In this document: piece after piece, positions 1 through 64,000 of the stretch
How positions within the stretch are numbered: position 1 is the stretch's first letter
Layout: every line of letters begins with the position of its first letter
Assembly: GCA_012295275.1 (NCBI GenBank)
Contig: CM022672.1
Coordinates: 12,028,001-12,092,000, forward strand
Origin: Chrysomallon squamiferum
Taxonomy: Eukaryota > Animalia > Mollusca
Direction: 5' to 3'
DNA length: 64,000 nucleotides
The notes under the pieces: generated by a model
Database searches by the model: none
The model's input: the letters and a program-made list of their open reading frames with translations, nothing else
What the model was told of the DNA's origin: nothing
Translations under genes and position numbers: made by a program

Positions 1-93
1 CTGATGCATAAAACAGGGTTGAAATAAGCACAAGTTCATTTTCAATCTTTTAAGTATGATTTTAATGCATTTTCAAGTTTGTGTCTCACTTAC

Positions 94-2610
94 AGGACAG
101 TTCTCCAATATCCCATTCAAGAGATTTAGTGGCTAGACATGCACTTTGTCTTTGTAAATTTAAAACATTTTTGAAATGGAAAGTTGATAAAATGATCTTC
201 TGTATAAAGGCTGAATTGATGCTTAATGTAGTAAACAATTTTAACCTGATTAAAAATAATAAAGTGTGTGCTGATTTTGTTCATATATTTGTATGCTTGT
301 ATATTTGTGTGTGTGTGTGTGTTTGCACACAGGTATGTGCATTTTGTAAGTGTACATATATATATATATATATGTGAATGTAAATGTGTGTATGTATGTA
401 TGTATGTGTTTCTGAAAAACAGAAAAATACACCACAATTGAAACCAACAATTTTTAGCTGAACATGATAACAATAATCACTGTTTTCACAACTACAACAA
501 CAACACAACAGAAAGTTCAGTGAATAACTCAAGAACCAAGATGGGTGAAAAATCAGGATAAAAAACTAAAGATGCACAGACTACAGTTTCAGATTTCCCA
601 CAATTCCATTTAATACCAATTAACTGCAAAGTAACTTTAAAGATTAATTATGTCTGTTATGATTTATTTATTTAAAGTGCTACATTTAATGTAATTTCAA
701 TTATTATTTTTTTTTTATCTCTTAATCTTATTGTTCTTTTCTTAATTTATTATTTCATTTTCTTCTTTCCACTTAATTTTTAATATCATAAATATCATAA
801 ATATATTAATATCATAAATTAAATATTAAAAATTAAATATTCAAGTAGAAAACTAAGTTTTAAAAAACAAAAGGTATAATAATAATAATAATATCATTAA
901 TAATAATAATAATAATACAGAACAGGTTATTATAACTATGCATCTAACATCACACAGATCAAATCATAATAATAATTTTTTTTTTAAATTAAAAATAATA
1001 ATAACAATAATAAATAATGACATTTTTTTTTAAAAAGATCAAGCCAGCAGTTTTTCTTAATGAAATAAATAATATTTAAGAAAACAGATAATTTCCATAA
1101 GTGACATGTCCTGTCACATTTTCTTTGACGGACAGTCGCACACTGGTGATTGCGAAATAGTGGCACGGATCTTATTGTTCTGTGGATGAAAGCAGTGACA
1201 GAATTACGACTCTCTGAATTTAGATATTATCCTCACAAGATATCCTCAGTGCCCAAAGATTTTTTAATTTTTAATTTTTTTTAGCTCGGCTGCAGACGAA
1301 AAATGCAATTTTAAACTCTCCTTCATGCATAAAAAATCTGTTCTGTCCCACCAGCAAATATTTGCTGCACTTTATTGATGAGAATGAATGTGAATTCTGC
1401 AACCTTTGTTTCAGAGAAAACGGTAAAAACTTCAAAATCTCGGGCTGGTGCTTAAGACTTTGATCAATAAGATGAAAACGTAATTTCTCAATAAAACTTC
1501 GGTGAATCATATTCTTGAACCCGGCGAATGCCAGTAATTCTGAATTTTCAGCACTTAGATGAAAATTTATTTATTTATTTTCTGAGATCTCATCCAACTG
1601 GAATTGCTAAATTGTACTGGATCAAATTTCTGAGATAAGATGGAATATGTATATTTTTTTTAAAACCCGAAACTAGTTTTGAAAAGTGAAAATAAACAAA
1701 TGATTTCTATTCCAAACCACATATTTAAAGCCTAGATTATTAACTAATTTATTTTTTATTTATTCTATTTCATTTTTTATAAATGTAAACTGAACTAACT
1801 ACAAAAACTATATATTATATAATGAAAATAATTAAATACAATAATTGTTAAAGAAAAAAGTTTGTAACTATAAATATTCAAATAATACAATTTCAAAAAA
1901 AAAAAAAAAAAACTATTTTTTAAAATGCTAACTCATACTTATAAAATCCTTATTCCTTGAAAATGTAAGAAATATATTTGCAATCTATATTAATTGGTCC
2001 AAGGGAAATAACTCCAGTTATAGAGAAGTAAAATAAATTATTTTACTGCCTCGCTTTAGGAAATTCATACAAATTCTGTTAAAGTCAAATGCAACTGAGA
2101 AAAACATTGACATTATTTTAAGAAGTAACACTGTAATCGTTGCTGATCCAAGGGAAATAACTCCAGTTAACCAGAGGAACTCCAACAGTGTGATTACATA
2201 ATCATTCTAGAGACATACAGACAATTCTAAATTAGTGTGGTAAATTATTTCCTTTATAATTTAACAGGACAAGTCAGGAAAATAAAAATTATTTATTTAT
2301 ATTATTCAGTTCTATTTTTTTAGTATGTGCACATCCCCATTGTTAATGTTCCTCTTAACACTAACTGTATAAATACTACAGAAATTCAATTTCATTTCTT
2401 GCTATATAAATAATAATAATAATTATTATTATTATTATTGTTTTACCTAACATACTGTCATTTGTAATTTTATTTACTCAAAGAACACCTACCTCTGGTA
2501 TTGTATTGCATGCAGTTCATGTCAGATGTACCTTCAACACTTTTCAAATCTGAACAGAATGTTTTTAAGTATCTGTAAAAGGTAACAATTTTTTTTTCAA
2601 ATTATTATTA

Positions 2611-2649
<39 letters not shown>

Positions 2650-3083
2650 CATTTAATAATATTAATTTTCAACATTGATTTAAATGTTGAAGATTTTTGT
2701 GTGTATGTGTCTGTGTATTTTGTTTATTGCTGTTTTTAATAATTTATTTTGGCATAAATAATTTAAATTTTTACACAAATAGAAATATTAAGAAGTTTAA
2801 AATTTTATCTTACTCAAAATATGTGATGATTGCTTGGATGAATGAATGAATTAAGTAGGATGTTTTAAAAACATAAACATTTTCTCAATAATAAAATTTA
2901 ACTGCATCAGATTAATCAAGAATATTTGGTTATTATTATTTTACGGGAGAGAGACGTAAATCTTATTTATTTATAAGTCAAAAAATAATAATTAAACTAA
3001 ATGAAAATAAAATTTACTTTAAATTTGCCAACTTACTTCGTTTTCATCGCAACGGAAATTTTTACAGAAACGATACAATTCAT
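94..3083 (-). CDS. Putative unidentified spliced gene running off the left edge (incomplete model)
   Basis: Candidate exons 3083/3047-3037 (MNCIVSVKISVAMKT.., donor gtaagt), 2572-2493 (YLKTFCSDLKSVEGTSDMNCMQYNTR, ttttacag/gtaggt) and 245-94 (50 open codons LKLFTTLSINSAF..EWDIGELS, aatcag/gtaagt). A 93-nt intron then ends in tgcatcag at base 1. Exons 1 and 2 are phase-compatible, but a phase 1-to-2 linking exon between 2492 and 246 was not found. No recognisable domain. Confidence 0.35.
1095..1565. mobile_element. Probable degenerate non-autonomous transposon fragment
   Basis: Abrupt GC/CpG-richer block in AT-rich surroundings, with no usable ORF. Internal palindromes gtgaca-tgtcc-tgtcac (1101-1117) and cagcaaatatttgctg (1352-1367). 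No clear TIR/TSD pair. Confidence 0.3.
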
Positions 3084-3229
3084 GCAATTTTTTTATTTAT
3101 TTATTTATTTTTATTTTTATTATTTTTTTTTTTTTTCTCTCAGCCAAAAACATTTACAATAGCACGTGCAAAACATATAGTATTTTCGGATATATACCGT
3201 TATTAAGGTTCGGTGGGTTTCGTTACTTA

Positions 3230-3496
3230 CGGAAAATATCGAGTTATGTCGGCTAATATTGCGAAGGTTAATATTGCGAACCGGAAATCCAAGGAAAATA
3301 ATAAGGCACCTGCCATTCCGTTGAAAATCTTAGTATTATTTTTAAAATGATTTTAATAATTTATTAACAGTAATTAACTGTCAGAACAGAAGTTAGCGAT
3401 AAACAGTTAGTTGCGCTAATCATTACCTCGTTGTAATGTTCGCAGAAAGTGACACTGAAAATCGTCGAAGTAATAATTCCGATAAGTTTTGTGAAG
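3230..3496. promoter_or_regulatory. CpG-rich bidirectional promoter with non-coding first exons on both strands
   Basis: CpG cluster, ETS-type CCGGAA at 3281-3286, duplicated aatattgcgaa. Plus-strand donor AG|gtatgt at 3496/3497 and minus-strand donor gtaagt at 3230. Confidence 0.55.
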
Positions 3497-3783
3497 GTAT
3501 GTCATTGTCACTTTTATTTGACACAGTGATTTAGTGACAGTGACTTGCAGTTTTGTAATGTTATATTCATATGCAGTTTGTATTTATCAGCAGAGGTTTT
3601 GCTGAATATTTATCCTTGATTTAAACTATAAAATTACCTTACAAAGATGGATGGATGAATATTCAAAATAACTTGATTTTCAATTTTGCTGGAACTTTAT
3701 TTTTATTGATTTTTATTATATTTGATTCAAATTTGATAATAATAAACATATGTGATATAATGATCATAGGCAGTAAAAAAAAG

Positions 3784-3785
<2 letters not shown>

Positions 3786-3845
<60 letters not shown>
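3786..3845 (+). repeat. (TC)n microsatellite
   Basis: About 30 TC units, directly visible. Confidence 0.95.
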
Positions 3846-3847
<2 letters not shown>

Positions 3848-3956
3848 TAATTAATAATACCTTTTCATTTTCTAAATTATTTTACTATGATTATTAAATA
3901 AACATTTAATTTGATCTCTTTTATTTTTTTTATTTTCCAGGGTTGTACTTGCCACG

Positions 3957-5513
3957 ATGATATCATTTGATTGGATGCTTATGGGTTTTGGAGGGTTTAT
4001 ATTATTACTATGTTTGCTCTGTCTTTGTCGCATGTGGAGGTAAACTGTAAATTCAATACTACAACCATCAATATTTGTACATTTATGTACTTGTTTTAAT
4101 TTTTTTCCATGCTTTATTATTATCACAGTTTGATCATAAATCAAAAAATAGAAACAAAACAATATAAATGTATGTCAGTGTGATATATAATGGATTTTGA
4201 CTATTTCTTTAGAATCAGTATATTGCCATGTAAATGTATTACTGTAACTGACTATTTTGAGAAGAAAAAAAAAAGGATTTATGCCAATAGTTTGATGCAA
4301 AACTAATATGTTTAATGTTGAGGATACTACTGCTGTTTCTTATACACCTCAAGAACTACATTTGAGATGGTATTGTGTCCATGGTAATCCCATTCTAATT
4401 ACATTTTAATGTAAATTTCTAAGAACATTTTTGGAATTGTAGATATTAAGGTTTTAATCATACAAATACTATGTTTTCAGGATATAAAAGCTATATGATA
4501 AGTATACTAAGAGGATACAAGGATTATATGATACTAATACTGAATTTTGAGGTTATGATATATATATATATATTGATATATTACTATGTTTTTATGACTA
4601 ATTGACAAGTTTTAAATTGATTTTAAATTCTCTTTTTTTTTTTTCTTCAGAATACGAAGATCTAACCTGATGCAAACAGGAATAAGAACTGTAAGATATA
4701 TCTTTTGCATTATCTTATAAAACAGTTTGTATTGACATTTGAAACGTTTTGTAGAGGAAATCAAACTCAGTTATATCCTAAATTTGTTCTTTTGCTTTTT
4801 AGTTAAAAAAATAAATTAGCTGTAATATTAAAGATGTATTTTTTCTTCTTTTTAATTTTTTTAGGTGAGATATGGCAGAGGAGACAGATGTTTAAATGAT
4901 GTAAGTGTAAATTTATGAGTATGTAAAAGATCTTTGTTCAGTTAATATTATTATTATTATCATTATTATTTGAACAAAGTTTTTTTTTCATACTCATAAA
5001 TACTTTTTGTTTTAAATATAATTTTGTTGTTTGAAAATAATTTGTTAACGAAAGGGATGAATCCTCATTAAACAGCCATTTTATACATGCACTTACATAA
5101 ATAAATATGCCAAGAGCATACTTAAAACACTCAAAGCTGTTAGTATTCAGTTGCATGTATACAGACCCATATTCACATATTTAGTTTGAACCTTTTTATA
5201 ATAATACTGAATTTATTTTTAAATCGATTTTCAGAGTTGTGCAATTTGCTTACAAGAATTTAGACGAAGGGACAGGATAGATGTTGGTTACTGTAATCAT
5301 GGCTTCCATAAAAAGTAGGTTTTATATGTTATATGCTTGCATTTAAAGAATAGTATTTAATACAAGAGGAAGTGCTTGTGTGTGTGTGTGTGTGTTCCAG
5401 TATTTAACAGTTTCGGATTGGTTTTAACTGTTTTATAATTTTAATTAAATTTATTAAATATACCCACAACAGGATGAAAAAGTCATTTAAAGAATTTCTT
5501 ATTTATTTTATAT

Positions 5514-5555
<42 letters not shown>

Positions 5556-5758
5556 CTGAAGTTTATGATTTCATAGCACAATTTTTTTCAGAACTCATAT
5601 TTTTTTAAATGGAATTTGTTAATATATTTTTGTTTTAAGAATTGTTCTACTTTTTAAATTTCAGGTGTTTCGCTGAGTGGCTAAGTCAGAACACTACTTG
5701 TCCAATATGCAAGACTGATGTGAGAAACCCAGCTGTAAAAGTCTATACAGTAGGATGA
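3957..5758 (+). CDS. Small single-TM RING-H2 E3 ubiquitin ligase, RNF24/RNF122-like, 110 aa
   Basis: Exons 3957-4039, 4651-4690, 4865-4900, 5235-5314 and 5665-5758, all GT-AG and phase-consistent, with Kozak gccacgATG. Protein MISFDWMLMGFGGFILLLCLLCLCRMWRIRRSNLMQTGIRTVRYGRGDRCLNDSCAICLQEFRRRDRIDVGYCNHGFHKKCFAEWLSQNTTCPICKTDVRNPAVKVYTVG: N-terminal TM plus complete C3H2C3 RING. Confidence 0.9.
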
Positions 5759-7314
5759 TGAGATCATTTAATTTTTCTGACTGATTGCTCATTAGCAATG
5801 CATCTGAATTTCTTTACCACAGTTATTTGTTACATTGAATGGATTGTTTGTTACTTAATAAACTTTAATCCAGAAAGATAAAAATACAAATTCTTTCAGT
5901 ACATTTCAGGGAGCAAACATATTTTACTTGCAAAGTGATCTGTCCAAGATGATGCATATATTGTATTTGCAGTGTCATTTTTTATGTCACTCTGAATATG
6001 ATAATGCTTTACTAATATTAATTTTTAACAGACACATTTGAAGTGAAAAGATTTCCTGAATAGCAAAAAAGTATTAGCAATAAGAATAATTCTTACTAAT
6101 TATTTATTTATTTACTGCAGATTGTTATTAAATAGGATATGTAAAATTAATTTGATTAATTTACAGATTTATCTCTCTGATGCATAATATGTGACCTGTT
6201 TTGTGCTTAGTTTTATTATTAGTAGTATTACTAGAATTGTAAGAATAATAGAAACATCTCTGAATGGATTTCAAATTTCACTGTATGGAACAGTACATAT
6301 TTCCATAACAAAGTTTTTTTTTGTTTTTTGGGGGAAATTCTCTCCTCTTTTATAAATCACCAGTATTTTTCTTTTTAGAAATATTTTAATTTAAGTATTT
6401 CAGATAATATATTTAATTTATATTAGATATTTTTTAAAAGTGTTTTGCCCTTTATATATATATGTTATATTAAAAACGGTTGTGAAATTACTAAATTTAT
6501 ACAGTGCCTTTCGAGAGAAAATAGTACTTTATGTTAATACATTTCAGAGGGGAGGACAAAAATAAATAAAATTTGTCTCATTAAAAAGATAAATTATTCA
6601 TTACCTTTTATCAACATTTTTGCTTTGTTAGAATTTTCTTATTACAAATTTATTTGAAATGATAATAGTAATATTGTTATCCCTGGATATATTTTATTGT
6701 GTATAAATGTCATTATATTATTTAAATTGTTAATGTTTTAAAAATATATTTAAATTATTCCTATAGTGATAGATTAAAAATTATTGAAAATATCTGTTAA
6801 GGAAATCCTAATCTGAAAACTAAATATAAATTGCTGTGATGGTAATAAATAGTTGTTATTATTGTATATAAAAAATGAAATGAGACAATCATGTTCTGTT
6901 ACCAAATTCAGAGGTCAGTAAAATTATCGACAGAATTTTTATTTATATAATTAATATATGCACACATAAATATTTTTTAATCATTTCAAGAATTAATGTC
7001 ATTCAGTTTTTAATTCTAAAATAGCTTAAATATGTTTTATTTCAGTAATTTAGTATAAGATTCATTTTTCTTTTATTTCTATTTTTATTTTTTATTTTTT
7101 CTCACTCTCTCACTCCTGAAATGAATTTGTTCACTTGAATAAGAGATCATAACAGCAACATTAGCAATAGCTTTACTAATTAACTGCTGTTTTGATTTTT
7201 TGTGATTTACATTTTTATTTTTCCTTTCTTATGATCACTTTTGATGTATAGTAAGCATCGTCATGGGGAAAAGTTTGCAATTTGACTTTTGACTGCTGAG
7301 ATATAAAAATGGAA

Positions 7315-7601
7315 AAAAAAGCTTGAACATACAGTTTAAATTTCCATGATTTAGGAATGTCAAAGAATTAAAAATACCCAGTTATTCATTAGCTGAAATA
7401 ACAGAAATAGGACACTTAATTAAGATTTAAATTAATAAATTATATTTATTTTTACTTAAAATATTTATGAACAAATTAAACAATAATGATAATATATATA
7501 TATATATATTTCTGTTATTTCAGCTAATGAATAACTGGGTATTTTTAATTCTTTGACATTCCTAAATCATGGAAATTTAAACTGTATGTTCAAGCTTTTT
7601 T
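7315..7601. repeat. Perfect 95-bp inverted repeat (foldback) with 97-bp spacer
   Basis: 7315-7409 is the exact reverse complement of 7507-7601. A further short match links 7304-7317 and 7623-7636. Confidence 0.95.
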
Positions 7602-8184
7602 GAAAATAGATACAGGAAGTGATTTTTCCATTTTTAAAGATATTCTTTTGTTTATGAATTTTGAAAATCATAATATGATGTATAGATAGGAATATTGATT
7701 TGTATTATATTTTTCATCAATATATAAAGAAACATTTACTTAAAATATTTTGTGTATATTTGACTTGTGATTATTTTATTATGTACATTTTTGTGTTATG
7801 TTAGTTAGCATGTAATATTACATGGGCATAGCTAGACTCTTTTTGAAATAAACCAAAAATACTTAATCACTTTATATTTTATATTTTTTTAAATAAAATG
7901 TTTGTATAATTTTTTTGTGTAAATTGTCAATTTTGGTATGAGGCATTTGCCTCAGTGAAGTTACGGCCATGTATTAGTTTTGGTACAAAAATCAAGTCAC
8001 GCATTGCAATATTTTACTCAGTAAATTCTTAGCAGCAGTTTAATAATTAACTGAGTATAAAACAAAATGGTTCTTTCCATATTTCATTTTCTTTTCTTTC
8101 TTTCTATTTCAAAGACTGAAAAGGAAAAATTGTTTACTCTGTAGGTCAGATATAGTAAATTTTCACCCTCGTGAAAAAATGTTG

Positions 8185-8445
8185 GGAAGATTAAATTTTA
8201 GTTTTAAGCTAATTTTTGAAAAAGCTTTCAGTAGTTAACTGTGGAGGGCATTAAAGAGATCATCTGTCAACCAGTAAAAGAGTAGATTTAGTACAGGTAT
8301 TCATCTCTTTCTAAACTGGAGCTGTATTAGGTCTTTTGTTATTGATCTTCTATTTTTTAGGGACCCCATTTTAAATATTTTTTGGAAGATTAATTTTTTT
8401 TTTTTTTAAGCTATATTTTAATTTTTCAGTAGTTAACTGTGGGGT
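8185..8445 (+). repeat. Interspersed repeat copy, core shared with 14133-14268, flanked by imperfect direct repeats
   Basis: attaaagagatca..tctgtcaaccag..aaactggagctgt..gaccccattttaaata occurs at about 8250-8382 and 14133-14268. ggaagattaa..ttcagtagttaactgtgg occurs on both sides of this copy. Confidence 0.8.
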
Positions 8446-10324
8446 ATGAATAATGCAGTCATTATTCTTTTACTATTCCTCTAATTCAGACTTGTGATGG
8501 TCTGTTTTAACTTTATCTGAAATAATTGTTTGTTTTTTGGGGGGTAGGGTTTTTTTTAGATTTGAGAAAAGGATAACTCATTGGTTGTGTTGAGATATGC
8601 ATTTCATAATGTTTTTGCTTGAATTTATTTGGTTTGTTTTAATTCTGTGAAAAAGTATTTTCAATTTATTATGCAGGGAAGGGGAAAAAAAATGAAATTA
8701 TTGATTATATAAAAACTACTTTCACAAGTTCCCTTCTAAATAAGTTAAATAATATTGAAATAAATGAAAATTATTTTTATAGAGACTACTTTCTGAGTTC
8801 TGTTAATGGGAAGTTAAATAAATAAAAAATATTTAAATGTTTAAAGAACTGTAATAAAAATATAATTCTTATAAAAATTATTTTATTTTACTTATTTTAT
8901 TTTAAATTTGTATTTAATTATATATTTATTTATTTTTGTTTCCTCTGGATTGTGAACAAAAATAAAAATGTGACTGTGATCATTTTAAATAATACGCCAA
9001 AGCGTTTTTCTTTTCTTTTTTTAAGTTTTTGTTTTTTGTTGTTTGTTTTTTTTGTATTCTTTTATATATTTATTTAATTTTTTTAAAGTAAATTAACCTT
9101 TTTTGCTTTTTATTTGTTTTTAGAATATTATTATTATTTTATTTTATTTTTTTTATTTTTTATTTTATGATGTATTCATTGTTATGTACAGTGAATCAAT
9201 AAAAGAATATGTTTTTTTTTTATAAGAAAATTTGACTTTTGTTATTGATCAAGTAGTTAATGTTTTAGAAAAAAAGAAAAGTTTTTCTTAATATTACAAA
9301 TGATGTATCAGCAAGAGTCAAGACCATATAGGTATGTTACAAACCAGAATATTCTTACGTCATTTCTTCCGATGTTGGGAGTATGTCCGGATAATGTCGA
9401 GTGTGGTGAGGGGTATCCCCGAAATGAAGGCTTATCGTCGATTCGGCGCAGTTATATTATACCGCTGTATAAAATCGATCAAAATTAACTACAAACTGAC
9501 GAAATTTTATGCAATCCTATATATGCGAAGGTAGGTTTTGAACTTGCAAACTGAGTTGCTGTTGTTCCGATGGATCGTCATGGCGAATGAACTTGGATAA
9601 ACATAGCTCTTCATTCCGAATATCGATTGAACGATTATAATTATTTCCATCAAATTGTATAGAACTTATATAATAAGACTAAAATAATATTTTAGATAAT
9701 ATTTGTTGTGAGTTTACTGGTCACTATCTTTTTGCTTGCCATTCATTAACAAGCTCTGATCAAATACGTTTTTGCTGACCCACATTTTAAGTTTTAAATC
9801 TAGGTCGCGTAATCTGACGTCATTGGACGATGCCCACATTTACAAAACAACTCGTGATTACTGTTACTTCTTTTGTTAAACAATATTTATTTGATATCTG
9901 TAAATTGTTGACACTATTCTGTATAGATGATAACTCAATATAATTATCCAAAAACTTTCATTTTGATTATCTTTATAATTAAAGGAAATACTGGACATTT
10001 TTTCCATTCTCTCATTGCTAAATCTAAAAAGGGTAAAAAATAAAAAATAAAAAAGAGAGAGAGAGAGAGAGAAAACGGTTGATTTCTAGCATAATTAAAA
10101 TATCCATAACGACATTATTTATTAATATATTTTGATCATCTTGGTGTCATTTTGAAGTTTGACCAGGTTTGTACCTGGTATAATATGGGTATAACTATAA
10201 GGATGAGCCTTATGATGGAATTTTTTTTTTTTTTTTTTTTTTTTTTTAAGCCTTTTTATTATTTATTTATTGTATGAGCAGTGATAGTTCATTCTATTTT
10301 TAACTTATATTTTAATGTGTTCAA

Positions 10325-10480
10325 AACCGATTACGTCCGCATTTTCTTACGATACCTTGCCCATTGATTGTTGACTACAATTATCGAATGCGATTTATAC
10401 GTCAGTTCCGCTCGCCATTTCGTAGTGAGGTCAAGGGTTGTGTATTGTATCGGAGGATCTTGCGACACTATTGGGAAGTG
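10325..10480 (+). promoter_or_regulatory. RNF103 proximal promoter (CpG-rich)
   Basis: CpG cluster about 300-400 bp upstream of the ATG, with YY1-like cgccattt near 10413 and Inr-like tcagtt at 10402. Confidence 0.5.
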
Positions 10481-10738
10481 TTTACAACACATCACCATAA
10501 AATATGTGACATTTTTTTTTTGTGTGTCACAATTTGGGAATTTGTGGCTACCTTTCTGTTTTCATTTTATTTTTATCTTTTATTTTTCTGCGACGATTCG
10601 TTCAACATTGCACTTAATTCCTTAAGTTGACGTGTCATGGGAAACTAAAACAAATGTCAAGGCCACAATTCTTTTAGAGAACTGTCAAAAACGAACCGTA
10701 GAATATCTTCATGCCATTTAGTACATATTATAAGTCAG

Positions 10739-13700
10739 ATGTTTAAGATGTGGCTTAAATTATGTCTTTTGTTGATTTGCATGATATTTCTTTTTATTTT
10801 GGCAAGAATTGTGGAAGCAGTAAGCTGGTATGAAGCTGGGTTTTTATCTCGCAGGTTGCTCGATCCTATGTCTCTCTCCGTCTTAAAACTGAAAGCTTTG
10901 TTGGAACAGAGGGGAGTCAGTTATGAAGAGATTGTACTTGAGAAAAAAGACCTCACTGAATTGGTGGAATCTTCAGGTACATTAATAATCTTTTTTCTTT
11001 CATTCTTTTCTTTTTTTTTCAAATTAGATTCCTGATACATACATTTTTTTTTACCTTTGTATTTTTTCAGTTCTGTATTTTACCAATAATCTTTACATCA
11101 AGTGACCATAATGAATAATTAAAAAAAAAAAAAAATGTAATTTCTTTATACAAATGTATGTATATATGAATAGATACCTTCAGTCCATAATTTAAAGAAA
11201 AGTACTGATGAAGTATGTTGCACACAATAAGTGTAATAAAAAAGAAAATGCATTTGTTTTGATTATACGATAATCACATTTGCTTAGGATTATGTGAAAA
11301 TATTAACTGAAAACTGATTGAGTGATTGAGTGACATGAAGCATTTATAATTTTACTATATCATTTATTTTATAAATTACATATTGTTAAGATAATATCAG
11401 AATATTAGTTGAAAACAGATTAATAGTAAAGAAAAAAACTACTTTTAAAGTAAAGTATTTGCTGAATTTAAAAAAAAAAAAATTGTTTTTAAAAAGTACT
11501 CCATCACTTCAATTACAACCACATTAGCTTAAGGTTACATCCAAATATTAACTGAAACTGACATGTTTAATTTTAAAAAGAATTTAAAAAATAAATATAT
11601 TCAAAATAAAAAAAAATCTCCTCAAAAACCATGTTATGGCCTAAGATTATATCATAATATCAACAGAAAACTGATTATAAGATAAAAGCAATTCATAAAG
11701 GACTTGTTTAATTAAAAAAAAAATTAAATAACCCATTGTTTTTTAAAAAGCTTTTTTTTTTTTCTTTTTTTTTTCTTCCTTGAAGGCCCTGTCACAGAAG
11801 GTGATATTGAACAAGCCACTGTTGAAGAAGAATCTGCGACGGTGACAAATTTCTCATCAGGTACACATTTCTTTGAACAAGTGGAGGATGCCAAGGACAG
11901 CGTGTGGTTGATTCAGATTGTAACACAGCAGCGGAGACCTCGACTGCTCAGTGATGTATCATGGTCAAATATTCAGAAAAAGGTTTCCAGATTTGGAGTA
12001 CGAGCTGGCATTTTGGACTGTTCTTTGGACATCAGGTGTGAAATTTTGCTTCTTTTGAGATACCCAGGTTTCAAGTAAATTGTAAAGTTTTGCTTATGTT
12101 GCTCTTCGGATATCAAGTTTAAAATTTGGATAAAATTATAATCAAAATAAATTGTATATGGATTTTTTTTATGTATTAAGTTTGAAATAAAATGTGAATT
12201 TTTACTCAGATGTTTTAGATATCAAGTTTGAAATAAATTATTTATATTTACACACTTTGTTTTAAGATATGTGTCAAATGAAATGCTGAGAATATATCTC
12301 TTGTAACAAAGTAATATGAAATGTCATTACTTTTACACACATTGTACGATATTGCTAATAACAAAGTCCTTACATAGTTCTCATCCCAGGAATGTTCATT
12401 CCAAAAACAGTTTAAAAACATTCTTTTCTTGCAGAGTTTCAAATCTAAGATAGTAATTTGTATATATGTTCTTGTGTTTTCAGGTACTGTAACTCCAGAG
12501 GTTGGTATACACCCCAACTCATGTTAGCTCTACCAGAGGGTTTTGAAACCAAAGCCAATGTGAAGATACACACTTACCCAGGACCTACAAAGGAAGCTGT
12601 TATTTACAACTGGATAAGAGAAAAACTTGATGGGAAAGTCCACAGAATTAATAATCAAAAAGTATTCAAGGAACAGTGGTTAACTTTTACAAATCCTCAA
12701 ACAAATCCAGAAATCCGAGCTGTATTTTTGACTAATCACTCTTTCGTACCAATGTTTTTTTCTGCTTTGAGTGTAAAATTTCCTGGCCGAGTAAAATTTG
12801 GGACCATAGATACAAGCTCTTCAAAAGGAATGCAGATTTTAAAAATTCTTCAAAAAGACAAAGATAAATTTCAGTTAAATAACATAAAAGTTCCATTGTA
12901 TATGATAATTACATCTGAGAGTATTACATTTTATGGTGTAAGATCAGGTGAAATATTTTCATTTTCTACAATGGAAAAATATTTCAAATCATTATATCCA
13001 TGTTTAAATGATATTTTTATTTTCAGTTTTTTGATTGGAAATATTATGTCTTGCTTTGAAATATGTTTAGTCCAAGGTTCTGCTCCAAAAAGATTTAAAC
13101 AATTTGTTTGGTGTTTAATCAAATATAACATAGCGGTAATAATGCTTTGTCTTCCTTTGGTTGCCATTTTTCAGTTACCTTATCTTGATAAAATACCTTT
13201 AATTGGTCTCAAATTGATTAGAATGTTTTCTTTAACAAGTCTCGGAAGCATGATAAGAAATGATCTTTTTTTTTACACTAAACACTCGACTCTTTTAGCA
13301 ACCATGGTCTCTGTCTACATGGTTCTGATTGGCATTGTTGAATATAAAAGAAAAGACAGAGAAGAGCCTGAAGAAACAGATGATAATTTCTGGGATTTCA
13401 CTCAGATGAGGACCCTTGAACATTTGCTGTCACCTTACACCATTTTAAACATAGGTCACCCATACAGATTTCAGTCTGATCTTGAAATGGCAATGAGGCC
13501 TGTCATCTCAGAGAACTACATCAAACAGCTACCAACTTGGCAGTATTCCATGAAATCCAAAATCAGCCAGGATGGCCAGAAAGATGTTCAGACCAACTCG
13601 CACTGTTGTGAAGATGATGCCAATTCACAAAGTATGATGCCGTCAGTAACACATCCCACTACTGGTAATAAAAATGACCACACAACGCATGAAAAATCTG

Positions 13701-13996
13701 GCCTCCCTGAGAAACGCAATCCGAATGATGATAAAGACAAGTGCATGAAACAGAGTAGCAGGTGTGTTGAGAACATGGTTGCCCACTTTCCTACTGGTTA
13801 TCTCCCTTCTCCTCAGTGTGTTATTTGTCTTGATGACTATGTACAAGGGGTAATGTTGTGTGGATTGCCTTGTGGTCACCATTTTCATGAAAAATGCATT
13901 CTTATTTGGCTTAAACTGGACAATCACTTCTGTCCGGTTTGTCGTAGATATGCATTTAACGGCAGTTCCTCCAGTGTTCATATTCATTCTGAATAA
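10739..13996 (+). CDS. RNF103: E3 ubiquitin-protein ligase RNF103 (KF-1), about 663-666 aa
   Basis: Exons 10739-10976, 11786-12035 (AAG acceptor) and 12484-13996, phase-consistent. N-terminus MWLKL..LARIVEAVSWYEAG..LDPMSLS..KLKALLEQRG..EKKDL.ELVE.SG and motif PMFFSALSVKFPGRVKFG resemble vertebrate RNF103. TM segments and C-terminal RING-H2 CVICLDDY..LCGLPCGHHFHEKCI..W..HFCPVCR. The conserved start is probably the second ATG at 10748. Confidence 0.95.
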
Positions 13997-14132
13997 AATT
14001 TATACTGAATTTATTTATTTATTACATTCACAATCTTCATGTACTTTTTATTTCTTTATTAAAAATTAAATTAAATTAAATTGACAGGGTTCACGATTTT
14101 TCAGTTGTTTCAAAATTTTAGTTTTGTTACAA

Positions 14133-14268
14133 ATTAAAGAGATCAGATCTGTCAACCAGCATAAAAGTAGATTCAGTACAGTATTCATCTCTTTTTTAAA
14201 CTGGAGCTGTGTCAGGTCAGTAGTTCTTGACCTTTTATTTTTTAGAGACCCCATTTTAAATACTTTTT
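14133..14268 (+). repeat. Second copy of the ~135-bp interspersed repeat, downstream of the RNF103 stop
   Basis: Alignable by eye with about 8250-8382. Confidence 0.8.
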
Positions 14269-17200
14269 AAGGTTGCAGACCCTAGGTTGAATTTTATAAA
14301 TGGTGAAGTATGATGAATTATGTTGTGTAGTGGTTATAAATATATAGCTTTTACCTTGCATTGTGTTGGTGTTCAAAGGATTTCTGCTTCCCAGGTTGAA
14401 TCCCATAAAGAATCACTGTGTTAGATATAGACCATGCTGCAGGCTATAACTAATATTTTTAGCAGTAATTATTAACTTACATAAACCTGGCAACCAAAAC
14501 TTCGTAGATAAATTTGAAAATATGTTGACGTTTAACATTAAATTTCATTGTCATCACTTTAGAAAGTAAAATTATCAGTGCAAAATAGTTAAATATTCAC
14601 ATTACTTCACACTTGTGATTGGCTTCTGCTGCTGTTGCCCAATTTACATAATTAGTTAAACATTAGATAATTGGCTCATCCTATATAAACATGTTTATAA
14701 TTAGAATGTCTTCTCCGACTGAAAGAGTTCACTCCCTTATATTTTTGTATCTTTTTTTTTATAATTAACTTATTTATCTAGTTTGATTTTTTATTTTTTA
14801 TTTTTTTTTTAAATTAATTTTTGTATTTTTTATTATTAATGTATACTGGACATAAATGATAATATTTGTCTCTTATGTTACTTCTAACATTACAACTTTT
14901 GGTTAGTGATACAGTGTAGAATGTAGATACAATTGATTAATATAAACTGTGCTTTTAAGTTCATCATAATTTTACTGTGCATGGATGATGCAGATTTGTT
15001 TATAGTCATCTCATAATTATATTATACTGTGCATTAAATTAGGACACAGAAACAGAATATTCTATTTACGTCATTTGTTATTCATTTCTCATAAATGCAC
15101 TTAATAGTTGTTTTTTAACTATAGGGAGATACAGTTTATAATTCCTTTTAAAGTTGTTCAACTTAATACAACAATCAAGTTTAGGAAATTTCATTGCAGC
15201 TAATTACCAATGATTACCAAAATGGCTGTTTAATGTTTTCATTTTGAAAAAGTTGGTATTACAGTCATTTCTTTTTTTCATTTTTTTTTTAAGTTCAGTT
15301 CGTTAAAAACAATTAATAAGTTAATATATGCCATTCAGATTTGTTACTTCTTTTTTAATTTTATTGTTATTTAAATACATGAACACAGTTATTTGTTACC
15401 TATATTAGATGATGTTAGTGTTGTAATGTTCTGGTAGGAATTATTAACTGTTGTTCACTACTATGAGTAAATACATTGCTTGTCAGTGAATTTGTTATTA
15501 GATAATTATTAACATTAATAGTCTTAATTATTGCTTGAATAAATAAAATTGTGCAGTTTAATATGTTTTTATGTTGTATGAAATAAAAAGCCTTTAACTT
15601 TTAAGGAAACATTTTTTACTGTTATTTGTTGTATGTTTATTTATTTGTATTTTTTTTCATGCATAATTTATACATAAATTCAATAAAGATAACTAAAGCA
15701 ATTCTTTAATATAGGTATTATGATGCATGTAAATTATTGTAATAAAGAAAAGAATCATTCTTCCAAAAAAATCAACCAAAAATAAAAATAAATACATAAA
15801 TAATACTCGTTATTCTTCCCTTTTGGTTTTGTTTTTACTACGTTTACCTTTTGTATTTTATGTGAGGTTTAATCAACTTTTTAAATTGCTTATAATCATT
15901 CTTCAAATTTCGTTAGTTTAGTTTTCTAATTCAGTACGTTAATTATATATATCAGAATTAAACCAAAAGAAAGGAGCACAAGTACGTTGACATCTTCAAA
16001 AATATATATAATTTTTTAATAAATTCGTATATGTAAACGAATATTATTATTATTATTATTATTAAATTTGTTTTGTTTTATTTACAGAAAATGATATTTT
16101 GTTAATCTTACTGTTTTTGATGCATTACTTTATATTAATTAAAATGTTATAAAGTCCATCTGTAACCGCCTATAAAGCAACATAATTTGCTTTGTTATTG
16201 TTTACTAAAAGAAATATTTTATATGTATGGAAGTAAATTAAAATTATTAGCATTTATTAAATTTGTTTTATTTTCTGTGCAAGTATGCTTGCGCACAAAG
16301 GGGCACATCAAATTACATTTTACTAAAATTAATATGTCAGTATACACACGTACATTTAAGCACTCGTGATCAATGACAAATGCTAATTTAAGATGATGCG
16401 GAGAACTGGTTTCACGCATTCACATGTATCGGATGGTTTAGTCTGTAACTCTTCACGTGGCATTTTTATAAGTTTTAAAAGCTGAAAACCGTTTAAGAAC
16501 AAAACTAATGAAGAAAAAACAGTAATTTCTTAAATCTTTTTTAAAGACCATTATTAAATGCATATTTAAAAAGATCAGAAAAGTAGTTTTATGAACAACA
16601 ATTCCAATATGTTTACTGATGAAGAAATAATTTTACAAGATAGAAACAAAATTGAGATAGAGATTATGGAAAACAGTGAACTTGATATTTATGAGATAAC
16701 TATAGTGTATATTAAATAAGATAGATATGTCAAAATTCCCACGGAAAAATATGTTTTTATGTATAATTAAAAAAAAATGTATTTAATGCTGATTTAGTCC
16801 TCTCATTCTGCATATATGAGTTCACCCAGCAAACATTTTACCCCCCCCTCCCAAAAAAAACAACTGCTTGACTTACCAAGTAAAGGCAAGCTCTAATTGT
16901 TTTTTTTGTTGTTGTTTTTTTTTTGTTGCTTTTTTTTTGTTGGCCTTTCTAAAGTGTTTCAGAGAATACAAAGATTGAGATTGCATAAAATTATTTTCTG
17001 TAAATGTCCTGAAAACATAATTATATTAAATATATCTTGCTATTTCCTTATTCCATATGATATATGCATCTTGATAAAGATGATGGCACCTCTTGTGTTC
17101 GTGCACCTGTCTGAATACAAGAATACGTACGGTCAAATGCAAACAAAATATAGTTACTAAATAATTAATAGTTTTTCAATGGTCAGTATTTATAAAACAT

Positions 17201-18287
17201 TTCGGAGGTTTCATCATGTTCATATTCCTTTTTGTTTTTCTTTATATACATATATTTAGTTTTTTTCGTTTCTTTTTTACTTTAATCGTATTTCTTGCGG
17301 ATTTTAAAGGAAATGACGTCACTAGCACTTACAAGAAGAAAAAATGTCAAAGTATTGGCGTCCAATGAGCTAAATGTTTTAGTAGCTTTTTTCTCCATCA
17401 TTCGAATACTCAAGTTATGGTGATCGCAACTTGATACATAATGGTATGGTCTGCTATCGCATAAAAACTAAATTATTTTCAGGCATAATTGTTTGCTCAG
17501 TCGCAATTGTTTTTTATGATTCTGATGCTTTTCCATCTCTGATTCAGTAGACTTGTAAAGTTGTAATAACAAAAGTCAAGACATTAGTTTGGACAGAGAC
17601 CACAGAACAAATTAAATTTATTTAAATTTTAAAACCTAAAAGTAAAAAGTTAAATTACGAAGAATAACTATATGCTGTTTATATAATGAAATTTAGGAAC
17701 CAGTCTTTTCGCATTTACAGTTCATTTTGAAATGTTATATGTAAAGAAACCAATATCAATATATAATTTAGGTTTAAAGTATGATCTGCGAACATTTAAA
17801 GAGATTTCTCGAATAAACATTATTTGTTCAAGATATCATAAAACGTATGAAATATTACATGGGTCATAAGCCCTTTGCAAAATAAGATAATAATGTATAT
17901 ATTTTTAGCGAAAAAATATATAAAAATATTTATCACAAAACAAAACAAAAAATTCTTCCTTTTGTATTCCGTGTTCACACACCAAAAAAAAAAAAAAAAA
18001 ACAAAAAAAAAAACACAAAAAAAAAAAAAACCCACAACAACAAACAAACAAAAAACCCCACAAAAAAACGTGATTCTTAAATTGAATTAAGAATATAAGC
18101 ATAATTATAATGAATTATTTTTAGTAATGTCTAAGGTTCACAAAAAGAAGATTTTAATGATGTGACGTTTAACTGATTTTTAAATATTTATTCTTATTAT
18201 CATTTTTTTTTTTTATCTAATTTATTTTATTTTATTTTTTTTCAAATAAAATAAAGCTTTGAAATGCTGCCTTTACATAACAAAAAA

Positions 18288-18326
<39 letters not shown>

Positions 18327-18891
18327 ATAACAACCCTGACAAGCAATTGCTGATTTTCGTTATGGATTCTAGCTAAGACTCATTTTGCTCTTTCCCATTT
18401 GTACCGTTTTTATTAACTAAATGCATCATTTTATTGATGGTTTTTCTTTTTAAATATTAATAATACCGACATACTAATCATAATGTTTCAGCTTGACTTT
18501 TCATTTAAGTATTTTTCATTAGCACAAAAGTCCATTGGCTGTCAAATTCCGTTATTTTGTTCTCTGTGTGAATAAAAAGAGATTCTTTTTCAGTTTTCTC
18601 TACTATATAGCTATTTGATTGTAATGCAAACGTAAACAAATTATACATTGTTACAGGAGTTGGGCATTTTTGTATGAAACTGCAAAATTCGGTACAACAT
18701 TCCCACAATTCCCCCCCCAACACACTCAAGAAAAACAGAGCCCGTGCATCAGTTATTATTATTATCATCATTATCATTTACAAAATAAACCATTTATAAT
18801 TTTAATCAGGAAAACTGCAAGCCAAAGACCAGAGCATTCGATAAACTCATTCGGAGGTTTAGCCATTCGTGTGAAAGCCATTTCGCTGAAT

Positions 18892-18914
18892 GTCACATGA
18901 CAGAAACCCGGAAA

Positions 18915-18920
<6 letters not shown>
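18892..18920 (+). promoter_or_regulatory. M-box/CLEAR-like, ETS and YY1 motifs at the V-ATPase B start
   Basis: GTCACATGAC at 18892-18901, CCGGAA at 18908-18913, and AAAATGGCG overlapping the ATG. Confidence 0.6.
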
Positions 18921-29332
<10,412 letters not shown>

Positions 29333-31297
29333 TAGGGACAGACATTGCTAAATCTGTATAGTTTATTCATTAATATAGAAACACTCTGTTTTATGATGTA
29401 TTCATGTTACATTGAAACAAAAAAATTAAAAAAAAATAAAAAATAAAAATATTAAAAGCCATCTGATTTAATATCAAAATAGAATTTTTAAATAAACAGA
29501 TATATATATATATAATTGTGTATATATTATGTTAAACTAGGATGAGAACAAAAAATTTAGATTTCACTGTGTGTGATTAAATGTACTTAATTAATTTTCC
29601 ACCACTTCAGTTTTGATACATATCTGAAAATACAATTCATGAACAAATTTTGTTGTTATTGATATTGTTGTTGTTATTATTAAGGGACTATAGATTACTA
29701 TTTATATAAATGAATATTCAAAATTCACTTTGGTTACTTGAACAATAATTTTATATATAACCACAGTAATTATTTCATTTTACCTGGTGGTGATTTAATA
29801 TATGTTTGAATGCATATTTTATTAAAGCTTATTACTGCAGTTTATAAAATGAAAATCTACTGACCATAAATTTCGTACATGTGGATAATAATAATCTAGA
29901 CTTTTGTAGACTCTTGTGTGTGTTAGTTTATCATGGTGTAAAATCAAGAACTAGATATTCATACTGAAGAAAGGAACATTTGAATGTCTAGTCTTTTTTA
30001 TCTACAAATCTGTATACATTGCTCTTTTGATAGTAATTTAAAGGAAAGAAAATGCTGAATGCTGTTGTCTATTTCTTTCCTACATCCATAACCAAAGCAC
30101 ATAATTATTATGAAACACAGTATTTGAAATAAAAATTCACTTGGAAGTTACACTGAAAAATCAGTAAGATGGAGGTTGTTTTTTTCCCAAGTGAAAATAA
30201 AAAAAAAGATTAACTATATATTGTCTTCAAAATCAGTCTGGTTAACAAAACCTTTGGATGAAATTGTTAAGACTGATAGTCTTAACATTTAATAAATTGT
30301 AAGACTGGTGTAAGCTTGATAAAATATTTTCATAAGAACTCCTTTTCTTTAGTTATATAATGCTGATACTTGAAGATTTTAAAAGATAAAAATAATTTCA
30401 AAAAAAAACATTTCTCATACTGTAAGCATGGGCTTTGTCCTTTATTTACTTAATTTGTTTTGTTTTTTTGTTGTATTTTTTATATTGAATGATAAATATA
30501 TATTTAACAGAAATTAAAATCCTTTTTTTTTTTTTTTTTTTGTCTTAATGTACACTGTATCATGTACCAGAATTATGATGTTGCACAATCCTTGATTAAA
30601 TAAATATTATTTTGCATCATAATGAATTATAATTGTGTTTGTAGGCCACATTCATTCTTAATTAGCTTCAGTTTGTTTTATTGCATTTTTCTACCTCATC
30701 CATCATTAAAATCTTTAGTTATTTACCTTTAATTAAAGAATATAAAAATAAAAATGTATCAGAACAACATCTTTGTATTTATTTTTAACTTGAAAATCAG
30801 ATAATTTTTTTAAATGAATTTATTATGATAATTTTATTTAATTTTATTTTTTTTTATTTTATTTTTTTTCATACTCTGAATGTAAACTTTTTCCAGTTTT
30901 ACGTACTATTTTTATTTGTGTGTGTGTTTTATACGGAGGATGGAACAGTTACAATAATTTTGAATTTCAGAAACACACATTCCTCAAATGATGGACTACT
31001 ATGGAATATTACATAAACTCAAAAAAATGTATCACTTAAGGAATGCCAAAAGCAAGCAAATTAAATTGCTCCAAATGTATGTACATTTTGTTAAAGCTCA
31101 TTTATGAGCAGTGGTGTATTCAAAACATTCCATGAATTGGTAATGACATATTCACAAAATTTCTTTATTGTAATAAAACACGAAAATGTTAGAACTTAAA
31201 AATGGAGAGCAGTTTTTTTACATATGTATGTTACTTTTATAGGTGTCAGTAAAAATAACTAGAATATGCAATTTTAATACATACTTTTGAACAACAA

Positions 31298-31516
31298 ATA
31301 TTTAGAAAATAATTCTATGGTGTACAATATGTATTAGTTGATGTATATATTTACACAACAGGTATTTAGAAAATAATTCTAGATTATGCAATATGTATTA
31401 GTTAATATATACATTTATACAATAGATATTTAGAAAATAATTCTAGAGTGTACAATATGTATCAATTAATGTAAACATACACAAGATTTAAAAAAATAAT
31501 TCTATAGAGTGTACAT
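31298..31516 (+). repeat. ~63-bp minisatellite, about 3.5 copies
   Basis: tatttagaaaataattcta..caatatgtat recurs near 31298, 31362, 31426 and 31486. Confidence 0.8.
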
Positions 31517-34481
31517 TTTCCTTCTAAACATCTGTACTGCAAGGAGATGTATAATTTAGTTGAGTGTCTATGATGTAACTCATTTATTAAAATAAGACAT
31601 TTTTTTGTTTTGTTTTTTATATTTGTCAAATATCAGCTTTTGAAAGGTTGATGAGTGACACTGGTCTGTGTATATCACTGTGTTTTAAGCTGATAATAAG
31701 CTGAAAGTGTAAATATAGATGTAATTAATTTTTCTTAATGAAAAACAAAATATATGTGATGCCGTTGGTTAATTTTTTTCTGAAATGTTAAAACAACTGG
31801 GAATTTAAAGAAACCCAAAATGTTGTATGTGTTAATTGGCTTCATATGTAAATGTGCTATTAGTTTGTTAGTTACACTGATCATCCTCATTAGTAAATAA
31901 CAGCTTTTACTATTTCACATGATGACAGTAAATAGTCTATTTTGTTATTAGAAACAGCGTAATTTTGTTGTATGTTTTCTGAATTTAATAGTAATAATTA
32001 TCAGATTTCAGTGAAAATTGTTTTTTGTTGTTACAAAGATGCATATTAAATTGTTTTAGTGTAAAATTGTAGAATATTGATATAAATCATGATTATGTCA
32101 GAAACAAAATCTTATACAGTCAATTATCAGTTTTATTTACATTTTACAGCATTTCTTTTAGTTTTTCTAGCATTTAACAGCACAGGTAAAATATGACTTG
32201 CATTTTTTCTGCAGTTGTAAATTTGACTTATATTTAACAGAAGGTGTATGGTTTGATTCACATTTAACATCAGATGTACAGTTAATATTCAGGCGTACAA
32301 ATGTCTCTGAAGGTCTAGGAGTTAGAGAATTGTACTCAGACTAGATAAAAATGAGCATAATATCAAAAGGCAGGTTACAGAAATGGTGTTGCTGAATCTA
32401 GCTGAATTAACAAAATGCAGTTAATAAGAGACTCATTGACATTTACACATACACAATATTTTGTTTTTGTTCTGAAAAGAGTAATTTGAAAACAAATTAT
32501 GATTGTAGTAACTTTTTTTTTCTTTTTTTCTAGCATTCACAGTAAGATGTGTTTTTTCTTTAGCTTTATAATTTTGGTCTACATGCAGTGTTTAGTAAAT
32601 TTTCTTTAAATTATTGCTACATTTTTATAATTTTGGTGCAGCTTTTTTGTTATAGTGCTGTTTTAATGTTCAGTTTTTGCTTCATTTTATTATTATTTAT
32701 TTATTTATTTACTGTTATTACATTTTCCCCCCTTTTTCATTTTTAGTTTGCATTTAAAATGTTATTTCACATTAAAAGAAAAATAAGATGTAATAAAAAC
32801 TTAGTGTAAAAAAAAAAGAATCATTCAGTAATTATTCAGTTCTAAAAGTGGTTTTAATGACACTGAGAACAGATGACGTTTTAAAATATCCAGTAAACCA
32901 AAACACTTGATTTATTTCTCTTTGATATTGTTTTCTTCATTTAATTAGTATGTAAATATGTGATGGTTGAGGGACTTTTTAAATTTAATTTTTCATTGTT
33001 TTTAATCTTTGATTATTATTATTTAAATTTTAATCAATAATTTGAAGAAAAAAAATAATAATCACAGTATTTAGATAAAAGAAAAATTTATATTTTTATT
33101 TCAGAAAATGTTTAATAAACAAAAGTTAATTTAATATAATATACATGGACAGTAGAATTTACTAATATTGTATCTATGAATGATTTAAAAGGTTTCAGGG
33201 TAGTAAATTACTTTGTATTATGTAACAATCATTTTACAACTTAAGAGAGATAAAATTTGTTGTCATTAAAGAAAATATTAACTTATTTTTCTTCTCCATC
33301 TATAAACTAATAATAAACTTTGGTTTATAATATTATTAGATAATACTAAAGAAAAAAAGAAATTCTAAAATATTTACACTTGTATCTGTTGTTTTCAGAG
33401 TTTTCCAAAGTTAATATTGTAAATAGCTTACAGAAAATTCTTTATAATTTTTTTTTTTTAACACAGATGTGTAAGTGGGAGACAAACATGTACTATTTCT
33501 GAAACTGATATATCTGTATGTCAGAATTATGAGTTTAATTCTCAGGAACAAGGTTAGGAATACAAGTTTGAGTGAATGAAACAAGAGAAACTCGAATGTC
33601 TCAGTATGCTGGAACATACCTTTGAAATAGATGATTCATTTTACTGTTTTTCTTAAAATCATATATAAATATATATAAATTTAAAAAAATAAATAATAAT
33701 AATAATTTATTAGGAAACACCTGGGAAATCTTTGTACCTGTCATATTTATTGTTAATGTTTTTATCAGCTTTAAGAAAATAATAATAATTAAGAACTGTA
33801 AACTGCAGCAATCTCCATGACATATATATTTCAGAGGTTGTCAACATCAATACGATACTGTTGCATTTGGGTTTTAATTATGTTTTGTTTATTTTTTGGC
33901 AGTATGAACCACAGAATTATTTTTGTCTGCATATTATTATAGTTTAGCCAGTTTACAGACAGGCGTCAGTGTGTCATTTGTATGTAATCCAGATTTGTTA
34001 CTGTAACATGTGGGTTTTGTGTTAAAATAGATAAATAAATAAAACTTATGTAAAACAGGGCCATTTTGTTTTTGATTTTTGGGGAGGGGGTAAGTATTTT
34101 TGATGGTGATTTTTTTTTTTTATGAGCATTAGTGTGGGGTTTTTGTTTGATGTTGGGTTTTTTTGGGGGGGTTATAAAGACAATTGTTATTTTTTTATTA
34201 TTATTTTTTTTTTTTTTTTTTTTTTCTTGGCAAGTTCTCAACAATCACTTTCCAAAGCTGTGGTATATTATTTTATCTGAAATTTCTTTCTAAATATTTC
34301 ATAATTGTTTGTCAATCAACAAACCAGTGTCTTATAATTAATCAGCAAGTTCCATTGAATTATTCTCAACAAAGAATTAAGGGGGGAAAAAAAAAATGCC
34401 AGAGAGAAAAATTTGTTAACAATGAAGGGTACAACCAGCTAAATTCAAACTTTTAAAAAGAAAAAAAGAACATCAAATATC

Positions 34482-34487
34482 TTTATT
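34482..34487 (-). terminator. Candidate polyadenylation signal of the DyP gene
   Basis: AATAAA on the minus strand about 390 nt after the stop, followed by a GU/U-rich tract (gatgttcttttttt). Confidence 0.45.
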
Positions 34488-34879
34488 GGAAAAATATATT
34501 CAACAATAACAATGTTTTAATGATAGAATGGAAGTGGACAACCTTAGAACAGTAAAATATAACAGGCAAAAATAACATCTAAACTATTGTGATCTATTAC
34601 TTCTGTAATTAATCATAGTCATGATGAATTTCATACAAAAGTATTCTATAGCTAATCAGTTATTTGTTATAATCATGATAAAAAATGTCAACAAAAGCAA
34701 CAAGAAGCTGATTCATAACAACATGTTCTACCAAGAAGATGTTCAGAGTACAAATTCTGTTGTGGTTTTTTTTTTTCTCTTCAGACATATTCTTTGAAAG
34801 AAACTTAATACTCTGGGTTCAAACAGTTCTTTCAAAAAAAAAAAAAAAATTATTATTGTTACACTATTTGATTTTTTTT

Positions 34880-37800
34880 TTACTCCAATTTCTTGAGTTC
34901 TTCCACACTAGGAAAATACCAGTAAGTTCCCTTGACATTCTGTGAAATTTTCATGATGTCATCACTGTGCCCATCAGCTCCGGCACCAACCATTCTCTTC
35001 AACATGTACTCAAAGTTCTTTGGTGACTCAGCATAGCCAATGAAGAAAAGACCATGTTCCCCAGCAATGGTTCCAAATGGCATTGACTGACGTACGATTT
35101 GAAAAGGCTTTTCTGCTTCGAATTTGTTCCCTGAAAAACAGAAGATAAACATCTATTAAGAGAAAATAATTTTTCATCAAATTAAAATAATTAAATTTTA
35201 TGGGTTATATTTACTTTGTTGTTGTTATTATAATTCCTTATATAAAGTAAATATTGGCTACTGTCACATAAAAGGTAGGAAAATAATTAATCTTGAAAAT
35301 AAATTTTAAAAATATTAAAAATTATTTCAAGAATTAAACATTTACCAAGAAATGAATTATTAGAAGAAATAGATTTTGTCCAATCTTATTAAAACAGATG
35401 AATTTTGAAACTTAATATCATACCTGTATTGTCTAAAGTAATTTGATTAAAATCTTTAAGCAGTTATAATGATGATGATGATGATGATAACAATAGCTAC
35501 TACCCTGAATAATTAAGATAATTATTCTTTAGGTACTTCTCAAGGTGATGAGGTATTAAAATTAATTATTTCACCTGATGTCATTCTGGCTACGTGTGAT
35601 GTGATACTTTTACGTTTCAGTTCAGTGCTATCGTCCTTTGAGCGACCAATAAATCCTTCCAAATTTTTATCTAAAAATATTTGTTAGAAGTCATTTGAAT
35701 TACTCTTTGTATATACTGCTAAGCATCAACAGCAATTTTTAATTCAAGCAAATATGAAAAACAAAATGAAACAAAATGCCTATACTGCTTCAGAAAAAGT
35801 ATGTACCCTTCATAAATGTACTGAAATTAATTATTAAAAAAAAAATAATAATTTTCTTTAATTTTTTTTTAATATGCACCCCAAAGATACAAGTCCTAAG
35901 ATATTAAAGAAACAAATGAAGTCCTAAGTCCTAAAATTAGACCTCATTGCTAATGTCTGTCATTTGTACAACATCAAATTATATTATATATATATATATT
36001 ATTAAATTGTCATAATTAACAAATGATTAATAGTAATTTACCTTTCTCTGAATCAATATAATCAAGCTTATGAAGCCATTTCTGAGTAATCTGAGAAAAA
36101 AAAAGAAAAAAAAGTAAAATTATTATATAAAATACTATAGAAATTCTAAAAATGTATTCTTTCTAAACTTTAACTGATTCTCTTTAAAAATATTTAGTCA
36201 GAACATGTAAATGTATTCTATTTTAAGGCAGATGACTGATCATTTATATAAAATAATAATTTTACTTAGAAAGCTTAAAACTTAAATACAATTATTATTC
36301 TTAATTATATTAATAACTTGAATATAATATTATCATCTCTGCAAAATTAGGAAAAATTATATATCTATAATCTGAAGAACTGGATCAAATACCCCACACA
36401 CAAAAATAATATGTACATCTCTGAAAACTGCATAAGCAATATATTGTCATATTACTTATTTTTATCTGAATAATAGGGATATATTATTTATTATTATAAA
36501 ATTAATATTTTGGGTTTTTTCTGGAACAGTTTTTTTTTGTATATATTAGAGTAATTTAAAAGAAAAACACTACTTACCACGTAACTACCTCCAGTTTCTT
36601 TTTCAACTGCTATCTCTTTTCGACTGTCTTCATCAGCAGCATTTTCAGTTCCTGAAATTATACAAAGAAGAGTGGCATGATATAAAATCAAAATCAAATA
36701 TTATTAAAATATTCATTAGTTATGAAATAACTATTCAAAAACTGTAAATAATAAATTAATAATAACAAGAAGAACCTGTACAACAGTAATAATAATTAAA
36801 AACAAAAATAAAGAAAAATAATGAAAATAAAGAAAAAATAAAATTATAATAATAAAATAAACAAAAAGTAAAATAATGAAAATAATGAAACAAACAATGA
36901 TATTAATAAATAAAGAAGAAAAAACCAACCAAACCTTTTTGGAATAATATAACTTATCACAATTTATTTTTTGTATGTTATTTATTAATTTTTTCATATA
37001 CATTATATTATGCTGTTTTATTTTATTTTATTTAAAAAAGCTTAAAATTTAATTCTTATACATATATAATGTATAATTAATTATAAGTATTTATAAAAAA
37101 AATTTATATAATATTTATACATTTTTTTTAATTTAAAATTGTTTAAAATTTGTCCTTATATATAATTTATATTACTTTTTTTTTAAATTTAAAGTTGATA
37201 TAATTTACTTCATATATGTTAATTATTTTATGATTTTTTTTTTATATTTTAATATACTTTAAATATATATTAATAAAAATAATTTTTATTTAAAAATGTT
37301 TAAAATTTACAAAATCCCATTGTAGTAAAGATAAATAATAACAACAACAAAAATTGTATGAAATTGTACTATTCCGATAATAACAATAGAATTTTTATTT
37401 ATTTATATTTTTATATTTTTGATGGTGATATAAACTAGAAGAAAAAAAAAATATGTCTATTGTAAATATTTTTAATCTAAGTATTTTAAAAAATTATTTC
37501 TGATACCATCAATAAATCCAGACAGATCTCTTCCATTTCTGTACACAAAGCTGTAGATGTCTTCAAACTCATCGATGCTGTCGTAGGGCATGTTTTTCAG
37601 AAACACCTGAGTCAACTCAAACAGTTTGCTCATTTCATTGCACTTGGCGTGGATGAAAATATCACCTCCTGAAAATAATGTTAATATTTAATAAAATAAT
37701 GTTAATATTCATTAATAAAATATTTGTAAAATACTGCAGAGGAAGCAAATTATAAAATTGATAAAAAAAAAAAAAAAAAAAAAAAAACCATTAATATATA

Positions 37801-40214
37801 AATAATATTTTTAAAAAACAAAAAAAACATTAATAAATAAATTATAAAAAATTATTAAAAAAAGAAAAGAAAAAAAAAGACAAATTATATACAGAAAAAT
37901 AAACAAGTTATAAATTATTATTATTATTATTTTTTTTTAAATTAACAATTTTATAATGTACTTTTTTGTTGTTGTTGTTGTTGTTGATGTTTTTATTAAA
38001 ACTTTATCATACAGAATAAACCAGCACTCAACTAAAATACATGAATCTACCAATGCTAAATATTAATCTAACATGTTTAAAACTGTAACACATTATAATA
38101 CAAATGTGTATATAAAAAATACAACATAGTAACAGTTTCTTTGAATAAAGAATATTTTTATCTCACCTGAACTTGGCATATCTCCCAGAGGTCCTTTACG
38201 ATAAGGATAGGTAAAATTTTCTTTTGTCTCACCTGCTACCTGGAAAATTATTTAAAACAAAATATTTGGAATTTTTCCTTTTTATTAAATTTATTTACTT
38301 ATTTATTATTTTTTTGTCGTGTTTCTTTTGCGCGATTTTTTTGTTTTGTTTTAGTTATTTATTAGTTTCTTCATTTTAAGTATTATTTTTCTTTATTTAT
38401 TTTAAACTAACAAGTTACTGTTAAAGTGGTTTTCTCTTCCATAATAATTATTTCTGCAGCTATATGTGTTTAACAGTTTTTGGTGACATTTATTTTATTA
38501 TATAAAAATCTATTATTATTATTATTAGCATCATCAGCTTATGTATTCAAAAAAGTTTTATTTAAGGGATGATTTCTGCTCATTTCTTTAAAATTTCAAT
38601 CATTTAAATTTTAAATTCTTTTAGCTATGATCATTACTTATAATTTTATTACCTGGTTATAAAAATTTGGTCCAAATCCAATTCCAGCCAAAATTTCATC
38701 ATCTTCATCTCTCATTTTTGGGTCAACGATTTCATCGACAAACTTCTGAAGTTTTGCTGCAGTTCGCGAAACTTCACGTACTTTGGCTGTAGGCTTCAGG
38801 TGAATCCAGAGGTAAAGTGCATGATCCTTACCTTCAGAATACACCTGTGTTGTCATGGTAACAAATAATGAAAAGAGATTTTTTGTTTTTAAATTATAAT
38901 TAGTGGATTAAGTTTTATAAATTCAAGTTATACTGGTTTATTTTATTTGGAAAAAGTTCTTTTGCAGTAAAGGAATTAATTATCCATTAAGAATTTTAAA
39001 TATGTTAAATTAAAATTATGGTTTTTTTATAAATACGATTAAAAATATTAGAAATTAAAAAAACAATAAATTATTAAATTAGGTAAAGAAAACAAAAATA
39101 ATATAAAATCAAATATAAAATGAAATAAATAAATTAATGAACAATAAACTGCCTGTTCAATTATAAAAATATGTAATTCATAAATTCAAAATTTAAAAAA
39201 AAAATTAAAATTTTTTAAATAAAAGTACAAATATGTTTAGAAGTTTATTTACTAAAACTGGAAATATTCAGAAATTTTAAAAGAATAATATTCAACCTGA
39301 AAAATTTAAAACATAAAAGATTGGGATCTGCATAGAAATGTACAGGCTAAAAGACAGTAATGGTGATATTTTATTGCTTTTTAACAGTCTATTCCTACTT
39401 TACAATAAAAACATCTTGCTTAATTCTGAACATCCTCTAACCTTGACACGCTGTGCATGTCCAGCCATGCAGAAATAATACCTTTACTGCTAGGAAGTCA
39501 CTGAGTACTGCAGTTACAAACAGCCTGTGTATCTAGATGACTGGGCAGGTACAACTAGGTAAATTTCAGGTACGAAATAAATTATAGCTTTAAATGAACC
39601 ACTAAACGGCATGTGGTAAAATATGTTCAATGAAAACTCAGAACTAGGCCAAAACTATTTTCCCTTTCTTTTTATTATTATTATATATATATATTTTTTT
39701 TTTTTTTCTCAAAGTAAGAAAAGATGTGGTATATTTACTCCTGTTTACAATATAACACATCTTTGACAAAAAAAACTGAGGATTCAATATAATTCCCTTT
39801 CTTATTATCATTATTTTTTTTTTTCCTCAAAGTAAGAAAAGATGTGGTATATTTACTCCTGTTTACAATATAACACATCTATGTAAAAAAAACTGAGGAT
39901 TACAACATAATTCATTCTTTAATTAATAAAAGCTCTTAAAAACTAAATACAGAGCAATGTGACATAATTCTCATTACCGACGGCTGAGCTTTCGGAGTTT
40001 CTGCTGCATACAAAGGTTCTGGTTGTAAACTTTGGATGACGTCAGACAGATTATTCCTGTGGTAGACTTGGTAAGCCAGACACCCTGCAGCACCAGCAGT
40101 GGTTACACCCAACAACAGAGGTCGTAAAATATGTTTTGTTCCAAAAGATCTGCTGCTGAATGATCTTGAACTTGCTGCAGTTGTTAAATCATAAATATGT
40201 ATGTGATTGAACTG

Positions 40215-40299
<85 letters not shown>

Positions 40300-40753
40300 A
40301 CAAGCTGGTAATTCTTATCAAATATAACCTCATCACCAATGGCAAACATTTAGCAGAACTGCACCCTCCCAGTTTGTTTCTGTTGCTTACATGACTTGAT
40401 GTTTTTATTTTTATTTATACAAAAATTAACTTAATATCCCTAAACGTTACCATCATGAAATTTATTCCGACATTTATTATACCATTTTTCTTAAATAATG
40501 TCATTTAAAAATATTATAGTAATAATTTTAATGCATTTAAATTGCTTATCATTTGTTAATATTTACATAATTTAGTTCGTAGTCAAGTTCGTCGTGTTAA
40601 ATTTTGTTGTTGTTTTTTTGTTTTTTTTACAAAACTGTAACTGACAGTGCAATATCAGCCTGTAATATCGTGTTATATTAATCATTAAACATACCTGTTT
40701 TTGAAGAGCGAATGAAATGTCTGAAAAGTGTGCAAACTTCGTAACGATGCCAT
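34880..40753 (-). CDS. Dye-decolorizing peroxidase (DyP family, YfeX-like) with N-terminal targeting leader, about 382 aa
   Basis: Exons 40753-40695, about 40170-39978 (acceptor uncertain), 38844-38653, 38239-38167, 37668-37507, 36651-36578, 36090-36042, 35670-35575 and 35130-34880. Motifs: GIGFG, MPSSGGDIFIH, RDLSGFIDGTEN (GXXDG catalytic Asp), GGSYVITQKWLH, IGRSK, SHVAR (proximal His), IVRQSMPFG (distal Arg), EHGLFFIGY, GTYWYFPS. Confidence 0.93.
39706..39901 (+). repeat. ~118-bp tandem duplication in DyP intron 2
   Basis: ctcaaagtaagaaaagatgtggtatatttactcctgtttacaatataacacatct..actgaggatt is present twice. Confidence 0.9.
40218..40296 (+). repeat. (GA)n microsatellite, read as (TC)n on the DyP sense strand
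   Basis: About 39 GA units, roughly 45 bp upstream of the DyP exon 2 acceptor. Confidence 0.95.
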
Positions 40754-40759
40754 GACGAA

Positions 40760-40900
40760 AATGATCGGGAATAGTGTGTCAAAGCGAATCGCTAACCTAT
40801 TAAAACAGAGATCACGTGAGAGTAACAAACTTTTATTGTCGAGTGGTTAGAATTCGTGACATGGCCTTGAAATTTCCAGGTCGCTGAAGCACGACACATT
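40760..40900 (-). promoter_or_regulatory. DyP promoter: CpG-rich with palindromic E-box TCACGTGA
   Basis: TCACGTGA at 40812-40819, about 60 bp upstream of the ATG, inside a local CpG cluster. Confidence 0.55.
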
Positions 40901-42473
40901 TGTTTATTTGTTGTTTTTGTTTTTAAAGAGCAGGAGTATACATTTTATTTGTGTTATTTTGTGAAAGTAGTAGTAGTTGTAGTTAATAATACTAATTTAT
41001 ACTGTTGTTATATTATTATTATTTATTTATTTCCTTTTTTTTTTATTTATATTTAATTTTTTTTTTTTTTTTTTTTTATATGTTATTTATTTATTAATTT
41101 TTATTAATTTATTTATTATGCCATAATAATTTGATCGCGAAACTAATTAATTTTAAGGATACACAGAAAAATAATTAATTCTAAATATTAATTTTATAAT
41201 ATTCCTCGAATAAAAAGAATATATTCTTATTATATTATATTTTTAATTTTGTAATTTTAATTTTATTATTATTATTATTATTTTTAACCACTATATTTAG
41301 ACTAATAAACAAAGATCTCAAATAAGTGGTGAATTTATTTTGTTCTACTGAAAGACAAAAAATGAAGCAACGATAATGAAGATATATAATTAAAAAAACA
41401 ACAGAAACAACGTACGTTGTTTACTTGAGTAATTTTAGGGAATTTAATTCATAGTAACAGAATCACTGATAAAGCTTATATATATATATATATATATATG
41501 TAATCGGGATGGTAAAAAATGTAAAAACAAAAATATATTGACATAAAATATTTTTATCTGCAGCTTTTCATTTTATTTATTTATTTACATGTAGCTCTGA
41601 ACAAATGGACATAAAATAAAATCCTGAATCTCCATGAATCTTAACCTCAGTTATTTTGATATTTTCAATGGTTTAAAAATAAATGAAATATAAAATATAA
41701 TCAGTTTTTATGACACTTAATTTTCTTATATGACTGAATACTTGACAAATAATCACAAACAAAATCAATTCAAAAACATTTACTGACAATAATACAACTT
41801 CGCTAACATAAAAAAGATAAGAAAAAAAAAAAATAAAACAAATTTTAAAAATAATAATAACAACAATAATAATGTTAAAATTAAAATAATAATGTTAAAA
41901 TTAAAATAATAATGTTAAAATTAAAATAATAATACTAATAAAAAGTACTGAAAATAATGATATTTAATTGGTACACTTTTATTACATAAAATAAAAACAT
42001 ACATGTAAATACATTTATAATTAATTTGTACAAACTTTTCACTGAACAGATAATTTAGCATTAGAAAGTTAGAATAAAGCAACAAGACATATTACTTGAC
42101 TAAATTTAGGATATCAGTTCTATATGAAAATATTAAACTGACATTAATTAATCCAGTGTTATAAATATGAAGAATAATAAGCAATGTGTGAGATAAAATA
42201 TTACTTTTAGGCAAGAGATTAGTACATACCCTGCTTTTGTGATAAATATTATTAAGTTGTGAAAATTATTTTAAAATGTTTAAAAAGAAAAAACGAAAAA
42301 AAACAACATTGTAGTTTATTTTCATTATAATTATCAGCTTTTTTCCATTAAAAAAAAAAAAAAAAAATTCAAATACAGAGAATAATTATAATGTAAATGA
42401 TTTCAATATGGTAAATTGTAACTGGAATTAATCAAAAATTCATAATTCTTCTTACATATTTAAATTGAATGAC

Positions 42474-42504
<31 letters not shown>

Positions 42505-44227
42505 TACATACATTAAACCTGAATATTTTTACATATTTTTAATGAATTATTCAGTGTACCACAATAATAAATTGTAACACTTACATGCAATATATTTTTG
42601 AGCATTTACACTTTATAACATGTAAATATCTGTACATATGTATGTATATCTGTCTGTATCTGTGTATGTATGTATGTATGTAACATATATATGTATGTTA
42701 GTAAGTGCTTTGCAAGATTAGAGTTTGTGTATATTTGCATTTGTGTGTGTGTGTGTGTGTGTGTGCGTGCATGTGTGCGTGATGTTGACCTAGTATTGGG
42801 CTGTACTGAATTAAAACTCTGTTAAGCACCATATCATCATTACAGGAATGGCACTTACTGCAAATAAAGAAAACATTGTCCCAATACACTGGAATGTGAC
42901 CATGTTTTTAAAATTAATATTAATTTACTTTTAATGTACACGTTTTCTAACCAAGGCAAACACAACTGTTGTAAAATAATATAATTATAGAGACAGTATG
43001 AATTTTCTTAATATTTTTGTTTCTTTTTTTAATTTTGGCACAGAAAAGTTTAATTATAATCGGTAACAAATGTTTAAAGAAATTAAAAACAAAAATTTCT
43101 AAACTGAAAATGTTTTTCTCTCTCAGTTGACCTTAAAGGCTTTCTTTGTATATGAAATTTATTAATATATATTTAATATACAGGTAAACTGATGTGACTA
43201 AAACCCCCATCCACAACCTATTTCACACAACAGACGTAAAGTACATAATGCAGTGCATATTACATATGTGAATAAAACAGAACACACAAATTGTTTACAT
43301 AAGTGCACACTGAACAGTCAAGCTGTATCTGTTATTTAGTTATGAATAAATGTTTAATCATTACATTCTCATGAATACTGATTTAACAACAAATGTTTGT
43401 GGTGTGTTGGGGATGTATCAACATTATTACAAAATCTTTTAATGAAAAGAAATTTATATACATACATTTTAAAATTTATTATTGAAGGAAATGGATATAT
43501 GTATAGTTTATTTTTACTTTTCCTATTTTAAAAATGTTTCATATTAAAGCTTCTTAAAATAAAACCATAAACTATTCCTTTAATTTTTAAATTGTTTTTG
43601 AGTTTTTGTTTTTTTTCCTATTTTGTAGAAATGGGCGTGTAATCTGAAACCTATCCCACAAACACCTGGAGACTTTCTCAAGATATATTCACTATACACT
43701 GGCTGTAGATGATAAAAATATACAATTACATAACATGTTAGTAACGGTAAATAAAAACAAACACTTTATATTATTATTAGCCCAAATGATAAGGATGTAA
43801 CTGTAACAAGCTGAAGAAAACACACTACATATTTTGTGTTAATTATGTTTCAAGTGATCACAAGATGATACAACAGGGAGAAAGCATCTTAAGAAAAATT
43901 AACACACAACACAGTTCATATTTATTTATATCAAATAAACAACATTCCTTTAGTTATGATAATTATACTTCTTATGTTTCTTTTGTGATAAAACAATCAA
44001 AATTAATGTATAAAACAGTTTACATTTTCTTTAATTACAATTTACATTTACATGTAAATATCTTAATAAAAATTAATATGTAATACAGTTTACATTTCTG
44101 TATTTTCAACATATTTATTAAAACTGGCAAATATCCTGAATAAAAAATATGTATACAAAAATATTAATATTAAACAATTCTATGTACTACATTGTTATCT
44201 GGAGAAAAACAAAACTATAGTAAAGAT

Positions 44228-44775
44228 ATTACATTGTGTTACATAGTACTTGTAAATGTACTGTAATATTATCAACATTATTATTATGTCAGGTGAAAAA
44301 AAAAAATAACCTCTTACATTGTAGCAATTATCCAGTATTTGTAAAAGCACTGTAATATTATCAACAATAATTATACATAAGAGAATATATTTATATTACA
44401 CTGTAGTGATTATCCAGTATTTGTAAATGCACTGTATAATTATCAACATCAATAACATGTATATCCATTTGTATGGAGAATTTGTAGACTGTATTACATT
44501 GTAGTAATTATCCAACGTTTTTGTAAATGCACTGTAATATTATCAAAAACAATATAATGCTTATAAATTATTCTTTATGGAGAATATATGTTATATTGTT
44601 GTAATTATCCATTATTTGTAAATGCACTGTAATATTATCAAAAACAATATGTATATAAATTATTATGTTTGGAGAATTTGTATAATATTTAACATTGTAG
44701 TAATCATCCAGTATTTGTAAATGCACTATAATATTATCAACAACAATAATATGTATACAAATTATTTTGTATAGA
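44228..44775 (+). repeat. Degenerate ~85-100-bp tandem repeat, about 6 copies
   Basis: ttacattgtagtaattatccagtatttgtaaatgcactgtaatattatcaa recurs six times. Confidence 0.85.
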
Positions 44776-45013
44776 TTATAATATTATGGATATAAAATTG
44801 TACTTGGCCTGTTAATTGTATCACAGTCTGCCATATAAAATTAGTTTGCCATTATATAAAAATTAAATCAATCTCTTAACCCTGTTTAGTTTATTATAAT
44901 ATTATATACATATATTGTGCTATGTTAAAATATCTATAGACAATATTCACAATTTATAAAATATATTTTCTGTCTTTTTATAGGAATATGATTTACAGTG
45001 TGTTTCTTCTGGG

Positions 45014-45016
<3 letters not shown>

Positions 45017-45078
<62 letters not shown>
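45017..45078 (+). repeat. (ATT)n microsatellite
   Basis: About 20 units, directly visible. Confidence 0.95.
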
Positions 45079-45080
<2 letters not shown>

Positions 45081-46289
45081 AGGGATTGTTATTATTATTA
45101 ACATTTAATTTTGTTAGTATTGTGTACAAAATCGGTTTCTTTTTATTTATTTTATAAAATAAACAAATTTCAATATGCATTTAATATCTTTCTAGCTTTT
45201 GTGACATTAGAATTCCATGAAATTCATACATTTGGTGTATAGACACCATAAAATAAAGATTAGATAACAGGTTTTTTTTTTAATTTAAACTAGAAAAAAA
45301 AAAATGTATGTAAAATACTACTTTACTCACTGTTGAGGTATGATTGTTATTATAAAAATATAATTTACATAGTTTTGATTTTTGATAATTTATTAATATT
45401 ATAAGAAACTACTATGAGTTTATTAAAACAAAGCCTATTGTTTAATTTTTATATACACACAGTAGTAAATATTGCTGCTGCAACATAAAATTTTAAAACC
45501 TGAGTTTATTAAAAATATTCTGGACAAATCTAGTAAAATCACATTTTGTTAAAAATATATATATATCTACAAATAAAATTTAAAAATGTAAATAAATAAA
45601 AATGAATAACGCTTATTAAAATTTAAGAAAGCAGTAAAAGAAATAATGCTGACAAAACTGCTAAAGTCCTTTGGGTTTTGTGACTGACAAGTATTTTGAG
45701 ATATATATACATGTATATTAAAATTAGTAAGATTTGTTTAACAAATGTTATGAATTTTTCATGAAATACTAAAAATGTAAGTTGCAAACATGGGTACAAA
45801 AATCTTTTTATAAATTCCAAAAATGGAACACAAATTCTGTATTTTATTATTAATTTTTTTTTTAAATTTTAAAAAAGAAGATGATGAAAAACTACCTATG
45901 TATATATATTTCTAAATTAATATTTATATTTATATTAGCTTTTAATATATAAATTTATTACACAGTTTTGCCAGAGGTAATTACTTCATTTTTTATTGTT
46001 ATATTATAATTAAAATATAAAAATATTACACTACATTATGTAAGAAACAAAACATTTTTCTAGAAATTAAAAAAAAATAACACTATTAATACTATTTTTA
46101 AAATTATGTAAACAACAATCTAAATACATATTAAAATGGATACATTATACACAGTCACTCACAGATACAAACAATAAAGGCATATATATACATACACTAC
46201 AAAGTATGTTAATTATATAAAAAAAAAAATTTAAATCGTTTTTAAAACAAATTTAAAAATTACAAAAGGAGAAGAAACAAATGATGAAT

Positions 46290-49200
46290 TTAAGCCCTTT
46301 TTTCCCGTTTGAGAAATATTTTTTCCAGACTCATCATGGGGGCCTCAAACATAAGAGTCACAATGAAAGCCACACCGTAACTTGCCATCAGGAAAGACAG
46401 GAACATGAAAGTCTGAAAAATAACAAATAATCATAGAAAATCAGAGAAAATAAACACAATTTTACTAATACCTTGTGTGAATATGGAGCAAGAATTCATA
46501 GCTAATGCTCAGACAATGTAAATATAATAAGCTAATGTTCAGACAATGAAAATGTAATATGCTAATGTTCAAACAATGAAAATATAATAAGAACTCTCAG
46601 CTAATATTTAAAAAATAATAATAATAAAAAATAAAATAATTTCTATTCTATTCTAACTCTTTTTACGTGCCCACGTCCAATTCAAGGTTCAGGCACGCCT
46701 ATCACGGATCCGATCTCTGGGATTGCCAGGGATGTGTTCCGGGACAGGAGAGGGGAAGGGAAAAGGGGGAAAAGGAATGGGAAGGGAAGAAATAAAATAA
46801 AATTAACACAGCAAGAACCCACAGCTTATATTTACAAAGTACCCTCACCATAGCAACATCATCTACACAGGACACTTGTCACAACACACTACTCTTAAAA
46901 CAACAATCTACAAAACAGTCTTTTCACATCAACATCATCAACCAAGCACACAATATCATTTACAAAGAACCTTTACAAGGACAACATCGTCCACATTGCA
47001 CACTTACCACAGAAATGTCTGTTAAGTGAACAGGCTGCTCCAGGGTGTAGAAGTAGTAGATCATGACCATCGGGTGGACGAGGTAAGCGCAGTAGGTGAG
47101 TCGACTCAGTGGAATAATACCTTTCCATGACAACAGTGTGTTCACAAAGCCTGTGATTATAATTAGAAAAATAGGTGATGTATTTCTTGCAGGTATTTGT
47201 CACAGACAAGAATATCTCGAGTACGTCTCATATGTCACATGTGTTCAGCATATAAAACAAGAATATCTCATGTATTTCATGTGTCGTATGTATTTACCAC
47301 ACAAACGAGAATATCTCATGTATTTCATGTGTCGTATGTGTTTACCACACAAACAAAAATATCTCATGTATTTCATGTGTCGTATGTATTTACCACACAA
47401 ACAAGAATATCTCATGTATTTCATATGTCGTATGTATTTACCACACAAACAAGAATATCTCATGTATTTCATATGTCGTATGTGTTTACCACACAAACAA
47501 GAACATCTTGTGTATATGGACTATATCTTGTCATATATTTATCATATAAAAAATATCTCATGTATTTCTCTTATGCCATATGTCATGTCATTTGTATTTA
47601 TCATATATAATAATATTTCATGTATATACCATATATAAGAATATCTGATGTATTTCTTATGTCATATATTTACCAATACAAGAATATCTCACATATTTAT
47701 TTCTTTTATGTCAGTTGTATTTATCATATATAAGAATACATACAAACATGTATCAACATACTAAAAATAATATATTTTTTTTTATGGAAGAATGAGACAA
47801 TATAAATCATATGAATGCTGAAAGAATAAAAACAGATACAAGAATATTTCTAATAAGTCATCCGTGTTTTCAAAGAATGCATAATTATATAGATGTAAAC
47901 AATAATACATTTAAGAATAAGCCAGTACAACTACATTTCAATATATGTAACTCTGAAATACTAAAAACAGATGTGTAAATATTTCTTATTCGTACTTACA
48001 TACAAAAACATATACAGCAGTAACAACAACAACAACAACAACAACAACAGTACAGTTACCTCCATGTCCTGTGGCACAAGCAAACACCACCCAGCAGATA
48101 CACCCTCCCCACACAGATCGGCTGACTGAATTGTACAAGGCAGCAACGTCGTCTGACATGGGGTGGCCATTGTTGTAATCGTACAGACCATAGACAACAG
48201 ACAGAGCACAAGCAACAGACATGGCCCAGCCAAAGACCACAGTTTTCTGTGGAATACAAAATATATCACACTTTATCAGTCAGTAAAACAAAATAAACCT
48301 TCATTTGTGAGATTTTTTTTGTTGTCACAACATGCCACTGTTTTGTTTAAACATCTATTAATAATTATTGTATCCAATTACTATGTCTAAACTAGGACTG
48401 TCTAATAATACAATTAAAATTTAAAGACATTTGTATCAGTATATTTTGATTGTGAATATTACACGTGAAACAACATTAACAAATGTAATTAAATTTTATG
48501 GAAATAAAATATTATTTGCATGCATAATTCTGATGCCATGAGAAAAACTGACAATCCAGAAAACAATATTAACCAAACTGTCAGTAGGTTTTGTTCTTAG
48601 GATTTTGTTTCAAATATGTTACGCAATGTATTATAGGTATACCTCATATATTGTTTTATAGCTTTTTAGTATGAAGTTTTAAACTTGATAAACAATGTAT
48701 TAAAATTATTACACTGAACTAATATATACATATAAATACATACATATTAATAGAATTATGTTTCAAATATATTATGCAAAGTACACAGACATACACATAC
48801 AGACACACAGAAAGAGAAAAAAAATCTTATTCACTGAATACACTTAGAAGGTTTTATTTACCTTGCTCATACGAACTTTACACTCAGTCTTGTACAGCAG
48901 GTAACCAGTCATTATGCCTATAACATAGGGTCCCATTCTACACCAAGGTACCATGTATATATCTTGAAAGCTTTTACCTCTAAAAAATAAAGAAAAAAAA
49001 AAAAATAATAATAATAATGATGATAGTGATGATGATGGTGATGTTGATGATAATGGTGAACATGAAGATAATAAAGAAGATAAAAATGATGATAAAAATA
49101 CCTCTTAAATGACAGAATATAAACATGAATAAAAACAGTTATGAAAGAAATCAGCTGTTGTCCATTACAGTACTTTTGTTTGTGTATAAACATAATAATT

Positions 49201-49910
49201 ATTTACATACATTACATATAAACACTGATATGTTACTGTTGTCTAAGTTACTCGAGTTAAACTTCATTATAATTGTAAAAATATATTACTGTTGTAGATA
49301 ATGTGAAAAAATCACAATTGATGAAAATGTTGGCAAAACAATGCAGTTGATGAAATTGTGAAAAAATCCACACTACGGTAGTAAAACATGATACAGTTGA
49401 TGAAAATGTGAAATGATCTACACTAATCTACATTACAGTGGTAAAAAGAAACCCATGCTACTGTCACAGAAAATCAGAGACAAATCTACATGACAAACTG
49501 GCTCACGGTTGTGGGTTCTGAGTTGCGTTCATGTTCTGCGCCCCTCCAGTAAGTCCAACACTGAGGTGTTCCACCTTTGTTATCAGAGCAGTTGTGATCA
49601 GGGTTGTGATGAGAAATAACAGGGACATCATTACTCCTAGCAGTCTGGAGCTGAGAAACAAAGAGAAATATATATATATGTATATATTTTAAAAACAAGA
49701 GCAAAAGGTAATAATTCACTTCTGAAGCTAAAAATGTTATGTTATACACCTTAATGTTGAATGTGATACTAAATATTTATTTATTTATTTATTTGTGTGT
49801 GTGTATGTAGGTATGCATGTATGTATGTATGTATGCATGGTTTTTGCGTGTGTGTGTGTGTGAGAGAGAGTGTTGCATGTGTATGGTATGTGTGTTATAT
49901 ATATATATAT

Positions 49911-49980
<70 letters not shown>

Positions 49981-52900
49981 AAGGAGAATTAAAAACTTCT
50001 CAAGCCAAATGGTCATGTTTCTATCAGAATTTCTGAAGAATTATTAAAATAAAATCTTTGCAGAAGACAAAGTAAATACTTACTAAAAAAAAGGTATCAG
50101 AATAAGGGGACTGAGAATGTAAAACTGCATGTCATTTGCTAGATACCAGCTCCAAGCCATACACTGCAAGATGATGATAATGATGATGATGATAATAATC
50201 ATAATAACAATATTGATTATAATAATTAAATAATTGATAATGATGATGATGATGATAAAAAATACTAATTATAATAATTATAAAAATGATGATGATGATG
50301 ATGATAATAAAATAATAATAATAATAATAATAAATTTAAATAATATTATTAACAACAACAACAACAAAATATAAATAATAATAATATCAGAGCATCCCAT
50401 GAATAGGCAGACACCAATATATGCCATTCCTGAACAAAACAAAAAACAAAAAGTAACCAAAAAAAGTTAAATAAAAAAATTAAAAATGTATATACAATAA
50501 ATTTTAATTAAAATAATGAAAAATTTAATTAGTAACTAAATAAATTACCCAAGAGAGCTGAAACCTAATAATCATTAATATTAAAACGTAGAAACGCAAG
50601 CACTCGTTTATTAATTTTGATGTACTTACCATTTTGTCTTTCTTGACGATGTTGTTGATGTACAAAAGGTTGGTCCACCACGTGTCTTCGCATTCATTCT
50701 GTTCGTACCCAGTCTGCTTCCACAGCGGCCCTGATCCGATGTACGGCAACAGTGGGACGTACACCATCAACAGCAGCATGTATGGCGGTGTCAGTCTGAA
50801 ATATGTCATCAAATACAGAACAGTGATTATTTAAGTGTAATGATTATTGAAATATTTAGCAATGATTAGTGAAACATTTAACAAATAATTAGTGAAATAT
50901 TTAACAAATAATTAGTGAAATATTTAACAAATAATTAGTGAAATATTTAACAAATAATTAGTGAAATATTTAACAAATAATTAGTGAAATATGTAGCAAT
51001 GATTAGTGAAATATTTATCAATGATTAGTAAATTATTTAACAAATGATTAGTGAAATATTTAACAATGATTAGTGAAATATATAGTGATGTTTACTGAAA
51101 TATATAACAGTAATATATATATACTTACTGAAATATTAAATTATGATAACCGAAAGTAATTAGCACTATGTAATTCTGTAATTACCTCCAGAATCTGTGG
51201 AAATAGAAAAGAGCCCAGTTCATCTTCAGACCTTTCCCAAGTCTTTTCATTTCCTTCAGTGTCAGGTAGGCTACCAAGAGTCCACTGTGAACACAAGAAA
51301 AATGTCTCTAAAGTTATGTTGCACAAAAACCATGAAGTAGACTTAAATAAAACTCTTTACTTCAATTTGTGAACGACAAGTTTCACTAATTATTGTTGAA
51401 TTCTAGCAAATGAAATGAATTAAAATAAAACTAAAAATGAATTAAAAGGAAACTGAACTAAAATGGACTGATTTGAACTGAACTGATTTGAACTAAACTG
51501 AATAAAAAATAAAAAATGAACTGAAACAGATCGATTTCGTGTTATCTTGAACTCAAAGTGAAAAACTGAATTGGGTCAGTTTAACAGAATAAAATCAAAG
51601 AGAAGTGAAATGGAGATTCACCTTAGTGTGAAGAAAGTGTCAACTGAAAATGTTGCGTTGACAATGCACTGGAACGAAAAACGTTTTACATCGTCCAACA
51701 GAACCATTAAATTATCTGTCAGAAGAAAAGTAAATCTTTTAACAGAAGTTAAACAGACATTATTTAATTTTTAAAAATAAATAAATAATAATTAACAAAT
51801 TAAATTTTTTTTTAAATAAATAAATAAATAATAATAACAATAATAATAAAAACAATAAGCTATATGAAAATACAAAACAAGACAAGAAAAAAGCAAAAAA
51901 AAAATTAAAATTTAAAATTAAAAAAAAATTAAGAAATAATAAATAAGATTTGCAAAAAATAGAGAAACAAACAAGAAACAAAAACTGTTTGTATTATTAA
52001 TATTATTATTTTTGTTTTTAAGTTAATAAAACGAAGAAATAATACATTTACACTGGGCATAGCACTTTGTATCTCATTCCCTGGAATCATTCTACTGATG
52101 ATAAAACTTTTAATTTATTACTTCATACTTCTTTCTAACAGACTTGAGTAACAGAGAAAGTATAGAAAAAAAATCACCAAAAAATATTAAGACTTTTTAA
52201 TAATAAATTATCTTGTTCTAAAACGTTACTTCTGTTTACTAATGAACTGACCAACAACTGCCAGGCCAAACACGTATGAATGTCCGAGGATGATCCAGGT
52301 CATGCTGATGAAGCGGATCCCATGGACAGCGGTCAGTGTGCCCTGTGGCTGTGTGGTGTCCAGCAGCTTCTTGACGTTCGTGTACAGAGAAAACGACAGG
52401 AAAATCCTCATAAGCACAGCTGAAACGAGAAACTATTTCAGAAACAAATGCTAAAAAGTTATATTCATTGAAAATGCCATATCCGAAATTCTCAAATTCT
52501 TAAAAAGTTCTGGAATCCAAAACGTTTTCCAAGCAGTAGAAATAGTCATGTATCTTACCGTTTTCAGACTGTTTTGAATACACAAACTTCATTTTGTGAC
52601 ACAAAATTATTAAAAACATTATACATAAAAAAAAGAAAAGAATTCACAATATTTGTAGAAGTTGTTATGAAATATAAATGGAATTCACATTTAGACTTAG
52701 ATGCTATTCTCAGGCTGTCACAGTACAGTGGGAGTGTGTACATGTGTGTTTTATGTATCCAACTGTTCATGTGAAAAGAGAAAATCAGATAAAGTACATC
52801 TGAAAGGAAGAGAGAGAAGGAATTTTAATAGCAGTGAGAGAATGACAGAAAAAAAAATGAGAGAAAGACAGAGTGGTAGAGAGACAAAAATACAAATGAG

Positions 52901-55448
52901 ATAATGATAGAGTGGTATAGAGACAAAAAGACAAATGATAGAAAGACAGACAGAGAAAGATAACTCCAGTATGTGAATATTACACAATAAAATAATAAAT
53001 GATTTCTTCAAACTTATTAATTTTAATTAAAACAATACATTGTGTTTTCATTTCTTACAAGGCAATGCTGACTTTTTCTTTTCTCCAATAAGTGGAGTGC
53101 ATTCGTCATCGCCAGCCAGAGCCTTGTTGTTCAGGCGTGGGATGATTTCTGCGTCGTTGGCCATGTGACTGGGCATTCCATCTGTCCCCAGAGACAGGCG
53201 TGCTTTCATAGGCAGCTGAACAAAGACAACGTCTATGAAAGTGCCTATGAGAATGACAGCCACAAAGACCATTACAACAATGCTGAAAAATAAATTCAAT
53301 ATTCAAACTGCGTAAGTGTTGATACTCTTAGTAGATTTAAATTTTCGTTTTAAATTCACTTTATGAAAGGTTAAATAGTAAACTTTAATGTGTTAACAAT
53401 CTGTTAGATCTCAATTTTAATTTAATTAACATACAGATAGATAGATAGACAAATAGACAGACAAGACAAGACAAACAGACAGACAGACACTTACAGAACT
53501 GCAACTGCCTTTCCACTCATTGTGCGTCCATCCTCAGAACACTCACTTGACCCAATTTTGAGACCTTTCGTTATATTAGTTCCAGTAATGTTCTGTACAT
53601 CATCCAGAACTTTAAATAAATAAAAAAAAAAAAAATAAATAAATAAATAAATAGTTAAATAAATAAATAAACAAAGAAATAAATAATCATATAGTTAAAG
53701 AATCTAGTAAAAAAAACCATATACATAAACAATAAAATAAAATAAACCAAAAATAAAAATATAACAAAAAATATAACAAGAATAAAATACATTAAGCCAA
53801 AAATGTAATAAAAATAAGTAAGTAAACATGCAAACAATATAATGTTTTAAACAGCAAATTTAAAATACACAAATTAAAATACAAATAAATAAATGAATGA
53901 AAAATAAAATAACCATTTAAAAAGATTTAAACACTAAATAAATAAACGTGTTTATAACTAATATGTAATAATATGTCTATCATTAAGACTGTACCAAAAT
54001 GGCAGAAAAGATCTCTAAACTTTTGTTTATTTTTGAATGACAATATTTTAATATTCAGTGCTAAATGACAGTATTCTAATGCTGTGAATTTTCTTACGAC
54101 TGTTGAGAATATTTGTAGCATCACTGCTTGAACATGAATCTGGTAAACAAACACCCATCTGAATTCCAATGAACAGAAAAGGGCTGGCCTATGAGGCAAA
54201 AAAATACAGTATATGTATAATAATAATAATAAACAAAAGTACAACCTTTCTTAATAAAATATATTATTCAGTGAGTAAAATATCAAACATTATCCTATCC
54301 ATAATATATTAGTGAAATATAAAACATTATTTTATCAGTGATATAACATACATTATCCTGTCTATCAAATATCTAACATTATCCTATCCATAATATATCA
54401 AGCATTATCCTATGACTGATCTATCAAACATTATCCTATCAGTGAAATATCAAACTCTATCCTATGAGGCACATTAAATATAATCCAACAATTGGGATAT
54501 CAAAAACCAAACTTTCTTATCAAATATTATTCCTTACCTGTGAACCTCCTGATAAATTTATCTTTGCAAGGCAGTACTTTCCTTTGAAAGTATCATCAGG
54601 TTTAGAATGTTTAGACAACTGACTGGTGTTGTAGTATATTTCTGCCTTCACCCCTCTGCACTCTTTGTAAGATCCCAACCAGATCATATTTCCCTGTAAT
54701 ATGCCACTTCCTGGCTTTCCTGTAGCATCTATAACTGAAATATCAAATAACATCCTATCAGTTTTACTGAAATATCAAATAAAATCCTAAAGTTTTACTG
54801 AAATATCAAATAACATCCTATTAGTTTTACTGAAATAACATCCTATTAGTTATACTGAAATAACATCCTATTAGTTATACTGAAATATCAAATAACATCC
54901 TATCAGTTTTACTGAAATATCAAATAACATCCTAATAGTTTTACTGAAATATCAAATAACATCCTGTTATGTTTTACTTGAACATCAAATAAAATACTAA
55001 TTTTACTGAAATATCAAACAATATCCAGTTAGTTTTATTGGAATATCAATGTCATGTTAGTTTTACAGGATATAAAATATTTTATTAGTTTTAGTGAAAT
55101 ATCAAACAATATCCTTTTATCATTATATGGAGGGGGGCTGGGAAAACATCAAAGAATGGAATATAAAACATAATTTTATCAACAAAACATCAATTAATAC
55201 CCTATTGATAATATAATTATGGCTGGAGATACTAAACAGTTAAGGCTCTCATATTTACGTTTATCAAACAGTATCTATATCAGTCTGTGTATGTATGTGT
55301 GAGTTTATATATATATATGCATGTATGTATGCATGGGTGTATATATATATATGTATGTATGTATCTATGTATGTATTTTTGTGTATATATATGTATCTAT
55401 GTGTGTATGAATGTATGTATGTATGTACGTATGTATGTATGTACGTAC

Positions 55449-55480
<32 letters not shown>

Positions 55481-55990
55481 ATGTGTATGTATGTACGTAT
55501 GTATGTACATATGTACGTACGTACGTATGTATGTATGTATGTATGTATGTATATGTGTATGTATGTATGTATATATATATATATATATATCAGTAATAGC
55601 TTTACACTTACTTTGTTCAACCCACGGTGTTTTGGTATTCATAATAAACTGAGCAATCATATTTCCCGTTTGGTTAAAACATTTGTCTGTAACATTCGCC
55701 TTTGCGAACAAACGGTCAAACAGCTGTCTTTGCGAAAACGAATCTGTATCTGCAACGTCCCTGATCTGTGCTGTCCTGGCAAAGTAGTTCCAGCTGAGAA
55801 CATCTGTCAGTTCCATCGCATCGCTGGCTACTTTCTCAGCGTCCTGCTGCAGCTGTCTGCTGCTGTGTATGAGGGTGTGAGCGTTCTGCAGCAGCGTCAG
55901 GTACAAGCTTTGTTCTGGTCGCTGGCTCTGGGTGAAGACATCGCTGACAGACAGCAAGAAGAAACACAGAACAACAGACACGACGAACAT
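46290..55990 (-). CDS. nrf-6: Nose resistant to fluoxetine-6 (NRF-6)/O-acyltransferase-like protein (NRF domain plus acyltransferase-3 multi-TM domain), 775 aa
   Basis: Exons 55990-55612, 54734-54538, 54188-54098, 53609-53495, 53282-53059, 52419-52252, 51715-51622, 51284-51186, 50795-50630, 50163-50084, 49650-49507, 48979-48862, 48246-48060, 47150-47008 and 46412-46290, phase-consistent, total 2328 nt. Signal peptide, NRF motif DATGKPGSGILQGN..WLGSY.EC, GVCLPDSCS, HGIRFISMTWIILGH, SVDTFF.LSGLL, HRFWRLTP.Y, WWTNLLYINN, WSWYLANDMQFY, PLSRLTYCAYLVHP, FEAP. Confidence 0.95.
46501..46590 (+). repeat. 30-bp tandem repeat, 3 copies
   Basis: gctaatg(c/t)tca(g/a)acaatg(t/a)aaat(a/g)taata at 46501, 46531 and 46561. 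Confidence 0.85.
46642..46790 (-). mobile_element. Probable 5'-truncated SINE/LINE 3' end in the last NRF-6 intron
   Basis: GC/CpG-rich island reading ..ggcgtgcctgaaccttgaattggacgtgggcacgtaaaaagagtt followed by an (agaat)n tail on the minus strand, as expected of a retroposon 3' terminus. Confidence 0.55.
47200..47740 (+). repeat. 48-bp minisatellite (about 5.5 good copies plus degenerate flanks)
   Basis: Unit aacaagaatatctcatgtatttcatgtgtcgtatgtatttaccacaca. It explains the 16-aa-periodic ORFs in the track. Confidence 0.95.
50840..51100 (+). repeat. 23-bp minisatellite in an NRF-6 intron
   Basis: Unit attagtgaaatatttaacaaata, about 10 copies. Confidence 0.9.
54734..55110 (+). repeat. 25-32-bp minisatellite abutting the NRF-6 coding exon 2 acceptor
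   Basis: Unit actgaaatatcaaataacatcctatcagtttt at 54734, 54766, 54797, 54829, 54854, 54879, 54911, 54943 and 55005. Confidence 0.9.
55288..55590 (+). repeat. Compound (TATG)n/(TA)n microsatellite
   Basis: Directly visible. Source of the MYVC/IHTY spurious ORFs. Confidence 0.95.
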
Positions 55991-58900
55991 GGTTTGATTT
56001 TCAGAATCAGTTGCAAACTTCCATAAGCTGATTATAAACTGTTTGCTTTTTTTGTTGTTTTTTTATGATGATGATGAACTGTGAATGAGAGGAAAAAAGA
56101 AAAGAAAGAAAATTTATAATAATATTTTTTTTTTTTTTTCAGTTGTTTAAAGCTAGACCAATAGTTATGTGGTTTTAAAAATATTTTAGATGTTGAACAT
56201 AACTCTATACTAACATTTATGTTGTAGATGTTAATGACTACATCAGCTATCACAATGCACTGAGCTATAAGAGAATATCTGATGAACTCTTTCCAGCACC
56301 TGGATATCATCAGCTTCTGTTATAGTCCAGATTTCTGTAATTACATGGTTATAGCCACTTTGGTGTTGAAAAGGATAAAATGTTTATATTCTTCAGTGTT
56401 CAGTGGCTCACATAATAAAAATATCTCAAAAATAAAAAAACATTTCAGTACAGTAATTGCATGCCCTTTGATATACAGCTTAAATAACAGTACAGACAAG
56501 CACACACAAACATTTGTAAAACATGCTCACAAAACTGGGTTGTTGACAGTGACTGTCAGCTTTTTAAGCTCATCACAATAGGTCATTTTAAAACTAATTA
56601 GCTACACTTTTACTCACAAACACGTTTGTACAAACTTACACACACACACAAACACATACACAAAATAAATTTACAATTTCAATGAATAGTAAATGAGAAT
56701 AGTAAAAAAAAAAAAAAAAAAAAAAATTAAATATTCATGTTACATTTAAACTAATAATAATGAATATTTATATAACTAGATAAATTTATTTTACTTATTA
56801 CTCATCCTATTTTGAGTTTTGTCTTTGCAGCCAAGACACTGAATTAACTCACAGCTATATCAAACATAAATATGATAATATCCTTCTTAGCTGATCCATA
56901 CTGATACCTCTGTCTTTGTCATTTTAGTAAACAAATGTATATCAAATATATACAACAAAAAAAAAAATAATAAAAGAGGTCCAGCAATATTTTCCATTCA
57001 TCAATTTCACATATATAATAATAATGTGCATACAGAAGGATTAAAAAAAAAAAAAAATAAAAAACTTTCTTCATATTTAAAAAATGTGATTTCAATGTCT
57101 AACTGCATAATTATTTTTTTTCATTCAAAACACATTAATATTATTACTGTCATGTTTCATTTATTTTATTATATCAAATTTTAATAGCTTATTTATGATA
57201 ATAATAAATATCACTAAAGAAAAACAACCTCTTCACATGAACAGTAATAAAAATGAAAGAAGTGAATGTATATATTAATGTATGTATGTCAACATGTGAA
57301 TATATTATTTGTATGTATACTAATAATAAACACAAGAAAGCCTAGAAAACAATAAATGTTAAAAAAGTATATTTACATAAACTTTATGTTTATTACCTTG
57401 ATAAATAATGCCACTTTAACAAATTCTCATATTTTTCCCCCCATCATCAAAATAATATCCAAAAACGTGTCTTAACAAACATCAAAAATATTTACATGTT
57501 TTCATGTTATGCATTAATGTGTATTTGTTATCAGGAATATGCACATATATTACTGCCTTTTGCCCTGTGTAGTTCATTAAAAGCAACTAGATGAAAAAAT
57601 CTGTACAGCAAAAATGTTTTCAAACCGTGACAAAATCAGTGACATGTTTTTAATGTTGCTGAATATGAATAAACAGTATTTTGCCTGAATCACTTTTTGA
57701 AATTCAGTGACTTCTTTATATTCAGTGAACCATTCAGTAATGTTGTTTGTAGATGTTAAGTATCACTAGTGAGAAATACTTGGGTTCAGTGTTATACATG
57801 TACAAGGTTCAGTTTGCAAGATAAATACGCAGTAACAACTTTATACAAATTGCATAGCATATACAATCATACATATAATTATACAGTTGATGCTTTATGC
57901 AAAAAAATAAATATATGTATGTAAATAAATAAAAATAAAAAGAATTGTTTTAAAGATGTGAACTGTACAGTAATGTACACAAACATAAAAGGTAATTAGG
58001 TGGGGGTTTTTTTGTTGCTGTAAGTTACAAATTCTCTATACTGATTTGAACTACCTCTTTATGTATGTATATCACAGCTAACAGAATAATCAAGTGTATA
58101 AAAATATAATTAATAAATTATATATATATATAAAATAAAAACATAATAAATAATATATATGAATCTATATTTAAAAAATAATAATAAAAAATAAAAATAA
58201 ATAGAAAATTAATCAAAATCACACAGTTATTGTTGAAAAATTTCTTCTTTTTTTTTTTAAATCATGTATGTAATAATAAGAAAAACAAAACCTTCTGACG
58301 TCACTTCATGACTGCTTTTATCAATCTTCAGCAAGAGATTTGTTTTTATATGCACCTTCCCATGGACAGAAAAAATATAAAATACAACCTTTGATTCAAA
58401 TAATTTTATTCAAAACAAATTTTTTATTTAGTTATATGGTGTTAAAAATATATTTAAAGAATGACAGTGATGAAATCTGAGGACACTATCTATTGATCAG
58501 GCACATAAACTAGACTGAATTAATAGTAGAATATGCATGATTTTCGAATTATACAAACATGAAGTATCTCACATGCAGTATTTCAATATTTATTTTATAT
58601 GTGGTACATATGTTATGTATATCAAACACCTGCTAGGCCAAATTCAAATGTTTGATATTAATATTCTGCAAATGTTGATTATGTAACAACTGAACATTGT
58701 TTATCTCCAAAACCAAGTAAGATCTGTTTTATTTTTTTCATAATTTTTTTCAATGTATTTAGCTAAATAATGACATAGTTTTGTCAACCATGTCCATGAT
58801 TTCTCTGTACATGACCACAAAATATTCATCAGACCACGAATTGCTTTATTCCATTGCTTTGATAACATCAAAAACAAACACTTATGTATGACTAAGAAGG

Positions 58901-60479
58901 AAAAATGAAAGCAAACATTTTGAGATGGAGGTTATTAAGAAATAATAATAATTATAGTTTAAAAAAAAAAAAAACAACAACAGATCCAGCAATATTTTCT
59001 ATTCAGCCATTTCACATATATAATAATGTATGTAACAAAAATGTTTCACAATATATCTGACTGAGCTTAAATGTGCATACAGAAGAATTAATAAAAATGA
59101 ATACAAACTATTTATTTTTTATTTTTCATATTTAACAATAAAATAAAAAAATGATTATAATATTAAATGGCAAAAATATTTACTTGTATTTACCACAATA
59201 ACTACATATGTGAATAAAAATTCTAAAAATAAAATAAATAAATAAAATAATAATAGTAAATGTTGAAAAGATTTATTATGCATTCAAAGTTCAGACTACA
59301 ACTACAGTGGTTAACAAGAGAAACAGAAGAAAAAGAATTATTACTATTATTTTCTTTCTTTTTTTTTTTTGGTTATGAAAAATGAAGTAGCTGCCATTGT
59401 GTCCATGTTACTGAGATCCTATTACTTAACAAGTCAACTCATTTTTGATTGTGTTGATAATCCAAGGTTTCTTATGTGTCGGTGACAACTCTTTTTGGTT
59501 CACCATGAAATAACAGGGTGTATTAAATAGCTGTAAAATAATAGTGTAGAACTGTGATGTGTCATACTGGACTATATAAACAATTCTCTGTGTATGTATA
59601 TACTTTTTTCAGATTATAAAAAAAATGTTGTTTTAATTTTTTTTCTCTTTGTGTGTTCTTTTCTGTTGAATTTATAAAATATTAATTATTATTATTATTA
59701 CTACAACTTTATTTATTATTATTATATTATTATTATTATTACTTAATTTATTATTGTTGTTATTATTATTATTATATTTGTTTGCTTTGTTTAGTATGAG
59801 GTTCATCTTTCTCATCTTTTCATTTTTTCCATATTTTGTATTTATAATATCAGTTAATAAAAGAAAACTATTATTTTATACTGACATGCAGTGACCTAAG
59901 TTGGTCTCTGTTTGGCTAACTATTTACTTTTTCTTATCTACAAATGTTACTAAAATGAAGGTTACATTTTGATTTAATTTGTTCTAATTTGTATTCAGTA
60001 ATTTAATTTGTATATATATATATCTATATCTAGATATAGATATAGATATATAGATAGATAACGTTTTCTTTTTAAAAATATTAAAATATAGATTAATAAT
60101 TTATAATTTATAGCCTTTAGCAAAACAAAGTCATTAATATTTGTAAACCAAAAAGTACTCATTATGTTTAACATTTGTAAAATTTGAAGCATTTTTCACA
60201 TTTGTTAAACAAAGTTTTATTTATACTCAAAGTTTACACAACTGTGTAAAACCAAAAATATTATGTGTATAAATACCTGTAATTATGTTCTGCTGAGTCA
60301 TGCTACATGGAATCTCAATTTTTTTAAAATGCACTTCTTATTATGCAGAATAACGTCTTTAAATTAAAAAAAAAAATGTCATATATTACTATTATTATTA
60401 ATGACATCAACAATAAAACAATATCAATAATAAAAAAATTAAAAAAAAAAACATCAACAAATTACAGTAAAACTAATTT

Positions 60480-60569
60480 AATGTCCTTTGTTGAATCATA
60501 ATTTATTTAAAAAACGAAATTAATGTCCTTTGTTGAATCATAATTTATTTAAAAAACGAAATTAATGTC
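60480..60569 (+). repeat. Perfect 42-bp tandem duplication
   Basis: aatgtcctttgttgaatcataatttatttaaaaaacgaaatt, two copies. Confidence 0.9.
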
Positions 60570-60572
60570 ATG

Positions 60573-60604
<32 letters not shown>

Positions 60605-61275
60605 CAAAAACAGTAATATAATGAATCACGAGTGAGGCAGGCAGGCTGTGACGGGCACTGATTGAATAAACACTGTTATCTGTGACGTCAAGTGACTATA
60701 TCGCGGTGTAATAACCGTCACGCTGTGATGTATCTGAAATGACTTTAATATTTATTTTGTTCTCTAGGTTTGGTACCCGTTTCTGTGTTAACAAATGGCG
60801 AAAAAAATTACGTTAAATGAATAAAGACAGAAGAAAGTAAATTTGGAAGTAAAAAATATATATTTTATCAAACTTTACAATTTATTTTTTATAATTATTT
60901 TCTTTCTTTTTTTGTTTTGTTTTTTTTCTTTTTAAAGCTAATCCTAAACTCCAACATTATTATTATTATTATTAGTAGTAGTAGTATTTTAAAATTATTT
61001 CGGGTATTCTTCGTTTATAGAAAAAAAAAAAACCGGTTTACATTTCTTTAGATTGTTTTGTTTTGTTTGTCTGACACAGCAAAAAATTCTCATCAGTTAA
61101 TTATTTTGTCTCGCATCTTTTCAATTTCAAAACATGTTGTGAGTGTGATTTTTCTTCTCATCATATTATTATTATATTAAAAAATTTAAATCGAACACTG
61201 AAATGGCCACATCAGTTCGTATCGACCAAAAACGTTCGTGGATTTTGTTCGCTTTGCTGTTTTACTTTCACTCAC

Positions 61276-61450
61276 CTTAAGCGTAGCTTAGAACAATTCC
61301 GCAACTATTCCAAAACAAAGCGACCGTACAGTTTACATCTATATTTCAGTTATTACATATGTAAATATCCTGTCCACTTGACTGCCCGGATTTCTTAGTT
61401 ACAGTACGCCAGCTTCTCCACACTTTGACTGATTCCACTGTTCACGCATA
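61276..61450 (-). other. Probable non-coding first exon of the NRF-6 gene
   Basis: CpG-rich patch ending in a strong donor AAG|gtgagt at 61276/61275. A matching acceptor aatcag lies at 56030-56028, just upstream of the ATG. The 5' end is approximate. Confidence 0.5.
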
Positions 61451-61798
61451 AATAACAGTCCAAAGCTGTCCATAACCTTCACCTTACATTTCCATAATAG
61501 TGACCTGTTACTAACGTTTCGTTCGCTTTATCTTCTTAGTGGGGCACTCATTTGTCTGCTTGAACATTATGTGTATGTGTGGGTGTGTGTGTGCGTGTGT
61601 GTGTGTGTGCGTATATTTATTTGTTTATATTAACATATGCGACTGATTAACACTAACAGACACAGCCTATGATAAAGACCGTATCCTACATTACACAACT
61701 GAAATATTAACTGGTCAACCTAGACTGCACAAGACTGCTGAAAAATATAACTGTCAAAATATAAATGATATGTACATAGATTAAAACTGAGAGACATT

Positions 61799-61842
<44 letters not shown>

Positions 61843-62447
61843 TAAATAAATAAATAAAAAGAACAATAATAAAAAGAGAGTAAATATAGATTTAAGCGCA
61901 TTCTCCCATTAATTCAAGAAATGTTTGAAAAACATTGGACGTTTATCACAAACTGAACTTTGCCCTTCCAAGCTAGCCTTCTGTAAAAGAGAACAAACTG
62001 CATATTCATTCCTGACTACGTACCTATAAATGGATAGTAACATAGATACCAACACACGCACGCACTCGCACACATATGTATACATAGGCCTATATATAAT
62101 TCATATATACATTTTTAAATAGATAAACATACGTATCTCCGTATGTACATACACACAGATATTTTATGATTTATATACCGGTGAATATGTCCTTACGTGC
62201 TTTGTTGCCTGTAACCCTTATTCAGATTATGCAGATGAAAAACGAGTGTATTTTAAAAGTGTGAGTTGAAGAATGTATACTATAGTAATTGCCTATAGTT
62301 TTAAAAAGCCACTTTGTGAAACTGCAGTAACCAAATATTAATACAAACCGGTACTGTAGTGTACATTTTACCTTTTCGTTGTTTCTTTTCTTGTTCCTTT
62401 TTTTTTTCTTTCTTTCTTTTTTTTTTTCGTTTCTTTTTTTTTTGTTT

Positions 62448-62479
<32 letters not shown>

Positions 62480-62972
62480 GGTGTGATTTGCTTGTTGTTT
62501 TTGTATTACATATTAATTTAGTTGTACATTTTTTTCGCGTAAATCTTACTGAATTACTGCGTCGTTCCTCTGTATCTGTGGTTTGAGTTCGTGTCAGTTT
62601 CAGGTCGTTGTCATACTTATCTGATTTGTAGTGCAAGCGTTTTTACAGGTCAAAATGAACTATTCAGCGGTGTTTTTTTTTTTTTTAATAAGAAGAAGAA
62701 AAAGAAAAAATATTAATAATTTAAAAGTAAAATCAAATCTAAATAAAAATAAAAATAAAAATAAAAAAAAAAAATAAAAACACAAAAAAGTTTTTTTTGT
62801 TTTTATTTTATTTTACCCCCCAAAAACAGCTAAAATAAAAAATAATGGAGTAGAATATTTGAATAACTGTAACAGTAGTAATAATAAAGTGTAACTAATA
62901 CATATATCAGTGTGTGAGCTATTTGTTAATAATGATTACGTAAAAGGCATGTGTAGCAGCCAGAAAACAACC

Positions 62973-62986
62973 CTGCCCCCTGGTAG
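62973..62986 (-). promoter_or_regulatory. CTCF-like motif
   Basis: The minus strand reads CTACCAGGGGGCAG, one mismatch from the CCACCAGGGGGCAG core, within a CpG-rich patch at 62945-63340. Confidence 0.45.
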
Positions 62987-63428
62987 TTCTCCACTGCGTC
63001 AATCTAAACTGCTTAGGGCCGCAAAAATAAAAGGGATTCTAATATTAAAGTTTAGTTAACGTAGTTTTATTCTGTTATTGATTTATTTAATTTATACCAT
63101 TATTATTATTATTATTATTATCAACCTGGCGGCCTTTTGCACGTGAAAAACGCCCCTGTACGTTAATATAACCTTTGAGCTTAACGAAGATGCCATACGA
63201 TCTTATTATCAGAGCTTTTAGTAATTTCCTAAACAGAAGAAAGACTTTCATACCTCTCTATCCATTAAAACAAATCAGCCGTCGCCGAGTTCACGACCAA
63301 ATGTAACCAGTTTTTAAAAACGTATCCACTGAGAAATCGGCAATAAAGTTGTATGAGTTGGTGTATTAACTAAATCAACTATGAACTATGTGAAGTTAAC
63401 TAAAATTATTATTATTTTTATTTTGCTA

Positions 63429-63459
<31 letters not shown>

Positions 63460-64000
63460 ATGCGCTGCTTTATTTTTCTTTTCTACTGTCTCTGAAATTA
63501 TTTCTAATGCTTTCCCATTCCTTTAACCAAAATATGTACCAAGTCAGAAAAGAAAAGACAAATTACTGACAACTATTACATTTTATTTACTTTATACAAA
63601 TAGATGTTTACAGTTAAGAAAGTATAACAAAACTATACAAAAAATTCCTTAAAATTTATTCAACATTGTAAACTGACCAAGTTGGCAAATAATGAGACAT
63701 TCATACAAATGTTTCCAAATAAATAAATAAATAAGTAAATAAATAAACAAATAAAACAAAGTAACAATATAAAATATACTACATACATTAGTCAAAATTT
63801 AATATTTCATTTAATGTTTTTTTTTTTTTTTTTCTTAAATTTTCCAGAACTTATGAAGCTGGATAACTTGGAGTTAAAAATAATTTCCAGTTTTTATGTT
63901 TAGAAAATGTTTTTTTTTTTAAAAAGAAGAAAAATATATTGATTTGTTAATTATGTCTGAAACAACAGGTTAAGAGAGAATGAGAAAAAATAACATTCTG

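Follow-up and report, generated by a model that had tools for sequence, protein, structure and literature searches.

A predicted class B DyP-type peroxidase gene of Chrysomallon squamiferum with a conserved bipartite leader and a possible mitochondrial location

Introduction

Class B DyP-type heme peroxidases (DyPs) have been described as cytoplasmic enzymes that carry no N-terminal extension (PMC8230527). Among animal members of the family, the tapeworm protein EmDyp of Echinococcus multilocularis has been assayed, and a preprint of 2022 reported that it binds heme and displays peroxidase activity on DAB and luminol together with catalase activity (bioRxiv 10.1101/2022.11.07.515413). In the same work, the N-terminal helix of EmDyp was read as a secretion signal, secreted and cytosolic splice forms were proposed, and the mammalian hosts of flatworms were noted to be without DyPs. 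Catalase, in turn, is absent from parasitic flatworms (PMC9220675).

The window analysed here is a stretch of 64,000 nucleotides from the mollusc Chrysomallon squamiferum (contig CM022672.1, positions 12,028,001 to 12,092,000). An initial annotation described in it an intron-split DyP with a mitochondrial leader, possibly acquired horizontally, whose targeting and function were thought to be uncharacterised. The last of these claims is weakened by the assays of the tapeworm ortholog, although its helix was interpreted there in another way.

Gene structure and transcript junctions

The gene runs on the minus strand from 40753 to 34880 over nine exons, and all of its introns (8/8) are bounded by GT..AG. 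The coding part of exon 1 (40695..40753) contains the start codon and the initial presequence-like stretch, with a one-base frame offset upstream of about 40728. Exon 2 (39978..40174), whose acceptor at 40174 and donor at 39978 were defined by RNA contigs in 4/4 runs and by translation, encodes the remaining presequence, a Gly/Ala-rich helix, a linker, the LYA↓AE motif and the initial residues of the enzyme. The N-terminal DyP domain begins in exon 3 (38653..38844), which shares an RNA-supported junction with exon 2 and encodes an animal-specific acidic loop (RDEDDE from 38712). Exon 4 (38167..38239) has GT-AG borders and an open frame and is colinear with ortholog P0001, as are exons 6 (36578..36651) and 7 (36042..36090). 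Exon 5 (37507..37668) ends with the GxxDG motif, the distal Asp codon lying at 37510-37508, and exon 8 (35575..35670) holds the proximal His codon at 35596-35594. Exon 9 (34880..35130) includes the distal Arg codon (35092-35090) and the TAA stop, and matches the Pfam family Dyp_perox_C (PF20628, E 3e-15). RNA support concerns the two junctions of exon 2, and the other six introns are drawn from GT-AG borders and colinearity with P0001. Exons 2-9 of the window copy are intact.

The RNA contigs, which come from four runs of one study, were placed on 39935-40215. In all four runs they stop exactly at the borders of exon 2 and their overhangs correspond to exon 3 and exon 1. Because exons 1-2 and 2-3 are joined in this way, the leader is part of the enzyme transcript, as the initial annotation had assumed. 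The contigs extend 90-159 letters past the junction between exons 2 and 1, which indicates that the 5′ UTR continues upstream of exon 1.

The same contigs modify the reading of the first exon. All four runs use the acceptor at 40174, a junction that puts the ATG at 40753 out of frame by one base and gives a CDS of 1153 nt; exon 1 of the window contains no upstream in-frame ATG. The presequence initially proposed depends on splicing to 40170, to 40164 or to a site still further downstream, whereas the RNA uses 40174. The in-frame acceptors 40170, 40164, 40155, 40152 and 40149 were rejected as the main form because they are used by no contig, contigs being assemblies from which rare variants are dropped. 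In the enzyme frame, the 3′ half of exon 1 reads HFIRSSKT, which resembles HVIRSSKT of the Gigantopelta aegis ortholog and gives a local score of 61, compared with 27-29 for the frame chosen initially. Since the 40174 junction shifts the ATG and the enzyme frame aligns better with G. aegis, the stretch LHTFQTFHSLFKN was most likely read off-frame. The displacement of the ATG by the RNA-supported acceptor means that exon 1 in the window contains either a slip in the assembly or an indel between alleles. Across the 30 compared letters of exon 1, run X1 equals the window and runs X2-X4 diverge at letter 30.

Assignment to the class B/P DyPs

The window encodes the catalytic motifs GFIDG (Asp), SHVAR (His) and IVRQS (Arg). 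Across the leader-bearing homologs the catalytic Asp, Arg and His are present in 94, 95 and 95 of 95 sequences, while only 8/15 protist rows retain the distal Asp. Aligned through the ortholog, the distal Asp corresponds to Asp143 of KpDyP and the distal Arg to R232. The family profiles PF04261 and PF20628 scored above their cut-offs and TIGR01413 reached 155.7 bits (cut-off 100.5). A structure model of the ortholog P0001 (pTM 0.77) found the DyP of V. cholerae (5de0) as its top Foldseek match (E 9e-31, TM 0.91 by target), and the comparison with 5de0, 7yzt, 2hag, 6fks and 5gt2 gave TM values of 0.87-0.92 by target over a two-domain ferredoxin-like alpha/beta fold. Among the listed fold and family matches, every one of which is a DyP, the class I peroxidase-catalase fold or sequence is absent. 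The net charge of the enzyme domain provided no useful separation of animal and bacterial sequences. The GT..AG introns, the motifs and the Pfam match bear out the nine-exon DyP with catalytic Asp, Arg and His that had been described initially, and its sequence assigns the predicted product to the class B/P (YfeX/KpDyP-like) DyPs with intact catalytic residues. Because the 80-residue leader is spliced on and conserved, and class B has been described without such an extension, the protein is a variant of class B with a catalytic core that still lies inside the class.

Composition and conservation of the leader

The leader is conserved, as the initial annotation would lead one to expect: it was found in 95/114 domain-complete homologs from nine animal phyla, a count from a mollusc-heavy sample whose rows are not independent. 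It is also found in amoebozoan, heterolobosean and stramenopile relatives, with the same layout in proteins of Echinamoeba, Naegleria, Willaertia and Mucochytrium. A second profile search that included protist rows returned 49 matches of 7997 candidates, with further leader-bearing proteins among them; its named matches, a minority of the 49, include no choanoflagellate, sponge or cnidarian. An Atlas search with the 80-residue leader as the query gave no usable match.

The segment ahead of the helix consists, over the 95 leaders, of 15% Arg, 16% Ser and 0.7% Asp+Glu. The absence of Asp and Glu combined with at least 3 Arg was observed in 72/95 leaders and in 9/5120 windows of 35 residues taken from the enzyme domains of the same proteins. 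After correction of the frame, the 30 residues ahead of the helix in the window contain 5 R, 2 K, 8 S and 0 D/E, so that this segment is still acid-free and richer in Arg than the off-frame version. The leader initially described is thus upheld in its acid-free Arg/Ser segment, its hydrophobic stretch and the LYAAE of exon 2, but its exact presequence, being partly off-frame, is not. The hydrophobic moment of the presequence is modest, a value obtained from the off-frame model.

The helix of the window protein (40071..40121, minus strand), a predicted stop-transfer segment, is Gly/Ala-rich and weakly hydrophobic, although it is the protein's hydrophobicity peak (Kyte-Doolittle 1.5-1.8). In the 95 leaders the helix starts at a median residue 35, has a median Kyte-Doolittle value of 1.44 and contains 41% Gly+Ala, and its crude insertion energy sums to about +4 kcal/mol and is positive in nearly all of them; two presumed ER-type N-termini in the window, taken as controls, reached 3.0 and 2.45 on the Kyte-Doolittle scale. 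In the ortholog model the helix spans residues 37-55 with low confidence (pLDDT about 45-55). Flatworm leaders are shorter, with a helix that begins at about residue 20, and in the cestode proteins P0128-P0130 it is preceded by 5 Arg and no acidic residue. Two motifs are enriched: R-x-[FLYI]-[SAT] occurs in 58/95 leaders, compared with 23.6+/-4.0 after shuffling, and V-x-[AS]-[AES] lies at the border of the enzyme domain in 53/95, compared with 3.1+/-1.7; in either case 0/500 shuffles reached the count. The helix, its G-Y end and the linker of 25-30 residues up to V-x-A↓A are conserved across phyla and protists. Some paralogs (P0116, P0134 and P0125) carry classical signal peptides. As judged from composition and motifs, a mitochondrial presequence followed by a stop-transfer helix is a better fit to the bipartite leader than a secretory signal, a reading that is supported by these data.

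Evolutionary origin

Animal DyPs form one clade (support 100/96), and together with the leader-bearing protist DyPs they form another (100/99) that leaves 32/32 bacterial rows outside. A tree uniting animals with bacteria was rejected (AU p 0.006), and the best bacterial matches have an identity of 30-39%. Other eukaryotic YfeX-like rows, Blastocystis included, are nested in the gammaproteobacteria, away from the leader-bearing clade. The tree covers the YfeX-like sequences, with DyPs of classes A, C and D and Dictyostelium DyPA left out, as was P0199, whose taxon number denotes a basidiomycete, at odds with its marine protist transcriptome. Because the clade of animals and protists excludes bacteria, the horizontal acquisition by animals suggested initially is unsupported, and the gene was likely passed to animals from a unicellular eukaryote, with many losses in individual lineages, and not taken up by animals from bacteria.

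Proposed location and alternative explanations

The best reading of the gene product is an old eukaryotic peroxide scavenger of the intermembrane space (IMS). A presequence followed by a stop-transfer helix is the arrangement that sorts cytochrome c1 and Ccp1 to this compartment. By analogy, we infer for the window DyP its mitochondrial import, topology, cleavage and electron donor: the leader would direct this predicted class B/P enzyme to mitochondria and halt it at the inner membrane, where it would reduce H2O2 facing the IMS, a reading to which a probability of roughly 0.6 is given. The Arg/Ser-rich presequence would enter through TOM/TIM23 and be cut by the matrix peptidase at R-x-(F/L)-(S/A/T), the weak Gly/Ala helix would act as stop-transfer, and a second cut at V/L-x-A↓A would free the enzyme in soluble form, about 307 residues long (35 kDa, pI 5.4). 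In this enzyme, the proximal His would bind heme and the distal Asp/Arg pair would split H2O2. Reduced cytochrome c is a first guess for the electron donor, to which the acidic loop conserved in animals is an indirect hint, followed by small reductants or H2O2 itself in a catalase-like reaction.

No description of a mitochondrial DyP was found in the literature searched, subscription journals lying outside its scope, and term searches of the main texts of PMC7050145, PMC13632651, PMC13777428, PMC10400150 and PMC9220675 returned no mention of DyP. For Naegleria gruberi, the leader-bearing DyP (XP_002676075) is missing from a supplement that names 946 proteins as putatively mitochondrial and 78 as peroxisomal (PMC8134430), and a leaderless N. 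gruberi paralog that ends in SRL appears on its second sheet, taken to be the peroxisomal list. No informative match came from the MitoTOL and Acanthamoeba supplements, where codes for the relevant species were missing. A 2D-gel spot of 27 kDa from Dreissena (PMC11036304) was rejected as a candidate owing to its mismatch with the predicted 35 kDa of the mature form.

The leader itself leaves room for two other destinations. Import might run to completion, the Gly/Ala helix being too weak to arrest it, and the enzyme would then act in the matrix beside peroxiredoxin 3; the low Kyte-Doolittle median, the positive insertion energy and the low model confidence of the helix all favour this, but a plain matrix presequence would presumably need neither the helix nor its G-Y end nor the linker to V-x-A↓A, which are conserved, and matrix residence is considered unlikely. 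Secretion, or anchoring by a type II signal, with a protective role towards oxidants produced by the host or by microbes, as suggested for the tapeworm ortholog, is improbable. The V-x-A↓A motif fits signal peptidase I and the paralogs mentioned above do have classical signal peptides, yet the helix begins near residue 35 (near 20 in flatworms), downstream of an Arg/Ser stretch that lacks acidic residues and contains R-3 motifs, and its hydrophobicity lies far below that of the two ER-type controls. The preprint (bioRxiv 10.1101/2022.11.07.515413) predicts the N-terminal helix to be a signal peptide and reports strong expression in the host liver, but its secretion reading is itself a prediction, and cestode P0128-P0130 have the Arg-rich, acid-free segment before the helix.

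Two further explanations concern function. An IMS enzyme could serve as a porphyrinogen oxidase tied to heme or pigment synthesis instead of a general peroxide scavenger, which is more improbable still. The late steps of heme synthesis face the IMS and the YfeX group is the one nearest to the animal protein, but orthologs are retained in trematodes and cestodes, which depend largely on host heme. YfeX of E. coli oxidises protoporphyrinogen in vitro, although the conclusion of that paper is that YfeX is a typical DyP (PMC3215433). Least probable of all is a frameshifted null allele with no functional product in the sequenced individual. The out-of-frame ATG and the agreement of run X1 with the window, set against the difference of the other runs at the 30th letter, would be expected of such an allele; against it stand the intact exons 2-9, the identity of 286/363 residues between the window protein and the G. 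aegis ortholog, and a transcript in 4/4 runs. Moreover, the offset must sit upstream of the 30 compared letters, and a downstream acceptor such as 40170, seen in no contig, would restore the frame.

If the IMS location holds, most invertebrates other than model species, among them bivalves and snails used in work on hypoxia-reoxygenation tolerance, would remove peroxide from their mitochondria by an unrecognised heme-based route, and flatworm DyPs, published as secreted and horizontally acquired, would become mitochondrial and inherited. If it does not, the gene encodes an ordinary invertebrate YfeX-like peroxidase that is annotated already. The initial statement that no heme peroxidase is known from the IMS of animals is weakened, since cytochrome c peroxidase activity has been reported for Fasciola and Schistosoma. 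The DyP family may account for this old activity of parasitic flatworms. A cytochrome c assay could tie the gene to the decades-old activity and to a parasite-specific redox enzyme, because parasitic flatworms are without catalase and their mammalian hosts without DyPs. The wider proposal is doubtful: that an ancient eukaryotic clade of IMS DyPs, spanning molluscs, annelids, flatworms, hemichordates, priapulids, amoebae, heteroloboseans and stramenopiles, constitutes a second cytochrome c peroxidase of unrelated structure and the source of the Fasciola and Schistosoma activity.

Comparison with described peroxidases

The best sequence and fold matches of the animal protein are E. coli YfeX (5gt2), KpDyP of K. 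pneumoniae (6fks) and VcDyP of V. cholerae (5de0), which have the same fold, the GxxDG Asp, the proximal His and the distal Arg and Ser, with 30-32% identity in the structure alignment. These bacterial proteins have about 300 residues and no N-terminal extension, whereas the animal gene has introns and the 80-residue bipartite leader; the acidic loop of the animal DyP has a net charge of -4, compared with 0 in bacteria, and is accompanied by animal-typical Trp residues. Dictyostelium DyPA (7o9j) is likewise a eukaryotic class B DyP, but it is intronless, leaderless and cytoplasmic as an EYFP fusion. EmDyp resembles the window protein in being a YfeX-like DyP from an animal and in having a helix at its N-terminus, and cestode and trematode relatives fall inside the same animal clade, EmDyp itself being outside the dataset; it differs in having been published, by prediction, as secreted and cytosolic splice forms, with no mitochondrial reading. 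Yeast Ccp1 reaches the IMS by means of a presequence and an Ala-rich helix, and it would share with the window DyP, if the proposed location holds, the sorting of a heme peroxidase to this compartment. The two enzymes nevertheless differ in fold and superfamily, Ccp1 belonging to the class I peroxidase-catalase group (PMC4420034), and in their distal pair, which is Asp/Arg in the window DyP and His/Arg in Ccp1.

Gene structure and enzyme core

The dye-decolorizing peroxidase (DyP) gene occupies nine exons on the minus strand (40753-40695, 40174-39978, 38844-38653, 38239-38167, 37668-37507, 36651-36578, 36090-36042, 35670-35575 and 35130-34880), separated by eight GT..AG introns of 371-1133 bases. 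Exon 9 alone matched Pfam Dyp_perox_C (E 3e-15) and, as a query, retrieved 84 proteins among 103 candidates, headed by a Gigantopelta aegis protein. This ortholog, already named 'dye-decolorizing peroxidase YfeX-like' in RefSeq, is identical at 286 of 363 residues over exons 2-9. Its structure model, built from a 31-row alignment, reached a pTM of 0.77, with low confidence at residues 1-44 and a helix at 37-55. The closest folds were class B/P DyPs (V. cholerae 5de0, E 9e-31), and the closest PDB sequences were the bacterial class B/P enzymes KpDyP and YfeX. Among 95 homologs with an N-terminal leader, the distal Asp was kept in 94 and the proximal His and distal Arg in all. Fold matches and residue conservation thus bear out the initial annotation of a full YfeX-like DyP with catalytic Asp, Arg and His, and the product is a class B/P member by fold and residues. 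The acidic loop before the second strand has a median net charge of -4 in animals, -2 in protists and 0 in 80 bacterial rows, a weak hint that it may meet a basic partner. Two Trp residues are typical of animal DyPs and rare in bacteria.

The surrounding genes are of ordinary animal types: a RING-H2 gene split over several exons and encoding a hydrophobic N-terminal anchor (10649-13996, plus strand; identified by Pfam RING only), presumably similar to the gene named RNF103; a convergent V/A-type ATPase subunit gene (about 21500-29330, plus strand), probably V-ATPase B; and, upstream on the same strand as the DyP gene, an NRF-domain (nose resistant to fluoxetine 6-like) gene (about 46900-56060, minus strand), whose span holds a short tandem repeat near 47250-47550. 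The exon-2 acceptor is closely preceded by a GA microsatellite of 80 bases (40218-40298), and intron 2 contains a duplicated block, about 100 bases long, near 39700-39900.

Transcripts and the frame of exon 1

Five runs contained the stretch, of which four, from one study, were RNA. Contigs from all four RNA runs covered exon 2, and their overhangs at its two ends are exon 3 and exon 1 sequence. Because they continue into both exons, the leader exons are spliced to the enzyme exons, as had been proposed. All four runs also carried T>C relative to the window at position 40033. The exon-2 acceptor in these contigs is 40174, whereas five other acceptors would leave the window's ATG in frame; with the 40174 junction the coding length is 1153 bases, a multiple of three plus one. 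Translated in the frame of the enzyme, the 3′ half of exon 1 reads HFIRSSKT (HVIRSSKT in the ortholog) and scores 61, versus 27-29 in the frame read initially, whereas the first residues, MASLRS, are those that begin many homologs. Since both ends fit in this way, a one-base offset relative to the RNA-supported junction is placed within exon 1 (40753-40728, minus strand). The simplest cause is an assembly slip. An allelic indel is possible, because at 40727, the final exon-1 letter visible in the contigs, three of the four RNA runs (X2-X4) do not match the window. That the window's copy is a null allele is a much less likely rival reading, which has the frame offset in its favour. Of the presequence read initially, the MASLRS start and the acid-free, Arg/Ser-rich character stand; the middle part is most likely an off-frame reading given the 40174 acceptor. 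The corrected segment (5 Arg, 2 Lys, 8 Ser and no Asp or Glu in 30 residues) is, by composition, more presequence-like.

Conservation and character of the leader

The leader comprises a presequence-like segment, a Gly/Ala helix and a linker. From 132 proteins surveyed, 114 cover the domain and 95 of these have a Met start at least 45 residues before it; incomplete models make up most of the remaining 19, and a few are paralogs that truly lack a leader or have a signal peptide. Among the named carriers are gastropods, bivalves, Paralvinella, Lingula, bryozoans, Macrostomum, trematodes, cestodes, Priapulus and hemichordates, and models from Trichoplax, Lottia, Helobdella and Tubulanus begin at the domain. 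The pre-helix segment contains 15% Arg, 16% Ser and 0.7% acidic residues, and lacks Asp and Glu altogether in 81 of the 95 leaders. An R-3-type motif occurs in 58 leaders (23.6 in shuffles) and V-x-[AS]-[AES] at the domain border in 53 (3.1 in shuffles), counts that were each reached in 0 of 500 shuffles and are not independent events because the set is mollusc-heavy. The helix starts at a median of residue 35, with 41% Gly+Ala and a Kyte-Doolittle value of 1.44, compared with 3.0 and 2.45 for the only two ER-type controls, N-termini in the window whose identity is presumed. A presequence followed by a helix and a border site is the layout of bipartite sorting signals for the mitochondrial intermembrane space (IMS), unlike that of secretory signal peptides.

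Origin and diversification of eukaryotic DyPs

Searching 1.84 billion representatives with a profile yielded 2104 matches, of which the best 150 were taken, and a bacterial genome scan found at least 565 relatives among 600 stretches listed, the best 80 showing 30-39% identity. The tree set was reduced from 350 sequences to 304 covering the domain, 166 after thinning and 87 chosen. The 25 animal rows (18 named, the window and 6 placed by position) formed a single clade (100/96), which joined 15 protist-type rows (100/99), with the 32 bacterial rows (21 named) falling outside. Four protist rows were identified (Naegleria gruberi, Willaertia magna, Mucochytrium quahogii and a cluster that includes Echinamoeba exundans), three came from marine protist transcriptomes and eight were unnamed; most share the leader layout, though the distal Asp persists in only 8 of the 15. 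A tree constrained to unite animals with bacteria was rejected (AU p 0.006; LG+G4, midpoint root, with the grouping picked after earlier trees were seen). The suggestion that the animal DyP was horizontally acquired was therefore not sustained, and the tree is evidence against a bacterial transfer confined to animals. A single ancient entry into eukaryotes and a eukaryote-to-eukaryote transfer into stem animals are both possible. Transfer into Schistosoma from lower eukaryotes has been suggested (PMC4420034); the wide spread of DyPs across animals is evidence against it.

Several related groups depart from this pattern. A Cys-rich paralog clade (P0078 of Aplysia, P0124 of Bulinus, P0126 of Lymnaea, P0079, P0112, P0117, P0122, P0123, P0133 and P0136) has presequence-like leaders, a degenerate GxxDG motif and 15-29 Cys, versus 0-3 in two main-clade proteins compared; we take it to be reminiscent of cysteine-rich sperm mitochondrial structural proteins. 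Within the animal clade, short hydrophobic signal-peptide-like starts replace the bipartite leader in the paralogs P0116, P0134, P0135, P0125 and P0158, which suggests that targeting switched to secretion more than once. P0153, P0170 and related stramenopile-type rows (7 of the 15 protist rows) carry the leader without the distal Asp and are possibly heme-binding pseudo-enzymes. P0161 and N. gruberi XP_002669769 are leaderless, end in SRL and are probable peroxisomal DyPs. P0211 (Blastocystis cluster; with a short presequence-like start), P0196, P0182, P0206, P0209 and P0215 look eukaryotic and nest among gammaproteobacterial YfeX, a placement that indicates separate, younger transfers.

Proposed subcellular destination and comparison with known peroxidases

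The most likely route, with a probability of roughly 0.6, is one in which the presequence would direct import into mitochondria, import would be arrested at the inner membrane, the DyP would be released or anchored in the IMS, and H2O2 would be reduced at the Asp/Arg/His heme site. Judged from sequence, a mitochondrial location in whichever compartment is considerably more probable. Residence in the matrix is a less likely rival that shares the presequence, in which the weakly hydrophobic helix would fail to stop transfer; a helix and border site would presumably be superfluous for matrix import. Secretion, a further rival, has a precedent in the interpretation of the tapeworm ortholog EmDyp (Echinococcus), whose N-terminal helix was assigned as a signal peptide without testing localisation (bioRxiv 10.1101/2022.11.07.515413), and against it stand the Arg-rich, nearly acid-free segment and the lower hydrophobicity of the helix. 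That preprint, which presents itself as the first to examine an animal DyP functionally, reported heme binding, peroxidase activity on DAB and luminol, and catalase activity. A role in porphyrinogen oxidation, another rival, draws on YfeX, which oxidises protoporphyrinogen (PMC3215433).

The leader-bearing Naegleria ortholog is absent from the proteome supplement of PMC8134430, which counts against the mitochondrial reading; the leaderless SRL-ending paralog is present on its second sheet, taken to be the peroxisomal cluster. Dictyostelium DyPA is cytoplasmic and leaderless (PMC8230527). Literature searches outside subscription journals turned up no report of a mitochondrial DyP. Peroxidase activities of Fasciola, Schistosoma and Hymenolepis are reportedly mitochondrial, and to our knowledge they have no assigned gene. 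Cytochrome c peroxidase is reported for the first two (mentioned in the review PMC11668550), and the Hymenolepis peroxidase was reported in 1968.

Compared with class B/P DyPs, the window's protein has the same fold and residues and differs by its leader. Compared with Ccp1, the yeast cytochrome c peroxidase, it may work alike, although the two are unrelated.
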